IMG/VR virus record: IMGVR_UViG_3300027608_000010 | DNA from: a virus | Taxonomy: Duplodnaviria; Caudoviricetes | Strand: one strand, 5' to 3' | Length of the DNA: 64,000 bases | In this document: one piece after another, positions 1 to 64,000 of the stretch | Position numbering within the stretch: the first letter of the stretch is position 1 | Layout: every line of letters starts with the position of its first letter | Made by a program: the position numbers and the translations under genes | The notes under the pieces: generated by a model | What the model was told of the DNA's origin: nothing | Seen by the model: the letters and a program-made list of their open reading frames with translations, nothing else | Databases searched by the model: none

Positions 1-3
1 TGT

Positions 4-462
4 ATGGAAATAAAAATCTTAGCACACGGTAACACTAACCCTGATAAAGTTATCATGGTAGAAAAAACTGTCAAATTCTATGCCAAGTACTTAAATATAA
101 CAAGTTTTAAGTATAAAGTATACATTTGTTTAGCACCCAAAATGCGGCAAAGAGACGGTAATAACGGAATTTGTAGTAGAACCGGTGACAAAGAAATCAG
201 TATAGCAGTGGATAGTGCTTTAGCATTACCGCAGTTATTGATGACTCTAGCCCACGAAATGGTTCATGCTAAACAATATGTTCGTGGTCAGTATCGTGGT
301 GAAATGTCTCGCAACGGGAAGATGAAACGCATTTGGTTAGGTAAACCTGTTTCAGTTGCATACTTGAAACGTCCTTGGGAACGTGAAGCCTTTCGCCGTG
401 AAGGTGAATTGGCAATGGCGTTAATGAGTACAGTTGCCCAAAAATCAAAAAAGAGTAAGTGA
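4..462 (+). CDS. Putative zincin-like metallopeptidase (HExxH)
   Basis: 152-aa ORF with TLAHEMVHAKQY zinc-binding motif and downstream PWEREA glutamate. Confidence 0.6.
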   Translation: MEIKILAHGNTNPDKVIMVEKTVKFYAKYLNITSFKYKVYICLAPKMRQRDGNNGICSRTGDKEISIAVDSALALPQLLMTLAHEMVHAKQYVRGQYRGEMSRNGKMKRIWLGKPVSVAYLKRPWEREAFRREGELAMALMSTVAQKSKKSK

Positions 463-467
463 GTTGG

Positions 468-496
468 TTGACAGTAATTCAGTTTACTGCTATACT
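468..496 (+). promoter_or_regulatory. sigma70-type early promoter
   Basis: TTGACA(468-473)-17 nt-TATACT(491-496) upstream of the MoxR gene. Confidence 0.8.
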
Positions 497-536
497 ATGT
501 TTTCGTTATCAATAAGCCATCAACAAGGAGTCAACA

Positions 537-1640
537 ATGGCATCTCATGTAAGTGACAATCACACTATCACTAGTGTGCAAACCCGTAAAGCAATTCTAA
601 GTGCTTTCAAAACTAAACGTCCCGTTTTCTTGTGGGGCCCTCCCGGTATCGGTAAGTCTGATGTAGTTCAGGAAATTGCTACTGAATTAGAAGGTCATGT
701 TATTGACTTGCGTATGGCGCAAATGGAACCCACTGACATTCGCGGTATTCCCTTCTACAATAAAGATATCAACAAGATGGATTGGGCTCACCCAGTTGAT
801 TTGCCTGATGAAGAATTTGCAAAACAATTCCCTATCGTTGTATTGTTCTTAGATGAAATGAACAGTGCATCACCCTCTGTACAAGCCGCAGGCTATCAGT
901 TGATTCTGAATCGCCGAGTTGGTAAATATAAACTTCCCGATAACGTTGCTATCGTAGCGGCAGGTAATCGTGATAGCGACAAGGGTGTTACATATCGCAT
1001 GCCAATGCCCCTTGCTAATCGTTTCATTCACTTAGAAATGCGCCCTGACTTTAATTCATGGCAGACATGGGCTGTGAAAAACAACATTCACAAAGACGTT
1101 GTTGGTTACTTGTCATTCGCAAAACAAGATATGTATGACTTTGATGCTAAATCGTCAAGCCGTGCATTCGCAACACCTCGTAGTTGGTGTTTCGTTAGTG
1201 ACTTGTTGAAAGATGAGGACAACATGGATACTGACACACAATTCAATTTGATTGCAGGCGCTGTCGGTGAAGGTCTTGCTGTTAAGTTTACAGCACACCG
1301 CAAAATCTCAGGTAAAATGCCTGAACCCTCTGACATTCTTTCAGGTAAAGTGAAAGACTTGTCTGTAAAAGAAATTAGTGCTATGTATGCATTGACTGTT
1401 GGTATGTGCTATGAATTGAAAGATGCAGTAGAACAGAAAAAGGTCAAACCAAAAGAGTTCCACGAAATGTCACAGAATTTCTTTGACTACATGATGAACA
1501 ATTTTGAAACTGAATTGGTTGTGATGGGTGCAAAGATTGCATTGAAAACATATGAACTGCCCATCGAACCTAGTCAGTTGAAAAACTTCGATGAGTTCCA
1601 CAAGAAGTACGGCAAGTACATTGTAGAAGCCGGTAACTAA
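537..1640 (+). CDS. MoxR-family AAA+ ATPase
   Basis: Walker A GPPGIGKS, Walker B LFLDEMN, AAGNR sensor, PLANRF arginine finger; VWA partner lies downstream. Confidence 0.85.
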   Translation: MASHVSDNHTITSVQTRKAILSAFKTKRPVFLWGPPGIGKSDVVQEIATELEGHVIDLRMAQMEPTDIRGIPFYNKDINKMDWAHPVDLPDEEFAKQFPIVVLFLDEMNSASPSVQAAGYQLILNRRVGKYKLPDNVAIVAAGNRDSDKGVTYRMPMPLANRFIHLEMRPDFNSWQTWAVKNNIHKDVVGYLSFAKQDMYDFDAKSSSRAFATPRSWCFVSDLLKDEDNMDTDTQFNLIAGAVGEGLAVKFTAHRKISGKMPEPSDILSGKVKDLSVKEISAMYALTVGMCYELKDAVEQKKVKPKEFHEMSQNFFDYMMNNFETELVVMGAKIALKTYELPIEPSQLKNFDEFHKKYGKYIVEAGN

Positions 1641-1688
1641 GTTTACGTCAACATAAAGTTGACTCCCTCGGAACCGAAAGGTTCCTTT

Positions 1689-1727
1689 AAGGGTGAGGAT
1701 AGTGTGAATATTCTCACCCTTTTTTTC
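1689..1727 (+). terminator. Intrinsic terminator
   Basis: GGGTGAGGATA/TATTCTCACCC stem followed by a T-run. Confidence 0.75.
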
Positions 1728-1740
1728 TAAAGGATTTTAT

Positions 1741-1893
1741 ATGTCAGGTAAGAAATATTTTTATGCATTGGGTCAAAGTGCCCGTGCCCGTGGAATTGGT
1801 AAATTAACCGCTGAGAACTTTTACTGTATTGAATCAGCGGATGACTATGCCCGAATCGCATTTGACAAAGGTTTTAGAGGCCTACGTGCTTGA
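1741..1893 (+). CDS. Small hypothetical protein (50 aa)
   Basis: Read manually: ATG 1741 (MSGKKYFYALGQSARARG...) preceded by AAGGA, TGA at 1891-1893; not in the ORF track. Confidence 0.55.
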   Translation: MSGKKYFYALGQSARARGIGKLTAENFYCIESADDYARIAFDKGFRGLRA

Positions 1894-1918
1894 CAATAAA
1901 TACGGTAGGCTATATAAT
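1890..1918 (+). promoter_or_regulatory. sigma70-type early promoter
   Basis: Perfect TTGACA-17 nt-TATAAT. Confidence 0.85.
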
Positions 1919-1947
1919 ACTAGTATTAACTGATAAAGGAACATGCA

Positions 1948-3225
1948 ATGAGTGAAGTAATTGGCAAACGCAAAAAGAATCGTAGTGATAAATTTGATAA
2001 ACTTATCGGACCCACTGACACTAAGATTGATAATCTGGCCCGTGAACGATTAGTCGGCGCACGTATTGGTCTATTGTTGCGTCATAGTTTCTTTGGTAAT
2101 CTTGCTACTCGCATGAAGTTAGTCAATGCTGATGAGTGGTGTGCTACAGCGGCAACAGATGGCTTAAAATTCTATTACAATAGCCGTTTTATTATGATGT
2201 TGAAGCCTAAAGAAGTTGAATTCTTAGTAGGTCATGAAGTGTTACACGTTGTATATGATCACATGGGTCGCCGCAATGAGCGTGATCCGCAAATCTGGAA
2301 CATTGCTGATGACTATGCAGTTAATGCAGACTTAAAACGACATAATGTAGGTCAATTCATTACTACTGTACCTTGCTTATACGAAACAAAATATGATGGT
2401 AAGCCGGCAGAGGAAATTTATGATGACCTGATGAAGAATGTTCAGAAAATTAACATTGACCAATTGATTGATATGTTGCTTGACGATCATATGGATGATG
2501 GCAATGAAGAAGGTGATGGTGACGGACCTGAAGGCAACGGTGACAAGCCCGGACGCCCTCGCATGACACAAGAAGAAAAAGATCGGGCCCGAGCAGAAAT
2601 GAAACAAGCAATCATTGCCGCGGCTCAAGGTGCTGAGGCAGGATCACTACCTAAAGGTGTTGAACGTCTTATCAAAGATGTTACTGAACCTCAGATGCCT
2701 TGGCGTGAACTGATTCAAACTAACTTGACTAGTGCAATTCGTACTGACTACTCTTGGATGCGAGCCAATCGTAAAGGTTGGCACATGGATGCCATCATGC
2801 CCGGTACTACACCCGGTGAAGAGATTGATGTTGTTATTTCACTTGATATGTCAGGTAGTATCAGCAACAAACAAGCACAAGCATTCTTAGGTGAGATCGG
2901 TGGAATGATGGATACTTTTGATGGTTACAAGGTACACATATTTTGTTTCGATACTGATACATACAATCCACAAGACTTTGATAGTGAGAACATGGACAGT
3001 ATTGAACAATACGAACCTCAAGGTGGCGGTGGTACTGACTTTGATTGTATCTTTGATTACTTGAAAGAAAATGCTATTGAACCTAAACGTTTGATTGTAT
3101 TCACTGATGGATATCCTTTTGGTTCTTGGGGTGACCCTGACTATTGTGATACTACTTGGATCATTCACGGTGACAAGAACCCTAGTCCCCCATTCGGTCA
3201 ATTTGCTATTTACGAGGAAAAATAA
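1948..3225 (+). CDS. DUF2201-like metallopeptidase plus VWA domain protein (MoxR partner)
   Basis: HEVLH motif in the N-half; MIDAS-like DMSGS, GGTDF and FTDG in the C-half; acidic Gly-rich linker. Confidence 0.8.
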   Translation: MSEVIGKRKKNRSDKFDKLIGPTDTKIDNLARERLVGARIGLLLRHSFFGNLATRMKLVNADEWCATAATDGLKFYYNSRFIMMLKPKEVEFLVGHEVLHVVYDHMGRRNERDPQIWNIADDYAVNADLKRHNVGQFITTVPCLYETKYDGKPAEEIYDDLMKNVQKINIDQLIDMLLDDHMDDGNEEGDGDGPEGNGDKPGRPRMTQEEKDRARAEMKQAIIAAAQGAEAGSLPKGVERLIKDVTEPQMPWRELIQTNLTSAIRTDYSWMRANRKGWHMDAIMPGTTPGEEIDVVISLDMSGSISNKQAQAFLGEIGGMMDTFDGYKVHIFCFDTDTYNPQDFDSENMDSIEQYEPQGGGGTDFDCIFDYLKENAIEPKRLIVFTDGYPFGSWGDPDYCDTTWIIHGDKNPSPPFGQFAIYEEK

Positions 3226-3356
3226 TGGAAGCTCTATCTATTCTTGGTAATACTCTTGGTACACTATTCCTATTAGGAAGTGTCCTTGGTATTTTTTATG
3301 TGTTCTATCGACTGTTGAAATATACCTTCACAACAGTGAAAGACCATGACGATTGA
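3225..3356 (+). CDS. Small membrane protein (43 aa)
   Basis: Read manually: TAATG overlap, MEALSILGNTLGTLFLLGSVLGIFYVFYRLLK hydrophobic segment, TGA 3354-3356. Confidence 0.5.
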   Translation: MEALSILGNTLGTLFLLGSVLGIFYVFYRLLKYTFTTVKDHDD

Positions 3357-3597
3357 TTATCCTGACGGATTTATCTATGAATCACCTGACGGTGGTGAAA
3401 CTATTTACGCCCGTCAGGTTGGTTCAGATCAACGCCATTTACATTATGAAAGTGAAAAAGTGAAATCTCTACATGAAAGTTTACTAGAAGATAAAATGTG
3501 GGGTGACATAAGACGATTGGCAAAAACCAATGTGCCATTAGCTGACGCAGTTGATAAAATGATTATGATTTACAATTTAGTCAAGGATAGGAAATGA
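3346..3597 (+). CDS. Hypothetical protein
   Basis: 83-aa ORF in an overlapping operon. Confidence 0.6.
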   Translation: MTIDYPDGFIYESPDGGETIYARQVGSDQRHLHYESEKVKSLHESLLEDKMWGDIRRLAKTNVPLADAVDKMIMIYNLVKDRK

Positions 3598-3917
3598 ATC
3601 AGTATCTTGCAATGTGGGATATGTACGGTCTTGAATTTGTATTTGATACCGGTAAGTGGGAAAAAGAGTATATGTGGAGTATTCTTTCTGAAAAACCTAA
3701 ACCAACCACTCCTAGTATTCAAATGATGATACTAAGAGCAAAAGCAAATCCTCAACGTTGTTATGAAATTTATTCATTCAATGCTGATGAAGGTATAACT
3801 GAAGAAACTATTAAAATATCATTTGAATCTGCACCGCAAGGTATGGTAGATTTTATTCGTAAGAATGGACAAAAGATTTATAGTGATAGAGCAACACAGA
3901 AAGCAGTAATTATATGA
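3594..3917 (+). CDS. Hypothetical protein
   Basis: 107 aa, ATGA overlaps at both ends. Confidence 0.65.
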   Translation: MNQYLAMWDMYGLEFVFDTGKWEKEYMWSILSEKPKPTTPSIQMMILRAKANPQRCYEIYSFNADEGITEETIKISFESAPQGMVDFIRKNGQKIYSDRATQKAVII

Positions 3918-4324
3918 TGTACATTGGTACTAGTCTTGGTGGATGCATACTTAGTCTTATGAACAAGGAGGTGTCCGAAGATGAGGTTATGGTCATTATA
4001 ACTCGTACCGATTGCCCTAATTATGAATCATACATGGCTGTTGTAGAAGCATATTATGCACAAGGTAATCCCGGCGCTAGAAATCCTGAACGATATGAAT
4101 ATGGTCATTTCTTACTAGAATCTGTACTTGACCTTGCTCAACGATTGTGGCAGAATGGTAAAATCCATCAGCCAAGAACTATTACGAGTAATAGTAGATA
4201 TGTACACCCATTCAGAAATGGTGATAGACTTTGGTTTCAAGTAGTGCCCACTATTGATAATGATACACCGGCAGTAGTAGATGCTTACGAAAAATATAAG
4301 ATGCTGGATATACTAACACGATGA
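3914..4324 (+). CDS. Hypothetical protein
   Basis: 136 aa, ATGA overlaps. Confidence 0.65.
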   Translation: MMYIGTSLGGCILSLMNKEVSEDEVMVIITRTDCPNYESYMAVVEAYYAQGNPGARNPERYEYGHFLLESVLDLAQRLWQNGKIHQPRTITSNSRYVHPFRNGDRLWFQVVPTIDNDTPAVVDAYEKYKMLDILTR

Positions 4325-4578
4325 ATGTTAATCCGTTGTTATGGTATGGTGAACGTGAACTACAACATATCCCTCCTCATTTTACAAAAGCACACACCGC
4401 ATTAACAGATGAGTCATTGTTTTGGGTAATGACTAAGTGTCAAGGTCGTTATTCTACTGTAAGTGCAGAGGAAGATGATAATGATATCATGTCTATATTC
4501 ATACTTACCCGAAATATATATTTTGAAGACCCTGCCGAAGCAATGATGTACGAATTACGCTGGTCTGGCAGTAAATAA
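4321..4578 (+). CDS. Small 'FxLRW' family paralogue (dispersed copy)
   Basis: Ends IYFEDPAEAMMYELRWSGSK, matching the C-terminal motif of the 28.9-31.8 kb array. Confidence 0.7.
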   Translation: MNVNPLLWYGERELQHIPPHFTKAHTALTDESLFWVMTKCQGRYSTVSAEEDDNDIMSIFILTRNIYFEDPAEAMMYELRWSGSK

Positions 4579-4632
4579 ATTTACTTATGTAAAAATTGTA
4601 TTAAATATGTTTAGAACCTCAAGGAGATAAGC

Positions 4633-5304
4633 ATGAGTTTTTTAAGACACGTAGGTAAAATTGGTGATCGTAAAGTTGCAATCATCTTCCGCCAAGTACC
4701 GGGCGAACCGCATATGGCTCTAGTGACATACACTGAGACATTAAACAGACATATTCACGATCCAATGATTAAATGCATCGAAAGTGATATAGGGCAAAAT
4801 AGCAAGGACTTAGCAGACGCATTAAACCGCACTCATACTGTTGATGGTAAATATATTTTACAAGTATTACATCAACAAAAATTGATTAAGAAAGTTCAGA
4901 CTGAAACAGTAATAGTAACCCCTAATCCACAAACTAAGATTAAACTTATTGATTTAAACAAAATTTTAGATGAAATGGAAGCCGGTGAAAGTGCAGTCAA
5001 ACGTCTTGCTGAAATTGATGAACTGGCTCCAACTGATATTGCTAGACAATTTAAAGGTACTGCAATATCAGCACCAGAGGGTGTTTTAGCTGATAATGCA
5101 ATTGCAAGAAGTTTGCGTGATCAGGCTGCTAAAATGGAATTGGAAGCAAAAGGTTTGTTGGCCGAAAGTCAACGACTACAAAAAGAAGCCTCTGACTTAG
5201 ATGGCGTTAAGCCAAAGAAAACAACTAAGAAGGCTGTAGCAGTAGTTCCAGAAGCCCCAGTTAAAAAACGAGGCCGTCCTGCAAAGGCATCAGTAACCGC
5301 ATAA
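4633..5304 (+). CDS. Hypothetical coiled-coil protein with C-terminal AT-hook-like motif
   Basis: 223 aa, AAGGAG SD; basic tail KKRGRPAK. Confidence 0.7.
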   Translation: MSFLRHVGKIGDRKVAIIFRQVPGEPHMALVTYTETLNRHIHDPMIKCIESDIGQNSKDLADALNRTHTVDGKYILQVLHQQKLIKKVQTETVIVTPNPQTKIKLIDLNKILDEMEAGESAVKRLAEIDELAPTDIARQFKGTAISAPEGVLADNAIARSLRDQAAKMELEAKGLLAESQRLQKEASDLDGVKPKKTTKKAVAVVPEAPVKKRGRPAKASVTA

Positions 5305-5311
5305 GAACATA

Positions 5312-5608
5312 ATGACACCTGAATACATCAGAAAGTGGGAACATATACTTGAAGATGTTGAAAAGAGTAAAGTACCAGTTCAATTCATACGAAAAATTAT
5401 TGTAAGAATGTCTGGGAAAAAACAACACACTATTAACATCCAGGCATTAATGCGTCAAGGATTAGACCCTGAAGAAGTAGAAGAAGTCATCTCTCGCAAA
5501 TTACATGAATTAGACCCTCTAATTACAAGTTTTGAATTTGTTTTGAATGTTGAAACAATTGCACAAACAGTACAACCAGAGACAGATAAGTTATTAGGCA
5601 AACTATGA
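5312..5608 (+). CDS. Hypothetical protein
   Basis: 98-aa ORF, ATGA overlap with DHFR. Confidence 0.65.
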   Translation: MTPEYIRKWEHILEDVEKSKVPVQFIRKIIVRMSGKKQHTINIQALMRQGLDPEEVEEVISRKLHELDPLITSFEFVLNVETIAQTVQPETDKLLGKL

Positions 5609-6057
5609 AACTTATTATAGCATGTGATCCGAAAGGTGGAATCGGCTATGAGAACAAATTGCCCTGGAGTAACATCGAGGGCGATTTGCCAAGATTCAAG
5701 GAACTCACTACGGGTAAGGTAGTGTTCATGGGACGTAACACCTATGAAAGTTTACCTATCAAGCCATTACCAAATAGAACTAGTATTGTTATTACTAGCA
5801 GAGTAATTGATGAGGTGCGTACTATGGAAAGAATAACTGTTAGAGATAGTATTTTTTATAAAGATTCCTGGATCATAGGTGGAGCCAAATTAGTTAATAC
5901 TCATTGGTGGTGTATCGATGAGATACATTTAACCAAGACATTTACCGAATACACTTGCGATAGTTTCATAGATTTGATATACTTAGAAAAACTGTTTAAA
6001 TTAGAAACAGTTGAGGGTTTCAATGACCATGTATACCAAATTTGGAAAAGAAAATGA
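5605..6057 (+). CDS. folA: Dihydrofolate reductase
   Basis: IIACD..GGIG..NKLPW, DL.RFK..T, MGRNTYES, PLPNR, IIGG motifs. Confidence 0.92.
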   Translation: MKLIIACDPKGGIGYENKLPWSNIEGDLPRFKELTTGKVVFMGRNTYESLPIKPLPNRTSIVITSRVIDEVRTMERITVRDSIFYKDSWIIGGAKLVNTHWWCIDEIHLTKTFTEYTCDSFIDLIYLEKLFKLETVEGFNDHVYQIWKRK

Positions 6058-6947
6058 AACAATACTTAGAATTACTGCAAGACATTTTAGATAACGGAGA
6101 AACAAAAGATGATAGAACTGGCGTTGGCACTATTAGTGTGTTTGGACGTAATCTTCGCTTTGATTTGCGTAGGGGTTTTCCGTCTGTCACTACCAAACGA
6201 CTCGCATGGAAAGCCTGCGTTGGAGAACTACTCTGGTTCATCGAAGGCTCGCAGGACGAGAGGCGCCTCGCGGAGATTACGCATGGCAGCAAAGAAGGCA
6301 CCGTAACAATTTGGACACCAAACGCACTTGCAAGTTATTGGAAAGACAAAGCAAAATTTGAAGGTGACTTAGGTAGAGTATACGGAGTGCAATGGCGTCA
6401 TTGGAGAAAATATGACTTGATGGACGTGTATGCTGAATCAGGCAATACTGTAGTAGATGCGGTGAGACACGACATAGACCAATTTAAAAATCTACTTGAA
6501 GGTCTACAAAAAGATCCTAACAGTCGCCGGCATATACTAAGTGCATGGAATGTAGCTGAAATGGATCAAATGGCATTACCGCCATGTCACGTAATGAGTC
6601 AATTTTATGTCAACAAAAATAAAGAACTCTCTTGTCATATGTACCAGCGTAGTGTGGATGTGTTTCTTGGCTTACCTTTTAACATTGCTAGCTATGCGTT
6701 ACTCACTCATCTAATTGCACATCATTGTGGATTGAAGGTTGGAGAACTTATTATTAGCACGGGTGATACACATATATACACGGACCACGTTGAGCAAGTA
6801 AAAGAACAATTGACCCGTGAAGAATTTATGTTGCCAACGTTGATGTTAAACTCATTAAAGAATAATATCTTTGACATGACAATGCAAGATATACATTTAG
6901 AGAATTATCAAAGTCATGGCCCTATCAAAGCAACAATGGCTGTCTGA
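6054..6947 (+). CDS. thyA: Thymidylate synthase
   Basis: DDRTGVGT, RRHILSAWN, LPPCH, YQRSVD.FLGLPFNIASY; start moved to ATG 6054 (ATGA overlap). Confidence 0.95.
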   Translation: MKQYLELLQDILDNGETKDDRTGVGTISVFGRNLRFDLRRGFPSVTTKRLAWKACVGELLWFIEGSQDERRLAEITHGSKEGTVTIWTPNALASYWKDKAKFEGDLGRVYGVQWRHWRKYDLMDVYAESGNTVVDAVRHDIDQFKNLLEGLQKDPNSRRHILSAWNVAEMDQMALPPCHVMSQFYVNKNKELSCHMYQRSVDVFLGLPFNIASYALLTHLIAHHCGLKVGELIISTGDTHIYTDHVEQVKEQLTREEFMLPTLMLNSLKNNIFDMTMQDIHLENYQSHGPIKATMAV

Positions 6948-7200
6948 CGTGGATCAAAAAACAATTGAGTACACTGTCCATTCTATTAGAATGGGTGATG
7001 TAGAAGATCCTGACTTATTTGTAGCACAACCTATATATGAGTGGCAACAAACAAAAGCAGGTAAGTACGTGATGAAGAATAGCGAACCTGCACCAATGTG
7101 GGTGAGAAGTGCAGACCCGTATACGTATGGACATCTCTATACGATTAAAGCATACTTTACCCCAAAACAATTAACATATTATAAGTTGAGATTTGAATGA
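6916..7200 (+). CDS. Small protein, divergent 'FxLRW' family member
   Basis: Ends AYFTPKQLTYYKLRFE; start uncertain. Confidence 0.55.
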   Translation: MALSKQQWLSDVDQKTIEYTVHSIRMGDVEDPDLFVAQPIYEWQQTKAGKYVMKNSEPAPMWVRSADPYTYGHLYTIKAYFTPKQLTYYKLRFE

Positions 7201-8162
7201 ACATTTTAGTAACAGGTGGATTAGGATTGATTGGTCACAATGTAGTTAAACGACTACAAGACCAAGGACATATTGTATCAATCATGGATACAAAAACAAA
7301 CTATGGAATCATACCGCAGAAAGAAATAGATTACTTAATGTATAATCGTTTAAAAAAGATAGATGAATATAAATGTGAGATTTACGACAGAGATATCTCT
7401 ATTGGTGTACATGTTGATAACATATTCTCTATTGAAGAACCTGAAATTGTAATTCACTTAGCAAGTTTTCCTAGACAGAAAGTTGTAAATGAAAATCCAG
7501 CGTTGGGTAGTCGTACTATGAGTGAGGGACTACTCAATTTACTGGAAGCCAGCGATAAATATGAAGTAAGGAAGTTTATATATATCAGTAGTTCAATGGT
7601 ATATGGAGACTTCACTGACAATGTTACAGAAGATGCCATCTGTAAACCTCAAGGACAATATGGCATTATGAAATTAGCAGGAGAATGGCTTGTTAGAGAT
7701 TATACTCGTAGAAATAATATTGTGCATACTATCATTCGGCCTAGTGCTGTATATGGACCTTTGGACGTAGAAGATAGAGTCATAAGTAAATTTTTACTTG
7801 CCGCAATGCGCGGAGACACTATCAAAGTAAACGGAGAAAAAGAAACACTAGACTTCACGTATGTAGATGATGCCGCTGATGGCATTGTTGCCGCCGCATT
7901 ATCTGATAATACAGAAAACAAGACCTACAATATTACAAAAAGTCATAGTGTGACACTATTAGAAGCCGCACGTATGGCAGTAGAATTAGCTGGTGGTGGG
8001 AATATCATTGTAGGGGATAGAGACCTTGATTTTCCTAGTAGGGGAGCATTGAATATTGATGCGGCCAGACGTGATTTTCAATTTGATCCTAAAGTTGATG
8101 TAGCTGAGGGATTCAAAATATACTATGATTGGTTAAAGGGATCTTCATACTTTAATAAATAA
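7197..8162 (+). CDS. NAD-dependent nucleotide-sugar epimerase/dehydratase (extended SDR)
   Basis: VTGGLGLIG Rossmann motif, ISSSMVYG, YGIMK (YxxxK), RPSAVYGP, DFTYVDD. Confidence 0.88.
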   Translation: MNILVTGGLGLIGHNVVKRLQDQGHIVSIMDTKTNYGIIPQKEIDYLMYNRLKKIDEYKCEIYDRDISIGVHVDNIFSIEEPEIVIHLASFPRQKVVNENPALGSRTMSEGLLNLLEASDKYEVRKFIYISSSMVYGDFTDNVTEDAICKPQGQYGIMKLAGEWLVRDYTRRNNIVHTIIRPSAVYGPLDVEDRVISKFLLAAMRGDTIKVNGEKETLDFTYVDDAADGIVAAALSDNTENKTYNITKSHSVTLLEAARMAVELAGGGNIIVGDRDLDFPSRGALNIDAARRDFQFDPKVDVAEGFKIYYDWLKGSSYFNK

Positions 8163-8166
8163 GAGT

Positions 8167-8613
8167 ATGTGGATAATATCATTTTTACCCGATTGGGTCT
8201 TTCATGCAATAACATTTGCGGGTGTACTTGGGACAGTCGCAGGCTTTGTCTTGGGCATGATTCCAGTAATCAAAACCTACATCATCCCTATTCGTGTTAT
8301 TAGTATTCTATTATTGTCTATCGGATTATACTTAGAAGGTGGATTAGCAGATTATGCTGTTTGGGAAGCTAAAGTAAAAGAAGTTGAGGCTAAGTTAGCT
8401 GAGGCTGAACTTAAGAGTGCCAAAGAAAACACAAAAATTGTAACTAAGGTAATCACAAAAACTCAGATTGTACGAACACGTGGAGAAAATATCGTAAAAT
8501 ATATCGACCGTGAAATAGTCAAGTATGATACTAAATTTGCCCCCGGTGGACAATGTGAGATTCCTAAAGATTTTATCAAAGCATTAAATGATGCCGCGGA
8601 GCAACCTAAATGA
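8167..8613 (+). CDS. Inner-membrane spanin (Rz-like)
   Basis: N-terminal hydrophobic segments, coiled-coil, C-terminal Cys; ATGA overlap with a lipoprotein gene. Confidence 0.7.
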   Translation: MWIISFLPDWVFHAITFAGVLGTVAGFVLGMIPVIKTYIIPIRVISILLLSIGLYLEGGLADYAVWEAKVKEVEAKLAEAELKSAKENTKIVTKVITKTQIVRTRGENIVKYIDREIVKYDTKFAPGGQCEIPKDFIKALNDAAEQPK

Positions 8614-8897
8614 ATTTGCTTAAATTATTTGTATTAACAATTTGTATTATACTTGCATTCTTGGCAACAGGATGCTCAACAGTAGTTCCAGTTACTGTAA
8701 AATTCCCCGAAGCACCGGAACAACTTTTAGTAAAATGTCCTCAATTAGACAAAATAGGAGACGAGTCAAAGTTAAGCGATATAACTAAGACAATCACAAA
8801 AAATTATACCACTTACTATGAATGCGCTGTTAAAAACGATGGTTGGATAGAGTGGTATAAAATTCAAAAAGATATTTTTGATAAAGCTGGTAAGTAA
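8610..8897 (+). CDS. Outer-membrane lipoprotein spanin (Rz1-like)
   Basis: Signal peptide with lipobox LATGC, Pro-rich mature N-terminus, extra Cys. Confidence 0.75.
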   Translation: MNLLKLFVLTICIILAFLATGCSTVVPVTVKFPEAPEQLLVKCPQLDKIGDESKLSDITKTITKNYTTYYECAVKNDGWIEWYKIQKDIFDKAGK

Positions 8898-9713
8898 TTA
8901 ATCAGCGTTATTTTTGCATTTAGCACGTTTGGCGTTGGTCAATGCACCGTAGTCAACTGGCCATTCTGCACCAGGTTGCAATTCATTTATATTTTTAGGG
9001 AAAGCATAAGTTACCCCTGCTTGTTTCATAATCTGTGTAATTGGTAAACGGAACTTAGTCAAATCATTCCCCAAGTTAACATAAGGTTTAGTATGTGGGA
9101 ATACCCATCCAGCAACTTGTCCTGTAGTTTGATTGATTACAATCTTATAGTAAGCATGGGGTACAATAACACCTTTACCTATAGTCAAATCACCAGCGCC
9201 ATACATAGCTCCAACGTATACTGTAAGTGGCTGGTTCAATTGCACAGCCCATCCCCTGACACTTGTTTCTAGTAATTTCCAGATTCCACGGTTTAAACTG
9301 CCGTGCTGGGGATACATGTTTGTCATTAAAAAACTTTCGTACTCTACAATTTCACTCCAGCTTAAGTCACCATCAGGAACTGCATGACCTTTATCGTATC
9401 CTGTACCAGCATAGTCATCGGGAACAGCACCACCAACTATACTTTTATCTGCAACAAATGCATTAGTACGCGGCCAACATCCTATTGCATTCTTTGGTAA
9501 TAGAGTGTATGCTACATAGACTGGAATCTTAACAGGAGCATCATATGCTACAAGATATGCTTCACGGCAGATTGGTTGCACTGTACGTGCAGTTTGTGCA
9601 AATCCATAAGGGCTATGAACTTGACATGCTTGAACGGGAAGGGGAGGACGCTGGTCCCAAGAAAAACTGCTTGCTGATGTTAGTGTTAACAGCAAGGCTA
9701 AAAATATACGCAT
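8898..9713 (-). CDS. Secreted DNA/RNA non-specific endonuclease (NucA/Serratia/EndoG family)
   Basis: Signal peptide MRIFLALLLTLTSASSFS; YDKGH (DRGH-like) and TNMYPQ...LNRGIWKLLE motifs; AGGAG SD. Confidence 0.85.
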   Translation of the reverse strand: MRIFLALLLTLTSASSFSWDQRPPLPVQACQVHSPYGFAQTARTVQPICREAYLVAYDAPVKIPVYVAYTLLPKNAIGCWPRTNAFVADKSIVGGAVPDDYAGTGYDKGHAVPDGDLSWSEIVEYESFLMTNMYPQHGSLNRGIWKLLETSVRGWAVQLNQPLTVYVGAMYGAGDLTIGKGVIVPHAYYKIVINQTTGQVAGWVFPHTKPYVNLGNDLTKFRLPITQIMKQAGVTYAFPKNINELQPGAEWPVDYGALTNAKRAKCKNNAD

Positions 9714-9735
9714 ACTTATCTCCTAAATATGCATA

Positions 9736-9743
9736 TATTTATC
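9736..9743 (-). promoter_or_regulatory. T4-late-like promoter GATAAATA
   Basis: Reverse strand reads GATAAATA...TTAGGAG...ATG of the nuclease. Confidence 0.65.
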
Positions 9744-11040
9744 AACGATGCTTCATTATCCTACGCATGGTAGCTAAGTCATCATCACCTTCTTGTACTG
9801 GTTCTTCGCCTGTTGCAGGTGCTGCCGATGCTGCCGCCGGTGCTGCTGTAGGTGCTGTTGTAGGTGCTGTTGTAGGTGCTGCCGGTGGCTGAGATAACGT
9901 TCCAGTTGGCGCAGCCTGAGGTTTCATTGTAGCACCTACAGGTACGTTATTCATCGGAACCTTAAAAAGTTGTCCAAGTGAATTGCCATTGGCATCTAGT
10001 GGTACAGCATGATCACCTTGTTGCTGATAATTGGTGTATTTTGGTTTTACTATTGCATCTTTGGGTAGGTAATCTTTATATGTTTTAAATAAACCTTGTC
10101 TAACACCATTTGGGCTAACAGGAATAGCAGTGTCACCATCTTGTTCCCAATAGTCTATTGGTCCTATACCATTTTCATCGTCATCAACTTCATCTAATTC
10201 TTGTGTTCCGTAAGCAAGTCTACGCATTTCTTCTAATTCATAATCACCTTCTGCGAGTCCAGGTTGACCTGCATATGCATTTCCTTTACCAAAAGCTACG
10301 GATGCTTTATAAGCAGGGGCACTTGCAGTATCATTTGCTACGTCAGGCGCCGCCGCGTATGCACTTCCTTTACCAAAAGCTACGGATGCTTTATTAGGGT
10401 CACTTGCAGGACTTGCAGTAGGTGTACTAACAGGTGCTGTTGCAGTTGGAGTCTGCGCCGCCGCCGGCTGAGGAATGTTAACTGCTGTTGGGCTGTTTGG
10501 TACATTTGTAAATGCCGACACACCAGGTAGTCTGTTGGGTTGTGGCGCAACAGTGTTTCTTACATTAGTTTGAGTTTGAGCTAGTGCGGGTGCATTTGAT
10601 GCCATTGGAGGCAATTGCTTGCTCTGTATATTAGTAGGTTCGTTTGGCAACGGAACCGGTAAACTTCCGGGTTTGACATTATCGTAATCGCTAAATTTTT
10701 TACCTGAAGAATCTTTACCTAAATCAACAGGTTTGAAAATGTGGTTAGTAAATCGATTCCATACACCTTTGGCGGTGTCTAAATTATTCTGGCCATCAGT
10801 TTCACGTGCAACTGCTTGCTGTTGAGCTACAGCATCGCCCGGATATGTCTTGCCTCTGTTGCCAGGTTGATTGGACCATTCAATTTCGTTGTCGGATCTA
10901 GTTCGTAGTTTTCCACCTCCGGTATTCCATGTTTGTCCAGGAGTACCACTGCCTACTTCTCCGCGGTCTTCACCAAGAGGAACAACTGCTGTCAGTTTGT
11001 CAAGTATTGCTATATATTCTTTTACGTATTGTGAGTTCAT
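9742..11040 (-). CDS. Low-complexity modular protein, probable internal head protein
   Basis: Start moved to ATG 11040 (AAGGA SD, late box upstream); LGE/LAE/LDE/VQE sites; LEEMRRLAYG helix; internal repeats. Confidence 0.65.
   Translation of the reverse strand: MNSQYVKEYIAILDKLTAVVPLGEDRGEVGSGTPGQTWNTGGGKLRTRSDNEIEWSNQPGNRGKTYPGDAVAQQQAVARETDGQNNLDTAKGVWNRFTNHIFKPVDLGKDSSGKKFSDYDNVKPGSLPVPLPNEPTNIQSKQLPPMASNAPALAQTQTNVRNTVAPQPNRLPGVSAFTNVPNSPTAVNIPQPAAAQTPTATAPVSTPTASPASDPNKASVAFGKGSAYAAAPDVANDTASAPAYKASVAFGKGNAYAGQPGLAEGDYELEEMRRLAYGTQELDEVDDDENGIGPIDYWEQDGDTAIPVSPNGVRQGLFKTYKDYLPKDAIVKPKYTNYQQQGDHAVPLDANGNSLGQLFKVPMNNVPVGATMKPQAAPTGTLSQPPAAPTTAPTTAPTAAPAAASAAPATGEEPVQEGDDDLATMRRIMKHR
9839..9880. 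repeat. 12-nt tandem repeat GGTGCTGTTGTA (about 3.5 copies; APTT on the minus strand)
   Basis: Read directly. Confidence 0.75.
10281..10394. repeat. 30-bp perfect direct repeat, 84-nt period
   Basis: TTCCTTTACCAAAAGCTACGGATGCTTTAT at 10281-10310 and 10365-10394 (KASVAFGKG twice). Confidence 0.9.
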
Positions 11041-11061
11041 GCTGATCCTTGGAAGTATAAA

Positions 11062-11078
11062 GTATTTATGATAAATAC
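11062..11078. promoter_or_regulatory. Palindromic back-to-back late promoters
   Basis: GTATTTAT-G-ATAAATAC perfect inverted repeat between divergent genes. Confidence 0.65.
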
Positions 11079-11101
11079 AATATTGCTTTGACTTAGTGAG
11101 C

Positions 11102-11109
11102 GATAAATA
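11102..11109 (+). promoter_or_regulatory. Late promoter GATAAATA
   Basis: About 20 nt upstream of ATG 11129. Confidence 0.6.
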
Positions 11110-11128
11110 TATTATAACGGAAAGACAC

Positions 11129-11962
11129 ATGGCTACCACACACGTGCTAGAATTAATCGATATAGGTGATTTACCCAATGACGGGACGGGCGATCCATTA
11201 CGAGTTGCCTTTCAAAAGATTAACACAAATTTTGAAAGTATCCCATTATTAAATCAGGGCGGTGCAAATCAATCAATACAGTTCAATAATGATGGACTTA
11301 GCGGTGGTACAGCAAATCTACTATATGACACACCAAATAATGCAATAAAGTTAAATACCGATATTATACCAATAACTACAAATGTAGTTGACATAGGTAG
11401 TAATACCAAAGTAATCTCTAATATTTGGCTAAACAAATTGGATTCATTTCACTTAGGAAATGTAACTATCGGTGAAATTAACAATATTCTTAACATTTTT
11501 AAAACAGGTGACAAGACTTCACAGTCAGATTTACAAGTTGGAAATATTTATGCAACAGGTGAGATCATTGCCATTGGTAATGTTACTTCTACCGGTGATA
11601 TTACTATTAACGGTGGTATTAATCTTTCTAATATATCAATTAATACAGCAAATGTAACCACAACTAGTAACACTGCTAATCAAATTGTATATCAATTGCC
11701 GCAAGTAAATTTTACAACATTGAGATTACAAATTACATCTCATAGACCTGACACCAATGATAGTCAAAGTGTATCCATGACTGTTAATAAAAGAACTGAT
11801 GGAATTCAAGCTAAACACACGGTGTTTGGTACTGTTTTTAACGGTACTCCTCTAACAAGATATAATGCAGATATTTCATTTGGTAATGTGCGAATAATGG
11901 TATCACCAATACCAAATGTAGAAATAATACATTTGGTATCTTTCCTTAACGATGTAGCATAA
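11129..11962 (+). CDS. Virion baseplate/tail-fibre-type structural protein
   Basis: N-terminal NDGTGDPLRVAFQKINTNF motif typical of T4-like gp9/gp10-type anchors; N/T-rich beta repeats; start moved to ATG 11129. Confidence 0.7.
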   Translation: MATTHVLELIDIGDLPNDGTGDPLRVAFQKINTNFESIPLLNQGGANQSIQFNNDGLSGGTANLLYDTPNNAIKLNTDIIPITTNVVDIGSNTKVISNIWLNKLDSFHLGNVTIGEINNILNIFKTGDKTSQSDLQVGNIYATGEIIAIGNVTSTGDITINGGINLSNISINTANVTTTSNTANQIVYQLPQVNFTTLRLQITSHRPDTNDSQSVSMTVNKRTDGIQAKHTVFGTVFNGTPLTRYNADISFGNVRIMVSPIPNVEIIHLVSFLNDVA

Positions 11963-11963
11963 G

Positions 11964-12350
11964 ATGAGAGCAAATGAATTTATGGCTGAATCAAGCCAAA
12001 AGAAAGTTTCTAAAAGACAATCTCAATCAACCAAGGGACTGAATACATACGGTGATAGTGAACATGTTAGTGGTGATTATACTGCATATCGTTTAGGCAT
12101 GGCTGTAGCAGGTGCAAACGGAAAAGATCCACTTCAAATGCCAGCAAAAAGTTGGGTAGGTAAGAACAAGTCAACTCATCCTTATACACAGCAAGAACAA
12201 GATATGTTAAAACAAGCATACAAAGCTGTTGGTGCAGAGTATAAAGATTTAAATCACGGTGACATGAGAAGTAAAGAACTTGATGACACACATAAAACTA
12301 GCCCAATCTTAGGATTTGCAGGCTACGGCGCAAAATCTAAGAAAAAATAA
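11964..12350 (+). CDS. Putative internal head protein with capsid-targeting-like N-terminus
   Basis: Starts MRANEFMAE (compare T4 IP CTS MKTYQEFIAE); basic. Confidence 0.6.
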   Translation: MRANEFMAESSQKKVSKRQSQSTKGLNTYGDSEHVSGDYTAYRLGMAVAGANGKDPLQMPAKSWVGKNKSTHPYTQQEQDMLKQAYKAVGAEYKDLNHGDMRSKELDDTHKTSPILGFAGYGAKSKKK

Positions 12351-12397
12351 TATCAACATTTCTCTGCATAAGTAATTGATACTTTGTAGAGAGAAAT

Positions 12398-13075
12398 ATG
12401 ATCGATATTAACAAAACCCTAGATTTAATTAAATTAAAATTTTACAATGAGTGGCTCTATACAGCGCACATGAGTGAGCAGGAACTCCCTGAATACCATA
12501 GAGATTTAACAAATAAAATGGTGGAAAATTATATTGATCCACTTAACTTACCCAAAGATTCCATTATCCTAGACATGGGATGTGGTTCTGGTTATTTCTT
12601 AGATATAATGAAAGAACGAGGATATACTAATCTTACTGGTATTACACTAAGTCTAACTGAAACTAAAATTTGTAAAGATAAAGGTCATAATATTAAAAAT
12701 TATGATATGACCTGTGTACCACAAAAAGAAGGATATTATGATGAGAGTGTAGACTTTATTTTTTGTAGACAGACAATTGAACATAGTCCATATCCAATTA
12801 TTACATTAGCTGAATTCAATCGATTGCTAAAAGAAAAGGGTAAAATCTACATAGAAACTCCACAACCTGACACAGAACTTAACCACGAATATAATCCTAA
12901 CAAATATAGTGTGCTTGGAGTTAAACAATGGGATGCGTTATTAAGCCGTGCAGGATTTTCTATTACATCATCAAACACTGTTGAATTTGATGTAGACCGT
13001 TCTGACGGGACTAAACTCCGTGACAAATATATGGTCATGACAGCATATAAACGTTGTCCGTTAGATATTAAATAA
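12398..13075 (+). CDS. Class I SAM-dependent methyltransferase (small-molecule/glycan type)
   Basis: ILDMGCGSG motif I, VDFIFCRQTIEHS, LKEKGKIYI; no DNA-MTase catalytic motif. Confidence 0.8.
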   Translation: MIDINKTLDLIKLKFYNEWLYTAHMSEQELPEYHRDLTNKMVENYIDPLNLPKDSIILDMGCGSGYFLDIMKERGYTNLTGITLSLTETKICKDKGHNIKNYDMTCVPQKEGYYDESVDFIFCRQTIEHSPYPIITLAEFNRLLKEKGKIYIETPQPDTELNHEYNPNKYSVLGVKQWDALLSRAGFSITSSNTVEFDVDRSDGTKLRDKYMVMTAYKRCPLDIK

Positions 13076-13081
13076 TTCCTG

Positions 13082-13088
13082 CTAAATA
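13082..13088 (+). promoter_or_regulatory. Late promoter variant CTAAATA, leaderless arrangement
   Basis: 5 nt before ATG 13094; no SD. Confidence 0.5.
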
Positions 13089-13093
13089 CATAC

Positions 13094-13375
13094 ATGACTT
13101 TTAATGTATGGACACAAGCTAAAATAATGAACGGGTTTGAGAAAATCAAATCCGTTCCTTCACGTGAAGAAAACGTTGACACAACCCTAGAAGATCTTAA
13201 AAGACTCAGCGGAATTACTACCCAAGTTCTTGGAGAAGAAAGTAATATAAGTATTACTGGAAATGAAAAGGGTCAACTAATGAAGAAACATAACATACAA
13301 CCCGGAACTCCTGAATGGTTCCAGTTATGGTTTAGTAGACCATACTTAACCGGCGAAAAGCCTGTAGGAAAATAA
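13094..13375 (+). CDS. Hypothetical late protein with LEDLKRLSGI helix motif
   Basis: 93 aa; motif shared with the polyproteins. Confidence 0.65.
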   Translation: MTFNVWTQAKIMNGFEKIKSVPSREENVDTTLEDLKRLSGITTQVLGEESNISITGNEKGQLMKKHNIQPGTPEWFQLWFSRPYLTGEKPVGK

Positions 13376-13376
13376 C

Positions 13377-14414
13377 ATGGCACTAAACGGAATATCAACC
13401 CTGATGATAGCAAGTGGGACTACTCTCACAAAAAATGTCAATCCACCGCATTCTAATACTGAGATTGTTGCTCCTTTCTCAGCTATTTGGAGTTTAAATT
13501 ATGTGGGTGCCTTAGGGGCAACAAATGATGTCTCATACAAATTATATGTAACATCGTTGGGAATAGGCTCCGCTATCACATTGACCAGCCATTATGGTGA
13601 TTTTTCAGTACTAGCAGGCGAATTCTTGTATGATACATATGGAGCCAGCCTTGGCATTATAAAGGGTAATACCACAATAGACAATTACATGGCAAAAGCC
13701 GCGGCTGTTTGCGGTGCATTTACTAATCCACTAATTGAAACAGTAATAAATGTCGCAACATACAAAGGCACCTGGAACGCTTTTACTAACACTCCTACAC
13801 TGACTGATGGTGTTGGCACAGAAGGTGATGCTTACGATACAACAGTTGCTGGAACCAGCGGCGCCTTTCCTGCGTATGCTGAACAAGACTGGCGCATCTA
13901 CGCTGCTGGTGTTTGGCAAAGAGTTGCTAAAACAACAACAACACAATGGACTGTAACACCAGCCACCGGTGGACTAGCAGACAAAGAGGCTAGACAGATT
14001 GCTAAACTTGACTTGGCAGAAACAAATAGAGCCGCAGTGGGAAACCCTAGAGCAACCTATGATATTACACAACTACCAACACAGTATGACGGCAGTATTA
14101 TTGTTGACAACCCAAACATCGGTGGTCTATTTCGAGGACGTCCTTGGGCGACTTCACAGGTATACACAGGCTTGATTTTTACCTATGGTCAAGCTACAAT
14201 CAGTTTTACACTAGCTGACGGAATTTTTTACAATGTCACTTGTCCGTATGGTGCTGGCGGATATCCTTTTGGGCCAGGCGTTGACCCAGTAATTATAATG
14301 CCAGGAAATCAACTCACTGGCGGAACTACACCAGCCAATGACATATATTGGGAATACACCGCAGTTGGCGGAGTAATAACTGGATTTACTTATAGATCAG
14401 GTACTCCTCCTTAA
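13377..14414 (+). CDS. Mosaic virion structural protein
   Basis: 345 aa, T/G/A-rich; contains a YKGTWNAFTNTPTL...QDWRIYAAGVWQ fibre-type module. Confidence 0.6.
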   Translation: MALNGISTLMIASGTTLTKNVNPPHSNTEIVAPFSAIWSLNYVGALGATNDVSYKLYVTSLGIGSAITLTSHYGDFSVLAGEFLYDTYGASLGIIKGNTTIDNYMAKAAAVCGAFTNPLIETVINVATYKGTWNAFTNTPTLTDGVGTEGDAYDTTVAGTSGAFPAYAEQDWRIYAAGVWQRVAKTTTTQWTVTPATGGLADKEARQIAKLDLAETNRAAVGNPRATYDITQLPTQYDGSIIVDNPNIGGLFRGRPWATSQVYTGLIFTYGQATISFTLADGIFYNVTCPYGAGGYPFGPGVDPVIIMPGNQLTGGTTPANDIYWEYTAVGGVITGFTYRSGTPP

Positions 14415-14438
14415 TTAGTGTTGAAGTAGTGCGACTTC

Positions 14439-14446
14439 AATAAATA
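14439..14446 (+). promoter_or_regulatory. Late promoter AATAAATA, leaderless arrangement
   Basis: 5 nt before terminase ATG 14452; preceded by a TTGAAGT/ACTTCAA hairpin. Confidence 0.55.
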
Positions 14447-14451
14447 AGTAT

Positions 14452-15999
14452 ATGAGTAATTCACCCACCCTAGTTAAAGACCCTTATGTTAAGACAAAGT
14501 TTAAGGACGACAAAGAACTAGACGATTTCATCAAGTGCTGTGACCCTGACACGGGTCATCTATACTTCATGGATAACTTCTTTATGATTCAACACCCTAC
14601 TAAGGGTTCAATGGTCTATCATCCTTGGGGATATCAAAAACGATTGATTGAAACATATCATCAATATCGTTTCAGTATCGCATTGATGCCGCGGCAGTCA
14701 GGTAAATCTACATCAGCCGCAGGTTATTTACTATGGTATGCAATGTTTGTTCCAGACAGTACGATTCTTATTGCGGCTCACAAATACACAGGTGCTCAGG
14801 AAATTATGCAACGTATACGTTACGCATATGAAAATTGTCCTGATCACATCAAAGCAGGTGTAACAACATATAACAAAGGCTCATTAGACTTTGAAAACGG
14901 CAGTCGTATTGTATCAGCAACAACTACTGAAAATACTGGTCGTGGTATGTCTATCACATTATTATACTTAGACGAGTTTGCATTCGTGCGCCCAAGTATT
15001 GCAAAAGAGTTTTGGACTGCTATTACTCCTACATTGTCAACTGGTGGTAAAGCAATTATTACTAGTACACCCAATAGTGATGAGGATCAATTTGCTTTCA
15101 TCTGGAAAGGCGCAAACAAAACAGAAGATGAGTTTGGTAATAAGACTGAGATAGGTGTAAACGGATTCAGAGCATATCAAGCACATTGGAGTGAACAGCC
15201 CGGACGTGATGATAAATGGGCCGGGGAAATGAAAGCACAACTCGGTGAAGATAGATTCCGCCGAGAGATTGGTTGCGAATTTTTAATTGCTGATGAGACA
15301 TTGATTAATCCTAACACACTGATTGATTTAAAGGGCAATGAACCAACACATCGTATTGGACAGATTCGTTGGTACAAGCGTCCTGAGAAGGGTAATGTTT
15401 ATGCTGTAGGATTAGATCCAAGTCTTGGTACAGGTAGTGACCCATCAGCTATTCAAATCTTTGAAGCAAACACAACAACTCAGATTGGTGAGTGGAAACA
15501 TAACCGTACTGATATTCCAAGTCAGATTAAATTGTTAGCACAGATTAACAGATACATTGTTGAATGTACTAATGAACCAAACAGTATCTACTACAGTATT
15601 GAGAATAATACAATTGGTGAGGCTGCATTGATTTCACTACATGAGTTTGGTGAAAGTAATATACCGGGTATCTTTATCTCTGAGCCCGGAAAAAAGCGCA
15701 AAGGCTTTAACACCACACAGAAATCTAAATTGGCTGCTTGTGCTAAGTTTAAGACATTACTAGAGAGTAAAAAAATGACCATCAACAGTCATAGTCTAAT
15801 CAGTGAATTAAAAGCATTTGTAGCCCATGGTGGAAGCTATGCGGCTAAGATCGGAGATACTGATGACTTGGTCATGGCCTCATTATTATCAGTCAGAGTA
15901 ATGCAACAATTAAGTGAATATCATGTAGATTTAGACAATCATTTACGTGACCATGAAGAATTTATATCTCCATTGCCCTTCTTTGCGGTGATAAGTTAA
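14452..15999 (+). CDS. terL: Terminase large subunit (T4 gp17-like)
   Basis: PRQSGKS Walker A, LLYLDEFAF Walker B, ITSTPN motif III, GLDPSLG and DDLVMA nuclease aspartates. Confidence 0.95.
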   Translation: MSNSPTLVKDPYVKTKFKDDKELDDFIKCCDPDTGHLYFMDNFFMIQHPTKGSMVYHPWGYQKRLIETYHQYRFSIALMPRQSGKSTSAAGYLLWYAMFVPDSTILIAAHKYTGAQEIMQRIRYAYENCPDHIKAGVTTYNKGSLDFENGSRIVSATTTENTGRGMSITLLYLDEFAFVRPSIAKEFWTAITPTLSTGGKAIITSTPNSDEDQFAFIWKGANKTEDEFGNKTEIGVNGFRAYQAHWSEQPGRDDKWAGEMKAQLGEDRFRREIGCEFLIADETLINPNTLIDLKGNEPTHRIGQIRWYKRPEKGNVYAVGLDPSLGTGSDPSAIQIFEANTTTQIGEWKHNRTDIPSQIKLLAQINRYIVECTNEPNSIYYSIENNTIGEAALISLHEFGESNIPGIFISEPGKKRKGFNTTQKSKLAACAKFKTLLESKKMTINSHSLISELKAFVAHGGSYAAKIGDTDDLVMASLLSVRVMQQLSEYHVDLDNHLRDHEEFISPLPFFAVIS

Positions 16000-16007
16000 C
16001 TTATATT

Positions 16008-16015
16008 GATAAATA
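16008..16015 (+). promoter_or_regulatory. Late promoter GATAAATA, leaderless arrangement
   Basis: GATAAATA-CACT-ATG. Confidence 0.65.
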
Positions 16016-16019
16016 CACT

Positions 16020-19000
16020 ATGTCCAAAGAACAAGAATCCCTTAAAACCGAAATTTATGGCTTACTTAAGAGCCGCGGGTTAAATCCCGTAAGTAAAGAT
16101 AGCTCAGGAGATACTGTACCTATCCCCACAGAAGCAGAAGTCTTTGAATTTATGTTCAGCAAAGACGGAAAAGACTATGGTAAAGTTTGGGTAACACTTG
16201 ATGGTTTACAACAGTTAATAGTTTATTTTGGTAAAGATGTAGCTGACAGTCCAAAGAACGGATCAGAAGATAGTAATTCATGGTCACAATTACATAGAGC
16301 ATTAAGCAGATTCGCAACAGGAAGACAACTTAGTTTTGAACTGAGTGATCAATCTAATTTAGAGGCAGATATGGCAAAAAGAGAACACACAAAAAGAGAA
16401 GAACAAGTCAATGAGGGTTATTATCCAATTGGCAAAAATGCTAGTGGTAACAACAATGTTCCATCAGTTACAATGCGTATTCAACATACTCGTCCGATTG
16501 AGGAAGGTGAGCAACGTTTTCGTAACATTGCACGAATCTTTGTTGAAAATCAAGATGGTGAAAGAATTCTATTACCAACGACAAAGCCAGGACTTGCACG
16601 TACATATGTAAGACATATTGCTGAAGGTGGTAAACCAAATGATGAACGTTGGAATCACTTAGGTAGTTTGTGTGAAGAATATCAAAAGATGGCAGGATTT
16701 GTTCGTGCCACTCGCAATGGACAGTTTAATGAATCAGCACAAAGTCTAGTTAATGAAGGTATTAATCATTATCAAAAACTACGTGAGACCTTAGGTAAAT
16801 TACAAGGTAAGCGTGGATACAATGAATACTTTGAAAGCTATACACCTGCATTAATGGAAGATGAAGAACAAGTTGACTTGAGCGAAATGTTTATGAGTTC
16901 AAGTTTAGATCCTCGCATTGAAAGTGTAATGCCAATATTAAGCAAACTTAGTAAGAATATTACTGAAACTAAAAAAGATATGGCAGAGACTATTGCTTTA
17001 GAAGAATGGGCTGATAGTTTAATGGATAGAACTTCTAATACAAATGAGGCACAATCTGCTAGTGTTCGTATGCAGAAAGCATTGCAACGTGAAAAAGAAA
17101 AACGTGAATATAGTCAACAATATGCCGAGAAGAATTTCCCAATAGGTAAGAACCCAGAACCAATCAAAGAGCCAAGCAAAGAAGTTAAAGAGGGCGACCA
17201 ACGTAAGTTAGATATTGTCAAACGTATGCACGGTATTCTAAGTAAAAATAAAGAACAAGGCATGGCCGAAGGCATAAATCCAAATGAGTTGCTTGGTTCT
17301 GTCTATGATTCAAAAAATAGATATTTAGGCACTTGGAACGGACAACGTTTAGTAATTGATCCTAGTGTCTGGAAGAAATGGAAAGATGAGAATGGTCAAG
17401 ACTGGGCCAGCGGTATGGTAGGGATGGCCAAAGATAGGATAGCATCCGGTGTATGGACAGTACAGCAACCAGAAGGTGTGGCAGAAGAAAGCAAATATTC
17501 TAACTTATCTAACCGCGGAGTAAATCGTGGAATAAATCGTGCCGCTGATGATTTTAACAGAATGCTGGACCTTGACCAAGCAGAATCACCACATTATAAA
17601 ACACAACATCAACAAGATACAAAGCAAAGACTAAAAACAAAACCCATGGCAGGTCCCAAAGGTATGTTACCAGAGCAGGGTGTGGCGGAAGGCCAGTTAG
17701 ACGAGATTGGTGATACCCCAGCCGGTCAAGCAGCCTTACAAAGGTATGGAAACAAGGCTCACGATCAAGTAGCCGCACATTGGAAACAAGTTCATAATAA
17801 GAGTCATTTGCCAACAGACACAAAGATGGCAAAGCGTAATTCAGGTACTGTTGCGGCAGACAATAGAATACACGGTTTCGGTATTGCTAAAAATCAACAA
17901 GATAAAGTCACGGATCGTTTTAAATATCGTGATGCTGTTGGTACAACTCATGTATATCAAAAAAACGATCCATTAGAACAAGGTGTGGGCGAAGGTATTG
18001 TACCAAAACCCTATATGCCTCCTGGACTAGCAAGCGCCACAACCCCTCCATCAGACAATACTTCTAGAGGATGGAAAGGCCATGAGTGGGATCCAGAACA
18101 AGATAATAATGTTGAACATTTGACTTTTCAAACTAGAATGCAAACAACAGAAAAACCAGGTATGAAACCCACTACTACTTATGATACGCAAAATACTTCA
18201 AGTAAAACCGGAATTACTTCAACCCATGAGGTTGATGTAGATGAAGGTCTATCAAGACTAAGAGAACTTGCAGGCGTGCAAGGTATGGCCGAAGCCGATC
18301 GTCCTGGATTGCCACCCAAACTCAATCCTCACGGAATGTCTCAAGCCCAGATTGATGATAGAATGACATCAGTTGGTTTTATTCCAGGAACACGTGACCA
18401 TGCTACAGCGGTGCAACTGTACAGGGCTGCAAACCCGAACACCGCTAGACCAGTGTCGAAACCACTTCCCCGCAGTGATATTCAAGGTACTGATGTTGGC
18501 CCGTTACCACTATCACCTTTAGGAAGAGGTCAAGATAATCCTCATTCTCCAGTAACAAATGTAGATGTATCTGGCAATTCACAAGGTACTGATGTTGGCC
18601 CGTTACCACTATCACCTTTAGGAAGAGGTCAAGATAATCCTTATTCTCCAGTAACAAATGTAGATGTATCTGGCAATTCACAACGTCCAGTTAGAGTTGA
18701 TGTCCGTGGATATGGACCTGAGCCTGATGAATTCGGTCGCCAGCACAACGGTAGCCATGAATCTGACATTGAGATGGAAGAAGGTGTGGCGGAAGCCGAC
18801 GATTTTGGTATAGGTCCTGGGGGTCCTCGTCAACCAGCTGGGCCAATTGGTACTGGTCCAGAAAGCATCCCCAACACAGGCGCTCCAGATGTTAAAAACT
18901 ATAAAGCTCCATTGACCGACAAGTATGGTTGGACTCCCGGATCAAAGGCAGGTGGATGGGACGCTGCTGGGCAACAAAAATACATAGATCGTACTGCCCC

Positions 19001-19160
19001 GGGTGTTATCAACAACATCAAAGACAAATTGGGTTATGACATGCCCGATCCTGACCATGGCCCTAGACCAGATGAAACACAACGACTGGCTAAACTCTAT
19101 CCTAAGTCAACAAACGAAAATGCCGAACTATCTAGAATCAAAAAACTTTCTGGAATGTAA
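16020..19160 (+). CDS. Modular polyprotein-like head protein (1046 aa)
   Basis: Globular-looking N-terminal third, then unrelated modules separated by EQG[VM]AE[GAE] linkers; ends ELSRIKKLSGM. Confidence 0.75.
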   Translation: MSKEQESLKTEIYGLLKSRGLNPVSKDSSGDTVPIPTEAEVFEFMFSKDGKDYGKVWVTLDGLQQLIVYFGKDVADSPKNGSEDSNSWSQLHRALSRFATGRQLSFELSDQSNLEADMAKREHTKREEQVNEGYYPIGKNASGNNNVPSVTMRIQHTRPIEEGEQRFRNIARIFVENQDGERILLPTTKPGLARTYVRHIAEGGKPNDERWNHLGSLCEEYQKMAGFVRATRNGQFNESAQSLVNEGINHYQKLRETLGKLQGKRGYNEYFESYTPALMEDEEQVDLSEMFMSSSLDPRIESVMPILSKLSKNITETKKDMAETIALEEWADSLMDRTSNTNEAQSASVRMQKALQREKEKREYSQQYAEKNFPIGKNPEPIKEPSKEVKEGDQRKLDIVKRMHGILSKNKEQGMAEGINPNELLGSVYDSKNRYLGTWNGQRLVIDPSVWKKWKDENGQDWASGMVGMAKDRIASGVWTVQQPEGVAEESKYSNLSNRGVNRGINRAADDFNRMLDLDQAESPHYKTQHQQDTKQRLKTKPMAGPKGMLPEQGVAEGQLDEIGDTPAGQAALQRYGNKAHDQVAAHWKQVHNKSHLPTDTKMAKRNSGTVAADNRIHGFGIAKNQQDKVTDRFKYRDAVGTTHVYQKNDPLEQGVGEGIVPKPYMPPGLASATTPPSDNTSRGWKGHEWDPEQDNNVEHLTFQTRMQTTEKPGMKPTTTYDTQNTSSKTGITSTHEVDVDEGLSRLRELAGVQGMAEADRPGLPPKLNPHGMSQAQIDDRMTSVGFIPGTRDHATAVQLYRAANPNTARPVSKPLPRSDIQGTDVGPLPLSPLGRGQDNPHSPVTNVDVSGNSQGTDVGPLPLSPLGRGQDNPYSPVTNVDVSGNSQRPVRVDVRGYGPEPDEFGRQHNGSHESDIEMEEGVAEADDFGIGPGGPRQPAGPIGTGPESIPNTGAPDVKNYKAPLTDKYGWTPGSKAGGWDAAGQQKYIDRTAPGVINNIKDKLGYDMPDPDHGPRPDETQRLAKLYPKSTNENAELSRIKKLSGM
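17253..18797 (+). repeat. Six dispersed in-frame linker repeats of about 21 nt (E-Q/E-G-V/M-A/G-E-G/A/E)
   Basis: Copies start at 17253, 17472, 17673, 17976, 18276, 18777, all in the frame of CDS 16020. Confidence 0.85.
18483..18683 (+). repeat. 99-bp tandem duplication (33 aa)
   Basis: Copies at 18483 and 18582 differ by one base (CAT/TAT, His/Tyr). Confidence 0.92.
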
Positions 19161-19171
19161 AAAGGGTAAAT

Positions 19172-19197
19172 TAAACCGCACTTTTTTGTGCGGTTTA
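19172..19197. terminator. Hairpin after the polyprotein gene (possible terminator)
   Basis: TAAACCGCAC/GTGCGGTTTA 10-bp stem; no clear downstream T-run. Confidence 0.5.
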
Positions 19198-19218
19198 CCA
19201 CATCTGGCATAAATACTA

Positions 19219-19246
19219 TTGACATTAGAGAAAAGTGTGCTAAACT
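19219..19246 (+). promoter_or_regulatory. sigma70-type promoter with an overlapping late box (CATAAATA 19208-19215)
   Basis: TTGACA-16 nt-TAAACT with a TG extension. Confidence 0.6.
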
Positions 19247-19325
19247 ATCTCATATGTTAGTTGTCTCATAGGGAGACAGCGAATATTAAAAACGAGACCA
19301 TCTCAATTTATAAGGAAATATTATT

Positions 19326-20336
19326 ATGGCATCATTAGCAGAAATTCGTGCTCGCATCGCGGCACAAGAAAACAAGTCAGGGAACAACGGTTCTACAAAA
19401 CAATCTGACAACTTAATCTACCCCCACTGGAATATGGACGAAGGCACTACAGCCTCTTTGCGCTTTCTTCCAGATGCAGACAGCAAAAATCCCTGGGGTT
19501 TCTGGGTAGAACGTCAAATCATCAAACTACCATTTAATGGTGTTAAAGGTGATTCAAACGTAAAACAAATTCAAGTACAAATACCTTGCGTTGAAATGTA
19601 CAACGATGGTTCTTCTTGTCCAATTTTGGCAGAAGTTCGTCCTTGGTATAAAGATGAATCACTAAAAGAATTGGCAAACAAGTACTGGAAGAAACGTAGT
19701 TATATATACCAAGGTTTTGTTCGTCAAAATCCTATCGGTGATGACACAACACCTGCGAACCCAATTCGTAAGTTTATTATCAGTTCGCAAATTTTCAGTA
19801 TTATCAAGTCATCATTGACTGATCCTGAAATGGAAGAATTGCCAACTGACTATTTGCGCGGTCTTGACTTCAACGTTAAGAAATCAAGCAAAGGTGGTTA
19901 TGCTGATTATTCTACATCAACATGGTCACGTAAAGAAAGTGCATTGACTGACCTTGAATTGGCAGCAATTGAAGCACATGGTTTGTACACATTGTCTGAC
20001 TTCTTACCTAAGAAGCCAGGTGAAGCAGAACTACGCATTATGAAAGAAATGTTTGAAGCAAGCGTAGACGGTCAACCATACGACAATGAACGTTGGGGTA
20101 ACTATTTCAGACCTTATGGTTTAGAAGCACCTGCAGGAACGACAGCGGCAGCAACAAAAGCGTCTACTGAAACTAGCGCACCCGCGACTGCACCTATAGC
20201 AGAGTCTGCACCATTTGATACTGATGAACCATCAACAGCATCAGCTCCAATCTCAGTCCCTACATCAGCTCCTAGCAGTGATAAAGCACAAGACATTCTT
20301 GCAATGATTCGTGCTAGACAAGCAAAAACTGCTTAA
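19326..20336 (+). CDS. Single-stranded DNA-binding protein (T4 gp32-like)
   Basis: LRFLP, CPIL....PWY...E..LANKYWKKRSY, YADYS.S, C-terminal DILAMIRAR. Confidence 0.88.
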   Translation: MASLAEIRARIAAQENKSGNNGSTKQSDNLIYPHWNMDEGTTASLRFLPDADSKNPWGFWVERQIIKLPFNGVKGDSNVKQIQVQIPCVEMYNDGSSCPILAEVRPWYKDESLKELANKYWKKRSYIYQGFVRQNPIGDDTTPANPIRKFIISSQIFSIIKSSLTDPEMEELPTDYLRGLDFNVKKSSKGGYADYSTSTWSRKESALTDLELAAIEAHGLYTLSDFLPKKPGEAELRIMKEMFEASVDGQPYDNERWGNYFRPYGLEAPAGTTAAATKASTETSAPATAPIAESAPFDTDEPSTASAPISVPTSAPSSDKAQDILAMIRARQAKTA

Positions 20337-20343
20337 TTAAAAC

Positions 20344-20359
20344 GGGGACTTCGGTCCCC
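20344..20359 (+). terminator. cUUCGg tetraloop hairpin
   Basis: GGGGAC-TTCG-GTCCCC, T4-type terminator hairpin. Confidence 0.7.
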
Positions 20360-20377
20360 TATTAAATAGGAGAATAT

Positions 20378-20608
20378 ATGACATTACCAGACGAAAGATA
20401 CCGGGCCCTAAAGCAAGGTAAAAAACTATTAGAGGAATTATGTGATCCTGGTAAAACACCAAGGGTACCCAGCATAGTTCGTGACAAAGCAAGAGCGGCA
20501 CTAAGACATTACCCACACGATTATGAAATCGATTCTATGGCAGAAAAATGTCCCGACCTGCTTGATAAACAATCATTTACAATGTATACTAACGGTGTAC
20601 ACAGATAA
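20378..20608 (+). CDS. Hypothetical protein
   Basis: 76 aa, AGGAG SD. Confidence 0.7.
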   Translation: MTLPDERYRALKQGKKLLEELCDPGKTPRVPSIVRDKARAALRHYPHDYEIDSMAEKCPDLLDKQSFTMYTNGVHR

Positions 20609-20623
20609 TATTAGGAGAACGAT

Positions 20624-21688
20624 TTGGGTAAGCCATTTGATGTAAGTAAATTTAGAAAAGAAATCACTAAGTCCATTGAAGGCCTTAGTATAGGGTTTAA
20701 CGATCCGACTGACTGGATCAATACAGGAAATTATGCACTTAACTATCTTATTAGTGGTGACTTTAACAAAGGGGTTCCTCTTGGCAAAGTCACTGTATTT
20801 GCTGGCGAGTCTGGTTCCGGAAAAAGTTTTATTTGTTCCGGTAACTTGGTACGTCATGCTCAACAACAAGGTATCTTTGTGGTACTCATCGATTCGGAAA
20901 ATGCTTTAGATGAGAAGTGGTTACACGCATTAGGTGTGCAAACTACAGAAGATAAATTGTTAAAATTAAATATGGCTATGATTGATGATGTAGCCAAGAC
21001 AATCAGTAAATTTGTTATTGATTATAAAACACTTCCAGCAGATGACAGACCTAAGGTATTGTTTGTCATTGATAGTTTGGGAATGTTACTAACACCCACT
21101 GACGTAAATCAGTTTGAAGCAGGTGATATGAAGGGTGACATGGGTCGTAAGCCTAAAGCATTGGCTGCACTTGTTCGTAACTCTGTTAACATGTTCGGTA
21201 GTTTAAATATTGGTATGGTTGCAACTAATCATACATACGCAAGTCAGGATATGTTTGATCCAGATGACAAAGTATCAGGTGGTCAAGGCTTTGTGTATGC
21301 TAGTAGTATTCTTGTTGCTATGAAGAAACTCAAACTCAAAGAGGATGAGGATGGTAACAAAGTTTCAGAAGTAAATGGTATTCGTGCCGCATGTAAGATT
21401 ATGAAAACACGTTACGCTAAACCTTTTGAAACACTACAGATTAAGATTCCATACGAAACAGGTATGAACCCATATAGTGGTCTACTTGATTTGTTTGAGA
21501 AGAATGACTTGTTGACTAAAGAAGGTAATCGTTTGAGTTATACAACCGATGACGGAGAAATCTTAAAGATGTTCCGTAAAGGTTGGGAATCAAATGAAGG
21601 TGGTTGCTTAGATAAAGTCATGGATGAATTTAGTAAAAATCACGGAAAAAAGCTAAGTACTGAATCAGTGGAGGAGGCAGTACAATGA
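20624..21688 (+). CDS. uvsX: RecA/UvsX recombinase (TTG start)
   Basis: AGESGSGKS Walker A, LIDSE, VIDSLG, SGGQGFVYASS; AGGAG SD. Confidence 0.92.
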   Translation: MGKPFDVSKFRKEITKSIEGLSIGFNDPTDWINTGNYALNYLISGDFNKGVPLGKVTVFAGESGSGKSFICSGNLVRHAQQQGIFVVLIDSENALDEKWLHALGVQTTEDKLLKLNMAMIDDVAKTISKFVIDYKTLPADDRPKVLFVIDSLGMLLTPTDVNQFEAGDMKGDMGRKPKALAALVRNSVNMFGSLNIGMVATNHTYASQDMFDPDDKVSGGQGFVYASSILVAMKKLKLKEDEDGNKVSEVNGIRAACKIMKTRYAKPFETLQIKIPYETGMNPYSGLLDLFEKNDLLTKEGNRLSYTTDDGEILKMFRKGWESNEGGCLDKVMDEFSKNHGKKLSTESVEEAVQ

Positions 21689-21936
21689 GTTTAGATAGTA
21701 TCGTAGAGGTTTGGGAAATCTTGCGTGACCATGTTGATTTGAATGATCGAGGTGATGCGGCAGATTCTTTGGTCAATTATTTGATGGACAACAATTTTGA
21801 AGTTGAAGATATCAAAGATGCATTCAAAGATAAAGATATCACTAAGGCATTAAAAGGTTATGCCGAACAGCATTTCCAAGAAGAAGAATACGAAGAAAAT
21901 GATGACGAGGATCACAATCCAGAAGATTGGAATTAA
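21685..21936 (+). CDS. Acidic hypothetical protein
   Basis: 83 aa, ATGA overlap, GGAGG SD. Confidence 0.65.
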   Translation: MSLDSIVEVWEILRDHVDLNDRGDAADSLVNYLMDNNFEVEDIKDAFKDKDITKALKGYAEQHFQEEEYEENDDEDHNPEDWN

Positions 21937-22398
21937 ATGTCACACAATTGGTATACACGAATCGTTTATGATTTGTCAGTAATACCGGATTTTATATCGT
22001 ATTATCTAGTTGAGTTAGACTCAGCAAAAAAAGATGTAAAGATATACGGCAAAGTTGAAAAGAACCTTGCTGATCTTCCCGGTACCACTGAACAGAGGTT
22101 CAATCAGTTACAAGAGATTGAGGCTGTGTTGAACTACCTAAACATTCAACTTCGGAAAATTCGCCGAAAACATTTTCAAAAGTATTTAGAAGCGTATAAT
22201 AGAGCATTGACCAGTCGTGATGCTGAGAAGTATGTAGACGGTGAAGATGAAGTGATTGATTATGAAACATTAATCAATGAAGTGGCCCTACTACGCAATA
22301 GGTGGTTAGGAATTATGAAGGGTCTTGAAGCCAAGCAATGGCAGATGGGACATATCGTGCGATTACGCACAGCAGGAATGGAAGACATATCATTATGA
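21937..22398 (+). CDS. uvsY: Recombination mediator (UvsY-like)
   Basis: Helical; YLEAYNRAL..RDAEKYVDGE...GIMKGLEAKQWQMGHIVRLRTAG; syntenic with uvsX. Confidence 0.8.
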   Translation: MSHNWYTRIVYDLSVIPDFISYYLVELDSAKKDVKIYGKVEKNLADLPGTTEQRFNQLQEIEAVLNYLNIQLRKIRRKHFQKYLEAYNRALTSRDAEKYVDGEDEVIDYETLINEVALLRNRWLGIMKGLEAKQWQMGHIVRLRTAGMEDISL

Positions 22399-23264
22399 CA
22401 CATTACAGAGGTAAAGGATTTTTGCAAATACTCGGTGGCGGAGCAGGTGGACCATCAAAATATAAGGGGACTTCAGCGTTATCATCAGCACAAATATCAC
22501 CTATCACTATTTCAGCTTTACAAGGTTATGTCCCAACCACATCATTAATTAGTGGATCACAATGGGACGAAGTTCATGTTCAATCTCAGTACCATGAGGC
22601 TGTTAAAAAATATGAAGTACTAGAAAGTCCAGAAGATGTGCTTGCACTAAGTGTGACTTGGAAACGATTGAATAAAAATAATCCATCAGCAGTAGCCAGT
22701 ATTTCTAATTTGTTGAGTAAAGAATTATTCACACATATCACTGATGAAGACCGAGAACTTGGTCAAGAAATTCGTGACTACTACAGTAAGAAGATTATGA
22801 TATGGAAACTCAAAAATGCTAAATTTTCAAAATTTAGAGATGAGTTAAATTCTTACATACACAGTCCAACTCCCTTGTTAGTTAAAAATGATTTCATGGG
22901 TATGATTTATTATCTTCCATATTTCTATGAATACGATACTGGTGTTGATGAGGTTCGTGTTCAAGTGAATCCAAAAATCAATGTGTCATTTCAAATGGTA
23001 AGAGATACACCTAGAGAATTAGAACCATTACAAAAGATTGTCTCTAAACGAAAATCCGCCGTGACTAATCACTATTGGTTAAAAGATATAGAGACCAATA
23101 GTGCAGTTCAATTTGTGTTTGATGTATCAAATCCACTAGAACATATTTGGTCTATACTGTTTGCTAAGAATGAAATCATGGAAGTAACAGGTTCGTACTA
23201 CACAAAGTCACGTGACGAATTTGAATACTTAAGTGTTAAAAATTGGAAGCTAGAAAACATTTGA
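22395..23264 (+). CDS. Hypothetical protein
   Basis: Start moved to the ATGA overlap at 22395. Confidence 0.65.
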   Translation: MTHYRGKGFLQILGGGAGGPSKYKGTSALSSAQISPITISALQGYVPTTSLISGSQWDEVHVQSQYHEAVKKYEVLESPEDVLALSVTWKRLNKNNPSAVASISNLLSKELFTHITDEDRELGQEIRDYYSKKIMIWKLKNAKFSKFRDELNSYIHSPTPLLVKNDFMGMIYYLPYFYEYDTGVDEVRVQVNPKINVSFQMVRDTPRELEPLQKIVSKRKSAVTNHYWLKDIETNSAVQFVFDVSNPLEHIWSILFAKNEIMEVTGSYYTKSRDEFEYLSVKNWKLENI

Positions 23265-23289
23265 CAATAAAGCCATTCGGCTGTACAAT
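23261..23289 (+). promoter_or_regulatory. sigma70-type early promoter
   Basis: TTGACA-17 nt-TACAAT. Confidence 0.8.
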
Positions 23290-23295
23290 AAGCAC

Positions 23296-23547
23296 ATGAA
23301 CTTAACTAAAGGAACAAAAATGACTCTTAAACAAAAAGCAATGATACAAACTCTTGCAATTTTCATTGGTATGATTTTAATCTCAGTACTACTAAATGTA
23401 ATACTTGTGTATGCATCTATTCAAGCTATTCAGTATACGTGCGGTGCTATCCTAATCGGATTCTTGGTATACGTTGTATATGGTGTTGTTTTATCACGAC
23501 TTGAGTATGATGCAAAATTAAAGGAACTAATTAGTTCCAAAACTTGA
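23296..23547 (+). CDS. Small membrane protein (2 TM)
   Basis: Two hydrophobic stretches; real start may be the second Met after AAAGGA. Confidence 0.65.
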   Translation: MNLTKGTKMTLKQKAMIQTLAIFIGMILISVLLNVILVYASIQAIQYTCGAILIGFLVYVVYGVVLSRLEYDAKLKELISSKT

Positions 23548-23572
23548 CAGTAATTGGATTCTCATATATAAT
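23544..23572 (+). promoter_or_regulatory. sigma70-type early promoter
   Basis: Perfect TTGACA-17 nt-TATAAT. Confidence 0.85.
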
Positions 23573-23603
23573 ACTTGTATTGATTGATTGAAAAGGGGTT
23601 TTT

Positions 23604-24653
23604 ATGTCATCAACGATTTGTGTTAAGTATGGTGAGTATCGCAACATGCCTGTTGTGAACAAAACTTTTAAACTTGTCAAAGGTTATCAGACAGGTTCTA
23701 AAGGTGGTTTTGTGACAGTTAAGAACGAGGGTCATTTCCCTAGCGTTAATATCGAAAATATTAAAGTTAAGGTTAATGGTATTGAAAATATTGAATTTGT
23801 TAATGGAGAAGTAGAAGTGTCAGATGCTATTCAGTTTACGATTAAACAGCCTAAGGCGCCTGTAGTCAAAGAAACTGACGAGGAAGCAATGAATCGCATT
23901 GCAACCCGTTTTGCAGTACTTGATGAAATGTCGCAAGCGGCTATCAACGGTGATATACGTGCTATGATAGTATCAGGTCCCCCGGGAGTTGGTAAGTCAT
24001 ACGGTGTTGAAACACAACTTGAAAAATCAAGTCTTTTTGATAAGATTGCAGGTAAGAAATTACGTTATGAAGTTATCAAAGGTGCTATGACCGCTCTTGG
24101 TTTGTATGCACAATTGTACAAACTTTCGGATCGTAAAAACGTATTAGTGTTTGATGATTGTGATAGCGTGTTTGCTGATGACTTGTCATTGAACATTTTG
24201 AAGGCTGCACTTGATTCAGGTAAGCGTAGACGTATTTGCTGGAATAGTGATTCTAGTCTGTTACGCCGTGAAGGTATCCCTGACAGTTTTGACTTTAACG
24301 GTACTGCTATTTTCATTACAAACTTAAAGTTTGAAAATGTGAAAAGCAAAAAATTGCAGGATCACTTAGAGGCATTGCAAAGTCGCTGTCACTTTCTTGA
24401 CCTGACTATTGATAGTGAACGTGACAAAATGTTGCGTATCAAGCAGGTGCATCGTGATGCTGACGGTGGTTTGTTCAAAGACTATGATTTTGAAAACGGT
24501 GAAGGTGAGATGATTATTGAATTCATGTTTGAAAATCAATCTCGCTTGCGTGAGTTGAGTATGCGTATGTGTCTGAAAATTGCAGACCTAGTAAAGATCA
24601 GTCCTAGCAATTGGAGAGCATTGACTGCTAGTACTTGTATGAAATCTGCTTAA
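23604..24653 (+). CDS. AAA+ ATPase of unknown function
   Basis: SGPPGVGKS, LVFDDCD, FITN sensor, ALQSRC arginine finger. Confidence 0.8.
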   Translation: MSSTICVKYGEYRNMPVVNKTFKLVKGYQTGSKGGFVTVKNEGHFPSVNIENIKVKVNGIENIEFVNGEVEVSDAIQFTIKQPKAPVVKETDEEAMNRIATRFAVLDEMSQAAINGDIRAMIVSGPPGVGKSYGVETQLEKSSLFDKIAGKKLRYEVIKGAMTALGLYAQLYKLSDRKNVLVFDDCDSVFADDLSLNILKAALDSGKRRRICWNSDSSLLRREGIPDSFDFNGTAIFITNLKFENVKSKKLQDHLEALQSRCHFLDLTIDSERDKMLRIKQVHRDADGGLFKDYDFENGEGEMIIEFMFENQSRLRELSMRMCLKIADLVKISPSNWRALTASTCMKSA

Positions 24654-24674
24654 TTTACCCTTTCGTTAAGCAGT

Positions 24675-24702
24675 AAAGAGGGACTTACATGTCCCTCTTT
24701 TT
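24675..24702 (+). terminator. Intrinsic terminator
   Basis: AAAGAGGGAC/GTCCCTCTTT stem plus T-run. Confidence 0.75.
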
Positions 24703-24711
24703 CCACTATGT

Positions 24712-24740
24712 TTGCTTTGCAATACACTAAGTAGTATAAT
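24712..24740 (+). promoter_or_regulatory. sigma70-type promoter
   Basis: TTGCTT-17 nt-TATAAT. Confidence 0.6.
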
Positions 24741-25754
24741 ATGAACATGATAGTGAAACCTAACACAAAAGAACAATTAGTAGATTTTATGCTAAAGCAT
24801 ATTAGCCTAGGAACCTACGACAAAAAGTTTTTAGACAATTTGCTACACTTAAATTTTGCAGTTAAGAATCCAATTACAACCAATCAAGCCGAGTTGCTCA
24901 ACAAGATTACATCAAGGTATCATAGACAATTCTTAAAAAAGGATTTGAACAGTGAAGAACTAATTCAGTTACCTTGGACACTACAGCCTATTGAGAGCAG
25001 TGTTCAATTTACGCAAGCATACATATCTATAGCGGATGACAAAGACATTGTTATTCATAGTCCTTACAAAAAAGAATTTGTAAAGACACTAAAGGCCCTA
25101 GAATACATGCAGTGGGATAAAGAAAATAAACTTTGGCATACACCCTGTGCTGAATTTAGGTTAAAGAAGTTAATAGAAATATCACATCATAGTTATTCAA
25201 TTGTCAATTACTGTCCTGTTATTGAAGAAATAATGATCCAACTTAAACTATATGAAGAAGTTAAGTATTGGAATCCAACATTGATTGAACGCAATGGTAA
25301 TTACTATGTTGTTGCATGTAACAAAGTACTGTATGAGAAAATCAAAGACATTGACTTGAATGAAGATCCTACAACTATTGCAAAATTAGTGCGCTTGGGT
25401 ATTAAAATTGATGTGGTTGCAGACAAGGTTGCAACAGAATTCAACACACAACTAGAATACTACGATATTAAATATATTATTGAGTCATTACAACGAATAG
25501 GTGCTGACTATGTGATACTAAATCAAATGTACGGTGTCAACAAATCTTATATGATGGAAGTTGCTAATCATTTGAAGGCAAATAAAATCAAACATATGAT
25601 TAGAACTAAAGGCCCAGAATCTTTCAAAGAAGATTTACGACAATATGAAATGCCAGTGAAGTTAAATTTCGGCATGATTAAAGCAGAAGATGGAATAAAA
25701 TACTTAGGAAAAATAATTGGTTTAACAAATAGTGTACCAATCGAGGTCAAATGA
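24741..25754 (+). CDS. Hypothetical protein
   Basis: 337 aa, ATGA overlap with uvsW. Confidence 0.7.
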   Translation: MNMIVKPNTKEQLVDFMLKHISLGTYDKKFLDNLLHLNFAVKNPITTNQAELLNKITSRYHRQFLKKDLNSEELIQLPWTLQPIESSVQFTQAYISIADDKDIVIHSPYKKEFVKTLKALEYMQWDKENKLWHTPCAEFRLKKLIEISHHSYSIVNYCPVIEEIMIQLKLYEEVKYWNPTLIERNGNYYVVACNKVLYEKIKDIDLNEDPTTIAKLVRLGIKIDVVADKVATEFNTQLEYYDIKYIIESLQRIGADYVILNQMYGVNKSYMMEVANHLKANKIKHMIRTKGPESFKEDLRQYEMPVKLNFGMIKAEDGIKYLGKIIGLTNSVPIEVK

Positions 25755-27208
25755 AACAATGTAAACTGATAATTAAAGACGAGGTCAATGTTAAAATCGA
25801 AGGCTTAGAGTTAGCCGAACGTAAAGCATTGATGAAGAAATTTGAATATGAAAAGCCCGGAGCACGATATCTGCCGAGTGTCCGGCTAGGTCGTTGGAAC
25901 GGTAAAATTAGTTTCTTTAGTCTAGGCGGTAGCAGTTTTGTAAATCTACTACCGGAAATTCTTCCTGTACTTGACATGGCAGGATATGATATTGAGTTGG
26001 AAGATTTACGTGAATACAGTACAACATTCACCTTTAATCAAATCACAGAAAATACATTCAGTCAATATACTTGGCCAAAAGGTCATACTAAAGAAGGTGA
26101 GTCAATAATCTTCCGTGACTATCAAGTAAAGATTGTTAACGATTTTCTAGCAAACCCCCAAGCACTGCAAGAAATTGCAACAGGTGCTGGCAAGACATTG
26201 ATTACAGCCGCATTAAGTTATAGCGTACAGAATTATGGTCGTAGTATTGTTATTGTCCCTAACAAAAGTCTTGTTGTACAGACCGAAGCAGATTACATCA
26301 ATCTTGGATTAGATGTTGGTGTGTATTTTGGTGATAGAAAAGAGTTCGGTAAGACACATACAATCTGTACGTGGCAAAGTCTTAACAATATGCTTAAGAA
26401 AACAAAAGCAGATGAAGCAGAAGTACCTATTGGTGAGTTCTTAGAAGGTGTAGTATGTGTCATGGTTGACGAGGTTCATATGGCCAAGGCTGATGCACTG
26501 AAAGAGTTATTGACTGGGGTAATGAGTAATATTCCGATTCGTTGGGGATTGACTGGTACGATTCCTAAAGCAATATTTGAAGCACAAGCAATTTATGTTA
26601 GTCTTGGTAATGTTATCAATAAGCTAAGTGCAAGTGAATTACAGGACCGCGGTGTGTTAGCACAATGTCATGTGAACATCGTGCAGTTACAAGACAAAGT
26701 AGAGTTTAGCAATTATCAAAGTGAATTAAAGCATTTGCTAGAAGATACTGTACGCCTAGACAAACTGGCTCAACTGGTATTAAATATCAAAGAATCGGGG
26801 AATACACTAGTATTAGTGGACAGGGTAAACGCCGGTAAAGAATTAATTAGCAGATTACCTGATGCTGTGTTTGTTTCGGGTAACACTAATATGATAGAAA
26901 GAAAAGAGGAATACGATGAAATTGCAACCAGCACAAACAAAATCATTGTCGCAACCTACGGTGTGGCAGCGGTTGGTATCAACATACCACGAATATTCAA
27001 CCTTGTTCTTATTGAACCAGGCAAGAGCTTTGTTAGAGTCATCCAAAGTATTGGTAGAGGTATTAGAAAAGCGGATGACAAGGATCACGTTCAAATCTGG
27101 GACCTAACCAGTAGCTGTAAGTTTGCCAAAAGACATTTGACTAAACGTAAAGAGTTTTATCGTGAAGCAAATTACCCTTTTGATATGGAGAAGTTGACAT
27201 ACAAGTAA
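25751..27208 (+). CDS. uvsW: SF2 helicase (T4 UvsW-like)
   Basis: FRDYQ, ATGAGKT, VDEVH, GLTGT, VATYG..AVGINIP, QSIGRGIR. Confidence 0.9.
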   Translation: MKQCKLIIKDEVNVKIEGLELAERKALMKKFEYEKPGARYLPSVRLGRWNGKISFFSLGGSSFVNLLPEILPVLDMAGYDIELEDLREYSTTFTFNQITENTFSQYTWPKGHTKEGESIIFRDYQVKIVNDFLANPQALQEIATGAGKTLITAALSYSVQNYGRSIVIVPNKSLVVQTEADYINLGLDVGVYFGDRKEFGKTHTICTWQSLNNMLKKTKADEAEVPIGEFLEGVVCVMVDEVHMAKADALKELLTGVMSNIPIRWGLTGTIPKAIFEAQAIYVSLGNVINKLSASELQDRGVLAQCHVNIVQLQDKVEFSNYQSELKHLLEDTVRLDKLAQLVLNIKESGNTLVLVDRVNAGKELISRLPDAVFVSGNTNMIERKEEYDEIATSTNKIIVATYGVAAVGINIPRIFNLVLIEPGKSFVRVIQSIGRGIRKADDKDHVQIWDLTSSCKFAKRHLTKRKEFYREANYPFDMEKLTYK

Positions 27209-27222
27209 AATTGTGTTACACT
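27194..27222 (+). promoter_or_regulatory. sigma70-type promoter
   Basis: TTGACA-17 nt-TACACT with TG extension. Confidence 0.6.
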
Positions 27223-27229
27223 ACATCAT

Positions 27230-27733
27230 ATGAGAATACTAAATTTAGAACACAACGAGTACTACAATCTTGAAACACTTCCTGATGAGGTAGATGATTT
27301 ACGATTTGCAATATTAGATAATAGCAATCCACAGAATGTTGACTATCATTATATCCCTTTGATCTTTTTAGAGAGTTTCAACAGCCCAGCACTTGTACTA
27401 CGTATCGGTGATAGAACAGTAAAGATGCCTGTTGATTGGCAGATACTGATCGGTGAACCTGACATGGGTGACTTAGAAACACTTCCACTAACAAGTATTA
27501 ATGATAGGGGATTTAAAGCATTTGAATTTAACCCATTAAGTGCGTTTAGACCTAGCTTCCAAGACATTGAGATTGTGGACATTTACCATGATGTAATTTG
27601 GTATGCACCCCGACTAAAGAACGGACAATTTTTATGTGTACCGATTGATGATGGACACAAACCACGCTGTGTTTATTTTGTTAAAGAAGTTAGTAGAAAT
27701 TGTGAAATAATAGATTACGATCAGGCATTTTAA
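27230..27733 (+). CDS. Hypothetical protein
   Basis: 167 aa, TAATG overlap downstream. Confidence 0.7.
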   Translation: MRILNLEHNEYYNLETLPDEVDDLRFAILDNSNPQNVDYHYIPLIFLESFNSPALVLRIGDRTVKMPVDWQILIGEPDMGDLETLPLTSINDRGFKAFEFNPLSAFRPSFQDIEIVDIYHDVIWYAPRLKNGQFLCVPIDDGHKPRCVYFVKEVSRNCEIIDYDQAF

Positions 27734-28320
27734 TGGCAACTAAAACTCCAGTTGATGAGAAATTTGAAAAAGTAGACTTTGATTTATTTGATGCATTATC
27801 CGCAATGGATAAGAAAGACTATGCTTACTATGATAGATTGACTGAAGAACAACAAAAGAAGTTTGTACCGTATATGATGACCCATTGGATGAGTGCTATT
27901 AAAGCAAATGCAGGACTAAGTTCGTATTACTTAATGAACACTGACTACACTGCAAACAAGCATCTATTCAATGAGTACGTGCAGAAACATCCCAAGCTAC
28001 AATGGTTGATGCTATGTGCGGCAAGCCCTGGCTTGGGTAAGCAGTTTCATCAATGGATACCTCATCTGTCAGGTAAGATAGCACAATTAAAAGAATCACC
28101 TAAAGAAAAAGATATTCGTGATTACTTTACTAAAATATATCCCAAAGCAAGTGGTGCAAATTTATATGCTATCAGTGAAGAATTTGTGGTGTCACAAAAG
28201 AAAAAAGTTTATCTAGCAAAAGAATTCCCTCATCTTAAGATAGAAGATATTGAAACACTAGCCGCAATCACCACTGACAAAGATATAGCACAGTATGAAA
28301 AAGACCACGGAAACGATTGA
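27733..28320 (+). CDS. Possible clamp-loader small subunit (T4 gp62-like)
   Basis: FVPYMMTHWMS...N..ANKH...KLQW...GKQFHQW pattern resembles gp62 by eye only. Confidence 0.45.
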   Translation: MATKTPVDEKFEKVDFDLFDALSAMDKKDYAYYDRLTEEQQKKFVPYMMTHWMSAIKANAGLSSYYLMNTDYTANKHLFNEYVQKHPKLQWLMLCAASPGLGKQFHQWIPHLSGKIAQLKESPKEKDIRDYFTKIYPKASGANLYAISEEFVVSQKKKVYLAKEFPHLKIEDIETLAAITTDKDIAQYEKDHGND

Positions 28321-28999
28321 GATTAAACATAGTTGTGAATTTTGCAAACGTGAGTTTGTAAAAGAACGCACATTGTTTAGCCATCTATGTGAACAAAAGC
28401 AACGCTGGCAAAATCGTGACCAATTGGGTAATAGATTGGGCTTTCAATCTTGGTTACAATTCTATTCTAAGAATAGCATGAGTAAGACTAAGAACAAAAC
28501 ACATGAAGAATTTATTAAGAACGCTTACTACATTCCCTTTGTGAAGTTTGGTAACTATTGTGCAGATGTAAATGTTATTAATGTGAGTAGATATGTTGAT
28601 TGGTTACTAAAGAACAATATTAAGATTGACAGTTGGATTAGTGATACAACATATACTAGGTTTTTGATAGAATATATACGACATGAAGATCCGTTTGATG
28701 CAATACATCGAGGAGTTGAGACATGTATGCGACTATCAGAAGCAGATAGAATTCAACCACATGATATATTGCGATATGGTAATGCAAACAGAATCTGTTT
28801 AGAAATTACTAAAGGTAAGATTAGTCCCTGGATGCTTTACTGTAGTGATAGCGGTACTAAATTTTTAGATACATTAAGTCCAGAACAAGTAAAAATCATT
28901 ATGGATTACATTAATCCAGAACAATGGGCATTGAAATTTCATCGTGAACCAGACCTTAAACAACAAATTAAAGACACCCTTCGTATCGCAGGCTACTAA
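28295..28999 (+). CDS. Hypothetical protein with N-terminal zinc finger
   Basis: CEFCKREFVKERTLFSHLC. Confidence 0.65.
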   Translation: MKKTTETIEIKHSCEFCKREFVKERTLFSHLCEQKQRWQNRDQLGNRLGFQSWLQFYSKNSMSKTKNKTHEEFIKNAYYIPFVKFGNYCADVNVINVSRYVDWLLKNNIKIDSWISDTTYTRFLIEYIRHEDPFDAIHRGVETCMRLSEADRIQPHDILRYGNANRICLEITKGKISPWMLYCSDSGTKFLDTLSPEQVKIIMDYINPEQWALKFHREPDLKQQIKDTLRIAGY

Positions 29000-29180
29000 A
29001 GTTCGTCTTCCCTGGAAGAAAGGTGATTCTATAGCCCGATGGGACGAAACCTGTATATGGGCTATGGAACAGTTTGGGTTACCCGGAGACAAATATAGTA
29101 CTCATCCCACTGAGAATTATATGGATTTTTATTTCCAAGATGAGAAAGACGCTATACATTTCAGTCTCAGGTGGTTATAA
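28944..29180 (+). CDS. 'FxLRW' family paralogue
   Basis: W.E.C.WAMEQFGLPG...DFYFQDEKDAIHFSLRWL; start uncertain. Confidence 0.7.
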   Translation: MNQTLNNKLKTPFVSQATKVRLPWKKGDSIARWDETCIWAMEQFGLPGDKYSTHPTENYMDFYFQDEKDAIHFSLRWL

Positions 29181-29214
29181 TAGTGTAATATTTGCTTGAC
29201 TAAATATTATACTA

Positions 29215-29859
29215 ATGAAGCCCACAATTGCCCTTTTTGTAGCAGATCCAAAATGCTCAGTACAAAGTTCCAATGGAATAATGAGTTCTTTGGGCAATAA
29301 GTATAACTTCAAATTATTTTCTAAAAATGCCCTAGAAAAAGACTTCTTTAAAGGAGTTGATATGGTTGCTGTTCCTGGAGGATTTGGAGATAGTGACAGT
29401 TATGAGAAACTATTTGAACACAGCGGGAAAAGAGTAATTGACTTTGTTAACAATGGTGGCAGATATCTGGGTATATGCATGGGCGCATATTGGGCAGGTT
29501 CGCACTATTTCTCTTTACTTAAAAGCGTAGATGCTGTACAATATCTCAAGCGCCCGGGAACTGATACACGTAGACCACATGCAAAGAACATGCCTATCAC
29601 TTGGAGAGACGAGCCAATGAAAATGTTCTGGTATGATGGATGTGCATTAGTGGGCGATGACACAAAGTTTGAGACAGTTGCTACTTATAGTAATGGAGAT
29701 GCAATGGCTATATTTCAAAACAGATTAGGATTGATTGGGTGTCACCCAGAGAGTCAACCATTCTGGTATGAAAGCTATAGCTGGATGAAAGCACATTACC
29801 ATGATGGCGTACATCACAAACTTCTATTAAATTTTACGAATGAATTAATGCAACGATGA
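29215..29859 (+). CDS. Stand-alone class I glutamine-amidotransferase-like (BPL_N-type) protein
   Basis: VPGG, YLGICMGAY nucleophile elbow, GCHPE. Confidence 0.75.
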   Translation: MKPTIALFVADPKCSVQSSNGIMSSLGNKYNFKLFSKNALEKDFFKGVDMVAVPGGFGDSDSYEKLFEHSGKRVIDFVNNGGRYLGICMGAYWAGSHYFSLLKSVDAVQYLKRPGTDTRRPHAKNMPITWRDEPMKMFWYDGCALVGDDTKFETVATYSNGDAMAIFQNRLGLIGCHPESQPFWYESYSWMKAHYHDGVHHKLLLNFTNELMQR

Positions 29860-30113
29860 GAGGCTATAATCCGGCAGATGAATCCTTTGAAGAATGGGAT
29901 CGTGACCGAAAAGCTAGAAGATGGAAGTATTGGGCGGCTGTACGAAAATTGAAGGCTCAATTTGATAGAAAAGATTCTAGCTTACTATTCAATCAATGGA
30001 TGTTACAAACATTTGGAATTAGAATCATTTACAATAATGAGGGGCATTTAACTGAAAACTATGAAGTTATTGACGAAAAAAAATATCTATTCTTTGTACT
30101 AAAATACCTATGA
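29856..30113 (+). CDS. 'FxLRW' family paralogue (divergent)
   Basis: Ends YEVIDEKKYLFFVLKYL. Confidence 0.65.
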   Translation: MRGYNPADESFEEWDRDRKARRWKYWAAVRKLKAQFDRKDSSLLFNQWMLQTFGIRIIYNNEGHLTENYEVIDEKKYLFFVLKYL

Positions 30114-30367
30114 CACTAGAAGATGAAATTGTTGAGAGTTTAGCCAGAGAATACTCTGAACAGCTTGACTTTGATATTACAAAAGACTTGTTGACTGATT
30201 CAGGTTGGTACACTATTGAGTTGTCAACGTTGATAAGTAGAGAACAGTCAATTGATATCAAAGATTGGGTATCAGAAAAAGTTAAAGAAGGTTTTGTATC
30301 CAGAGGAAAAACATTTATATTCAAGTCTAAAAAAGAAGCTGAATGGTTCAGTCTGCGATGGCAATGA
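30110..30367 (+). CDS. 'FxLRW' family paralogue
   Basis: DIKDWVSE...FIFKSKKEAEWFSLRWQ. Confidence 0.75.
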   Translation: MTLEDEIVESLAREYSEQLDFDITKDLLTDSGWYTIELSTLISREQSIDIKDWVSEKVKEGFVSRGKTFIFKSKKEAEWFSLRWQ

Positions 30368-30669
30368 TTAAAAAAAGACAAATGACTAATAAGTTATATG
30401 GATCTAACGGCGGTTGGGCGGCAATACGTAGTGTGAACTATGCAGGCATAGGATATGCGTATGACATGCCCTATCATCAGATTGATCCTATAATATCACC
30501 GAATGAATGGAACAAAATGACTGCTTGGTGTGTATCTGTATTCGGACCCAGTGGCACACCCGGCGCACCCGGTGTATGGACGCCCGGTGATAGATGGTAT
30601 GCTAACAATGCTAAGTTTTGGTTTAGAGACAAGCCGGATTGCGAATGGTTTTTATTGAGATGGCAATGA
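30358..30669 (+). CDS. 'FxLRW' family paralogue
   Basis: Start moved to ATG 30358 (MAMIKK); AWCVSVFGP...FWFRDKPDCEWFLLRWQ. Confidence 0.75.
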   Translation: MAMIKKRQMTNKLYGSNGGWAAIRSVNYAGIGYAYDMPYHQIDPIISPNEWNKMTAWCVSVFGPSGTPGAPGVWTPGDRWYANNAKFWFRDKPDCEWFLLRWQ

Positions 30670-30884
30670 TTAATTTAGAAGAATGGAAAATGACTGATAC
30701 GGGTTATGTTCGTACTGTTGAGAGTACGGACATTCTATTGCCATCAGCATTAAGAGCAGACATATACGATTGGTGCTGGGAAAAGAGTATACTTGTAGCA
30801 TTAGAAGGCACAATGGCGGGCATGGATGTTTGGAGTGTCAAAGATGAGAAACAACGTATGTGGTTTCAATTGAGATGGCAATAA
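30660..30884 (+). CDS. 'FxLRW' family paralogue
   Basis: Start moved to ATG 30660 (MAMINL); DIYDWC...VKDEKQRMWFQLRWQ. Confidence 0.75.
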   Translation: MAMINLEEWKMTDTGYVRTVESTDILLPSALRADIYDWCWEKSILVALEGTMAGMDVWSVKDEKQRMWFQLRWQ

Positions 30885-31123
30885 CTATTAAACTTAAAAA
30901 TAGATTAACGGCAAGAGAAGAACAATGGCTAGCAAAGAATATTGGGCCTAGATTGCATTACATTCATAACAGTATCGGTGGACAGGGCTGGATAGCAAAA
31001 CATACATGGGATCCGGGAGTAGTTAATAAACATTGGACTCAGAATTCAAAAAGTAAACATTGGACCCTTACATTTGAAAATGAAAGCTATGCTAGTTTCT
31101 TTTTAATAAAATTTCCACAATGA
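30875..31123 (+). CDS. 'FxLRW' family paralogue
   Basis: Start moved to ATG 30875 (MAITIK); QWLAKNIGP...LTFENESYASFFLIKFPQ. Confidence 0.7.
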   Translation: MAITIKLKNRLTAREEQWLAKNIGPRLHYIHNSIGGQGWIAKHTWDPGVVNKHWTQNSKSKHWTLTFENESYASFFLIKFPQ

Positions 31124-31338
31124 TAACTGTAACTTTAATAGACAAACAACCCAACGAGGTTATGGAAATAGTGCGTGAGTTGCGTAGTAAAGGATATCTC
31201 CAAGGTATTGAATTTGACTTTGAATATCATAAACCCGTTTTTAATGACTGGAGTGGAGATAACGTGTACAATAGATACACTGTATTCAAATTCTATAAAG
31301 AATCACTTGCAACCTGGTTTACACTAAAATATCAATAA
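31120..31338 (+). CDS. 'FxLRW' family paralogue
   Basis: Ends FKFYKESLATWFTLKYQ. Confidence 0.7.
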   Translation: MITVTLIDKQPNEVMEIVRELRSKGYLQGIEFDFEYHKPVFNDWSGDNVYNRYTVFKFYKESLATWFTLKYQ

Positions 31339-31601
31339 TGGCTATACAACATATTAACGGGATATTAAGAAAAGTTTCAGTAGGCCAAGAATTTAAAAGT
31401 GTAGAAGTTACTGGAAACAAAACATATTATAGAATTTATTATGGAAAAAGAAAAGATTATCCGAATGACCATATCAAATGGTGTCGCAGAAATTTAGGTG
31501 AGCGTGGAGTAGGATGGGACTTTACTTTTATATCTAACATGTTGACTATAGAGATATGGGATGATAAATTGAAATTCATGTATGAAATTTGGAAACAATA
31601 A
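31338..31601 (+). CDS. 'FxLRW' family paralogue (divergent)
   Basis: IKWCRRNLG...IEIWDDKLKFMYEIWKQ. Confidence 0.65.
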   Translation: MAIQHINGILRKVSVGQEFKSVEVTGNKTYYRIYYGKRKDYPNDHIKWCRRNLGERGVGWDFTFISNMLTIEIWDDKLKFMYEIWKQ

Positions 31602-31846
31602 TGGAACTGACTCAAAAGAAATATCTATATCCTGGATCAAAAACAACATTTTATACTGTTAATTGGGTCCGTAGCATTGAACACACTAACAAAGATATAC
31701 AGAAATGGTGTAGGAAAACATTCGGCAAACCCGGATACAATGACAAGTTAGAAATGGTTCGTTGGACTGATAATATCAGTGAATCAAATAGCATAACTTT
31801 TTTACAAGAATCAGACTTTATGATGTTTCTATTAAGGTGGCAGTAA
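31601..31846 (+). CDS. 'FxLRW' family paralogue
   Basis: Start moved to the TAATG overlap at 31601; DIQKWCRKTFGKPG...ITFLQESDFMMFLLRWQ. Confidence 0.75.
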   Translation: MELTQKKYLYPGSKTTFYTVNWVRSIEHTNKDIQKWCRKTFGKPGYNDKLEMVRWTDNISESNSITFLQESDFMMFLLRWQ

Positions 31847-31847
31847 T

Positions 31848-32408
31848 ATGGCAATGGATATAATGATAGATATTGAAAGTTTGAACACAACACCTGATTG
31901 TGTTATACTTACAATTGGTGCTGTACGTTTTGATCCTAAAGGTAGTGGGATAGTAGAGAAGTTAGAACTAAGACCTACTATTGAGGATCAAACTGAAATC
32001 TACAATCGTAGCATTAACGAGGATACGTTACGTTGGTGGAGTACTCAAAGCGAGGCTGCACAAGAAGAAGCTATGGGAGATTCTGGACGTGAATCATTGT
32101 CTGACTGCATGGAGAAACTATATAAGTTTTGTTGGAACCGTCGTGCTGTATGGTCGCACGGTGCACCCTTTGACGTTGTTGTCATGGAGTCAGCACTAAG
32201 ACAAACTTCAACTAGACCTAATCCAATACCCTGGGCTTTCTATACAGTAAGAGATACACGAACATTATTTGACATTACTGGAGTAAGTCTTAAAGACGGT
32301 GGACACGTGACTACCCACAAAGCGGTAGAAGATGCTGAACGTCAGGCTATTGTCGTACAGAAAGCGTATATGAAATTAATTAAAGCAGGATTAGTGCCAC
32401 CTAAATGA
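31848..32408 (+). CDS. DEDDh 3'-5' exonuclease
   Basis: IMIDIES (ExoI), WSHGAPFD (ExoII), HKAVEDA (ExoIII). Confidence 0.85.
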   Translation: MAMDIMIDIESLNTTPDCVILTIGAVRFDPKGSGIVEKLELRPTIEDQTEIYNRSINEDTLRWWSTQSEAAQEEAMGDSGRESLSDCMEKLYKFCWNRRAVWSHGAPFDVVVMESALRQTSTRPNPIPWAFYTVRDTRTLFDITGVSLKDGGHVTTHKAVEDAERQAIVVQKAYMKLIKAGLVPPK

Positions 32409-32998
32409 AGTTTCAATCAGATATTGATATTGACTTTGGTAACAGAGATAGTATATTAAAACATATCTCACATATACCTGCGGCAATGCGTAGAGCTAAT
32501 CCTATTCGTAAACATGCAACTGGTATCTATGTGACAGAGATTCCATATGATGCACTACTTGACATGGCTAACATGGACTATAGTGAAGCAGAAAGTCGCG
32601 GGTATCTTAAGTTAGACTTTTTGAACGTGCATGTATATGATAAGGTTCGTGATGAACAGCATTTGATTGAATTGATGCGTGAACCTAATTGGGACAAATT
32701 AAATGATAAAGTATTTGTGGGACAACTGATTCACTTGAGTAACCATTATCATAGTATGCAAAAGATGCAAGATCCTATTAATAGCATACCTAGACTTGCT
32801 ATGATGTTAGCAATAATTAGACCTGCTAAAAAGCATTTAATTGGATTACCTTGGAAAGAAGTTGCAGAAACAGTGTGGGAGAAGAATATAGATGGATACA
32901 GTTTTAAGAAAAGTCATGCAATTTCCTACTCATGGCTTGTTGCAGTGCATATGAATCTATTAGAAGAATTAGGACATCCTCTTGACGAGGGTAATTGA
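32405..32998 (+). CDS. Miniature family-C (DnaE/Pol III alpha-like) polymerase core, 197 aa
   Basis: SDIDIDF, RKHATGIYV, GYLKLDFLNV, LAIIRP and GYSFKKSHAISY occur in DnaE order. Confidence 0.8.
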   Translation: MKFQSDIDIDFGNRDSILKHISHIPAAMRRANPIRKHATGIYVTEIPYDALLDMANMDYSEAESRGYLKLDFLNVHVYDKVRDEQHLIELMREPNWDKLNDKVFVGQLIHLSNHYHSMQKMQDPINSIPRLAMMLAIIRPAKKHLIGLPWKEVAETVWEKNIDGYSFKKSHAISYSWLVAVHMNLLEELGHPLDEGN

Positions 32999-33349
32999 TT
33001 TTCTTTTTGATTTTCTTTTGGCCAATTCTAATATGCTACATATCGGACCATGAACTACGGTGAGACTTTTGTTGTTGAATGTTCTTATATATGGCTTAAA
33101 CATCATCCATTCTTCTTTTAAAAACATATTGATGGGTACTAAACGATTACTCTCCCACCACCATACATCACCTAATTCTAAAAATTTCTCCCTTAGTAAC
33201 TGGTCTACTATTGCCCCGTAATCATAGATAGTTGTAACCACATCATCTCTATTTTGAACAATTCCAACATAATCTTGTCCTGCATAGGAACATATGGTTA
33301 TAAAGGGGTGATTTTTAGTTAGTTTGTTAAAGAATTCGTTTTGAATCAT
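32969..33349 (-). CDS. Hypothetical protein
   Basis: Start moved to ATG 33349; late box upstream at 33370-33377. Confidence 0.7.
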   Translation of the reverse strand: MIQNEFFNKLTKNHPFITICSYAGQDYVGIVQNRDDVVTTIYDYGAIVDQLLREKFLELGDVWWWESNRLVPINMFLKEEWMMFKPYIRTFNNKSLTVVHGPICSILELAKRKSKRKSITLVKRMS

Positions 33350-33369
33350 TATTTTAGTGTTCTCGGATT

Positions 33370-33417
33370 TATTTATCAATTTTATTTGCCCAATGTATTT
33401 AAATTTATTAATAAATA
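33370..33417. promoter_or_regulatory. Divergent late promoters
   Basis: GATAAATA on the minus strand (33370-33377) and AATAAATA on the plus strand (33410-33417). Confidence 0.55.
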
Positions 33418-33435
33418 TAGTAAAGGACCAACATT

Positions 33436-34188
33436 GTGTATTCTACCTCAGTAAGCTATTATATCCCCCGACAAACGGTAGTACTCTATTCAGGATCCTC
33501 ACCTAGGAGTTATCAAACCGTGTATGCTAAAAATTTAAAAATCCATAAAGGAATTGACAATACATTACAATTTCAATTCATAAATCAGGACCAAAAACCA
33601 GTAAACCTGACCGGTAAGTCTATCACTTGTATATTGATGAATTATGATGGTTCTGAAATAATATTACAGAAAACATTGTCATTAGTGTATCCTTTAACAG
33701 GAATAGCAAGTTTAGATGTTCTATCTTTAGAAACACTTGCATTAGATGCTTCTTTATGTCATTACTCATTGACTATACCGATTGGTGCATTTGATTACCC
33801 GGTATTCGTTGATGATAGTTCAGGTGGACGTGGAGTCATTGAGATAGTGAACAGTGTATTACCTAAATTTACACCATCTACACAATTAGAGTTGACGGTC
33901 CATGACACCCCAACAAACATTAATCCAGTAACTTACTACAGTACAACGTACACACCAAAACACAATTCACTATTGACTGTCCAAACAACATTAGATAATT
34001 ACAATGGAACAATTAAGTTTCAAGGATCAGCAACAGGTGTGTCCCAAGAATGGTTCTATTTAGATACTGAAGAAACATATACTGGTTATACCAATATTGA
34101 TTACTTCAATTTAGAAGGTCATTTTCCATACTTTAGAATTGAATTTGCAAGTACTGGTGGAACAGTAGACAAAGTTTTGGTTAGATAA
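33436..34188 (+). CDS. Probable late structural protein (beta-rich)
   Basis: 250 aa, T/Y-rich, late box and AAAGGA SD, non-ATG start. Confidence 0.6.
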   Translation: MYSTSVSYYIPRQTVVLYSGSSPRSYQTVYAKNLKIHKGIDNTLQFQFINQDQKPVNLTGKSITCILMNYDGSEIILQKTLSLVYPLTGIASLDVLSLETLALDASLCHYSLTIPIGAFDYPVFVDDSSGGRGVIEIVNSVLPKFTPSTQLELTVHDTPTNINPVTYYSTTYTPKHNSLLTVQTTLDNYNGTIKFQGSATGVSQEWFYLDTEETYTGYTNIDYFNLEGHFPYFRIEFASTGGTVDKVLVR

Positions 34189-34201
34189 GTATCCATCGTT
34201 C

Positions 34202-34230
34202 TTGTCATATGAATGACTTTGTGTTATACT
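34202..34230 (+). promoter_or_regulatory. sigma70-type promoter
   Basis: TTGTCA-17 nt-TATACT with TG extension. Confidence 0.65.
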
Positions 34231-34237
34231 AACACAG

Positions 34238-35212
34238 ATGTTTGATATACTCTCAATAATACCCGGTCGTAAGAAACAAACAAGCGGTGGTTGGACAAGT
34301 TTCAACGCTATTTGTTGTTCCCATCGCGGGCATAGACCTGATGATAAATTTCGTGGTGGCATCAAATTTGATGGACAAACGAATTGGGTATACCATTGCT
34401 TCAATTGTAGTTATAGTTGCAGTTTTACATTGGGTAGAGTTATCAACGACAAAGCAAGAAAATTCTTACTATGGTGCGGTGTTGATATAGAACAGATTCA
34501 ACTTTGGAGTCTTGAAAGTTTACGCAACAAAGACTTTTTAGATTTCAGTTATCGTAAAAAGGTTCGTGAAACACTTTCATTTAAGACTAGAGAATTACCC
34601 GATGGTGAATTGTTAGATGGCAATAATCCTAATCATAGTGTATTCTTACAATATCTACGAAATAGAAAGATTGATGAAAAACTATTACCCTTCATTGTAA
34701 CACCCAATGATAAGGGTAGACATTCTAATCGTATTGTTATCCCATATACGTATAAGGGAAAGACTGTAGGACACACTAGTAGATTTTTAGATAACAGAAT
34801 ACCTAAGTATATCAACGACCAAGAAGCCGGGTATGTATTTGGATATGACTTTCAGAGACCAGAATGGCAAGCATGTATTCTAGTTGAGGGTATCTTTGAT
34901 GCAATGAGTATACATGGTTGTGCTTTAACACACAATACAATATCAACTGAACAAGCACAGTTATTAGCGCAACTAAACAAGAAAATCATTGTTGTACCTG
35001 ATCGTGATGCTACCGGACTTGAGATATGTGACAAAGCATTAGAGTTTGGGTATAGTGTCAGCTTACCTGATTGGGATAGTTCAGTTAAAGATGTAAATGA
35101 CGCAGTAGTAAAATACGGTAGACTACCTGCGTTACTAAGTATATTAGAAAATGCAACAATGAGTAAGATAAAAATAGAAATGCAGAGGCGTAAAATTGCA
35201 AAAGGATTATAA
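34238..35212 (+). CDS. DNA primase (T4 gp61/DnaG-like)
   Basis: Zn-binding CC...HCFNC; TOPRIM LVEGIFD and VVPDRD; KDVND. Confidence 0.88.
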   Translation: MFDILSIIPGRKKQTSGGWTSFNAICCSHRGHRPDDKFRGGIKFDGQTNWVYHCFNCSYSCSFTLGRVINDKARKFLLWCGVDIEQIQLWSLESLRNKDFLDFSYRKKVRETLSFKTRELPDGELLDGNNPNHSVFLQYLRNRKIDEKLLPFIVTPNDKGRHSNRIVIPYTYKGKTVGHTSRFLDNRIPKYINDQEAGYVFGYDFQRPEWQACILVEGIFDAMSIHGCALTHNTISTEQAQLLAQLNKKIIVVPDRDATGLEICDKALEFGYSVSLPDWDSSVKDVNDAVVKYGRLPALLSILENATMSKIKIEMQRRKIAKGL

Positions 35213-36608
35213 TGTAGAGATTCAGCGGCTCTTTTTAGAGATGATGCTAACAAATGCAGAACTCTATACTAGGGTAATGAATATTATGAATGCACAGAAC
35301 TTTGACAAGGGATTAAGACCTGTGGCAGAGTTTATGGTAGAATATAGTGAGAAATATAGTCTGTTACCTGATATTAAACAGATTTCAGCAACAACAGGAA
35401 CTAACCTAAGTCTAGTCGAAGACTTTGGTGAGAAACATACTGAATGGTTCTTAGAAGAATTTGAATCATTTACTAAACGACAAGAATTAGAACGAGCAAT
35501 TCTTAAAGCAGCCGATTTACTTGAGAAGGGTGAATTCGGACCAGTTGAGAAACTAATCAAGGACGCGGTACAGATTAGTTTGCAACGAGATATGGGTACA
35601 GATTACTTTGCTAATCCCAAAGAACGATTACATAGATATTTCAATGCAGGTGGACAGCAAAGCACAGGCTGGCCGCAACTTGATAGATTGTTATATGGTG
35701 GCTTCAGTCGAGGTGAATTGAATATCTTTGCAGGTGGTTCAGGATCAGGTAAGAGTTTGGTCATGATGAACATCGCATTGAATTGGTTACAAATGGGATT
35801 GAGTGGTGTTTATGTATCGTTAGAACTATCAGAAGAAATGACCTCATTGCGTACTGATGCGATGTTGACAATGATGAGTACCAGAGATATTCGTAGAGAT
35901 ATTGACGGCACTGAACTTAAAGTTAGAATAGCATCTAAGAAAGCAGGTGAATATCGTGTTAAAGGAATGCCTGCACAAAGTAATGTTAACGATATTCGTT
36001 CATACTTAAAAGAAGTACAAATCCAAACTGGAATCAAAGTTGACTTTGTTATGATTGACTATCTTGACTTGGTTATGCCAGTATCAGTTAAAGTCAATCC
36101 TAACGACCAGTTTATTAAAGACAAGTATGTCAGTGAAGAATTACGTAATTTGTCAAAAGAACTAGGTGTATTAATGGTCACTGCAAGTCAATTGAATCGT
36201 AGTGCGGTTGAAGAAATAGAATACGATCATAGTCATATTGCAGGTGGTATCAGTAAGATTAACACAGCAGATAACGTGTTTGGTATCTTTACGAGTCGCA
36301 GTATGAAAGAACGCGGAAAGTATGGAATTCAATGTATGAAAAGTCGTAATTCTACAGGAGTAGGTCAAAAAATTGACCTAGATTATAACATTGAAACTAT
36401 GCGTATTACGGATGAAGACCCGGAAGGATATTCGGATCAGCAAGCAAAATATAGGCCAGCTCCGAGTCCCAACGATATTATGAATCAAGTAAAGCCCCAA
36501 TCTACTGTAGTGGGGGAAAATATACATCTCCCGGAAGAGACAAAGCGTGTAGTAGCAGATGTGCGAGGGGCGACACTTAAATCTTTACTTAAGAATCTCC
36601 AAAATTGA
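35196..36608 (+). CDS. Replicative DnaB-family helicase (T4 gp41-like; TTG start)
   Basis: GGSGSGKS, YVSLE, MIDYLDL, TASQLNR, KSRN. Confidence 0.9.
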   Translation: MQKDYNVEIQRLFLEMMLTNAELYTRVMNIMNAQNFDKGLRPVAEFMVEYSEKYSLLPDIKQISATTGTNLSLVEDFGEKHTEWFLEEFESFTKRQELERAILKAADLLEKGEFGPVEKLIKDAVQISLQRDMGTDYFANPKERLHRYFNAGGQQSTGWPQLDRLLYGGFSRGELNIFAGGSGSGKSLVMMNIALNWLQMGLSGVYVSLELSEEMTSLRTDAMLTMMSTRDIRRDIDGTELKVRIASKKAGEYRVKGMPAQSNVNDIRSYLKEVQIQTGIKVDFVMIDYLDLVMPVSVKVNPNDQFIKDKYVSEELRNLSKELGVLMVTASQLNRSAVEEIEYDHSHIAGGISKINTADNVFGIFTSRSMKERGKYGIQCMKSRNSTGVGQKIDLDYNIETMRITDEDPEGYSDQQAKYRPAPSPNDIMNQVKPQSTVVGENIHLPEETKRVVADVRGATLKSLLKNLQN

Positions 36609-36614
36609 TAAATA
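36607..36614 (+). promoter_or_regulatory. Late promoter GATAAATA
   Basis: Upstream of AGGA SD and ATG 36636. Confidence 0.6.
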
Positions 36615-36635
36615 CTATTAGGATCTACCCACAAC

Positions 36636-36884
36636 ATGCAAAGAAAAACCCGTAGTCTTTTAGAAGAATTAGAAGCAATTGGAAATAATCGTGATACGTC
36701 ACATATTATTGAAAGCCGTGCCCATAATATCATCACTAGCGCAATTAATCTATTGGAAATGATTAACAAGCACTATGACAGTGAAAAGGCTCAGATACTA
36801 GAGAGAAAATTGCTTAGTGCTATTAAAGCACGTGATCAGGATAGATTCTCAAAAAGTTTGAGGAAAAAAGATGAGATTCTCTGA
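36636..36884 (+). CDS. Small helical late protein
   Basis: 82 aa. Confidence 0.65.
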   Translation: MQRKTRSLLEELEAIGNNRDTSHIIESRAHNIITSAINLLEMINKHYDSEKAQILERKLLSAIKARDQDRFSKSLRKKDEIL

Positions 36885-37575
36885 GTTTGATTTTTTAATT
36901 GAGGGGGGCGGATCCCGCCGACAAAGACAACGGGCTAAACGTCAGCAACAGCAGGCTCCACAACAGCAGGCTCCACAACAGCAGGCTCCACAACAGCAGG
37001 CTCCACAACAGCAGGCTGCCCCTGCATCACCGGCGTATGCTCAACAACAACAGGCTGCACAAGCGCAACAACAAGCAATGCAATACAGTCTTCATGGAGG
37101 TTCTAAACCAGATGAAACTGACATTCAGCATATTAATTCTTGGGCTGATGCAATTCAATCTGGAGCGCATTCACCCGGTGATGTTCCTGATGTATACCTA
37201 CAGTATGTTAATAAAGCTATCCAGGGCAGAAGCCTGTCAGCCCCTGCAAGACGAACAGGCCCTATTAATAATAGAGTGGATAAGAGAGCAGATCAAATTT
37301 TTATCAATAACTTTTCAACCAAATTACGTAACGCAAAAACAGATCCTCAGTTTGATTATAATAAGTTTACTCAGGACTATCTAACAAGAAATAACTATAA
37401 TACCGGGGTATATAAACTTGCATTAGACCAAGCATTAGACCAAGCTGTTACTGGAAAGAATGACCAGGCTGATTTAGCACTTGGTCCAGTAATGTTAAAA
37501 ATAGCGCAAGCAAATACTAATAAGGCTAAAGTAGAAATGCCGAGTATTAAGGGAATGATGGGTATCCCAAATTAA
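36871..37575 (+). CDS. Gln-rich putative internal head protein
   Basis: MRFSEFDFLIE CTS-like start, Arg-rich patch, QQQAP repeats. Confidence 0.65.
   Translation: MRFSEFDFLIEGGGSRRQRQRAKRQQQQAPQQQAPQQQAPQQQAPQQQAAPASPAYAQQQQAAQAQQQAMQYSLHGGSKPDETDIQHINSWADAIQSGAHSPGDVPDVYLQYVNKAIQGRSLSAPARRTGPINNRVDKRADQIFINNFSTKLRNAKTDPQFDYNKFTQDYLTRNNYNTGVYKLALDQALDQAVTGKNDQADLALGPVMLKIAQANTNKAKVEMPSIKGMMGIPN
36946..37017 (+). repeat. 15-nt tandem repeat CAACAGCAGGCTCCA (4 perfect copies plus a partial)
   Basis: Read directly; encodes QQQAP. Confidence 0.92.
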
Positions 37576-37583
37576 ATTAATAT

Positions 37584-37609
37584 AGCCCGCTTTTATTGCG
37601 GGCTTTTTT
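37584..37609 (+). terminator. Intrinsic terminator
   Basis: AGCCCGC/GCGGGCT stem plus T-run. Confidence 0.75.
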
Positions 37610-37614
37610 ACCTC

Positions 37615-37622
37615 TATAAATA
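37615..37622 (+). promoter_or_regulatory. Exact T4 late consensus TATAAATA, leaderless arrangement
   Basis: TATAAATA-GTGT-ATG 37627. Confidence 0.65.
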
Positions 37623-37626
37623 GTGT

Positions 37627-38085
37627 ATGTCATTAAAAATTAAATGCTACACCCTGTTTGATATAACTAAAACAGGAATTACAAACAGAAGAAACACTCC
37701 CGCTCCTGTTGCGGAAAAGATAACATTGTGGGAACAACAAAGAAATACACAATGTAATCTTGATACTATTATTCAAATAATCTCCTTAAGAGGGTTACCA
37801 GAAGAAATTACAACACCTGAAAAAGAAGAAGTTACACTAAGTGACACAGAAAGATTTGGATTTTTATTAGAATCAGAAGAACCTTGTACAATGTGGTCAT
37901 TTAGCTTTACTATTGTTGGGGAAGATATGTTTAATGATGGTATAGCTAATTTAGGATATCTATTCTCTGATTGTGAAGGTGTACCCATGATTCAAGTTGG
38001 TAATGAATTTAATAAATTACCAACATTTTTAGATGTTACTCCTGAATTAAGAAATATATACTTTGAGGTGATTGATGGTCAGTAA
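37627..38085 (+). CDS. Hypothetical late protein
   Basis: 152 aa. Confidence 0.7.
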   Translation: MSLKIKCYTLFDITKTGITNRRNTPAPVAEKITLWEQQRNTQCNLDTIIQIISLRGLPEEITTPEKEEVTLSDTERFGFLLESEEPCTMWSFSFTIVGEDMFNDGIANLGYLFSDCEGVPMIQVGNEFNKLPTFLDVTPELRNIYFEVIDGQ

Positions 38086-38560
38086 AAACGACAAATTATT
38101 TTCTATTCTGACTAGGATGTTCAGTAAAGAAAAGCTATCAAAATTAGAACGTGAAATCATTTATCAGGATCCTGACGGAACATATAGACTGTACGGTGAT
38201 TATTCTATCAAAAAAAATGATGACGGATATCTAATGACTAAAGATGCAACATACACTAGTCATACTTTTACTGAGTTAAAGAATGCAGTAACTTGGATCA
38301 CGTTTGATAAATCTAATTATATTATGGATGCTGCCCGAGTTCTTTACTTAGACAGTATTCTTTCAGGAACACTGGAAAATCTAAAACTACATCAAAAATT
38401 AGCTAAGTCTGGGAAGAACCTAGAAGCTAGGACTATCATTTTGACTAAGTTGAACGAAGATATGCTCAAAAAGCAGAAACTTCTATCAGAATTAGAGAAT
38501 TTTATAGACAAGGCCAATGCTTGGCAACATAAACAATTTGCGCTAAACTCCGCAAAATAA
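38072..38560 (+). CDS. Hypothetical late protein (coiled-coil C-half)
   Basis: 162 aa, overlaps the upstream gene. Confidence 0.7.
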   Translation: MMVSKNDKLFSILTRMFSKEKLSKLEREIIYQDPDGTYRLYGDYSIKKNDDGYLMTKDATYTSHTFTELKNAVTWITFDKSNYIMDAARVLYLDSILSGTLENLKLHQKLAKSGKNLEARTIILTKLNEDMLKKQKLLSELENFIDKANAWQHKQFALNSAK

Positions 38561-38570
38561 TTAAACCAAT

Positions 38571-38578
38571 GATAAATA
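38571..38578 (+). promoter_or_regulatory. Late promoter GATAAATA
   Basis: Upstream of AGGA SD and ATG 38604. Confidence 0.6.
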
Positions 38579-38603
38579 TATTATCAGTACTCTAGGAAAA
38601 ACT

Positions 38604-39326
38604 ATGAAACTAACCGAATTTAACGCTAAACCAACAACAGTAGCTAAACAAGCTCTAAAAGAACACTTCAACACATCCTTTAATGTTGAGAAGCTAGGTC
38701 TATATGAGACTAAAAATATGCTTAAAAAAGTCAAAGGATTGATGAGTGAAGCAAAAAACAAGTCAATGAGTGGAGAACAAAATCCTGCTTACTTGAAACT
38801 TGTGTTCATGGAACAAGCACTAAATCATCATTACGGTGATTTAAGAACTATGCCAATGTACAATCCACGTATTGTTGTTGAGAATGAAGAAGTTGAGAAA
38901 TCTCAAGTTGTTCTAGCCGCACAAGAAATGGTTGATTCAATGCAAAAGATGATTGAACAAGTTAGTGATATGCTAGTAAAAGAATTACCAGCAGTTGTTG
39001 ACGGTGTTAACAGTGAGTTTGGAACAAGTGAAGGTGAACAATTTAGTAGCCAAGTAACAGAGGCATTGACTTCACTACAAGCCGCACTAACACAATCTAA
39101 GACAGGTCTTACAGGCGCATTAGGTGTTGTGACTGGTCAAGGCGGCGGCTTTGGTATGGATGCAGGAGGCATGGATAATGGTATGGGAGCCGATCCAATG
39201 GCAGGTGGCGAGATGGGACCTGATCTAGGTGGTGAAGAAATGGGTGCTGACGCAATGGCAGAACCTGAGATGCCAGCAGAAGAACCAGAAGAGCCTATGC
39301 CAGCAGTAGGCAGAACTAAGCGTTAA
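38604..39326 (+). CDS. Putative prohead scaffold/core-like protein
   Basis: MKLTEF start, helical core, acidic Met/Gly/Pro low-complexity tail. Confidence 0.55.
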   Translation: MKLTEFNAKPTTVAKQALKEHFNTSFNVEKLGLYETKNMLKKVKGLMSEAKNKSMSGEQNPAYLKLVFMEQALNHHYGDLRTMPMYNPRIVVENEEVEKSQVVLAAQEMVDSMQKMIEQVSDMLVKELPAVVDGVNSEFGTSEGEQFSSQVTEALTSLQAALTQSKTGLTGALGVVTGQGGGFGMDAGGMDNGMGADPMAGGEMGPDLGGEEMGADAMAEPEMPAEEPEEPMPAVGRTKR

Positions 39327-39327
39327 T

Positions 39328-39642
39328 ATGCGCTTATACGAATTCAGTGATAATGACCCATTGCGTATTAAGTTGACAGCAGTAGCTAATCAACTTTCTA
39401 CGCAAAATGAACCTATGACCACTGATGAATTCTTGACTGTCTTAAACAAGAATGGCATAACTGTAGACAAAGCAGATTTGTTTAATATGATTAAACAAGA
39501 TCCACTGAAAAATATCATCAGAGATATCGAAAAAGATCAAGTTATCTTCAAGGGCCAAGACCGTGACACAGAGGGTGCTGAACAAGGCCCGGATGAGAAT
39601 GAAAAGATTCGCCAGCAAATGGCTAGTAAACAAATCAATTAA
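39328..39642 (+). CDS. Small late protein with CTS-like start
   Basis: MRLYEFSD...; 104 aa. Confidence 0.6.
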   Translation: MRLYEFSDNDPLRIKLTAVANQLSTQNEPMTTDEFLTVLNKNGITVDKADLFNMIKQDPLKNIIRDIEKDQVIFKGQDRDTEGAEQGPDENEKIRQQMASKQIN

Positions 39643-39652
39643 CCGAATATAG

Positions 39653-39681
39653 TTGACAATTAATCTAAGATAGTGTATAAT
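39653..39681 (+). promoter_or_regulatory. sigma70-type early promoter
   Basis: TTGACA-17 nt-TATAAT with TG extension. Confidence 0.85.
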
Positions 39682-39689
39682 CTTAGTAA

Positions 39690-40376
39690 ATGTACAATCC
39701 CAACAAATTCAAATACGAACCACTCAAACGCATTGACACACCAGAAGGTCGTAGATATGCAACTCCCGATGGTAATAAACTTCCCTCAGTCACTACAATA
39801 CTAGATGCTACTAAATCAGAAGAATCCAAAAAAGCATTGATGGAGTGGCGCAAACGAGTCGGTCCCCAAAAAGCACAAGAGATAACAACTGAAGCCGCAG
39901 GTCGTGGTACACGAATGCACAAGTGGCTTGAAGATTATATTAAGACAGGTGAAATAGGCACACCGGGAAGCAATCCATATAGTATTCAAAGTCATCAAAT
40001 GGCTCAGAGCATCATTGCTCAAGGACTTAGTAAGTGTAATGAATACTGGGGTACAGAAGTTCCAGTATATTTCCCGTCAGTTTATGCTGGTACAACTGAC
40101 TTGTGTGGTGTACATGATAATGCAGAAGCTATCATGGATCACAAGCAGACAAACAAGCCCAAGAAACGTGAGTGGATTGATGACTATTTTGTACAGCTGG
40201 CAGCCTATGCTAACGCACACAATGAAGTGCATGGAACAAAGATACGTAAGGGTGTTATTTTTATGTGTTCAGCTGCCAATGAATACCAAGAATTCATCGT
40301 TGAGGGTACTGAATTTGACAAATATACTGATATGTGGTTCAAAAAGTGTGAACAATTCTATATGAAGTTCTTGTAA
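39690..40376 (+). CDS. PD-(D/E)XK exonuclease (lambda-exo/Cas4-like)
   Basis: LPSVTTIL, RGTRMHKWLE, YAGTTDL, IMDHKQT, YFVQLAAYA. Confidence 0.85.
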   Translation: MYNPNKFKYEPLKRIDTPEGRRYATPDGNKLPSVTTILDATKSEESKKALMEWRKRVGPQKAQEITTEAAGRGTRMHKWLEDYIKTGEIGTPGSNPYSIQSHQMAQSIIAQGLSKCNEYWGTEVPVYFPSVYAGTTDLCGVHDNAEAIMDHKQTNKPKKREWIDDYFVQLAAYANAHNEVHGTKIRKGVIFMCSAANEYQEFIVEGTEFDKYTDMWFKKCEQFYMKFL

Positions 40377-40381
40377 ATCGT

Positions 40382-40389
40382 GATAAATA
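40382..40389 (+). promoter_or_regulatory. Late promoter GATAAATA
   Basis: Intergenic, upstream of ATG 40414. Confidence 0.55.
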
Positions 40390-40413
40390 GTTTAATCAAC
40401 TGAAGATTAAACT

Positions 40414-41394
40414 ATGGCCATTGTACAAATAAGTAAAATAATTCACAGAGTAGGTGCAAATATAGATTTGCCCCAATTAGACACGGGGGAAATAGGATTT
40501 GCATCAGATACTCAACGAGTATATATAGGAAACGATCCTATATTAGTACCTGTTCCGGATGGTGGAACAACTACACAAACTGAAATATTAACTGAAGTCT
40601 CAACATTACAATTTGCTAAAGTAGAAGGTTCTAGTAATACTTATCTTAGCACAGCTAATATTGTTACTGGTCAACTATTAGTAGCAAACGGCAATGCATC
40701 AACCGGTACGTCTTGGACTAACTGGGACGGAACAAAATTAGGCCCTAATAAAAATATTAAACTAAGTTTAGGAGCCCCTGCAAATATTTCAATTTCAGGC
40801 GGAATGAGTGGCGGCTTATTATCTACTGATGGAACCGGTAATTTAAGTTGGACATCCTCTGTTGGAGGAGGAGCAAGTTTACCTCAAGACGCAGAAGGTT
40901 GGTTGTATAATACTGGGTCTGATTTGTCTTGGGGTAAACCTAGCAACATTATTAGTGGAAACAGTAATGTATCTATTACCGCTAACAGCAATGTAACAAT
41001 AAGTGTGGGTGGAACTGCAAATATTGCAACCTTTTCAACAGCAAATATTACTCTTAGTGCTAATACAGATATTAAATTAAGCGGTACTGGCTCAGAAGTT
41101 TCGGGTGCCAATCTTATTAGTGGTAACTACTTAGTAGGTACATTAACAACAGCCGCACAACCTAATATCACAAGTGTTGGTACATTGGCTAATTTAACAG
41201 TTACAGGTAATGCAACTGTTGGTACACTGATAGTAACAGTAGCAACTGCACCAGCAAATAGCTTTGGTGCTGTCGGCGATAAAAAAGGTACTATAGCGTT
41301 TGACAATAATTACATGTATTACTGTAGACAAGACTATGTTGACAATTTAACAGACATTTGGTCTAGAGTTTCAATGAGTCAGACTCCTTTCTAA
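40414..41394 (+). CDS. Tail-fibre-like virion protein
   Basis: QISKIIHRVG...LPQLDTGEIGFASDTQRVYIGN tropism-determinant-type N-terminus; LSTDGTGNLSW and LTTAAQPNITSVG fibre repeats. Confidence 0.7.
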   Translation: MAIVQISKIIHRVGANIDLPQLDTGEIGFASDTQRVYIGNDPILVPVPDGGTTTQTEILTEVSTLQFAKVEGSSNTYLSTANIVTGQLLVANGNASTGTSWTNWDGTKLGPNKNIKLSLGAPANISISGGMSGGLLSTDGTGNLSWTSSVGGGASLPQDAEGWLYNTGSDLSWGKPSNIISGNSNVSITANSNVTISVGGTANIATFSTANITLSANTDIKLSGTGSEVSGANLISGNYLVGTLTTAAQPNITSVGTLANLTVTGNATVGTLIVTVATAPANSFGAVGDKKGTIAFDNNYMYYCRQDYVDNLTDIWSRVSMSQTPF

Positions 41395-41406
41395 TCACCC
41401 AAAAAA

Positions 41407-41414
41407 GATAAATA
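41407..41414 (+). promoter_or_regulatory. Late promoter GATAAATA
   Basis: About 80 nt upstream of ATG 41496. Confidence 0.6.
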
Positions 41415-41418
41415 TAAT

Positions 41419-41471
41419 GTTCGCTCTTGAATGAGAGTTTACGCAGTAAGCCACTGCGTAGGCCTAGAACG
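41419..41471 (+). ncRNA. Candidate structured 5' leader (three-way junction)
   Basis: CTCTT/GAGAG and TACGCAGT/ACTGCGTA hairpins enclosed by GTTC/GAAC. Confidence 0.35.
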
Positions 41472-41495
41472 CCCATAACTTAAAGGAAAAATAAA

Positions 41496-42455
41496 ATGGC
41501 ATCAAATCTAAACAAAAAATATTTTGGTAATCGCAACATCGGTACAACAGGTACTACTGATGATAAAATTGGTGGTGAAGGCATCGCTAGTATCAATTGG
41601 TCTAACTTAGGTCTATTCCGTGGCAATGATGCTACAAATAGCCCATTAATAGGGTTAGCACTTCCAGCTCCAACGTTGCCCGGCGGTGTACAAGCAACTT
41701 GGGCAGTTACTTTTGAAGTTGCAAGTGTGTCAACAGGCGCAGGCAAAGCAGGATTATCAGTCGGTGATACATACACTTATGCAGCCGGTGGTAGTCCAAC
41801 TATTACCGTTGCTAGTATAAGCGGAACAAATGCTACATTTACAACAACTGCAGGTAGTGGTGTTGCATATGGTAGTTTACCAACTGACACAACTGGTGTC
41901 AATATTACTAAGACAGGCACCCATTCAGGACCTGCTACATTCTTAACTGATATTAACTTTAGTGTTAAAAGTGCTGTTATCAATGAAAAAGGATCTGGTT
42001 ATACTGGCGCAGAAACATTTACAGTTACTACTTACTCAGCTACTACTGGTGCAGCTCCAGTAGGTACTATTGTGTTAACAACTGATTCAGGTGCACCTGG
42101 TTCAAGTACCAATCAAGAAAACGCACTTACACCGTTTGCATACGTAACAGGTGGTACTCGTAAAGTTGCTGATATTATTCGTCAAGTTGGTGCACGCCGC
42201 TACAAGGTTAAAACAGCAGACGGTACTATGACTTGTTCATTAAAAACATCAGCCGCGTCAAATGCTGCCGGTGAAATGGACTTAACAGCTACTGATTCTT
42301 CTGGTAAAACTTATTATGTTAAGAAACTTACTGGACACAAAGCAACATTGGTACGTTATGGTTCTGCAGGACATGAATTTGCTACTGACACCGCAGTACA
42401 GTGGACACTAGCCGCACCAACATTGAACACAACAGTTCAAATTGCTAACGCTTAA
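41496..42455 (+). CDS. Virion structural protein (T/G/A-rich)
   Basis: 319 aa, strong AAAGGA SD, own late promoter and terminator. Confidence 0.65.
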   Translation: MASNLNKKYFGNRNIGTTGTTDDKIGGEGIASINWSNLGLFRGNDATNSPLIGLALPAPTLPGGVQATWAVTFEVASVSTGAGKAGLSVGDTYTYAAGGSPTITVASISGTNATFTTTAGSGVAYGSLPTDTTGVNITKTGTHSGPATFLTDINFSVKSAVINEKGSGYTGAETFTVTTYSATTGAAPVGTIVLTTDSGAPGSSTNQENALTPFAYVTGGTRKVADIIRQVGARRYKVKTADGTMTCSLKTSAASNAAGEMDLTATDSSGKTYYVKKLTGHKATLVRYGSAGHEFATDTAVQWTLAAPTLNTTVQIANA

Positions 42456-42472
42456 TCTTTTTAAGCATCAAC

Positions 42473-42500
42473 AAAAAAGCCGCACTATGCGGCTTTTTTT
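42473..42500. terminator. Bidirectional intrinsic terminator
   Basis: AAAAAAGCCGCA-CTA-TGCGGCTTTTTT between convergent genes. Confidence 0.8.
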
Positions 42501-42904
42501 ATTAGTTTCTTTAATTTGTCTTGTACTACATCAAAGTTGACTGTGTTAAACAGTCCCGGATGTAATGGTTTGGGATAATGTTCACTGTCAGTCCAAGCAT
42601 ATCCACAATGTTCTTCATTCAATACTGGAATAAACTCTTTGTCTACTTTGCAAAAGAATGTATGATATGTAAATGTATTGTTTATGAATTTTTGTATTGG
42701 TACGAGTTTAGCATTGTCAGGAAAGAAACCTACTTCTTCTAAGCATTCTCTTTCAACACCTTTCAATAGTGTTTCTTTGCCTTCAATTTTTCCACCGGGT
42801 ATACCCCAATTACCTGGATTTTTATTATCGTTTCTAAGTAGATAAAGAAATCTTTTTGTATCACTTGCGTAAAAAAAGATCCCTGCTGAGGTATTGTCTT
42901 TCAT
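42485..42904 (-). CDS. Nudix hydrolase
   Basis: Nudix box GGKIEGKETLLKGVERECLEEVG; start moved to ATG 42904. Confidence 0.88.
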   Translation of the reverse strand: MKDNTSAGIFFYASDTKRFLYLLRNDNKNPGNWGIPGGKIEGKETLLKGVERECLEEVGFFPDNAKLVPIQKFINNTFTYHTFFCKVDKEFIPVLNEEHCGYAWTDSEHYPKPLHPGLFNTVNFDVVQDKLKKLIKKAA

Positions 42905-42909
42905 ACTAT

Positions 42910-42917
42910 GATTTATC
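42910..42917 (-). promoter_or_regulatory. Late promoter variant GATAAATC, leaderless arrangement
   Basis: Minus strand GATAAATC-ATAGT-ATG. Confidence 0.45.
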
Positions 42918-42923
42918 ATAGCA

Positions 42924-44297
42924 TTAGATGACGATAGAAAAATCCCCCGCCTCATACCAACCCTCAAATGCTTTCACCCAAACACCATCAGTGAATCTAT
43001 ATTGTACACTGCTAGTTAGATTCTTAACATATTCAGTTGTAGTTGAATTTTTACTATCAAAATCAACTTGCCATTGTTGTGCGCTACTGTTATATTGAAT
43101 AATATCATTTGCATTAGCAACTACATTACCCCAAATAGATGGTGAAACATTGTCTACATCACCTATATTTTCAATTAGTAAATATCGTTGACCATTAACC
43201 ACTGCGGGTAACCCATGTGATGGACCTTTTGATTGAGGATTGATAATGCTATTAACCGGAGTCAACGTATTTTCGGGTAGTGTATCAGTATCAATATTAT
43301 ATAATAAAATTCTATCATCTGTTGGATTCAAGTTAATGGTGCCTACAATATCAGTAGTCATGTGTTGATTTTGTAACCAAATCTGTGAGATGCCCGGCTT
43401 GATTGCACCGTACACGCTTAACAATGATGACCAATGTAACTCAGTATCAGGAGCTTCTGGTATATCCAACATTTCATTATTAGGTCTTAGTGGTTGATTA
43501 GCAGGCAATAGTTGGAGTGTATCACCGATTAATAATATCTTATATCCATAAGGTGTAATCTTTTGTCTTGTACCTAATAATAAGTCACTATCTTGCATGT
43601 CAGTGAGAGCATTTCCTTGATAGATACTTGCAATAACTTTTTGAATGACACCTAATTTTTTAATCTTAGCAGGACCACTTATCCAGATTGGCATATGAAA
43701 TTTCCAACTCATAATGTCAATCGGGTTACCTGAACCTTGAGGAATTGTTCTACTGCTAAATGTTAAACCGTCTTGGTATACAACTGATAAAGAAGTCCAA
43801 TCAATAAAGTTGTCCGTACTTTGGATTTCTAATGCAGGATTAAACAATACACCTAATTGTTCAATCAATTCTAGTTTTTGATTATAGTTGGTAGTCCAAA
43901 AATCTACGTTCACACTTAGCTTATATGGTACAGGCATCATTCTTTCAACAGTAAAGGCTTGACCCTGTGTAGTTTCATATGATCCTGAATCCTGATTAAA
44001 TGTTCGTTGTCTCATCGATACTTTATCAACAAACGTAGGATCTTGCGTTCTACCCTGATCGTAATCTAGTGCTACAACATTATATGTTATTAATGGTGCA
44101 CTAGGTAAACTACTAGGACTGTTGTTTGCAATTTGTGTTTGCGCCATTCTACTAGCGTCACCGTATTGAATTGGGACACGAACAAGAATATCATTTCCTG
44201 CAGGATCTGTTCCTTTAGTAACTTGCCAATCACTAAAGATTCTTGCAAATTGTATTAAGAATCTGCGGATTTGATTATCAAAGAAAAACTGTGCCAT
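42924..44297 (-). CDS. Tail sheath stabiliser/tail terminator (T4 gp15-like), extended
   Basis: FFFDNQIRRFLIQFARIFS...RVPIQYG, PVPYKL, QKLELIEQL..LFNP. Confidence 0.8.
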   Translation of the reverse strand: MAQFFFDNQIRRFLIQFARIFSDWQVTKGTDPAGNDILVRVPIQYGDASRMAQTQIANNSPSSLPSAPLITYNVVALDYDQGRTQDPTFVDKVSMRQRTFNQDSGSYETTQGQAFTVERMMPVPYKLSVNVDFWTTNYNQKLELIEQLGVLFNPALEIQSTDNFIDWTSLSVVYQDGLTFSSRTIPQGSGNPIDIMSWKFHMPIWISGPAKIKKLGVIQKVIASIYQGNALTDMQDSDLLLGTRQKITPYGYKILLIGDTLQLLPANQPLRPNNEMLDIPEAPDTELHWSSLLSVYGAIKPGISQIWLQNQHMTTDIVGTINLNPTDDRILLYNIDTDTLPENTLTPVNSIINPQSKGPSHGLPAVVNGQRYLLIENIGDVDNVSPSIWGNVVANANDIIQYNSSAQQWQVDFDSKNSTTTEYVKNLTSSVQYRFTDGVWVKAFEGWYEAGDFSIVI

Positions 44298-44305
44298 CTA
44301 TTACC

Positions 44306-45994
44306 TTAATCTGGTTGTATTTTTAGTATCTGTGAAAGTGCTTGACGTTCCGGCATTTCAGTACCATCACTCAGTGTAGTTGTGTTTGTATTGTTAATGA
44401 ACCCGGACAACTGAGATTGATTATTAGCATCACTAAATCCAACACCTGTTCTAACATTCTCACTAATCTTAACCCATAGATTACCATCCCAACGGAATAA
44501 TAACTGTGGTAAATAATCTGTTCTTAAAAAATAATCACCAGCCTTTGGTAGTGATGGAAACGTAATACCTGCACCAGTAGTAACACCATTAGGGGCATTG
44601 CCGTTGCCAACCATATAACCATCTGTATAACCAAAACTTCTTGGTGAACTTCTTGCAACAAAATGGAATCTTGGATCACTATCAGCACGATAATCCATGA
44701 TATCAGGAATGATAGTACCAGTAAAACCATCCATTAATGGATCTTGATCAGCATTACTATATGTATTATCAGTAGTACCATAAGGGCCGTCAATTGCTCC
44801 CAATGCCTTTACTGATAATATTAAATCACCTTTAACTTTACCAGAACCTGTGTCAGTTTTCTGTGGTTTAGTTCTAGCTACTTTTAAATTCAGTTTGACA
44901 AACTCTGCTAATTTAGTATCATCTGAATCAGCAGTCATATCCCAAATACTTTTTAATGCACCTGCACCAATCCTAACCACAAAATAATTTTGACCACGTG
45001 CTACAATTTCTTCAATAGTGCCTTCTGGTCTTACGGGTGACCCCTTCAAATTAACAATACTTGCAGTACTTACTGGTTCATCGTTTGAATTAGTCGCAAC
45101 TACATATAAATTAGTATTATCATATCCTGATTTAGGTAATAATCTTCTAGCTTCAGCTAAAGCCGCATCATTGATTGCTATGTTTGTGTTGTATCTACTT
45201 AAAATATCTTTTAGATTGTCAGCAGTATCCAATGTCCAAAATGGCGAGTTAATTATATAAGTTTTTGTTACATCATCATATATTGTACACGGAGTACCTA
45301 TAGGAACAGTAGATGCGGCAACATAATTTTTATCACCGTATGTAACTACATAACCCGGTACGTATGTTTTGGTTCTGTCCCATACACCAAGGTAGTTGTC
45401 TTTGTTTAGTGGCTGCTCTAGTATACTTGAAAACTCTTGACTATCAACAAGTGGCTCACATTTAATTCGCCATAGATGTGCATACCATGTACTACTGAAT
45501 CCTTCACTTGCAAAGTTTCCATCTGTTACTTGATAGTATCTACGTAAACTTGTAGGTATCAATTCGTTTAATGGATGGTAGTCAGTCAAATGAGGTAATT
45601 CTAATACATCACCTACCATCAATTTACGACCAATTAAATCAATCATTTCATTATAATGTATTGTAATGAATATAGTATCATTGTTTAAGAACAATCCAAA
45701 TTGACTTAGGTCAAAGTCTAGGTTCTGTACATTATAATGACCTCTGATTCTATAGATATCGGGCGCATAATTGCGGTCACGATTCTCTAAGAATAACAAG
45801 TCTTGGATTTGAGTAGGATCTAATATACTACGCTGTGGCTGAGTTAAATCTGCACTAGGACCTTGATCCTTGATACCTATATATTTGTGAACGTACAAAT
45901 CCGTTCCACCTACAGTGAATTGCTCTTTGATAATTCTATCAAAGAATCGATAATCGTTGGATTTTTTCTCGCGGTATAAGGATAATCTTGGCAT
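44306..45994 (-). CDS. Neck/head-closure protein (T4 gp14-like), extended
   Basis: KEQFTVGGTDLYVHKY, LSQFGL...DTIFITIH, GDVLELP; long C-terminal extension. Confidence 0.75.
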   Translation of the reverse strand: MPRLSLYREKKSNDYRFFDRIIKEQFTVGGTDLYVHKYIGIKDQGPSADLTQPQRSILDPTQIQDLLFLENRDRNYAPDIYRIRGHYNVQNLDFDLSQFGLFLNNDTIFITIHYNEMIDLIGRKLMVGDVLELPHLTDYHPLNELIPTSLRRYYQVTDGNFASEGFSSTWYAHLWRIKCEPLVDSQEFSSILEQPLNKDNYLGVWDRTKTYVPGYVVTYGDKNYVAASTVPIGTPCTIYDDVTKTYIINSPFWTLDTADNLKDILSRYNTNIAINDAALAEARRLLPKSGYDNTNLYVVATNSNDEPVSTASIVNLKGSPVRPEGTIEEIVARGQNYFVVRIGAGALKSIWDMTADSDDTKLAEFVKLNLKVARTKPQKTDTGSGKVKGDLILSVKALGAIDGPYGTTDNTYSNADQDPLMDGFTGTIIPDIMDYRADSDPRFHFVARSSPRSFGYTDGYMVGNGNAPNGVTTGAGITFPSLPKAGDYFLRTDYLPQLLFRWDGNLWVKISENVRTGVGFSDANNQSQLSGFINNTNTTTLSDGTEMPERQALSQILKIQPD

Positions 45995-45998
45995 AGTG

Positions 45999-46006
45999 TA
46001 TTTATC
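45999..46006 (-). promoter_or_regulatory. Late promoter GATAAATA, leaderless arrangement
   Basis: Minus strand GATAAATA-CACT-ATG, the same 15-mer as 16008-16022. Confidence 0.65.
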
Positions 46007-46042
46007 GCAATCCTAAAGCAAAAGTATTACCTCACAAAAGAC

Positions 46043-46071
46043 TTGACAATAAATGAATGTTCGTATATAAT
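46043..46071 (+). promoter_or_regulatory. sigma70-type early promoter
   Basis: Perfect TTGACA-17 nt-TATAAT. Confidence 0.85.
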
Positions 46072-46100
46072 ATTAAATATTCGACACTCAGGAGTAATTC

Positions 46101-47252
46101 ATGACAATACGCAAACCCAAAGCAACATCAGATCACTTTATCAAGGCACTGAATCCAAAAGATGCTGATCAAAAGTATATGGGTGATGAACCATTCTTCC
46201 CATTGCAACCTGACACTGACAGACGTAAAATTACACTAACTGTAAGTTTCACATGGTACAATCGGTTCTATGGTAAAAAGGATGCTAAAGAATTGCTATG
46301 TCAATATTTAGATAGTCATGACCGTACCGCTGAAGCGAAATATCTACGCAAAGTACATGAATCTGAATTCTTGATGACATTGTGCTGGCTCGCACGTATG
46401 AATTTGCGCGGTCTTGAACTGAACGAACATGAATCACTTACACTAGAAAATGAAATTTCCCGACTGTTGAAACTGGTTCACAAGCCTGAGGTCGTTACAA
46501 AAGAACCTAGCAATCGTCCTAACATTCAGGAATTGATGCGTGAGAAAGCCGGTGAGGCAGCAGGTGAACTTGAAGGACTACTTGACGAGTACATCACTAC
46601 AGGTAAGACTACACAAAAGACAGTTGATATTGTTGCTAAATTCAATGTCATGCCACAGCATATCCCTATCATTGTTGAGATTTGGAAACGCAAAGCTGAA
46701 GAATTTAATCAACTAGTTGAGGGTACAGATAAAGACCTGAACGAGGCTTATGCTTTCTTAGGTAAAGTACAAGTGCGTAATCTTGTCAAATTTGTAGATA
46801 ACGTTCTAGGTGACTTGAACAGCTATATCTCAATTAAGAAAGCAAGCAAAGCACCTCGCAAACGCAAAGCAGTCCCTGTTGAGAAGATTGTTGCTAAACT
46901 CAAGTACTTGAAAGAATTCAAGGATCCAGTCAACAAACTTGAACTGATTAGTGTGCATCCTACTAAGTTACACGGTGCAAGCGAGGCATGGGTCTATGAT
47001 ACTGCAAAACGTAAAGTGCATCATTACATTGCTGACGATTACAGTAAGACTTTTACAGTTAAGGGTAATACGATCCTAGGCTTTGATAGCAATACAAGTG
47101 AAGTCAAAACATTGCGTAAGCCGGGTGAGCAGATTAAAGAAATAATGGGTAGCAAGCCGGCTGCACGTAAATACTTTAAAGAGATTAAAGCAGTAGCAAC
47201 TGCGCCTAATGGTAGGTTCAATGAGAACATGCTAATACTGAAAGCGTTCTAA
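46101..47252 (+). CDS. Early hypothetical protein (basic C-terminal domain)
   Basis: 383 aa, AGGAG SD, early promoter. Confidence 0.75.
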   Translation: MTIRKPKATSDHFIKALNPKDADQKYMGDEPFFPLQPDTDRRKITLTVSFTWYNRFYGKKDAKELLCQYLDSHDRTAEAKYLRKVHESEFLMTLCWLARMNLRGLELNEHESLTLENEISRLLKLVHKPEVVTKEPSNRPNIQELMREKAGEAAGELEGLLDEYITTGKTTQKTVDIVAKFNVMPQHIPIIVEIWKRKAEEFNQLVEGTDKDLNEAYAFLGKVQVRNLVKFVDNVLGDLNSYISIKKASKAPRKRKAVPVEKIVAKLKYLKEFKDPVNKLELISVHPTKLHGASEAWVYDTAKRKVHHYIADDYSKTFTVKGNTILGFDSNTSEVKTLRKPGEQIKEIMGSKPAARKYFKEIKAVATAPNGRFNENMLILKAF

Positions 47253-47443
47253 TGGATAATAGTAAAATAAAAGACAGGATGACAGAACTAATGGCTCCGG
47301 TCGAACAGCAATTACTAATGTGTGATGACAAAGAAGACCAGCTTATGATGGCTTGTGCGATGTTACAACGAGTAAGTGAAGTCTTTGTTTACCATTTAGG
47401 TGAACAAGGAGCAAAACAAATGTTTAAGGATTTGATAAAATGA
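47252..47443 (+). CDS. Small hypothetical protein
   Basis: 63 aa, TAATG and ATGA overlaps. Confidence 0.6.
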   Translation: MDNSKIKDRMTELMAPVEQQLLMCDDKEDQLMMACAMLQRVSEVFVYHLGEQGAKQMFKDLIK

Positions 47444-47886
47444 ATGTAGATTTAAACAAATATAGTGATTTTGTGCAGGCTGTTACAAGCCAACCAAGTA
47501 GTGACTTGACAACTTTCATGGACACCCTTGACCGATTAGATGCAAACTATGAACTAGATGCCGATGCCGGTATAATGAAATATGGGCCTGACATCAACGT
47601 TCCGTTGTTACTGACCGCATGTCTAGGACTAGCCGCAGAGTCAGGCGAGTTTATTGAGATTCCTAAAAAGATTTTCTTTCAAGGTAAACCCCTAACTGAC
47701 GATAATGTCTTTCACATGAAACGTGAACTCGGAGACATCATGTGGTACTGGATTAACGCTTGCAGGGCACTTCGTCTAGATCCTAATGATGTGATTGCTG
47801 AGAACGTAGAGAAACTAAAAGCACGATATCCCGGTGGCGAGTTTAACGTGTTCAATAGTGAGAATCGTCAACACAACGATATCTAA
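47440..47886 (+). CDS. MazG-like nucleotide pyrophosphohydrolase
   Basis: GLAAESGEF..IPKK...KRELGDIMWY...ENVEKLKARY. Confidence 0.85.
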   Translation: MNVDLNKYSDFVQAVTSQPSSDLTTFMDTLDRLDANYELDADAGIMKYGPDINVPLLLTACLGLAAESGEFIEIPKKIFFQGKPLTDDNVFHMKRELGDIMWYWINACRALRLDPNDVIAENVEKLKARYPGGEFNVFNSENRQHNDI

Positions 47887-47891
47887 GTAGA

Positions 47892-48512
47892 TTATTTAGG
47901 TAATCTACCTTTTCTTTTTATCTCTTCCGGTGTGCGTTTACGAACTATAAATTCAATCGCACACTCACTTATACTATGATAGGTTTGATCTACTCTACCA
48001 ATATCATATATAAATGTACCATTTATTAATTCAACCTTAAGAACCTCAACCTCACTATTGTATTGATATAAGAATTCAAATACGTTAGTGCTGACCGGGC
48101 TCCAGCTTTCTTCTTTATTAATTGTCCAACTTGTTTTATGATCGGGGTTATGGTTACTAGGCCACACGCCCTGTTCATACAAATCCTCATCAGGAATAGT
48201 TACAATAATATGTCCGCCCGGCTTACAAATTCTAAGCCAATTATCAAATGCTTGGAACGGGTCCCTCATGTGTTCCAAACAATGACTGCTATGTACAAAA
48301 TCAAATGTATCATCAGCTACCCCTTCCATAAGTTGAGCATCACCGTCAGGCATATCCCACGCTTTTAAACCTGTCATTAGTGGAAATTGTTGAGTGTATC
48401 TTCCAATTTGGTCGTTACCCGCCCCAATATCAATTCCATAACCTCTAAAATATGTACTAGCAAACCTAGCATCTTGTAAACGGCGAATTAATGCCTTGCT
48501 TGACTCATTCAT
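47892..48512 (-). CDS. Class I SAM-dependent methyltransferase
   Basis: GIDIGAG, FDFVHSSHCLEH, CKPGGHIIV. Confidence 0.82.
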   Translation of the reverse strand: MNESSKALIRRLQDARFASTYFRGYGIDIGAGNDQIGRYTQQFPLMTGLKAWDMPDGDAQLMEGVADDTFDFVHSSHCLEHMRDPFQAFDNWLRICKPGGHIIVTIPDEDLYEQGVWPSNHNPDHKTSWTINKEESWSPVSTNVFEFLYQYNSEVEVLKVELINGTFIYDIGRVDQTYHSISECAIEFIVRKRTPEEIKRKGRLPK

Positions 48513-48598
48513 TGTATTCCTTAAGTAAAATTATATTTATTTTACACTCACTTATCTAAAATAAAAGTTGAGTTTAGTTCATTGTACTATGGTTTCCA

Positions 48599-48606
48599 GA
48601 TAAATA
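48599..48606 (+). promoter_or_regulatory. Late promoter GATAAATA
   Basis: Upstream of GGAG SD and ATG 48625. Confidence 0.6.
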
Positions 48607-48624
48607 TATTATCTGGAGAACACA

Positions 48625-49395
48625 ATGGCAATTCTGCAATCAACTAGTTTAGACGCATTAAAAGAAGATTTATTTAGAAACTTACGCTTACGTATGGGCG
48701 AAGGCATTGTTGACGTTGAATTAGATCCTGAACATTATGAAGCCGCTTATAAGTATGCGGTTCAAGTATATCGTCAACGAGCACAAAATGCAACAGAAGA
48801 AGCATATACTTTATTGACATTACAAGAGCATCAGGAAATTTATACTCTTCCCAAAGAATTTATTAATGTAAGACAAGTATTCCGTCGTACTGTTGGAATG
48901 GAGACAGGCCCAGGATCAACTAGTTTTGATCCATTTAGTAGTGCTATTCTTAACACGTATTTACTGAACTATAGTTCGGCAGGTGGGTTAGCAACATATG
49001 ATTTCTATGCAGGATATGTTGAATTGGTTGCACGTATGTTTGGTGGATATGTAATCTACACCTTCAACAATGTTACAAAAGAAATTCGCTTAGTGAGAAA
49101 TATCAAAGGTAACGGTGAACAGATACTAATTTGGGCTGATATTCAAAAGCCTGAATCAACATTACTTCAAGATCCGGGAAGTGGTGTTTGGATTGGTGAC
49201 TGGACCTTTGCTCAATGTATGAGTATCTTGGGTGAAGCCCGTGAAAAGTTTGCAAGCATTGCTGGCCCGGGTGGCGGCACTACCCTTAACGGATCCGCAT
49301 TGAAATCCGAAGCTAAAGAAATGCAAGCCACATTATTAGAAGATTTAAAGCGTTATGTGGATTATAGTCAGCCACTAACTTGGGTACAAGGTTAA
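48625..49395 (+). CDS. Neck protein (T4 gp13-like)
   Basis: LRLRMGEGIVDVELDPEHY..AYKYAVQVY; GGTTLNG..LKSEA...LEDL C-terminus. Confidence 0.82.
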   Translation: MAILQSTSLDALKEDLFRNLRLRMGEGIVDVELDPEHYEAAYKYAVQVYRQRAQNATEEAYTLLTLQEHQEIYTLPKEFINVRQVFRRTVGMETGPGSTSFDPFSSAILNTYLLNYSSAGGLATYDFYAGYVELVARMFGGYVIYTFNNVTKEIRLVRNIKGNGEQILIWADIQKPESTLLQDPGSGVWIGDWTFAQCMSILGEAREKFASIAGPGGGTTLNGSALKSEAKEMQATLLEDLKRYVDYSQPLTWVQG

Positions 49396-49404
49396 TAACA
49401 TTAT

Positions 49405-49866
49405 ATGAGAGCAACTGAGTTTATTACGGAACTATTTCGCCCCGGTAATCAAAACTGGAAGTGGAATCGACAATCCCAGGAAGAGGCAGTTGCAAATTTT
49501 ACTGTGGGCGAAAGAAAGTATGTATGGTCAGCCTACAGTCATCACCAAGATGATAAGCCAGAAACATGGGAAATACAATTTCGTTTAATTAGAGAGGCGT
49601 TAGACCCTGAAAAATTATCACTATATGGCACAACAGGTACAGGCAACTCAGCAGAAGTAATGTCAATTGTAGTAGATATAATGCGTGAATTCTTAGAAGA
49701 CTACAGTGATAATGTACAAAAAATTATATTTGATGCAAAAGAAAACAGTCGCATAGGACTATACACAAGAATGGTTAAGCGTTTAATACCCAATTGGGAT
49801 TTAGAACAAGACTATAATCCAGAAATGGGATTAAGATTCATATTGTCTAGACCAAAACAAATGTAA
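49405..49866 (+). CDS. Putative packaged internal protein
   Basis: MRATEFITE, the closest match to the T4 CTS in this window. Confidence 0.6.
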   Translation: MRATEFITELFRPGNQNWKWNRQSQEEAVANFTVGERKYVWSAYSHHQDDKPETWEIQFRLIREALDPEKLSLYGTTGTGNSAEVMSIVVDIMREFLEDYSDNVQKIIFDAKENSRIGLYTRMVKRLIPNWDLEQDYNPEMGLRFILSRPKQM

Positions 49867-49923
49867 CCTAAATGCTAGCACATGTCATCTCTTAGTAATA
49901 TAATTACAAGTACAGGAGAACGT

Positions 49924-50571
49924 ATGATTATAGGAGTAACAGGTCTAATTGGCAGCGGCAAGGATACTATAGCTGACTATTTAGTAACAAATCACAAATT
50001 TAAACGGATAAGTTTTGCATCCAGTCTTAAAGATGCTGTAGCAAGTGTCTTTGGTTGGGAACGAGAAATGTTAGAAGGTACAACTAAATCTAGCCGCAAA
50101 TGGCGTGAACAAGTTGATCCTTGGTGGAGTCAACGATTAAACATCCCTGAACTAACACCACGCTGGGTTCTACAACAATGGGGTACTGAAGTTTGTCGTG
50201 CTAACTTCCATGACGATATATGGGTAGCAAGTGTAGAGAACAAACTACGACAAACAAAAGATGATATCGTCATTACTGATTGTAGATTCCGTAATGAAGT
50301 TGATGCTATCAAAAATGCAAATGGTATTACTTTAAGATCAAATCGAGGTCCTGAACCCGAATGGTACGATGCGGCAAAAGCATATAATAAGGGACCTGAC
50401 GGGAATAGTCTTTGGGCTTTGAGCAAAGCTAAGTTAGACAAAGCTAAGATTCATGCCAGTGAATACTCTAGTGTGGGATTAGAATACGACCATTATATTG
50501 ACAATAACGGATCTATTGATGATTTACATGCTACACTTAGTCAACTTCTAAATCGCCCCGACGCCAGTTAA
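49924..50571 (+). CDS. Deoxynucleoside monophosphate kinase (T4 gp1-like)
   Basis: GVTGLIGSGKDT, SFASSLK, TPRWVLQQWGTE, VITDCRFRNE; start moved to ATG 49924 (AGGAG). Confidence 0.88.
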   Translation: MIIGVTGLIGSGKDTIADYLVTNHKFKRISFASSLKDAVASVFGWEREMLEGTTKSSRKWREQVDPWWSQRLNIPELTPRWVLQQWGTEVCRANFHDDIWVASVENKLRQTKDDIVITDCRFRNEVDAIKNANGITLRSNRGPEPEWYDAAKAYNKGPDGNSLWALSKAKLDKAKIHASEYSSVGLEYDHYIDNNGSIDDLHATLSQLLNRPDAS

Positions 50572-50878
50572 CTTCTTTTCTTTTTACCACTTCAACACAG
50601 TTTAAACAGATTGTACGTAGGTTAGTAAACTCAGTGTGTTCTAGTTTACCATCTATATGAAACACAGTAGTCTGACTAGGATATGAACTCTTAAAGCCAC
50701 ATAAATCACATGTGGCTTTTTTCTTGTACCCTGACTTTTTCCAACTAGGTTCTCTTGGTTTAAGTTTATTTTTCTTACGACCACATTCATCACACATACT
50801 ACGATAGTGTGTTATGCCATCACGTTTATAATTTACAGCAGTATTATTCTTACCGCATGTGTTGCATATTGGTCTCAT
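50537..50878 (-). CDS. HNH-like zinc-binding endonuclease
   Basis: CxxC pairs; HIDG....NLRTICLNC. Confidence 0.7.
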   Translation of the reverse strand: MRPICNTCGKNNTAVNYKRDGITHYRSMCDECGRKKNKLKPREPSWKKSGYKKKATCDLCGFKSSYPSQTTVFHIDGKLEHTEFTNLRTICLNCVEVVKRKEVNWRRGDLEVD

Positions 50879-50882
50879 ACTA

Positions 50883-50890
50883 TATTTATC
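50883..50890 (-). promoter_or_regulatory. Late promoter GATAAATA, leaderless arrangement
   Basis: Minus strand GATAAATA-TAGT-ATG. Confidence 0.6.
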
Positions 50891-50996
50891 ATTGTAACCT
50901 TCGAAGGTACGCTAATTGGCATTTTTTTACCATTTACACTAAATATTAGTACGTTAGGGCGTTAACCCTCATAATCATAACATAAAGGAAAATAAC

Positions 50997-53900
50997 ATGG
51001 CACTAGTATCACCAGGCGTAGAAGTAAATATCATCGACCAAAGTCAATATTTACCAGCAGCCACAAATTCAGTTCCGTTGCTAATTGTTGCATCAGCACA
51101 AAATAAAGCAAACGCCGCAGGCACAGCAGTAGCTGTAGGAACAACAAAAGCAAATGCAGGTAAATTATATCAAGTAACAAGTCAACGTGACTTAACTACT
51201 TTGTTTGGTAATCCATTCTTCTATAAGACAACAAATGGTACACCGATTCATGGATATGAATTAAACGAATATGGTTTATTAGCAGCCTATTCATTATTGG
51301 GCACAACAAATCGTTGCTATATTTTAAGAGCAGATATCGATTTATCAGAATTTGTAGGATCAGTTTCTAGACCATCAGGTGAAGCGGTAGATGGTACATA
51401 TTGGTTAGATACAACTAATAGTACATGGGGCATTTATGAATTTAATGCTACGTCTGGTAAGTTTGTTAATCAAATTCCATATGTTCTTACAAGTACCGAT
51501 CAATTAACTGATGCACGACATCCATTAGATACCATTGGTAACGTGGGAGAATATGCAATTGTTGCAATGCATCACGCTGGTGAGCCTGCCGGGGATAGTA
51601 CCTATTTCTATAAAATGATGGATAATACATGGATGACATTAAATAGTGATTCATTGGCTTCAAGTAATCCATCAGTAAGTTCTACTATCTCTAATCCAAC
51701 ATTAACTACTGGATATAGTTTTGATATAACATTAACCTGTGAGGCAAGCGGAATGGCATCAACAACCAATATTATTGTAGCCGCCGGTGATGATGTGAAC
51801 GATATTGCAACTTATCTTAATAATTTAAACGACATTCAATTTAACGCTGACGTAATTGATAATAAATTGAATATCTATGTAGTTGATGGAAATATTGTCA
51901 CATTAGCTAATCATTCCACTGACGGTTCCTTGCTTACTCAATTGGGAATTACTGCAGGTTCTTATTATGGTGTTACATGTCATTATGGTACCAGTGCTCA
52001 AATGCCATTATGGACTTCAAGTCAGGCAAAACCCCGTGCTACTGGATCTGTTTGGATTAAAACAAGCAGCGCCGGGAATGGATTATCACTATCACTCTCA
52101 AAATATAGCGTAGCAACTGCTAGTTGGACTTCACAATTTGTTTCAGCATATGGTAGCGAAATTAACGCAACCGCTGCATTAGATAGTACTGGTGGAAAGG
52201 CTATTCCCCAAAATACAATTTTTGCAAGATATGCTAGTCCTGGTGCTGGCGGTAGTCAAAGTACTGCACCAGTAAAATTATTTAATAGACTGGCTACGGG
52301 GCCTACAGTTACTACTACAACAATAGCTAACCCTACAATTACTACAGGCAATAGTTTTACTGTATATGTGAGTATTCCTGGTGAAAGATTGTCTAGTATA
52401 GATTTACCCGCAACCAAAATAATATTCGAGAATACAGGAACAACCGCGGCTTCATTTGTTACAGATTGGCAAAATGCTCAAATTCCCTATACAACTGCTA
52501 CATTAACAACTGATGGAACTATTCAAATTACTCATACATTAGGTGGTGAAATTTTTATATCAGATATTGACCCTATAACACTCCAACGCTCAGATGTATT
52601 GTATGCTGATTTAGGATTTGATGGGGTAGGTATTAAATATGGACCGATACATACATTTACTGTATCTGTTACACCTGAAGCAGTAACAACATCCGGCACA
52701 GGTGGATCAATTTCCGTGTCTGTGGATAGTGCAGGAAAATATATAATAAACACTGTTAGTGGTGGTTCCGGTTACGCAGTGGGTGATGTTTTAAAAGTCA
52801 GTGGTGGTTATCTTAGTGGTTCTAACGGTGTTAATGATTTGAAATTAAATGTCACTAAAGTTAATGCAGGATCTTTGGAATCAGTTAGAATATCAACAAC
52901 AACTCAATTTGCAGATAGAAAGTATTATACCCAAATTTCAAATTGGGAAGAAATTGAGTATACTGCAAATGAAGGTGCTCCTGTAGAATTACCTGCAAAC
53001 GGTAGATATTGGTACTTTAGCACACCAAGTCAAGTTGATATCATGGTCAACCAAGGTGGAGTATGGAAGGGATATAGAAATGTAAACTTTGATAGTTCTG
53101 GTCATCCAGCTAACTCAGGAACAAATAATACTGATTCTACGGGCCCTATTGTTAGTGCATCAGCACCAATAACGCAAAGTGATGGAACTGTATTGGTTTA
53201 TGGTGATCTATGGCTTGATTCTGCTGATTTAGAAAACTATCCAATGTTATATCGTTGGGAAGCAGTTAGTAGTGTAGATCAATGGGTTTTGATTGATAAA
53301 AATGACCAAACTAGTAGTAATGGTATTTTGTTTGCTGATGCAAGATGGAGTCATTCGGGTGCTGTGAATCCAGTAGATGATCCTATTCCATCTATAACTA
53401 CTTTATTAACTAGTAATCACTTAGATTTAGATGCACCAAATCCAGCTTTATCTCCACAGGGTATGTTATTATTCAATACACGCCGTTCAGGATACAATAT
53501 TAAAGAATTCAAGACTAATTATTTTACAAACAAAAATTATCCTAATGCCGGTAACTATAATTCAGGCGCACCGACAAACAATGCTAATTTACCTCAAGTA
53601 AGTTATGCTTGGGTTAGTGCTAGCGGATTGAAGTCAGATGGTTCGGCTTACTTAGGTCGTCACGCACAGCGTCATATGATTGTGTCAGCGATGAAATCGG
53701 TAATTGATACAAATCAAACTATACGTGAAGAAGATAATTTCTTTAACTTGATAGCAGCTCCTGGTTATCCAGAACTACAACCTAATATGGTAACGTTAAA
53801 CAATGACCGCAATAATACTGCTTACATTGTAGGTGATACTCCATTAAGATTACCAGATCAAGCTACTAATATTACAAATTGGGCGACTAATGAAGCATTA

Positions 53901-54596
53901 GCAACCGAGTCAGGTGAAGATGGTTGGGTTACCCGTGATACGTATTTAGGTGTGTTCTACCCAAGCGGTATTACATCAGATACAACAGGTACAGCCGCAG
54001 TTGTTCCTGCAAGTCATATGATGTTACGCACGTTACTAAGAAACGATACATTGGGTTATCCTTGGTTAGCTCCAGCAGGTACACGCCGTGGTACAATTGA
54101 CAACGCTACAAATATTGGATACTTAGATGCTACTACTGGTGAATTCCAAGTAGTTAAGAATCGTATGAGTATTCGTGATGTGTTATATTTGAATCAAATC
54201 AATCCATTAGCATTCTTTACTGGTGTTGGTCTATTGAATTATGGTAATAAGAACTCATTTGATTCACAATCAGCATTGGATCGCATCAATGTATCACGTT
54301 TAGTTTGTTATATTCGTGAAAGACTGCAAGTTGCGGCTCGTCCATTCGTATTCGAACCAAACGATGCTCTTACACGTAATCAACTTACCGGTGTTGTTCA
54401 GTCATTGTTTATTGACTTAGTTGGAAAGCGCGGATTGTATGACTATCTAGTTGTATGTGATGCAAGTAATAATACTCCATCTAGAATTGATAGAAATGAA
54501 TTGTGGATTGATATTGCAATTGAGCCAGTTAAGGCAGCAGAATTCATTTACATACCGGTTCGTGTTATGAACACCGGGGCTATTGGAGCTCAATAA
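50997..54596 (+). CDS. Contractile tail sheath protein (gp18-like), 1199 aa
   Basis: MALVSPGVEV, LFGNP, PWLAPAGTRRG, ALDRINVSRL, FVFEPND, IEPVKAAEFIYI. Confidence 0.93.
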   Translation: MALVSPGVEVNIIDQSQYLPAATNSVPLLIVASAQNKANAAGTAVAVGTTKANAGKLYQVTSQRDLTTLFGNPFFYKTTNGTPIHGYELNEYGLLAAYSLLGTTNRCYILRADIDLSEFVGSVSRPSGEAVDGTYWLDTTNSTWGIYEFNATSGKFVNQIPYVLTSTDQLTDARHPLDTIGNVGEYAIVAMHHAGEPAGDSTYFYKMMDNTWMTLNSDSLASSNPSVSSTISNPTLTTGYSFDITLTCEASGMASTTNIIVAAGDDVNDIATYLNNLNDIQFNADVIDNKLNIYVVDGNIVTLANHSTDGSLLTQLGITAGSYYGVTCHYGTSAQMPLWTSSQAKPRATGSVWIKTSSAGNGLSLSLSKYSVATASWTSQFVSAYGSEINATAALDSTGGKAIPQNTIFARYASPGAGGSQSTAPVKLFNRLATGPTVTTTTIANPTITTGNSFTVYVSIPGERLSSIDLPATKIIFENTGTTAASFVTDWQNAQIPYTTATLTTDGTIQITHTLGGEIFISDIDPITLQRSDVLYADLGFDGVGIKYGPIHTFTVSVTPEAVTTSGTGGSISVSVDSAGKYIINTVSGGSGYAVGDVLKVSGGYLSGSNGVNDLKLNVTKVNAGSLESVRISTTTQFADRKYYTQISNWEEIEYTANEGAPVELPANGRYWYFSTPSQVDIMVNQGGVWKGYRNVNFDSSGHPANSGTNNTDSTGPIVSASAPITQSDGTVLVYGDLWLDSADLENYPMLYRWEAVSSVDQWVLIDKNDQTSSNGILFADARWSHSGAVNPVDDPIPSITTLLTSNHLDLDAPNPALSPQGMLLFNTRRSGYNIKEFKTNYFTNKNYPNAGNYNSGAPTNNANLPQVSYAWVSASGLKSDGSAYLGRHAQRHMIVSAMKSVIDTNQTIREEDNFFNLIAAPGYPELQPNMVTLNNDRNNTAYIVGDTPLRLPDQATNITNWATNEALATESGEDGWVTRDTYLGVFYPSGITSDTTGTAAVVPASHMMLRTLLRNDTLGYPWLAPAGTRRGTIDNATNIGYLDATTGEFQVVKNRMSIRDVLYLNQINPLAFFTGVGLLNYGNKNSFDSQSALDRINVSRLVCYIRERLQVAARPFVFEPNDALTRNQLTGVVQSLFIDLVGKRGLYDYLVVCDASNNTPSRIDRNELWIDIAIEPVKAAEFIYIPVRVMNTGAIGAQ

Positions 54597-54600
54597 ATAC

Positions 54601-54618
54601 ACTCCCCTCAGGGGGAGT
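54601..54618 (+). terminator. Hairpin between sheath and tube genes
   Basis: ACTCCCC/GGGGAGT. Confidence 0.5.
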
Positions 54619-54625
54619 TATTTAA

Positions 54626-54633
54626 GATAAATA
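54626..54633 (+). promoter_or_regulatory. Late promoter GATAAATA
   Basis: Upstream of AGGAG SD and tube ATG. Confidence 0.65.
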
Positions 54634-54652
54634 ATATATAGGAGATAGTAAT

Positions 54653-55282
54653 ATGGCAACAGCCTCAAATTCATTGTTCAACATGACTGTCGGATCAGAC
54701 AACACACCTAGTTCTCAGGGTTTGTTAATGCCTAAACTACAGTTTAGATTCAGAGCATTATTTTTAAACTTTGGTACAGGTGGTGCAACTCAAGAGTTAA
54801 CCAAACAAGTTATGGATATACAACGTCCCAACGTTTCTTTTGAAGAAACAGTAATCGACATTTACAACAGTAAAGTATATCTAGCCGGCAAACATTCTTG
54901 GCAAGAAACGCAAATTAATTTGCGTGATGATGCTGCCGGTAATGTTTCAAAATTAGTTGGTCAGCAACTACAGAAACAATTTGACTTTGTTGAGCAAGCA
55001 AGTGCGGCTTCAGGCCAGGACTACAAGTTCCAGATTAACTATGAAATTCTAGACGGTGGTAATGGTACATTGGTTCCTAATGTACTAGAAACCTGGGAAT
55101 TGTATGGATGTTTTATTAAATCAGCAAACTACAATAACATGGATTATAAATCAAATGATCCAGTATCTATTCAGTTATCTATCCGTTTTGATAATGCAAT
55201 TCAATCTCCATTAAGTTCTGGCGTTGGTACTAATGTTGGTCGTGCATTTGGTGGAACATCGGTCACTGGTTTAGGCAGTTAA
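54653..55282 (+). CDS. Tail tube protein (gp19-like)
   Basis: PKLQFRFR, VYLAGKHSW, ETWELYGCF, IRFDNA; follows the sheath gene. Confidence 0.88.
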   Translation: MATASNSLFNMTVGSDNTPSSQGLLMPKLQFRFRALFLNFGTGGATQELTKQVMDIQRPNVSFEETVIDIYNSKVYLAGKHSWQETQINLRDDAAGNVSKLVGQQLQKQFDFVEQASAASGQDYKFQINYEILDGGNGTLVPNVLETWELYGCFIKSANYNNMDYKSNDPVSIQLSIRFDNAIQSPLSSGVGTNVGRAFGGTSVTGLGS

Positions 55283-55294
55283 CTTAGGTAAACA

Positions 55295-56596
55295 ATGGCA
55301 TTCAGTATTGATGGCCTTGTAAATGGCAATTTTGGCAAAGGCAAAGATGTCGTCAGCGGCGCCGTCAAAGATATTTTTGGAATAGATGTTGCTGCCGAAG
55401 CAGGGAATGCCGCAAAGGCATTCTTTGGTGGCGGCGAATACTTACGTGATGCTACTCATGCAAGTAAAACTTTTACTCCAAATAATTATGCTTATGCTCC
55501 CAAGTTTAAACATTTATTTCACGTATATTTTGATATAAACACTGCATTGACTGAAGTAGGTAATAATTGGCCGGAAGATGCTAATTTTAGTTTGAATGTA
55601 AAATCAATTCAACTACCTAAATTCAATTTTGAAACACATTCCTTAAATCAATATAACCGTAAACGTATTGTACAGACTAAAGTAAAATATGAGGCGGTAT
55701 CAATAAAATTCCATGATGATAATAGTAATCTAGTTAATAAATTATGGCATGCTTATTATACATATTACTATAAAGATGCCGCACAAGTTGATATAAATTC
55801 TTCTAGGACAGCAGGGGGATCTACCTCAGGAATAGGTAAACGCTATGAAGATAATAGAAATTTATATGATACTATTATTCCAAACAATGATGATTGGGGT
55901 TTTATCGGTGAGGGAAACCCATCGCTAACAACAACATCTGGTTTGCTAGGCAGTCCTAAAATTGCTTTTTTTAAATCTATAAACATCTTTGGATTTCATC
56001 AACATAATTTTATGATGTATAAATTGATAAATCCTATAATTTCATCATTTAACCACGATCAATATTCATATTCTGAAGCCGGCGTGATGGAAAATAATAT
56101 GACAATTGAATATGAAACTGTCAAATATTTTCAAGGAGCACTCAATGGCCAAAACCCCGGCGCTATTGTGTCGGGATTTGGTGATCCGGGACATTATGAT
56201 ACTAGACTTAGCCCTAATGGTAAAGCAGGGAGTAATGCAAGCATCCTTGGGCAAGGTGGCGCGGTTGATGCTATTGATGGTATCATAGATGATATTTCTA
56301 CTGGAAATTTTACTGGCGCAATACAAAAAGCAGGAACTGCATATAAAACATTTGATTTGAAAAATGGATTAGGTAAAACACTTAGCATTGCAAAAGGCGA
56401 GGCGGGCGGTATCATATCTAATAAAATAATGGCTCCTAGTAATAGGGGAGGATTTGATTTTCCTAGTGCCGCATCGTCAGGTATTAATAACGGAATTCAA
56501 AAAGGAGTTGATGTTGTTAAAGGAGCATTTACACGTGCCCCGGCTAAATCTCAACCTCAAGTTATTGGTCAAGGCCAGGATGCTAGGTACGACTAA
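55295..56596 (+). CDS. Tail-tube-fold baseplate protein (gp48/gp54-like)
   Basis: YAPKFKHLFHV...IQLPKF...NQYNRKRIVQTKVKY...IKFHDD tube-like motifs. Confidence 0.65.
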   Translation: MAFSIDGLVNGNFGKGKDVVSGAVKDIFGIDVAAEAGNAAKAFFGGGEYLRDATHASKTFTPNNYAYAPKFKHLFHVYFDINTALTEVGNNWPEDANFSLNVKSIQLPKFNFETHSLNQYNRKRIVQTKVKYEAVSIKFHDDNSNLVNKLWHAYYTYYYKDAAQVDINSSRTAGGSTSGIGKRYEDNRNLYDTIIPNNDDWGFIGEGNPSLTTTSGLLGSPKIAFFKSINIFGFHQHNFMMYKLINPIISSFNHDQYSYSEAGVMENNMTIEYETVKYFQGALNGQNPGAIVSGFGDPGHYDTRLSPNGKAGSNASILGQGGAVDAIDGIIDDISTGNFTGAIQKAGTAYKTFDLKNGLGKTLSIAKGEAGGIISNKIMAPSNRGGFDFPSAASSGINNGIQKGVDVVKGAFTRAPAKSQPQVIGQGQDARYD

Positions 56597-56617
56597 ATAC
56601 TAACCAAAACAGTATAG

Positions 56618-56625
56618 CATAAATA
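56618..56625 (+). promoter_or_regulatory. Late promoter CATAAATA
   Basis: Upstream of GAGG SD and ATG 56642. Confidence 0.55.
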
Positions 56626-56641
56626 TATCTACGAGGTAGAT

Positions 56642-57007
56642 ATGGCACAAATAATAGACGGACCACAAACACAATTAGATAGAACTGTTAAAATTTTTGA
56701 CAGCTACTATAATTTCACCGCTTCAGTTGGTGCCAATCAATATGAAATAGTTTTTTCATATTTTTTATCTGTTTGCAAAAGTAGAAATACTGCTAAAAAT
56801 TTCACAGCAATGTTGTTTAGAATTGCTTCTACTATTGATGAAAACCCAATGACATTATTAGATTATCTACAGGGTACTGGAGATAAAATGAAGGCTACAC
56901 GATTAATGGTTTATTATCTTAACAGTTTAAAAAGTAAAACTACATTATATGGTGTAAATGCAGAACCTACACCCAATGAATCAATTCAACGAAACATAGT
57001 AACGTAA
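56642..57007 (+). CDS. Hypothetical late protein
   Basis: 121 aa. Confidence 0.65.
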   Translation: MAQIIDGPQTQLDRTVKIFDSYYNFTASVGANQYEIVFSYFLSVCKSRNTAKNFTAMLFRIASTIDENPMTLLDYLQGTGDKMKATRLMVYYLNSLKSKTTLYGVNAEPTPNESIQRNIVT

Positions 57008-57444
57008 TGGCTAGTTTTGCACAGGGTATATATGAAGTACAGAATCCCGAGAAATATATAGGAAAACATAAACCTAGATATCGTAGTGGTTGGGAAATGA
57101 CTTTTATGATGTTTTGTGATAACAATAAGAACGTACTTAAGTGGGCTAGCGAAGCAATCAGTATCCCATACCGCCACCCATTAACTGGTAAGATGTCAAT
57201 GTACATACCCGACTTCTTTGTAGTGTATGCAAACAGACATGGAAAACAGATAGCAGAAGTTGTAGAAATCAAACCTAAAAAACAAAGTCTTATTGAAAGC
57301 AAAGTAGCTAGTGCTAGAGATAGGGCTATTGTCGCAGTCAATCATGCTAAATGGGTAGCAGCCAATGCTTATTGTAGACAGAATGGATTTGCTTTTCGGG
57401 TGGTTACAGAGGATGACCTTTTTCATCAGGGCCGTCGTAAGTAA
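57007..57444 (+). CDS. Head completion nuclease (T4 gp4/TnsA-like)
   Basis: YRSGWE..FM.FCD, WASE...IPY, YIPDF, EIKP, NHAKW..A. Confidence 0.88.
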   Translation: MASFAQGIYEVQNPEKYIGKHKPRYRSGWEMTFMMFCDNNKNVLKWASEAISIPYRHPLTGKMSMYIPDFFVVYANRHGKQIAEVVEIKPKKQSLIESKVASARDRAIVAVNHAKWVAANAYCRQNGFAFRVVTEDDLFHQGRRK

Positions 57445-57450
57445 TAAATA
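57443..57450 (+). promoter_or_regulatory. Late promoter AATAAATA
   Basis: Upstream of AGGA SD and ATG 57472. Confidence 0.5.
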
Positions 57451-57471
57451 TACTGTTATTTAGGATAGCAC

Positions 57472-57957
57472 ATGACAAAAAAGTTAGAAGAATTATTTGA
57501 ACTACCAATTGATGATGAGGTAAACAATCAAGTGTTTGAAAACACACAGGTTAGTTTTGTCACACAAGAAACATACGATACATTACAGAAAATTGAGATT
57601 GCTTTGCCCCAAGTTCGTGGGTTAGAAGCAAGCGATAATGAAATGGACGAACTTGCATCATTGGCTACTAGTAGCTATAAAGACTTGATGGATTTAGGTA
57701 TGCAAGTAGATAGTCGCTTTTCAGCCGAAATATTCAATAGTGCAAGCGGTATGTTAGGACATGCTATCACTGCTAAGACTGCAAAGATTAATAAGAAGTT
57801 AAAAATGCTTGATTTACAGTTAAAGAAAGCACAGTTAGATCAAAAAATTGCAAGTAAAACTGAAGAAATTGAGAATACCCCGTTAGGTGAGGGTAGTCTA
57901 GTTGACCGTAATGAGTTGCTAAAAACCATATTGGCAAACAAAAAAACGGATAATTGA
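57472..57957 (+). CDS. Probable terminase small subunit (gp16-like)
   Basis: Helical; DSRFSAEIF...MLDLQLKK resembles the gp16 EHPRA.EV...L..L.K pattern by eye. Confidence 0.45.
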   Translation: MTKKLEELFELPIDDEVNNQVFENTQVSFVTQETYDTLQKIEIALPQVRGLEASDNEMDELASLATSSYKDLMDLGMQVDSRFSAEIFNSASGMLGHAITAKTAKINKKLKMLDLQLKKAQLDQKIASKTEEIENTPLGEGSLVDRNELLKTILANKKTDN

Positions 57958-57963
57958 TAAATA
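57956..57963 (+). promoter_or_regulatory. Late promoter GATAAATA
   Basis: Upstream of AGGA SD and ATG 57983. Confidence 0.6.
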
Positions 57964-57982
57964 ATAGAATAGGAATAACATA

Positions 57983-58591
57983 ATGAAAACCCTTCGTCAT
58001 TACTTAATGGAAAGTGTTCGCACATACAACTACACGATTAAAATCTTGGGTGATGTAGAGAACAAAAACTTATTGAATATGTTTATACATAATCTAAGTA
58101 AATTTGATCCTGTAAAAATCAGTGATCCCAAAACAACTGTAATTCAAAAAAATCCTTATGGATTCCCACTTGAAGAAACGAATCAAAGTGTAATAATTAT
58201 TCAAGCTGAATTCAAATATCCAGCAACAGAACCGATGATTGTACAAATTGCACAACAATCAGGTCTAAGAAATATGATTCGTGCAGTAACAAAAGATTAC
58301 AATGACAGTATCAATGCTGAAAATGACAAATATGCTAATCAAGTGCAAGATGAAGAAAAGAAAGCATTATTAGATACACCTGAATTAGAAGATAACGGCA
58401 AACAAGCTAGCAAAGACTATGCTAATCAATATCTAGATAAAGTAATTCCAAAAGAATCAAGCATTGATATCCCTTATAATGCTAAGAAAACCCCAACAAT
58501 CAAGAACACAAGCAAAGATGGTATTCAAACAAAGAGTCCTTTTAGTAGTGTTAAGATGCCAGAAAGACCAGCAATCGGAGCACATAAATGA
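57983..58591 (+). CDS. Hypothetical late (probable head) protein
   Basis: Starts MKTLRHYLME|S, CTS-like. Confidence 0.65.
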   Translation: MKTLRHYLMESVRTYNYTIKILGDVENKNLLNMFIHNLSKFDPVKISDPKTTVIQKNPYGFPLEETNQSVIIIQAEFKYPATEPMIVQIAQQSGLRNMIRAVTKDYNDSINAENDKYANQVQDEEKKALLDTPELEDNGKQASKDYANQYLDKVIPKESSIDIPYNAKKTPTIKNTSKDGIQTKSPFSSVKMPERPAIGAHK

Positions 58592-58809
58592 TCGACTTTA
58601 CTTCTACCCAACTCAGTTGGATACTCATCGGGGCTTGCAGTATAGGCGGTACTGGTTACATGTCTGTGGATACTAAAATTAAAGAGTTAGATACCAGTGT
58701 ACAAATATCAAGTGCAAAAATGGATGACATGAAAACAAATATGTCTGAGTTACAAAAACAATTAACTCGCATGGAAGACAAACTAGATAGAAAACAAGGA
58801 TCAAAATAA
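58588..58809 (+). CDS. Small TM plus coiled-coil protein
   Basis: LSWILIGACSIGGTGY hydrophobic segment followed by heptads. Confidence 0.55.
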   Translation: MIDFTSTQLSWILIGACSIGGTGYMSVDTKIKELDTSVQISSAKMDDMKTNMSELQKQLTRMEDKLDRKQGSK

Positions 58810-61800
58810 TGGATTTTAAATCATTACTACAAACAATGGATAATATAAGTGAAACTGTACACAAAGCAGGTCCGGGCGGATATGGTAATCGTCATGGTAC
58901 AGAAACACAAACTGACCAATACGGTAAGCCGATTGGTAAAGTAAGTTTAGCTAAGATGGGTCCTAAAGATGATACACCTAAGAAACGTGGCGCACCTGTA
59001 AAGGCTGACAAGCCGTTGACAGGTAAAGATGATCCAAAAAATAAAAAAGTAGGTGACTTGTTTGGTCGCACTACCGGTGATGTACCAGCAGGTAAAAAAG
59101 GTACAAAAGTTTCTAAGATGGACGCCGCCGATAAGGAAGAAAAGAAAAAAGAAAAAACTGAAAAGAAAAGTTTAAAAGATTGGATTGAAGTATCTGAGCA
59201 CAATCAATTGAATGAAGAAGATGTTTCAGTCAAACCAATTCAAGCAAGTCAAATCATTGGTCAAGATGGTAAGTCAATGGGAACTGCTGATCCTGCAACT
59301 GCCAATGCTATTAAAGCGGCAGCTGAAAAAGGTACATTGAATTTGTCAGGTGATGATAGTAGTACTACTTCTAATAGCACTAGTTCACAACCAATGACTG
59401 AAAAATCTGACAAGCCAGTTAAAACTGACGCTTCAGCAGAAGGCAAGTATAAAGGCAAAAGTAAAAGCGAATTACTAAAAGCATTTAAGCATTTAAAGAA
59501 AACTGGACCTCATGAAAAAGATAGCACACAGTATAAAAACATGAAAGAATTAGCAGTTGCTATTCGTGCTAAGGGCGTCTCGGGTAAAGAAAAAGAAGAA
59601 CCGGTATCAGAAGGTGGGTACAGAGGTCGTGACGCTTACAGCCGAGACGAGTATTCGGCAACTACAGGCTTTGATAAGAAGGATTCTCAAGCATATCAAC
59701 AAGACGGTGGAGCCAATGATGAAGGTTGGGAAGATGAAAAACCTAAATATCCTAGAACATCTGATCGTATGAGACAAGCACAGCAACGCCATTATGGATT
59801 TAAACGCCCTAGTTCAGAATCTATTGGTGAAGGCGAAGGTAACTTTGAACAACAGGAAGAAGCGTATGTTGCCTGCATAGTGCAACATAACCGTTCAGGC
59901 CAAGCAGTTGTACAAAGAACAAAACCTATAAGTCGTGACCGAGCAGAAGAAGTAATTAAACATGCTCTTTCTAAAAATACATTTGTACACCCTCCATTCA
60001 TGACTATTTACCCAGCAAGTGCTGGTAAGTTAGACGGCTCAACTATTATGGCTCAATTTCCTGATATGAGTCAAGAAGCAGGTCCTGCTAATACTGGTAT
60101 GATGGAAGGTAAAGAAAAAACTAAGGCAAAAGACTTACCAGGTGATCAAGATGAATTAGATGTTGCACCACCAAAAGGTAAGTTAACTGGTGCAGACTTT
60201 AAAGCATTGTCAAAAAAGAAAAAAGTTAAAGAAGATCGTACTATGCAAATATTAGAAGGCATCAACTTTAAAGAATTAATGGCTTCAGCAGATTCAGAAG
60301 TACAAGAAATGTTGATTGAATTGCAAGATGATGTAGAGATGTTTAAAAAGACAGGTCACACATCTGAATTGATAGATTCATTCTTAAAAGTACATTTGCA
60401 TCACAGTAAAAAGAGAATTACAGATGAAGCCGCAGGCGCAGGACGTGGTTCAGTAAATCCACCGGCAGTTAATCCTTCAGCACCCTTGCCACCAGCAAGA
60501 TCCGCTGCACCAGGATGGGGCAGAGATGACTATAAACCTTTAGTACCTGACACCTCACCTAGACCAGCAATGGGCACCATCAAAGGTGGTGTATGGAATG
60601 CTGATCCTCCTAAGCCAGGTGAAAGAGGAGTACCCGTTCCAATGGATCCAGAAGGCGTTAAAGAAGGTAATTTTTTAAGTACATTAGGTCAATCTAATAA
60701 AACATTCGAAAGTAAAAAAATGAAAGATATTCAATTAGAAAACTGGGAAAAAGAATTAAATTCTTTACTAACTATCAATGAAGGCATTACTGTATCTACA
60801 AGTACTGGTCAACAAGGTTCACCTGACTCAGTTAGCGTTAATGCAACTGACGGAGATTCAGCAGAATTGTTACAAGTCCTACGTCAAGCTGGCTTAGGAG
60901 TGTTTGGTGGCGAAGAAGAACGTAGTAGTTACGGCTCACCAATGCACAGTCATGAACCAACAGGAGCTGGTTCTGAACCAGAAATGAGTCCAGCGGTAGT
61001 TGGAGACGGTGATGATATGATGGCATTGATTAAGAAAATGTCAGGTATACAAGATAGCGGCGATCAAGGAAGTGAAGAACCAGAAGGCGTTGCAGTAGTT
61101 GATTTTTCAAGTGAAGAAGGTTCAGAAGAAGATGATGAGCAAGCAAAACACGGTTCTGATGGTCATAGCCATGAAGAATCAGATGACGAAGGTGAAGAAA
61201 TTTCAGAATTAAGAGCAGAATATCCAGGTGGTAGCACAGATTTTAACACAGGTGAAGTTAAAACAACCGGAGCAACCAATGAAGATGAAATGGAAGAAGG
61301 TAATGCTTTTGGAAACGAAGTTCGCCAAAAGAAATCAGACAATATTCCTGATAGCCAACAACGCATCACAACAGGTGGACAAAATCTTCCAGTAAAAGAA
61401 GAAGGTCATCACCACGAAGAAGGTGGTACATGTAACGAATGCGGTATGTATGAAGCACGTTGTGTTTGTGAGCCGGGTAAAGAACAAGTTGAAGAAGAAC
61501 AACTAGATGAACTAAGTCCCAAGTTGATGCAAAAAGCGGTAAACAAATCAAACGCTATGATGAACAAGAGTTACCAAGATAAAGATCATAATGCCACAAC
61601 TGATTATGCAAATCAAAGTACTAGAATACAGCATGGCATGGATAAAAGAGCAGGTAAACCTACCGACTTCACTGGAAACAGTAACCATTACGTAAAAAAT
61701 GAACCAGGTGCTAATACAGCTAAAGGATCTCGTATGCCTGTTGGAATGGCAGAAGATTACGCAAACGAAGCTGGTCATGAAGAAATGGCTAGTTTAAAGC

Positions 61801-61946
61801 ATTTGTTAAACGTGGGCAATGATATGCACTACCCTAAAGAAAAACAATCTGTTGGCAATCCAACTAAAGTAACATATGAAACAAAGTTATTGAAAGATTC
61901 AACAAGTCTATTACACGACTTTAGAAAATTAAGCGGAATAAAATAA
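58809..61946 (+). CDS. Modular acidic polyprotein-like head protein (1045 aa)
   Basis: Many hydrophobic-X-E sites; MALIKKMSGI and terminal DFRKLSGIK helices; CNECG...CVC motif. Confidence 0.75.
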   Translation: MDFKSLLQTMDNISETVHKAGPGGYGNRHGTETQTDQYGKPIGKVSLAKMGPKDDTPKKRGAPVKADKPLTGKDDPKNKKVGDLFGRTTGDVPAGKKGTKVSKMDAADKEEKKKEKTEKKSLKDWIEVSEHNQLNEEDVSVKPIQASQIIGQDGKSMGTADPATANAIKAAAEKGTLNLSGDDSSTTSNSTSSQPMTEKSDKPVKTDASAEGKYKGKSKSELLKAFKHLKKTGPHEKDSTQYKNMKELAVAIRAKGVSGKEKEEPVSEGGYRGRDAYSRDEYSATTGFDKKDSQAYQQDGGANDEGWEDEKPKYPRTSDRMRQAQQRHYGFKRPSSESIGEGEGNFEQQEEAYVACIVQHNRSGQAVVQRTKPISRDRAEEVIKHALSKNTFVHPPFMTIYPASAGKLDGSTIMAQFPDMSQEAGPANTGMMEGKEKTKAKDLPGDQDELDVAPPKGKLTGADFKALSKKKKVKEDRTMQILEGINFKELMASADSEVQEMLIELQDDVEMFKKTGHTSELIDSFLKVHLHHSKKRITDEAAGAGRGSVNPPAVNPSAPLPPARSAAPGWGRDDYKPLVPDTSPRPAMGTIKGGVWNADPPKPGERGVPVPMDPEGVKEGNFLSTLGQSNKTFESKKMKDIQLENWEKELNSLLTINEGITVSTSTGQQGSPDSVSVNATDGDSAELLQVLRQAGLGVFGGEEERSSYGSPMHSHEPTGAGSEPEMSPAVVGDGDDMMALIKKMSGIQDSGDQGSEEPEGVAVVDFSSEEGSEEDDEQAKHGSDGHSHEESDDEGEEISELRAEYPGGSTDFNTGEVKTTGATNEDEMEEGNAFGNEVRQKKSDNIPDSQQRITTGGQNLPVKEEGHHHEEGGTCNECGMYEARCVCEPGKEQVEEEQLDELSPKLMQKAVNKSNAMMNKSYQDKDHNATTDYANQSTRIQHGMDKRAGKPTDFTGNSNHYVKNEPGANTAKGSRMPVGMAEDYANEAGHEEMASLKHLLNVGNDMHYPKEKQSVGNPTKVTYETKLLKDSTSLLHDFRKLSGIK

Positions 61947-61962
61947 TAAAAATCCGTACTTT

Positions 61963-61992
61963 AAATAGCTCGGTTCGCCGGGCTATTTTTTT
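61963..61992 (+). terminator. Intrinsic terminator with UUCG loop
   Basis: AAATAGCTCGG-TTCG-CCGGGCTATTT plus T-run. Confidence 0.8.
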
Positions 61993-62016
61993 GGTTCCAT
62001 CTTACTGATTAAAAAC

Positions 62017-62024
62017 GATAAATA
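62017..62024 (+). promoter_or_regulatory. Late promoter GATAAATA
   Basis: Upstream of AGGA SD and ATG 62044. Confidence 0.65.
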
Positions 62025-62043
62025 CATAATAAGGTAGGATAAA

Positions 62044-64000
62044 ATGGCACAACAAATTATAGATTTCGGCGCATTCCCAAATGACCCTGCTGCCGACCCA
62101 ATACGAGCAGCCTTTCAAAAAGTACAGAACAATTTTACGGATTTATATTCAACTACACTTACCACTGGTGTCACATCAGTAACAACTGGTCCCGGATTAA
62201 CACAAAATAGAACTACTGGGGCTGTTCTTGTAAGCGCAAATATAGCCAGTATCACAATACAAACTCAGAATGGATTATTAATTGGGGTTGGATCTCCTAC
62301 ATCAACATCTGCTACAATAACAAATTCTGCTACACCTTTTGTTATTGGTCTTTCTACACAGATATCAATTTCTAATGTTGTTGCAACCAGTGTCACCGGT
62401 ACATTAAGAACAGCATCCCAGCCGTATGTTACTAGTCTAGGTACTCTGGTATCATTAGGTGTTACTGGTAATGTCACTGCCTCTAACTTTTTAGGTAATC
62501 TAGTAGGCGGCACTATTTCAGGAACGGTAGCTGCGCCAGGAGCAAATACTCAGTTATTATTCAATAATAGAGGTAATATTGGGGCAGCCTCTAGATTAAC
62601 ATACTCTGGTACTTCATTACAAATGAACGGAGATTTTACTGTAATTAATGGTGGTGTTAGTGCTATTAATCTTACTGCCTCTGCCAACGTATATGGTCAA
62701 TATTTCATAGGTACTTTCTTAGGCCCGGCTTCAAATGCTTCAGTGGTTACTGGAGCTGCTCAGCCAGCAATTACGTCAGTTGGAACTCTTTCAAGTTTAC
62801 AGGTTTCCGGTACATTAAACGCACCTACTATTGCAGGTAACGTTACTGGTAATTTAGCCGGTAATGTTATTGGTAATCTAGCAGGAACAGCAGACAGATC
62901 AATACAGGTCACCGGGGCATCACAACCTAACATTACTAGTTTAGGAACGTTGACTATATTAAACGTTCAAGGTAATGCATCTATCGGTAATATTAGTGCT
63001 ACGTATATTGAAGGACAAGTAACATCTTCAAGTCAACCTAATATTAGAAAATTAGGATTGCTAGATGGATTAGCAGTTGAAGGTAACTTAACTAGTGGTA
63101 ATATTACATTAACTGGTAGAATGAGTGCATCACTAATGGATGTGACTACATTCACTGCCGCTACTATAGCTGCTACTAGTCTTGCTGGCAATCTAGCAGG
63201 AAATGTTGCCGGTGACTTAACGGGAAATGTTGCAGGTAATTTGACAGGAAATGTTGCAGGTACTTTAACAGGAAATGTTATTGGAAATGTTTCTGGTAAC
63301 ATGTCCGGCAATATGTCTGGAAACGTGTCTGGTAATATTTCTGGTAATATTTCTGGTAATATCTTTTTACCAGGAGCAACCACACAATTGGTATTCAATG
63401 ATAGTGGCATTGCCGGCGCACACACAGGTGCAACATATAATAAAACTACTGGATTGTTTAGCATTACTGCAAATATTTCAAGTGGCAATTTAAATTCAAC
63501 AGGTATAATATTTGCATCTGCGGCTGCTAACGTAGGAGATTTAATCAGTAGAGGTGATGCAAACGTTACTGGAAATGTAAACAGTGGCAATTTAATTACA
63601 AATGGATTATTAACCGTCACTGGCAATGCAACAGTAGGAAATATTTCAGCTAGAACGCTTAGTGGCAATATTGTAAGTGTTAGTGGTAACGTATCTGGAG
63701 CTAATTTAGTTGCAAGCGGGCTTGTCACTATTCAAGGAACAAGCGCAGAATCTCTTAAAACTTCAGGTGGTGCTAATATTAGTGGCACTACAATGCAAGA
63801 CGGTAGTGTAGTTACTGCAAACATAAACGTAACAACTAAACTAACAACATTAGATTTATCTGCAAGAGGAAATTTAGATGGCGCTAATCTAAGCACAAGT
63901 GGATTACTACAAGTTACTGGAAATGCAACAACAGGTAATTTAAACACAGGCATATTAATTACAACCGGTAATATTGTAGGCGGTATTGGTACAACTATCA
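62044..64000 (+). CDS. Long tail-fibre/baseplate protein (partial, runs off the window)
   Basis: Read manually and absent from the track because it has no stop: MAQQIIDFGAFPNDPAADPIRAAFQKVQNNF...; AAQP.ITS.GTL repeats; open in every stretch checked, including the last line. Confidence 0.8.
   Translation, partial: MAQQIIDFGAFPNDPAADPIRAAFQKVQNNFTDLYSTTLTTGVTSVTTGPGLTQNRTTGAVLVSANIASITIQTQNGLLIGVGSPTSTSATITNSATPFVIGLSTQISISNVVATSVTGTLRTASQPYVTSLGTLVSLGVTGNVTASNFLGNLVGGTISGTVAAPGANTQLLFNNRGNIGAASRLTYSGTSLQMNGDFTVINGGVSAINLTASANVYGQYFIGTFLGPASNASVVTGAAQPAITSVGTLSSLQVSGTLNAPTIAGNVTGNLAGNVIGNLAGTADRSIQVTGASQPNITSLGTLTILNVQGNASIGNISATYIEGQVTSSSQPNIRKLGLLDGLAVEGNLTSGNITLTGRMSASLMDVTTFTAATIAATSLAGNLAGNVAGDLTGNVAGNLTGNVAGTLTGNVIGNVSGNMSGNMSGNVSGNISGNISGNIFLPGATTQLVFNDSGIAGAHTGATYNKTTGLFSITANISSGNLNSTGIIFASAAANVGDLISRGDANVTGNVNSGNLITNGLLTVTGNATVGNISARTLSGNIVSVSGNVSGANLVASGLVTIQGTSAESLKTSGGANISGTTMQDGSVVTANINVTTKLTTLDLSARGNLDGANLSTSGLLQVTGNATTGNLNTGILITTGNIVGGIGTTI
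63187..63366 (+). repeat. 15 tandem 4-residue G-N-[VLIM]-[AST] repeats (12-nt period)
   Basis: GNLA GNVA GDLT GNVA GNLT GNVA GTLT GNVI GNVS GNMS GNMS GNVS GNIS GNIS GNIF. Confidence 0.85.

Follow-up and report, generated by a model that had tools for sequence, protein, structure and literature searches.

An open reading frame (ORF) of an uncultured freshwater jumbo phage, located at positions 16020–19160 of the 64,000 nucleotides of viral DNA which were analysed here (the window), contains six copies of a short in-frame joint, and comparison with related phages shows that the DNA of this joint is where modules are gained, lost and exchanged. The joint is a clade-wide element of many multi-domain phage proteins and is not special to this ORF. 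The encoded protein, P0001, is probably a head-associated precursor, in which the joint would act on two levels, in the DNA for the exchange of modules and in the peptide as a protease site.

Gene Organization and Joints

The gene directly follows that of the large terminase (14452–15999); a gp32-like SSB (19326–20336) and a UvsX/RecA-like gene (20624–21688) are located downstream, and the identical gene order was found around the ORF in a close relative, L310. The 64-kb window contained no protease, capsid or scaffold gene; relatives of the phage possess a T4-type head module. P0001 matched no Pfam family at E ≤ 0.01, and its C-terminal half gave no Pfam or PHROG match. Within the family, whole proteins comprise 580–1141 amino acids (aa), with a middle part of widely varying length. 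The features of the ORF are:

16020–19160, +: whole ORF (P0001), 1046 aa
16020–17054, +: conserved N-domain, aa 1–345, 55–95% identical in homologues
17055–17270, +: basic region before joint 1, aa 346–417, pI 9.6
17253–17273, +: joint 1, EQGMAEG, GAA CAA GGC ATG GCC GAA GGC
17271–17486, +: module A, aa 418–489, Trp-rich
17472–17489, +: joint 2, EGVAEE, GAA GGT GTG GCA GAA GAA
17487–17690, +: module B, aa 490–557, basic
17673–17693, +: joint 3, EQGVAEG, GAG CAG GGT GTG GCG GAA GGC
17691–17993, +: module C, aa 558–658, LDEIGDTPAG...
17976–17996, +: joint 4, EQGVGEG, GAA CAA GGT GTG GGC GAA GGT
17994–18293, +: module D, aa 659–758, mostly predicted disordered, one beta-hairpin
18276–18296, +: joint 5, VQGMAEA, GTG CAA GGT ATG GCC GAA GCC
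18294–18794, +: module E, aa 759–925, Pro/Gly-rich, predicted disordered
18483–18680, +: 99-nt in-frame tandem duplication in module E, two copies, 99% identical
18777–18797, +: joint 6, EEGVAEA, GAA GAA GGT GTG GCG GAA GCC
18795–19157, +: module F, aa 926–1046, Gly/Pro-rich, ends with the conserved tail
19107–19157, +: C-terminal tail helix, ...NAELSRIKKLSGM, pLDDT 85–91

An earlier note on this DNA had described a globular-looking N-terminal region, followed by six in-frame linkers between modules without mutual similarity. All six linkers were recovered at these positions and in frame; the modules are indeed dissimilar, save for the tandem duplication inside module E, and the N-terminal region proved to be a real conserved domain.

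The joint comprises about 18–21 nt and encodes (E/Q)(Q/E)-G-(V/M)-(A/G)-E-(G/A/E). The pattern G[VM][AG]E[GAE] occurs six times in the protein, compared with a mean of 0.022 and a maximum of 2 in 20,000 shuffles, and the wider pattern G[VMIL][AG]E[GAES] had one further match in the six-frame translation of the 64-kb window (10260, minus strand). On the DNA level, six matches to the consensus CAAGGTGTGGCGGAAGG with ≤3 mismatches were obtained in the window, where 0.06 would be expected, and all of them were these linkers. Joint 3 differs from the clade consensus by one mismatch.

Recombination at the Joints

The N-domain of L310 is 90% identical on the nucleotide level, and its modules A–C are missing, which corresponds to a crossover between joint 1 as the left and joint 4 as the right partner; the alignments on both sides have a 24-nt overlap, located in the hybrid joint KDQGM/GEGI. 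With the first codon of joint 6, the ORF and L310 enter a DNA tract of 96.8% identity; upstream of this codon, identity is only 76%. The core of module B (aa 492–548) is 94.2% identical on the nucleotide level to that of L060, with 47 of 51 identical codons; for the most conserved N-domain block of L060 the values are 73.3% and 52 of 91 codons. This shared tract ends at joint 2 upstream and at joint 3 downstream.

Between genes whose N-domains are 73–78% identical, 64 tracts of ≥90% identity were found. Their 80 unique ends were situated within 6 nt of the Glu codon of a [VILM]xE motif in 51% of cases (null 10.7%) and within 6 nt of a strict joint in 45.5% (null 2.1%); about half of the ends were not at a joint. 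Exchange tracts thus terminate at a conserved DNA motif above chance, as in motif-guided modular recombination, and the proposal that the linker is a recombination junction is supported by these comparisons, since both indels and high-identity tracts break at linkers. The 99-nt repeat unit is present as a single copy in homologues, and this indel is situated away from any joint.

Modules recur outside this gene and in different neighbourhoods as well. The protein sequence of module B is 92% identical to modules of proteins with about 56%-identical N-domains. For module C, counterparts with 83–85% identity are present in L308, a protein of 924 aa that lacks the N-domain, and in L309, whose N-domain is divergent. 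Modules of the family were also detected in other genes of a related genome, G002, and as stand-alone ORFs, and 164 proteins represented 150 distinct architectures. Gain and loss, which the earlier note had suggested together with shuffling, and recurrence in other genes are in evidence, but the order of modules is mostly colinear: of 271 module pairs that co-occur, no more than 10 were found in both orders, and free shuffling of module order is overstated.

Since each joint is read in frame, recombination of one joint with another would always leave the reading frame intact. Perfect identity among the six joints of P0001 extends over only 8–13 nt, which is short for homologous recombination. 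The pattern at the joints could be caused by homology-guided recombination by the UvsX-type machinery of the phage, by selection for breakpoints between modules, or by both. Breakpoints at joints could also come from selection against breaks inside modules.

Conservation at Silent Sites

Conservation of the linker DNA beyond the need of the protein, as originally suspected, was seen as silent-site constraint in the window and in 65 homologous genes. Valine at P3 is encoded by GTG in 4/4 joints of the window, compared with 12% in the window background. The P2 codons of joints 1–6 are GCC, GCA, GCG, GGC, GCC and GCG; GCA and GCT make up 82% of the background Ala codons. The 65 homologous genes showed a similar enrichment of rare codons in linkers, with GTG for Val at P3 in 63% (8% elsewhere) and GCG for Ala at P2 in 68% (4% elsewhere).

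The silent-site consensus, CAA GGT GTG GCG GAA GGC, is kept across many unrelated genes and contigs, although the conserved codons GTG, GCG and GGC are rare in the AT-rich genomes concerned. The exact 17-mer of the joint was found in at least 120 stretches of IMG/VR viral contigs, mostly in other multi-domain genes; its synonymous versions with GTT-GCA and GTA-GCA were found in 33 and 50 stretches, respectively. Sequence information drops to background about 3 nt outside the joint (154 distinct contexts), and 7 of the 11 QGVAEG-coding sites in three genomes use the canonical coding, out of 256 possible ones. Such a motif, conserved at silent sites, is a feature of modular recombination, and rare codons would be expected at these sites if crossovers need or regenerate the identity of the joint. 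A search of the literature yielded no paper describing the joint.

Probable Association with the Phage Head

The N-domain is about 23% identical to EST35_0206, a virion structural protein of the Pseudomonas jumbo phage PA5oct (tblastn E ~5e-10, aa 11–356); in all, 11 PA5oct-like phages were matched by tblastn over the same residues (aa 11–356; E 4e-10 to 1e-9). A match to phrog_13484 (E 9.7e-07 over aa 118–271) likewise indicates homology to the PA5oct gp206-like virion structural family. EST35_0206 was detected in virions by ESI-MS/MS according to its record note, and this virion evidence, known only for the PA5oct protein, applies to the N-domain only. The AF2 model of the N-domain had a mean pLDDT of 77.7; comparison with solved folds gave nothing convincing, and a distant structural relative carries the label "Large polyvalent protein-associated domain".

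The helix at the C-terminus is amphipathic and kept across the family as EGQEDLDAIKRLLGK and variants. A similar C-terminus is present in the gp22-like scaffold protein of relatives: scaffold tails in five relatives are NVIDIKRLAGL, NVIELKRLAGL and NVVEIKRLAGLK, compared with DLDAIKRLLGK and LSRIKKLSGM in the family. Among the 524 ORFs of G002, the tail is present in the scaffold protein and the family gene only. The tail is thus shared with gp22-like scaffold/core proteins; a long coiled-coil helical body, as in such proteins, was not found, the C-terminal half being mostly low-confidence coil.

Association of P0001 with the head is therefore suggested by the homology of its N-domain to a virion protein verified by mass spectrometry, by the adjoining large terminase gene and by the tail motif in common with the scaffold protein. 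The PA5oct protein corresponds in its N-domain; it has 496 aa, neither a joint array nor a scaffold-like tail, and its gene does not adjoin that of the terminase. The PA5oct genome contained no QGVAEG-coding sites.

Proposed Cleavage by a Head Protease

T4 gp21 cuts after L/I-X-E, and cutting of the T4 core proteins gives many fragments, which leave the head (PMC9026906). A Peptidase_S77 protease was detected in the related genomes G002, G003, G005, G007 and G009 (E 1e-29 to 8e-25), beside a gp23-type capsid gene, and was looked for and not found in G008 and G010; G008, which is estimated to be 99% complete and has canonical joints, contained no detectable gp23-type capsid gene either. In the capsid protein of the relatives, L-(A/K)-E/(S/N) is conserved at the expected place, some 40 residues N-terminal to GVQPM. 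Residues P3–P1 of the joint are V/M-A/G-E, and the next residue is G, A or E. Compared with the T4 motif, L/I-X-E with a small residue after it, Glu at P1 and a hydrophobic P3 would agree with a relaxed form of the rule, but P3 is V or M and not L or I. All six joints are located in segments with pLDDT < 50, which are predicted to be flexible. Since the window holds no protease gene, the link to a protease rests on the relatives; with their S77 protease, the flexible segments and the scaffold-like tail, it is plausible that the joints are maturation cleavage sites.

The scaffold-like tail would carry the precursor into the prohead, where a protease of the gp21 type would cut the flexible hydrophobic-x-Glu joints after Glu. 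This would yield a 47-kDa N-terminal piece, consisting of the N-domain and the basic stretch, and six peptides of 8–18 kDa, which could be kept in the head as internal peptides, be injected, or leave in order to make room for DNA. An N-terminal leader for capsid targeting as in T4, i.e., about 10 residues ending in a cleavage motif, is absent; P0001 starts with MSKEQESLKTEIYG, which does not match the leader pattern. Other joint-bearing proteins in relatives do carry such leaders, e.g., MRFKQIVE, MNFKELLE and MRFSEIISE.

Fate of the Modules

Most of the C-terminal half is predicted to be disordered and not to consist of consecutive folded domains: pLDDT was < 50 for 407 of its 642 residues. 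Small confidently predicted elements are contained in modules A, C and D, the best small fold being that of module A (pLDDT ~69–83, aa 425–465). P0001 may also be a scaffold-like core protein and not cargo, a reading we hold to be a serious candidate, if short of probable. The prohead core would be the docking site of its tail, the disordered middle would be a filler or spacer, and the pieces chopped by the protease would exit like those of T4 gp22, gp67 and gp68, with no function after injection. This would account for the resemblance of the tail to the scaffold C-terminus, otherwise unique in G002, for the predicted disorder, for the missing family matches of the C-terminal half and for the variable length of the middle, and the T4 core proteins provide a precedent for many exiting fragments (PMC9026906). 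The strong preservation of the protein sequences of modules B (92%) and C (83–85%) across distant phages would be surprising in a pure filler. The small predicted elements in modules A, C and D, and the retention in the virion of the PA5oct protein homologous to the N-domain, also speak against this reading.

The earlier note had favoured injected cargo, possibly anti-defence peptides, which would be freed in the head by cleavage and enter the host together with the DNA. For P0001 this appears doubtful. The joint does connect enzyme domains in other proteins of relatives (in G002 a dCMP/cytidine deaminase right after a joint, GP88 and DUF6321), many joint-bearing ORFs begin with a leader that recalls the one for capsid targeting in T4, the high turnover of modules fits an arms race, and the concept of polyvalent proteins offers a framework (PMC5512222). 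The modules of P0001, however, match no family and are mostly predicted disordered, its N-terminus is without a targeting leader, and nothing links any module to a defence system; the claim is thus unsupported for this ORF. A chopped core protein fits P0001 at least as well, and we lean towards a scaffold-like or internal-peptide role over enzyme-like effectors.

It would also seem rather unlikely that the joints are uncleaved flexible spacers, kept by recombinational copying and the survival of breaks between modules, with a coincidental likeness to protease sites. The evidence for recombination is independent of cleavage, G008 has joints without a detectable S77 protease, and hydrophobic-x-Glu is a very short motif, common by chance (10.7% within 6 nt in the null). 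On the other hand, G, V/M/L, A/S/G and E are kept despite differing codons (GLSE, GMSE, GISE), which is beyond the need of a spacer, and homologues without QGVAE still end their modules in V/L/I/M-x-E (EVDE, LVGE, PVKE). That silent-site conservation serves translation or RNA, e.g., as a rare-codon pause between modules which aids folding, is very improbable: GTG, GCG and GGC are rare, but any rare codon would do, whereas 7 of 11 sites have a single one of 256 codings, mostly disordered modules offer little folding to protect, and the coincidence of tract ends with joints would be unexplained. The preferred reading is a joint with a role in recombination and, probably, in cleavage.

Comparison with Known Systems

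P0001 is proposed to resemble the internal head proteins of T4 (IPI, IPII, IPIII, Alt) and the core proteins gp22, gp67 and gp68, which are loaded into the core of the prohead, where gp21 cuts them behind the Glu of short hydrophobic-x-Glu sites. The relatives encode Peptidase_S77 and share the T4-like gene order portal, protease, scaffold, capsid. Each T4 substrate is a single protein with one leader of 10 residues at its N-terminus and has L or I at P3, whereas in P0001 many unrelated modules follow one another in the same chain, separated by a stereotyped joint with V or M at P3, and a scaffold-like C-terminal tail is present instead of a leader. We know of no T4 counterpart for the conservation of a cleavage site on the DNA level. 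A further proposed likeness lies in the several cuts by which T4 core proteins give rise to small fragments (PMC9026906).

Polyvalent proteins of phages and conjugative elements were described by Iyer, Burroughs, Anand, de Souza and Aravind in 2017 (PMC5512222). Like the joint-bearing proteins, they are large and highly mosaic, consist of disparate domains strung together and are predicted to be packaged and processed (PMC5512222). Processing is attributed there to zincin-like metallopeptidase domains; a conserved linker is not mentioned, and the word "linker" is absent (PMC5512222). Disparate enzymatic domains are present in the other joint-bearing proteins of G002 (deaminase, GP88, DUF6321) and were not found in P0001 (no Pfam family at the above threshold, C-terminal half mostly disordered), in which no zincin-like MPTase or other peptidase domain was matched.

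Short conserved DNA which flanks variable segments and marks points of exchange, as the joints do, is also found in T-even phages. Tetart, Desplats and Krisch reportedly described, in 1998, His-box motifs in distal tail-fibre genes and recombination guided by them, and mobile regulatory cassettes (PeSL), according to Arbiol et al. in 2010, are said to shuffle genes in T4-type genomes. The joint differs in being intragenic, in frame, about 20 nt long and in joining protein modules that are unrelated, and not whole genes or variants of a single domain; in addition, it encodes a probable protease site. Botstein is said to have considered hypothetical "linker" sequences in his concept of modular evolution.

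Implications

The joint of about 20 nt, (G/A)AG CAA GGT GTG GCG GAA GGC, could perhaps be a dedicated clade-wide element for in-frame cassette exchange, a proposal which we put forward tentatively. Its DNA would be conserved for its guidance of crossovers, by which modules are moved among many different precursor genes of head-loaded proteins and between co-infecting phages, and its peptide would allow the head protease to cut each new combination into modules. If true, it would be a counterpart, on the protein level, of the integron cassette array, and a concrete case of Botstein's linker sequences. The window ties one joint-bearing family to a virion protein with support from mass spectrometry, and the scaffold-like C-terminal tail of this family points to another way into the prohead, by the C-terminus, in addition to N-terminal leaders. 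Should the dual role be true, these phages could assemble, rearrange and deliver sets of small proteins by simple means, since crossovers would stay in frame and products would be cut into parts inside the capsid. This would explain why head-loaded proteins are so extremely mosaic in uncultured jumbo phages. The joint would also represent a case in which sequence-guided modular evolution within genes can be tested, and a cleavable, recombination-friendly linker for the loading of foreign proteins into T4-type capsids.

Six joints in one open reading frame

The open reading frame encoding P0001 lies between a terminase gene and, further on, genes for a gp32-like SSB and a UvsX/RecA-like protein.

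Joints and neighbouring features in the window
14452-15999: large terminase, T4-type (Terminase_6N/6C, Pfam), directly before the ORF
16020-19160 (+): P0001, 1046 residues
17253, 17472, 17673, 17976, 18276 and 18777: joints 1-6, followed in order by modules A-F

Other genes of the window code for a tail sheath of 1199 aa, an HNH endonuclease, a DnaB-like helicase and several more helicases, and the window is therefore a section of a large myovirus genome; contigs of relatives reach about 360 kb. The tail sheath (50997-54596 (+), phrog_10581) is unusually long, and the endonuclease (1948-3225 (+)) was assigned to phrog_1314 with E 2e-108. No cultured phage matched the terminase and ORF region in a megablast search, and the nearest record, the contig G001 (41.8 kb), contains neither a protease gene nor a capsid gene.

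All six linkers reported in the earlier note were found, every one of them in frame. The joint pattern occurred six times in the protein, compared with a mean of 0.022 and a maximum of 2 in 20,000 protein shuffles, and six-frame translation of the full window yielded one further match only. With up to three mismatches, CAAGGTGTGGCGGAAGG matched the DNA of the window six times (0.06 expected), each time at a linker. The codon usage described was likewise correct: GTG was used for Val at P3 (the position two residues before the Glu, P1) in 4/4 cases, against a background of 12%, and 5/6 P2 codons ended in C or G, whereas GCA and GCT together account for 82% of Ala codons. The modules had been thought to lack mutual similarity, which was true except for a 99-nt in-frame tandem duplication in module E (18483-18680; two copies, 99% identical), of which homologues possess one copy; modules thus also undergo changes outside the joints. 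The idea that translation starts internally at the joints was rejected, since a start codon is missing downstream, as was a genome-wide DNA element, since within the window the motif is restricted to this ORF.

Constraint on silent sites

In 65 family genes, Val at P3 was encoded by GTG in 63% of linkers versus 8% elsewhere in the same genes, and Ala at P2 by GCG in 68% versus 4%. The exact 17-mer forming the core of the canonical joint DNA (coding for QGVAEG) was present in at least 120 IMG/VR stretches, often with several copies per gene; synonymous versions of the joint with preferred codons were found in 33 and 50 stretches, nearly always as a single copy per stretch. Among QGVAEG-coding sites of three large genomes, 7/11 used one version of the 256 possible. 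Information content reached background about 3 nt beyond the joint on both sides (154 distinct contexts); the conserved unit therefore comprises about 20-21 nt, (G/A)AG CAA GGT GTG GCG GAA GGC, with unrelated flanks.

Recombination at the joints

The suggestion that the linkers also act as recombination junctions is supported by four independent lines of sequence comparison. Firstly, the closely related locus L310, with the same gene order as the window (terminase, ORF, SSB, RecA) and N-domain DNA (the region coding for residues 1-345) of 90% identity, is devoid of modules A-C. The upstream part of the alignment stops inside joint 1 and the downstream part starts at joint 4; the two share 24 nt in L310, and the remaining joint, KDQGM|GEGI, is a hybrid between joint 1 and joint 4, in agreement with a repeat pair (D5) found in the ORF. 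Secondly, the first codon of joint 6 opens a tract of 96.8% identity between L310 and the window, compared with 76% identity upstream. Thirdly, the DNA of module B, which joints 2 and 3 enclose, shares 94.2% identity with the related locus L060 (same codon at 47/51 conserved residues), while the best-conserved N-domain block of this pair is 73.3% identical (identical codons, 52/91); module B has thus moved recently. From the comparisons with L310 and L060, five of the six joints (1, 2, 3, 4 and 6) were directly seen as breakpoints.

For the fourth line, all gene pairs with N-domain identities of 73-78% were compared; they share 64 C-terminal tracts with identities of 90% or more. Tract ends were within 6 nt of the Glu codon of [VILM]xE in 51% of 80 unique ends (null 10.7%) and within 6 nt of a strict joint in 45.5% (null 2.1%). 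When all protein HSP ends were taken, enrichment was only 1.6-fold due to noise from weak HSPs; hence a threshold of at least 70% identity was applied, which gave the same trend, although weaker than in the DNA tracts used subsequently.

Between N-domain and tail (the C-terminal helix) the proteins are mosaics, in which greedy clustering distinguished dozens of modules, 25-200 aa long, that recur (single linkage over-merged them). The 164 proteins show 150 distinct architectures, and common modules have up to 13 different kinds of neighbours per side. Gain and loss of modules, as proposed earlier, and their replacement were dominant over free shuffling; order is mostly kept, with only 10 of 271 co-occurring module pairs present in both orders. 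Homologues without QGVAE retain V/L/I/M-x-E at module ends (e.g., EVDE, LVGE, PVKE, RVDE), a boundary statistic that is partly circular, as modules were cut at such sites.

Joints in other genes and phages

The joint is not specific to the P0001 family. Among the matches listed, 98/103 of the 17-mers were in frame within ORFs of at least 150 aa, and 3/82 of the ORFs with the 17-mer possessed the N-domain. In G002 (263.7 kb), the contig of L060, the joint, again with this DNA, connects modules in four other large proteins.

Joint-bearing multi-domain proteins of contig G002
199546-203001
203054-204616
228463-229971
229968-232448

In one of these a cytidine/dCMP deaminase domain begins right after a joint; GP88 and DUF6321 domains, Zn-ribbon-like CxxC pairs and a DGNHR motif are found in others. 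A leader that recalls the capsid-targeting sequence described for T4 (PMC9026906) opens three of the four; the pattern M-(R/N/K)-x-(K/S/N)-(E/Q)-(L/I/F)-(L/I/V)-E is at the start of several of them and of many ORFs from the IMG/VR 17-mer scan.

Modules of the family were encountered in further genes of G002, too, and some form small ORFs of their own. Two such ORFs (129499-129849 (+), 116 aa; 196670-197116 (+), 148 aa) share about 53% identity with modules inside family polyproteins; modules thus exist as separate genes, too. Module C was present with 83-85% identity in two related loci, L308 (N-domain absent, same type of tail) and L309 (N-domain divergent).

The N-domain

Database searching yielded 885 homologues (8000 candidates scored), which have the N-domain (residues 1 to about 340, 55-95% identical) in common and vary greatly in length (580-1141 aa among the 120 best listed); 80 loci were retrieved from viral contigs. 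There was no Pfam match for full-length P0001, and tblastn against cultured phages matched the N-domain and nothing else of the protein. Only two sets of relatives were informative, phrog_13484 and EST35_0206 with its kin, the latter being a virion structural protein of the Pseudomonas jumbo phage PA5oct, verified by mass spectrometry. PA5oct contains neither joints nor an array. The model of the N-domain is of moderate confidence (mean pLDDT 77.7). A PDB profile search gave no match below E 0.49. Foldseek against the PDB gave none below E 0.046, a wide VIA-align search a best Z of 6.6, which is in the noise range, and the ESM Atlas unnamed viral clusters and weak GNAT-like rows only (TM up to 0.3); no fold was therefore assigned. 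A portal protein was rejected, as the N-domain is too small and a match to a portal family is absent.

Tail, disorder and probable role

Proteins of the family end in ...EGQEDLDAIKRLLGK and variants, in the window ...NAELSRIKKLSGM, a helix predicted confidently (pLDDT 85-91). This tail resembles the C-terminus (NVIDIKRLAGL and variants) that gp22-like scaffold proteins have in five relatives.

gp22-like scaffold genes ending in (V/I)(I/V)(D/E)(I/L)KRLAGL
L088, 5464-6564 (-)
L082, L084, L306 and L307

Such a tail was unique to the scaffold and the family gene among 524 ORFs of G002. From this likeness, the tail may be a shared docking signal, which would carry the precursor into the prohead core in the manner of the scaffold C-terminus.

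The C-terminal half is mostly predicted to be disordered (mean pLDDT 50.5; 407/642 residues below 50), interrupted by small islands of order in modules A, C and D; it is polar, rich in Pro and Gly, and had no match in PHROGs. Considering the predicted disorder and this composition, a precursor of core or internal peptides fits P0001 better than a chain of effectors. The anti-defence cargo envisaged previously found no direct support for this gene, its C-terminal half being mostly disordered. Strong conservation of modules B and C argues that these are not mere filler.

A second protein with the same kind of tail (...EGDDDLATMRRIMKHR; compare the family tails DELARILTIMNHRR) is encoded at 9742-11178 (-). 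This protein, rich in Ala, Pro and Thr, had no PHROG match and starts probably with MNSQYVKEYIAIL. The window's only other linker-like site, QPGLAE|GD at 10260, is in this protein, with ordinary codons (GGA CTC GCA GAA GGT). Possibly this protein, too, is loaded into the prohead core.

Possible proteolytic cleavage

That the joint is also a site for a prohead protease, as had been assumed, is plausible. Peptidase_S77, the T4 gp21-type protease, is encoded by five related contigs (G002, G003, G005, G007, G009), and the order in G002 is T4-like: portal, small acidic proteins, protease, scaffold and gp23-type capsid protein. In the capsid proteins of relatives, L-(A/K)-E|(S/N) is conserved some 40 residues ahead of GVQPM, the place at which T4 gp23 is cleaved. 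When the C-terminal half was modelled with AF2, pLDDT was below 50 in the segments containing the six joints. T4 gp21 cleaves after Glu in L/I-X-E, and core proteins are cut to many fragments (PMC9026906). Several points count against cleavage: P3 of the joints is V or M, versus L or I in T4, the window has no protease gene, and PA5oct lacks the joints and the array. A further one is G008 (the contig of L143; 342,865 bp, estimated 99% complete), in which Pfam profile and protein searches detected neither S77 nor a gp23-type capsid gene; the contig contains four canonical joint cores. The head module of G008 may have diverged strongly or may not be on the contig; alternatively, its phage uses the joint with a different type of protease.

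Comparison with known systems

Recombination guided by motifs occurs in T-even phages, with His boxes and PeSL cassettes, and offers one comparison for the joints. The nearest models for P0001 are the core and internal proteins of T4 processed by gp21. Polyvalent proteins are also close; Iyer et al. 2017 (PMC5512222) proposed processing by a metallopeptidase and never mentioned a linker. Literature searches for the joint yielded no paper describing it, and a text search for "GVAEG" no phage paper. The interest of the joint lies in its apparent double service: in many genes and phages, a single short element, placed in frame, seems to be used for DNA exchange as well as for protein processing.

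Follow-up and report, generated by a model that had tools for sequence, protein, structure and literature searches.

The 64,000-nt stretch of DNA analysed here (the window) comes from an uncultured freshwater giant phage and carries, between a conserved 234-aa gene and a gene for an Rv2179c-like 3'-5' exonuclease, an array of ten consecutive small genes, nine of which encode versions of one scaffold (Table 1). The members form translationally coupled tandem arrays; the junctions in the window vary in type (ATGA, TAATG, a 10-nt overlap and a 34-nt gap after member 1), and member 1 overlaps the upstream 234-aa gene by 56 nt. The slot of the only non-member inside the array holds a PhyH gene in the related locus L003. 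A scan for promoters and terminators returned nothing exceeding shuffled expectation. Contigs from four metatranscriptome libraries span parts of the array, with the proviso that DNA carry-over is possible and coverage gaps are not interpretable. An environmental contig was found in which gene 29856 alone is missing.

The window also encodes a primase, a DnaB-like helicase and a UvsW helicase that shares 56% identity with its counterpart in phage Phosso and ~51% with the UvsW helicases of E. coli jumbo phages. The T4-type replication set and the split minimal DnaE-like polymerase identify its carrier as one of the Group 2.2 (T4-related) jumbo phages described previously (PMC7824862).

Table 1. 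The array, its flanks and the dispersed ORFs, with window positions (HMM, E value with the outside profile unless marked otherwise; hhalign, value of the subtype against the broad family)
Feature	Position	Strand	Evidence
Dispersed member, 85 aa	4321..4578	+	HMM E 8e-8 (outside), 1e-6 (iterated); outside orthologue P0060
Non-member, separate conserved 94-aa phage protein	6916..7200	+	305 homologues of its own; final residues merely motif-like
Upstream flank, conserved 234-aa protein, phrog_11058	28295..28999	+	PHROG match 7.5e-57
Member 1, subtype 0, 78 aa, GTG start	28944..29180	+	family HMM E 8e-30
Non-member inside array, BPL_N / class-I glutamine-amidotransferase-like, 214 aa	29215..29859	+	Pfam PF09825 7e-11, PF00117 7.5e-5
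Member 2, 85 aa, divergent, weakest	29856..30113	+	HMM E 6e-3 (outside), 5e-10 (iterated); hhalign 64%
Member 3, 85 aa, acidic	30110..30367	+	HMM E 1.6e-8; phmmer 1e-5 to 30660
Member 4, 101 aa from ATGA start (103 aa from ATG 30358)	30364..30669	+	HMM E 4e-21
Member 5, 74 aa, rare subtype	30660..30884	+	HMM E 3e-13; just 2 further loci with an orthologue
Member 6, 82 aa, basic, divergent	30875..31123	+	HMM E 1.5e-3, 4e-8 (iterated); hhalign 88%
Member 7, 72 aa	31120..31338	+	HMM E 2e-7; hhalign 96%
Member 8, 87 aa	31338..31601	+	HMM E 5e-12; hhalign 96%
Member 9, 81 aa, last of the array, adjoins exonuclease gene	31601..31846	+	HMM E 7e-16
Downstream flank, Rv2179c-like 3'-5' exonuclease	31848..32408	+	Pfam PF16473 4.5e-32
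Minimal DnaE-like fragment after exonuclease	32405..32998	+	phrog_11778 DNA polymerase 5e-52

Membership and fold of the family

A preliminary description of this DNA had assigned eleven ORFs to one family, nine in the array and two dispersed (4321 and 6916), and all eleven are present as described on the + strand. In phmmer comparisons of ORF against ORF inside the window, fellow members ranked first for most of them, with weak scores (best 1e-5). A profile of 150 representatives from outside the window (the outside profile) was then run against the six-frame ORFs of the window. Eight of these (28944, 30343/64, 31589/601, 30639/60, 31338, 30110, 4321 and 31120) stood clear of the other 339, with E values of 8e-30 to 2e-7; 30860/75 and 29856 were marginal, and the best non-member had an E value of 1.2. 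After re-running over 89 related loci (the iterated profile), the nine array ORFs and 4321 scored from 6e-27 to 1e-6, against 0.19 for the top non-member. The same ten match the outside profile through to the C-terminus, 29856 being the weakest, and the conserved stretch spans ~55 residues. Ten of the eleven proposed members are thus upheld by both profiles. The remaining one, 6916, was rejected: it has an HMM E value of 7, is missing from the iterated list down to E 2.3 and reaches 1.25% in hhalign. Since it fails every test, the count is nine members in the array and one dispersed.

The family is built on a mini-domain of ~60 residues, comprising a strand, a Trp helix, a Gly turn, a beta hairpin and a C-terminal amphipathic helix with an aromatic end. 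AlphaFold predicts a beta-alpha-beta-beta-alpha arrangement for 28944 (pLDDT 82); in the most divergent member, 29856, a helix (residues 6-36) precedes an alpha-beta-beta-alpha core (pLDDT 80), the long helix replacing strand 1. Compared by secondary-structure order, these two members, the ones that were folded, have the alpha-beta-beta-alpha core in common, in line with the single small alpha/beta scaffold proposed earlier. The conserved Trp of helix 1, the FG turn, the FxF of strand 3 and the DA..F.LRW of helix 2 probably build the hydrophobic core, and there is no conserved catalytic-type residue or catalytic motif. The highly variable N-termini and loops in the preliminary description were borne out. 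Individual members depart further from the pattern: member 4 carries a Gly/Pro-rich insert after helix 1, the C-terminal end of member 6 is a variant of the usual motif, the subtype of member 7 lacks the usual Trp helix, and 4321 has three additional residues beyond the C-terminal motif.

As the preliminary description had it, the domain bears no established name: Pfam, PHROGs, NCBIfam, PADLOC and PDB sequences gave no consistent match. No family in Pfam-A, NCBIfam, PADLOC or PHROG was matched by more than one of 40 or 86 members, the stray single-member matches all falling under curated cut-offs where such exist, and the HMM matched no well-characterised family. The PDB sequence search gave one chance match (E 0.18), and no member matches any of the anti-defence families modelled in Pfam. 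Among predicted structures, the nearest neighbours were viral and uncharacterised (BFVD E 1e-6; Atlas clusters 89-100% viral), and the ESM Atlas feature search retrieved only unnamed viral clusters. In the phage collection, megablast found nothing that matched the array, and tblastn of 30364 and 28944 yielded chance-level matches only. Nor did literature searches turn up a description of this family.

Spread, age and turnover of the subtypes

Among 1.84 billion representatives, the outside profile retrieved 336 clusters (50% identity) at E<=1e-3, almost entirely viral in origin. The best 150 listed matches are almost all 56-133 aa long, and most matches finish at or near the C-terminus; a search for fused forms among proteins of 218-2000 aa found none, which we rate as weak evidence. 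Related loci were gathered with an alignment of subtype 0, the subtype of 28944. In 90 loci with 7456 six-frame ORFs, the first pass gave 411 matches, all in the same orientation as the seed gene and 410 extending to the ORF end. The HMM separates members from noise and allowed copies in relatives to be counted, as had been suggested: related loci of >=14 kb hold 3-13 tandem members. In related freshwater jumbo-phage contigs the arrays occupy the same slot after UvsW. Arrays also occur in other phage types (a tandem run of 7-8 members in L090, at least 10 in L092/L093), and the cultured Sinorhizobium phage Phosso has ~31 profile matches. The location inside the replication region noted at the outset therefore holds for the window and not in general, the arrays of other lineages lying in small-gene blocks away from replication genes. 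In L093, a Gad2 gene shares such a block with an array, a matter of context only.

The window members have orthologues at 45-215 bits in 2-80 other loci, while the best own paralogue of each reaches <=30 bits. Orthologues are thus far closer than any sister gene, indicating that the paralogues are ancient. Subtype 0 is the most conserved and most widespread, with an orthologue in all 80 IMG/VR loci. Orthologues of 29856 are found within the arrays of 38 loci and in L090, that of member 6 in the L005 array, and those of member 7 in L005, L090 and L092. Across the loci ~43 subtypes can be counted, in keeping with the diversified repertoire suggested by the preliminary description; their order is partly conserved, and presence and absence vary gene by gene. 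Gains and losses of subtypes concern single genes, and single losses separate even close relatives. Altogether, the family is genuine, old and frequent among phages, and the ten ORFs of the window are almost certainly ancient paralogues of one phage-specific mini-domain.

Selection and possible function

The dN/dS analysis called for in the preliminary description gave values of 0.04-0.6 for array members, never above 1, compared with 0.02-0.15 for the flanking replication genes. L007-L009, being 99-100% identical to the window, were too close and were left out. The family is under purifying selection, and these values mark its members as real genes. The subtypes of 28944 (0.04-0.12), 29856 (0.07), 30364 (0.06-0.21) and 31601 (0.04-0.11 against close relatives) are constrained as strongly as core replication genes. 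Some members evolve several times faster than neighbouring genes; values were 0.39-0.48 for 30110 in five relatives (0.59 in L028), 0.39-0.45 for 30660 and 0.14-0.48 for 31338.

By analogy, we tentatively favour, at slightly less than an even chance, the view that the members are small, non-enzymatic, host-directed binder proteins, each with a different host or phage macromolecule as its target. The domain would act as a passive scaffold, a look it owes to the conserved residues being those of the core and to the lack of any catalytic-type residue, and specificity would be carried by the variable N-terminal segment, the hairpin loop and the exposed sheet face. The binders would be made together with replication or accessory gene blocks, and each might, for example, block a host defence or take over host factors. 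It is important to note that dN/dS values never above 1 and the replication-like constraint of several subtypes are untypical of an arms-race repertoire; a housekeeping role in the phage would also suit them.

Other readings start from the same observations. A ferredoxin-like or RRM-like sheet face could bind RNA or single-stranded DNA, the paralogues regulating translation or replication, each for its own set of genes. We regard such nucleic-acid-binding regulators as unlikely; the wide charge spread of the members (pI 4.6-10.0) is easier to reconcile with different partners than with a single nucleic-acid ligand shared by all. Slightly less likely still is a role as subunits or assembly factors within a phage complex, with the members forming hetero-oligomers or docking on a replication or recombination protein such as the upstream 234-aa protein, although several observations point that way: the genes are coupled at ATGA or TAATG junctions, the order of subtypes is partly kept, several subtypes are under strong purifying selection, and subtype 0 sits immediately behind the 234-aa gene in the window, L003, L004 and L007. 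This fixed position behind a conserved gene, found in many related phages, hints at a phage-internal partner. However, a fixed complex is hard to reconcile with a copy number that varies between 3 and 13 among related phages and with single losses in close relatives. Nor are the charges of adjacent members complementary. The net charge alternates along the array of the window, but acid/base pairing of neighbours was rejected, since the 289 adjacent pairs of 75 non-redundant arrays did not differ from shuffled ones (p = 0.55).

Small-ligand binders, ACT-like or sponge-like proteins that sequester a metabolite or a host immune signalling nucleotide, are very improbable: the conserved positions are those of the hydrophobic core, with no conserved polar pocket residues, dozens of divergent subtypes would not be expected for a few conserved ligands, and there is no Pfam match to ACT or sponge families. 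It is scarcely credible that the shared C-terminus merely reflects a DNA-level stop/start junction signal in otherwise unrelated ORFs. A 27-nt stretch made up of a gene end and the next start is indeed common to three junctions, but these belong to the three closest paralogues. Moreover, the similarity covers ~55 residues and not the end alone, the junctions differ in type and include the gap after member 1, and the motif is kept in 4321, where the stop comes three codons later, as it is in hundreds of proteins outside the window. Both the profile and the structural predictions refute this explanation.

The preferred reading of host-directed binders has a bolder form, in which the family is a natural mini-binder library, a stable 60-residue scaffold in dozens of old subtypes shuffled gene by gene against host defence or takeover targets. 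We consider this form doubtful; if true, freshwater and soil giant phages would commonly carry a broad and so far unrecognised class of proteins for counter-defence or host control. Whatever its function, the family makes up a noticeable part of the small genes still lacking an explanation in these phages: it comprises hundreds of clusters, with arrays of up to 13 tandem copies and ~31 matches in Phosso, yet has no functional entry in the libraries searched. Being of old origin, each conserved in its own right and exchanged singly, the subtypes are good handles on the host or phage components that these viruses must control, and each could mark a separate target if members prove to be inhibitors. 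The question can be tested at the bench, since cultured carriers exist; beside Phosso, Atu_ph07 is suggested only by weak BFVD fold matches.

Comparison with known systems

Ferredoxin-like beta-alpha-beta-beta-alpha-beta domains (ACT, RRM, DCoH, MzrA and designed mini-proteins) bear only a generic likeness to the array family, which lacks the last strand, any sequence-profile match, and RNP or ligand-site motifs; the fold scores are those of the search background. Bacterial polymorphic-toxin loci contain tandem, divergent small immunity proteins adjoining toxin genes. Like these, the array consists of diverged paralogues on one small scaffold, with specificity thought to sit in variable surfaces; in contrast, its carriers are viral, no toxin gene lies nearby and there is no sequence relation. 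T4-like phages have small, non-essential early genes in blocks between replication genes, several of which inhibit host proteins. The array resembles these blocks in its small, tight, co-directional genes among replication genes and in a content that differs between relatives. However, the T4 genes are mostly unrelated singletons, unlike an array dominated by one scaffold, and no homology of the array proteins to any T4 protein was found.

In Bacillus phage G, ~35 zinc-ribbon copies represent a lineage-specific expansion of a small domain in jumbo phages (Iyer et al. 2021, PMC7824862); the same survey does not mention the array family. Both are cases of one small stand-alone domain present in many copies in a giant phage, with a function proposed by inference. 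Yet the array family has another fold, without metal ligands, and consists of old subtypes distributed across several phage lineages rather than the recent burst of one genome.

Membership of the family

The eleven ORFs grouped in the preliminary description are all present as described, and profile searches unite ten of them, the nine array ORFs and the dispersed ORF 4321, leaving out the second dispersed ORF, 6916. Similarity within the window is weak though consistent: in most phmmer lists other members come first, and a seed of three sequences, iterated over the window only, recruits five to eight members. A profile built from eight window members retrieved 336 clusters at E<=1e-3 from 1.84 billion representative proteins. 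Among the best 150 outside matches listed, almost all are 56-133 aa long, most end at or near the C-terminus, and they have in common a chain of Trp helix, FG(L)PG turn, FxF strand and DExDA..F.LRW helix. A profile of these 150 sets eight window ORFs apart at E 8e-30 to 2e-7, with 30875 and 29856 marginal, the next unrelated ORF at E 1.2 and 6916 at E 7.

The search was extended to 7456 six-frame ORFs from 90 loci, including 80 IMG/VR loci with an orthologue of member 1 (28944). A first pass gave 411 matches, every one on the seed strand and 410 reaching the ORF end; three further rounds gave 534 (533 on the seed strand, 524 reaching the ORF end), and the retention of both properties counts against profile drift. 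The iterated profile finds all nine array ORFs and 4321 at 6e-27 to 1e-6, the best non-member being at 0.19. ORF 6916 encodes a separate phage protein of 94 aa and unknown function, well conserved (305 homologues, 55-94% identical) and matched by neither Pfam nor PHROG. It belongs to a different family, and the member count is ten rather than eleven.

At three junctions a 27-nt repeat encodes the C-terminal end of one member, its stop codon and the start of the following member. We rejected the idea that the shared C-terminus is a mere by-product of overlapping junctions: this repeat belongs to the three closest paralogues, other junctions differ, and the similarity covers the whole domain.

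Features of the array region and of other ORFs in the window (members by ORF start; hhalign probability against the broad family)
Feature	Position	hhalign	dN/dS	Remarks
Member 1	28944		0.04-0.12	GTG start; 56-nt overlap with upstream gene, 34-nt gap to next
Member	29856	64%	0.07	
Member	30110		0.39-0.59	
Member	30364		0.06-0.21	
Member	30660		0.39-0.45	
Member	30875	88%	0.14-0.60	
Member	31120	96%	0.04-0.31	
Member	31338	96%	0.14-0.48	
Member	31601		0.04-0.11	close relatives
Dispersed member	4321			
Non-member ORF	6916-7200	1%		
UvsW-type helicase	25751-27208			
234-aa conserved protein	28295-28999			phrog_11058, function unknown; N-terminal CxxC...HxxxC pattern
BPL_N / class-I glutamine-amidotransferase-like gene	29215-29859			interrupts array after member 1
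Single gene chain	29856-32998			junctions ATGA, TAATG or short overlaps
27-nt repeat	30344-30370, 30646-30672, 30861-30887			
Flanking replication genes			0.02-0.15	

Structure, age and selection

The proposal of one small alpha/beta scaffold is supported by AlphaFold models of two members, compared by the order of their elements. Member 1 (86 aligned sequences; mean pLDDT 82, about 90 in the core) is predicted to form a strand (18-23), a helix (30-44), two strands (51-55 and 59-64) and a final helix (67-77); in 29856, the most doubtful member (pLDDT 80), a long N-terminal helix precedes the same helix-strand-strand-helix core. In BFVD the matches are to uncharacterised proteins from uncultured phages, the best at E 1e-6, and there are weak ones in Agrobacterium phage Atu_ph07. 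The near-invariant positions are aromatic or aliphatic, together with one Gly and one helix-capping Asp, and from the alignment and secondary structure they probably face the core. The family alignment contains no conserved Cys/His/Ser/Lys pattern suggestive of catalysis or metal binding.

For each member in the window, 2-80 other loci contain an orthologue (45-215 bits), whereas BLASTP is mostly blind to the member's own paralogues (best, 30 bits). Clustering yields some 43 subtypes, of which a dozen or so are common, in a partly conserved order, with single subtypes present or absent even among close relatives: one related locus (L012) is without the 30660 type and two (L013/L014) without the 29856 type. 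In an RNA-library contig (run X17), 29855 and 30110 are linked by three other bases, a variant without exactly gene 29856-30113. The array thus consists of distinct, old paralogues that turn over in cassette-like fashion, and is not the product of a recent burst of duplication.

In comparisons with relatives whose synonymous distance is about 0.15-2, dN/dS is below 1 for every member measured and indicates gene-wide positive selection in none, some members evolving several times faster than neighbour genes. The array members are real protein-coding genes.

Carrier phages and gene neighbourhood

An uncultured, T4-related giant phage of fresh water is the source of the window. The UvsW-type helicase shares 56% identity with its counterpart in Sinorhizobium phage Phosso and ~51% with those in E. 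coli jumbo phages of ~350 kb, and the gene set agrees with the jumbo phages that Iyer et al. (2021, PMC7824862) call 'group 2.2'. Primase, DnaB-like helicase, Rv2179c-like exonuclease and minimal DnaE-like fragment genes surround the array, near-unchanged copies of which occur in many freshwater and lake metagenomes and in contigs L007-L011. In related jumbo-phage contigs the array occupies one common slot, 3' of UvsW plus a trio of conserved genes of unknown function, with exonuclease, primase and helicase following. The 234-aa gene lies directly 5' of the subtype-0 member in the window (member 1) and in L003, L004 and L007. In L003 a PhyH-type dioxygenase gene takes the place of the amidotransferase-like gene, so the junction after member 1 looks like an insertion hot spot.

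Loci of at least 14 kb carry 3-13 members. The suggested tie to the replication region is not general, as other phage types carry members elsewhere: L090, with heme oxygenase, bilin reductase and HSP70 genes, has 7-8 in tandem in a small-gene block, and L092/L093 have ten or more. In L093, an unrelated freshwater phage contig, the small-gene block with the array also contains a gene of the Gad2 (anti-Gabija) family, at 8734-9387. The cultured Phosso (PV764938.1, 469 kb) has 31 profile matches at E<=0.01, all annotated hypothetical and scattered over several small-gene blocks interspersed with tRNA genes (for example L094 2900-14000).

Possible function and relation to known families

Our tentative reading by analogy, and the best fit, is that the members may form a repertoire of small binder proteins with different targets, probably host-directed. 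The family is confined to phages and has no catalytic signature; a conserved core carries variable N-termini and loops, and charge differs widely (pI 4.6-10). Many old subtypes with gene-wise turnover and accessory small-gene blocks in several lineages also fit such a repertoire best. Regulators that bind RNA or DNA would agree with the fold class and with the replication setting in the window, but are rather unlikely given the acidic members, the absence of conserved basic residues and the arrays' other genomic contexts. Another reading, as subunits or docking factors of a phage complex, draws support from gene coupling, the partial conservation of order, the strong constraint on some subtypes and the constant place of subtype 0 behind the 234-aa gene; given variable copy number and single-gene losses, we consider it unlikely. 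A role as small-ligand binders is very improbable.

No Pfam, PHROG, NCBIfam or PADLOC model is matched consistently by the members, a PDB sequence search gave no match, the sources name members only 'hypothetical protein', and a literature search found no description of the family; ESM Atlas neighbours are unnamed clusters, 89-100% viral. Altogether, the members represent a phage protein family that is widespread, organised in arrays and so far undescribed, a further example of how giant phages are known to expand small accessory domains.

Follow-up and report, generated by a model that had tools for sequence, protein, structure and literature searches.

The 197-amino-acid polymerase-like protein encoded in the window (the whole 64,000-nucleotide stretch of phage DNA that we analyzed) is not an enzyme of a new kind but the C-terminal half of a split minimal DNA polymerase III alpha that has already been described from group 2.2 jumbo phages (Iyer, Anantharaman, Krishnan, Burroughs and Aravind, 2021; Viruses 13:63; PMC7824862). 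The reading that we favor, and to which we assign a probability of about 0.78, is that this protein acts as one of two subunits of a miniature, presumably catalytic, family-C polymerase of an uncultured freshwater T4-like phage of that group. The C-terminal half (C-half) would supply the β-sheet with the metal-binding residues D6, D8, and D71, together with reduced fingers carrying the RP and FKKSH motifs, and a separate 168-amino-acid protein (N-half) would supply helices and a GVGRGSS nucleotide-binding loop. Neither half alone would have a complete active site, and the noncovalent association of the two is expected to rebuild a palm and proximal fingers of ~365 residues, equivalent to residues 278–773 of E. 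coli alpha minus the thumb. The original prediction, which had presented the 197-residue protein as a polymerase core, was correct in that the protein holds the catalytic aspartates, but the NTP-binding helix and the GS motif lie on the separate 168-residue protein.

This assignment corrects the annotation of the locus, in that the protein is half of a known split enzyme rather than a stand-alone mini polymerase and the nuclease encoded next to it is of the DexA type. At ~365 residues in two chains, or 375 in a natural fusion, the enzyme has the smallest known family-C polymerase core. Its class is very abundant and strongly conserved, and could reveal the minimal requirements for Pol III–type catalysis and the reason that certain giant phages of the T4-like kind have retained a second, bacterial-type polymerase in addition to one that resembles those of eukaryotes. 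The features of the locus are collected in Table 1.

Table 1. Features of the split-polymerase locus, in window coordinates.
Feature	Position	Strand	Evidence
DexA / Rv2179c-like DEDDh 3'-5' exonuclease, 186 aa	31848..32408	+	Pfam PF16473, phrog_255, 8KEL profile match
Four-base overlap (ATGA) of the exonuclease stop with the polymerase-half start	32405..32408	+	sequence
C-terminal half (catalytic Asp, metal-/template-binding) of split minimal DNA polymerase III alpha, 197 aa	32405..32998	+	ORF read from window sequence; phrog_11778, AF2 model
DxD metal ligands D6-I-D8-I-D10 (E. coli D401/D403 equivalents)	32420..32434	+	conservation, HMM alignment
K69-L-D71, third catalytic Asp (E. coli K553/D555 equivalents)	32609..32617	+	conservation, HMM alignment
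R139-P140, finger motif LAIIRP (E. coli R639-P640)	32819..32824	+	conservation, HMM alignment
K168-K-S-H171, finger motif FKKSH (E. coli N757-K758-S759-H760)	32906..32917	+	conservation, HMM alignment
Terminator-like hairpin (weak), 3' end of the polymerase half	32976..32992	+	terminator scan
Convergent small ORF, phrog_11637	32969..33379	-	phrog_11637 1.5e-30
Virion-protein-like gene	33436..34188	+	phrog_1084
DnaG/Toprim-type primase	34238..35212	+	Toprim_2, DNAG_N; phrog_47 1e-36
DnaB / T4 gp41-like replicative helicase	35196..36608	+	DnaB_C 2.5e-20; phrog_19 2.1e-70

Motifs, conservation, and fold of the C-terminal half

All five of the DnaE signatures claimed for the 197-residue protein are present and in the correct order: SDIDIDF (residues 5–11), RKHATGIYV (35–43), GYLKLDFLN (66–74), LAIIRP (135–140), and GYSFKKSHAISY (164–175). 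The spacing of about 25 residues between the DxD and KH motifs was also accurately predicted, with 25 residues separating D10 from K36. The protein matched phrog_11778 at 5.3e-52 (residues 2–188 against profile positions 4–193 of 197), and its FKKSH region also matched positions 773–809 of phrog_405, which represents full-length DnaE. When searched against the PDB, the family profile matched E. coli Pol III alpha at 1.3e-5, in an alignment that placed K69 and D71 on K553 and D555 and FKKSH on FNKSH at 756–760. The DxD segment, which has no score of its own, aligned on E. coli P400–F406, a stretch that includes D401 and D403.

Across 84 diverse homologs (29–92% identity), D6, D8, K69, D71, and P140 were invariant, and D10, H37, G40, R139, K168, and H171 were conserved in at least 90%. 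The equivalents of D401, D403, and D555 have thus been kept, as originally proposed, with no variation at any of the three catalytic aspartates, and comparison with the nearest relatives gave a dN/dS of 0.064–0.075. The last 10 residues of the protein were variable and modeled with low confidence. Its small size is not the product of a frameshift or an assembly error, as the same protein, ~190–200 residues long, is found in at least 7,948 database clusters. Protein-level matches in cultured phages came from 96 jumbo-phage records with proteins of the same length, several of which are annotated as DNA polymerase (III alpha), and 94 of the 96 covered at least 80% of the 197 residues. A blastn search with both the exonuclease and C-half genes returned no match among cultured phages, the relatives being found only at the protein level.

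The AlphaFold model of the C-half had a pLDDT of 94.9. In VIA-align it superimposed on Taq Pol III alpha with a Z score of 9.8 (rmsd 3.6, 194 of 197 residues aligned) and on residues 397–791 of E. coli alpha with a Z score of 7.8, whereas the next unrelated fold reached only 3.5. Structural comparison with Pol III alpha, which had been suggested as a check, thus places the protein with family C, as does a Foldseek search with the natural fusion described below (E 1e-6).

The PHP, HhH, clamp-binding, and OB regions that had been reported as absent are indeed missing, as judged from Pfam and structural alignment, and so is the thumb. A Pfam search of the C-half found no significant family, including none of PHP, HhH, or OB, and PF07733 recognized the N-half only. 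No PHP domain was matched by Pfam in either half, and the structural alignment begins at E. coli residue 278, past the PHP domain. No thumb intervenes between the DxD and KH strands: E. coli has ~105 residues there, whereas the phage protein has 25 between D10 and K36, modeled as no more than a short helix and a strand. The C-half then ends at the equivalent of E. coli 773–791, with no clamp-binding motif, HhH, or OB module and no Pfam match to any of them. What is present is a Pol-beta-type palm with its three catalytic aspartates and GS loop, distributed over two chains.

The palm and proximal fingers of the split enzyme are homologous to those of bacterial DnaE and PolC (E. coli 2HNH/5FKW, Taq 3E0D, M. 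tuberculosis 5LEW, and Geobacillus PolC 3F2B), with which it has in common the catalytic triad, the GS loop, the K-x-D strand, RP, and F-x-K-S-H. It differs from them in having ~365 residues in two chains rather than 1,000–1,450 in one, in lacking the PHP domain, thumb, distal fingers, clamp-binding motif, HhH, OB, and tau- and epsilon-binding parts, and in not being the replicase of its own genome.

The complementary N-terminal half and the known family

Neither the N-half nor a family B polymerase was found within the 64-kb window, and both were instead located in near-identical or related contigs. The nearest record (G001) is 98–99% identical to window positions 38232–64000 (25.8 kb); it begins at position 38232, and hence lacks the C-half, and encodes the 168-residue N-half 7.7 kb past the window end, which puts the two halves ~38.7 kb apart with the N-half downstream, at an expected 71.74–72.25 kb or so in window coordinates. 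The N-half scored 35.8 bits against PF07733 (cut-off 23.9) and matched phrog_11127 at 7.8e-41. Its GVGRGSS motif and terminal EF[LI]K are invariant, and its first ~80 residues have no assigned fold. The end of the N-half meets the start of the C-half (...EFLK / MKFQSDIDIDF), with the C-half beginning 5 residues before the DxD motif, so that in E. coli alpha the split point falls in the loop just before D401. The original prediction had suggested looking through the rest of the genome for a full-length DnaE, a PolB, or complementary fragments, and the last two turned up in relatives: the N-half in G001 and in all seven of the larger relatives (PA5oct, 121Q, and five of five large IMG/VR relatives), where the two halves lie 31–46 kb apart, and the family B polymerase in the records named below. 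The N-half was present in 79 phage records from the same taxa as the C-half, and at least 7,900 sequence clusters were found for each half, mostly from freshwater metagenomes.

An exhaustive search of representatives recovered a natural fusion (P0161), a single chain of 375 residues that consists of the N-half, a 9-residue linker, and the C-half; a separate search for longer homologs yielded one chimeric ORF only. For this analysis we used alignment A3 and discarded A2 and A4, in which the fusion had been combined with many halves and N-halves were placed on the C-half region. The model of the fusion aligned as a single body with DnaE1 (Z 18.4 over 280 residues), PolC (Z 18.0), and residues 278–773 of E. 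coli alpha (Z 15.0), and the next fold below family C had a Z score of 4.1.

Cyanobacterial DnaE is likewise produced as two halves (DnaE-N and DnaE-C in Synechocystis and Nostoc), which carry split-intein pieces and are spliced to a full-length chain. Both it and the phage mini polymerase are family-C enzymes made from two distant genes. Unlike the cyanobacterial proteins, however, the phage halves leave no room for intein fragments, and even the natural fusion has a linker of only 9 residues. Because there is no room for intein pieces, the phage halves must pair noncovalently.

With the group 2.2 split Pol III alpha (PHROGs 11778 and 11127; genes 16 and 56 of 121Q; EST35_0220 and EST35_0288 of PA5oct) the enzyme shares its architecture, lengths, motifs, and split point. 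Gene order is shared as well, both around the C-half (C-half, convergent small ORF, virion protein, primase, helicase) and around the other half (N-half, GroES-like gene, clamp loader), as is co-occurrence with a family B polymerase. What sets the window protein apart is that it is only 35–45% identical to the members from cultured phages and falls in an uncultured freshwater clade of very large size, in which a DexA-like exonuclease gene usually lies immediately upstream. In the searchable literature, the 2021 study was the only one found on the split enzyme, and no biochemical study of any member was found; the PaBG paper and a survey of bacterial polymerases do not treat it.

The upstream exonuclease, the family B polymerase, and alternative readings

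The gene that precedes the C-half matched Pfam PF16473 at 4.5e-32 (111.6 bits, cut-off 27), phrog_255 at 4.7e-38, and the profile of T4 DexA (PDB 8KEL) at 1.6e-7. Its DEDDh residues D8, E10, D109, H157, and D162 are complete and invariant in 44 relatives, and its dN/dS of 0.08 is similar to that of the C-half. It has PF16473 and an intact DEDDh set in common with T4 DexA and Rv2179c-like nucleases, but is shorter than T4 DexA (186 versus 227 residues), is 22–25% identical to T4-type dexA, and directly precedes a polymerase gene, a position that dexA does not occupy in T4. The claimed ATGA overlap with an intact exonuclease gene was confirmed: at the junction, CCACCTAAATGAAGTTT, the TGA stop of the exonuclease and the following ATG share these four bases. 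The AGGA closest to the C-half ATG precedes it by 14 nt, so that coupling by re-initiation at the overlap is plausible.

A family B polymerase is encoded in PA5oct, in 121Q, and in the related records G002, G005, and G006; in relatives with both halves, complete ones of 352–360 kb among them, it has 914–929 residues. Because relatives also carry this polymerase, the split mini polymerase is an accessory enzyme and not the replicase. Of the earlier proposal that the protein is the smallest piece of a split family-C replicase, the split family-C piece therefore stands and the replicase does not. With neither a thumb nor any PHP, clamp-binding, HhH, or OB part, and with a full family B replicase in the relatives, the enzyme would most likely synthesize DNA on a template in short, distributive stretches alongside the main replicase, with primer extension, gap filling, or repair as candidate roles. 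Lacking a thumb and clamp contacts, however, it might be unable to hold primer-template DNA at all.

In another reading, the split enzyme would itself be a minimal family-C replicase and the main one of the phage; in favor of this stands the position of its two genes in replication clusters (one with the primase and helicase, the other with the clamp loader). This reading is highly improbable in view of the family B polymerase in the complete relatives, PA5oct, and 121Q, and of the absence of any thumb, clamp-binding motif, or processivity module among the parts found. Iyer et al. (2021; PMC7824862) give the role of primary replicase in group 2.2 to the family B enzyme. We also regard it as very unlikely that the 197-residue protein, by itself or together with the N-half, is no templated DNA polymerase but has been repurposed for nucleotidyl transfer of another kind, for example as a terminal transferase, a primer-independent synthase, or a nucleotide-signal synthase. 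Its Pol-beta-type palm is common to CCA-adding enzymes, alarmone synthetases, and CD-NTases, which are distant structural neighbors (Z 3–4), and loss of the thumb and of DNA- and clamp-binding modules would suit a nonprocessive or nontemplated enzyme. However, RP and FKKSH, which distinguish family C from other transferases of the Pol-beta fold, are kept and at least 90% conserved, and the match to Pol III alpha and PolC reaches Z 18, compared with ~4 for any other transferase. Moreover, the C-half cannot act alone because it lacks the GS nucleotide-binding loop, and its strict co-occurrence with the N-half, together with the natural fusion, speaks against the stand-alone transferase that had been offered as an alternative.

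The remaining question is whether the exonuclease belongs to the enzyme, as a dedicated proofreading subunit of a three-piece minimal polymerase in the lake-phage clade, held at a fixed ratio by the ATGA overlap and removing misincorporated 3' ends for a mini Pol III without a PHP domain or epsilon subunit. Such an arrangement would fit a mini polymerase with no editing domain of its own, the intact DEDDh residues, the similar purifying selection on the two genes, and the proximity of those genes: in 43 of the 73 relatives with enough upstream sequence the exonuclease gene directly adjoins the C-half, 34 of them with an NTGA overlap, and in 21 more it lies upstream within 2.2 kb. In the other 9, however, there is none within 1.3–3 kb, and in the closest of the large relatives the two are separated by three sugar-nucleotide genes and the C-half overlaps a different gene. 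In PA5oct and 121Q, the 6 kb that precede the C-half gave no exonuclease match, nor, in a quick look that counts as weak evidence, did the rest of these records. Members of the exonuclease family, moreover, are encoded in 637 phage records that span every morphotype, few of which have the mini polymerase, and four-base overlaps between unrelated neighbors are common in the window (for example, at 25751, 29856, 30110, and 31120). The epsilon subunit of E. coli docks on the PHP domain, which is missing here. A complex model of the N-half and C-half scored 0.00 for the exonuclease as partner, which speaks neither for nor against binding. On balance we consider a dedicated proofreader, of the separate kind that the original prediction had envisaged, unlikely, and think it similarly unlikely that the two halves and a coupled exonuclease form a self-contained three-subunit polymerase–proofreader at the primase–helicase, which would extend primers before handing off to the family B enzyme. 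If true, the latter would be a phage analog of the hand-off from DnaE to PolC in B. subtilis or from Pol alpha to Pol delta in eukaryotes. For the two-subunit enzyme that we favor, the exonuclease is best seen as a DexA-type nuclease whose gene comes before the C-half in a tightly packed operon, and which may help without being a defining partner.

Gene neighborhood and RNA libraries

The replication neighborhoods of both halves are conserved, with the primase and helicase genes after the C-half and the GroES-like gene and then the clamp loader after the N-half. Because the conserved synteny includes virion genes, gene neighborhood is weak evidence for a role in the replisome. One such gene is the virion-protein-like gene downstream of the C-half, whose syntenic counterparts in PA5oct and 121Q carry structural-protein annotations. 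The convergent small ORF, the 3' end of which overlaps that of the polymerase half by 30 nt, keeps its place and direction in PA5oct, 121Q, and each of the 80 IMG/VR relatives. Its true start is probably 10 codons further in, as the Atlas record begins at residue 11; the Atlas look-up of this ORF gave no usable match.

A scan of the region for promoters and terminators gave counts no higher than in shuffled sequence, and so the terminator-like hairpin listed in Table 1 is only a possibility. No same-strain metatranscriptome contig bridging the junction at 32405 was found. Lake RNA libraries do contain short exact-match pieces of both the exonuclease and C-half genes, which might reflect DNA carry-over. 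Along with the primase and the gp41-like helicase, the window also carries a T4-type terminase, a sheath protein, a gp15-like protein, and a UvsW-like helicase.

The C-terminal polymerase half

Both same-strand ORFs of the original prediction are present as described, and their junction reads CCACCTAAATGAAGTTT, with the TGA stop of the exonuclease gene and the ATG start of the downstream gene sharing ATGA. The downstream product (the C-half) carries the five DnaE-type motifs attributed to it; this observation is correct and well above chance. No Pfam family was matched in a Pfam search; in PHROGs the protein matched phrog_11778 ('DNA polymerase') end to end (5.3e-52) and matched full-length DnaE families locally over short stretches (e.g., positions 773–809 of phrog_405). 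Homologues of equal length and 35–45% identity were found by tblastn in 96 cultured jumbo phages (including PA5oct, Atu_ph07, RaK2, 121Q, GAP32, SCTP-2 and XaC1), several of them annotated as 'DNA polymerase' or 'DNA polymerase III alpha', and a metagenome protein collection held at least 7,948 clusters of ~190–200 aa each, with 354 representative clusters in the 50%-identity library.

Coordinates of the polymerase halves, the exonuclease and other features (window scale unless stated)
Feature	Position	Strand	Length
Exonuclease ORF	31848-32408	+	186 aa
C-half ORF	32405-32998	+	197 aa
SDIDIDF	C-half residues 5-11		
RKHATGIYV	C-half residues 35-43		
GYLKLDFLN	C-half residues 66-74		
LAIIRP	C-half residues 135-140		
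GYSFKKSHAISY	C-half residues 164-175		
Convergent ORF (phrog_11637)	32969-33379	-	
N-half ORF (G001)	L003:1213-1719		168 aa
N-half residues 1-80 (G001)	L003:1213-1450		
N-half, projected via G001	~71.74-72.25 kb	+	
Inserted sugar-nucleotide genes	L016:831-3017		
Small-ORF array	28944-31846		
Amidotransferase-like ORF	29215-29859	+	214 aa
Large ORF	58809-61946		1045 aa
Divergent segment of large ORF	58850-61511		

In an alignment of 84 diverse members (29–92% identity), D6, D8, K69, D71 and P140 were invariant, and D10, H37, G40, R139, K168 and H171 were at least 90% conserved. The profile built from this alignment matched E. coli Pol III alpha in the PDB (1.3e-5), placing K69/D71 on K553/D555, R139–P140 on R639–P640 and FKKSH on F756–H760, with the DxD on D401/D403 in a segment that had no score of its own. 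The proposed equivalence with D401, D403 and D555 therefore holds, given this alignment and the invariance of D6, D8 and D71. Comparison with the two nearest relatives yielded dN/dS values of 0.064–0.075 (dS 0.54–0.76, unsaturated), which indicates purifying selection.

The predicted structure agreed with this assignment. The AlphaFold model was confident (pLDDT 94.9, pTM 0.87), and in a Foldseek search of the PDB all ten best matches were Pol III alpha, with a probability of ~1 for the top eight and a best E of 3.5e-3. VIA-align superposed 194 of the 197 residues on Taq alpha 458–849 (Z 9.8, rmsd 3.6) and gave Z scores of 9.4 for M. tuberculosis DnaE1, 7.8 for E. coli alpha 397–791 and 3.5 for the first unrelated fold.

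The window's C-half comes from an uncultured lake jumbo phage. DNA runs of freshwater or lake origin (at least 14, dated 2017–2025) contained a near-identical copy of the 1.15-kb stretch spanning it and the exonuclease, and six lake metatranscriptome libraries contained part of it; contigs covering pieces of both genes in RNA libraries are not proof of transcription.

The N-terminal half and its proposed pairing

Iyer et al. (2021; PMC7824862) described, for jumbo phages of group 2.2, a two-piece polymerase system that occurs beside a family B polymerase, and the window's 197-aa protein is its C-terminal piece. The N-half was not found within the window itself; the complementary fragment lay beyond the window's end, in G001, a viral record 98–99% identical to window 38232–64000 that extends 15.7 kb further. 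This N-half matched Pfam PF07733 (35.8 bits, cut-off 23.9) and phrog_11127 (7.8e-41), contains a GVGRGSS loop, ends in ...IDEFLK and projects 38.7 kb downstream of the C-half. Every larger relative checked has both halves, separated by 43 kb in PA5oct, 31 kb in 121Q and 35–46 kb in five IMG/VR contigs of 171–360 kb, and 79 records of cultured phages from the same taxa contain the N-half. Gene neighbourhoods were also kept: the N-half is followed, in this order, by a small ORF, a GroES-like gene and a gp44-like clamp loader in G001, PA5oct and 121Q, and the order C-half, convergent small ORF, virion protein, primase, helicase was found in 80 of 80 IMG/VR loci as well as PA5oct and 121Q. The convergent ORF overlaps the 3′ end of the C-half gene by 30 nt and holds its position in all of these relatives, with 33–35% identity to the PA5oct and 121Q versions; either a conserved core gene or an accessory factor would fit.

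Across the family, the GS loop of the N-half is invariant and its last residues are EF[LI]K, and the C-half starts 5 residues before the DxD. The break lies in the loop that precedes the first catalytic strand, so neither half has the whole active site, and because there is no room for inteins, the halves must pair non-covalently. The two also occur naturally fused in one chain: P0161, a 375-aa protein from a 2.4-kb metagenome contig, joins an N-half (37% identical, E 1e-24) to a C-half (40% identical) through a 9-aa linker, and its gene is followed by the usual convergent ORF. In its model (mean pLDDT 70; residues 82–375 mostly >70), the top Foldseek matches were only family-C polymerases (E 1e-6), and in VIA-align residues 80–375 superposed as one body on DnaE1 305–800 (Z 18.4, 280 residues, rmsd 3.9), with Z scores of 18.0 for PolC, 15.0 for E. 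coli alpha 278–773 and 4.1 for the next fold, a CCA-adding enzyme. The fusion is predicted from this modelling to fold as a single polymerase body.

Residues ~1–80 of the N-half precede the part covered by the palm alignment; they are conserved (D4, E13 and D15 near-invariant), had no Pfam match and have a low-confidence fold in the fusion model. Another metagenome protein, P0271 (425 aa, 1.4-kb contig), is a C-half homologue in which a 275-aa N-terminal part with Pfam PF28514 replaces the first ~45 residues, including the DxD; this resembles read-through from a mobile-element ORF, of intron or homing type, into exon 2 of the polymerase gene.

Missing domains and likely role

Relative to E. 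coli alpha, the pair retains approximately residues 278–773 and lacks the PHP domain, the thumb (25 residues stand for ~105), a stretch of ~85 residues separating the RP and FKKSH motifs, and everything past approximately residue 790, namely the distal fingers, clamp-binding motif, HhH, OB fold and tau-binding region. These domain limits are reportedly those of the 2006 structures of Lamers et al. and Bailey et al. Such a pair should bind dNTP and metal and should catalyse nucleotidyl transfer, but its hold on DNA would be poor. A search for PolB in relatives found a family B polymerase ORF in five: two complete relatives (352 and 360 kb) and the closest large relative (914–929 aa in these three), PA5oct and 121Q.

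The interpretation in the original prediction was half right: a piece of a split family-C polymerase stands, whereas a stand-alone core does not, the N-half being separate, and neither does a replicase, given the family B polymerase of its relatives. The complete B-family replicase in the same genomes and the expected poor hold on DNA make an accessory role in short-patch templated DNA synthesis the best-supported inference; candidates are primer extension, gap filling or repair, activities likewise suggested by Iyer et al. (2021; PMC7824862). We found no biochemical study of the split mini polymerase in the literature searched. The system has been published before and carries annotations in RefSeq phage genomes; added here are the single-chain fusion P0161, an adjacency to DexA that is clade-specific yet dispensable, the invariance and selection figures for the C-half, and the structural mapping onto E. 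coli alpha 278–773.

The upstream exonuclease and other window genes

The exonuclease matched Pfam PF16473 (Rv2179c-like; 4.5e-32), with D8, E10, D109, H157 and D162 invariant, and its profile matched T4 DexA in the PDB (8KEL; 1.6e-7). That it acts as proofreader for the mini polymerase, as its position suggested, is unsupported and seems to us rather improbable. In the 73 IMG/VR relatives whose upstream sequence was long enough, it abuts the C-half directly in 43 (with an NTGA overlap in 34 of these), lies 270–2,170 nt upstream in 21 and is absent within 1.3–3 kb in nine. Phages of all morphotypes carry homologues of it (637 records, annotated T4-like dexA genes among them), and nearly all of these phages have no mini polymerase. 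The overlap in the window is real, and the two genes are probably coupled in translation, since the AGGA nearest to the C-half ATG is 14 nt upstream. Unrelated neighbours in the window often overlap by four bases as well (25751, 29856, 30110 and 31120), so this overlap reflects tight operon packing, and the ATGA alone is no proof of functional partnership.

The junction itself is a site of variable cargo. In L016, a 171-kb contig and the closest large relative, three sugar-nucleotide-type genes, each overlapping its neighbours, separate the exonuclease from the C-half: the first resembles an NAD-dependent dehydratase or epimerase, the second, with an FxxxHxGH motif, a cytidylyltransferase, and the third, which the C-half gene overlaps, another epimerase or a reductase. 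An RNA-library contig from another strain is arranged in a related way, the cytidylyltransferase-like gene coming after the exonuclease.

Directly upstream of the exonuclease lies a tandem array of approximately nine ORFs of 72–108 aa, joined by overlapping stop/start junctions and mostly ending in ...[FL]xLRWQ or ...LKYQ; the two members tested had no PHROG match. Inside it, a 214-aa protein with class-I glutamine amidotransferase-like (PF00117, 7.5e-5) and BPL_N (PF09825, 6.9e-11) domains is an auxiliary gene product unusual in phage. The window is AT-rich (35–43% G+C) and encodes T4-like large terminase, tail sheath and gp15-like proteins, a UvsW-like helicase, a Toprim primase and a gp41/DnaB-like helicase. 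Its 1045-aa ORF, whose protein had no Pfam matches, contains a segment only 88–96% identical to G001, with gaps; this locally hypervariable product is possibly that of a host-recognition or otherwise diversifying gene.
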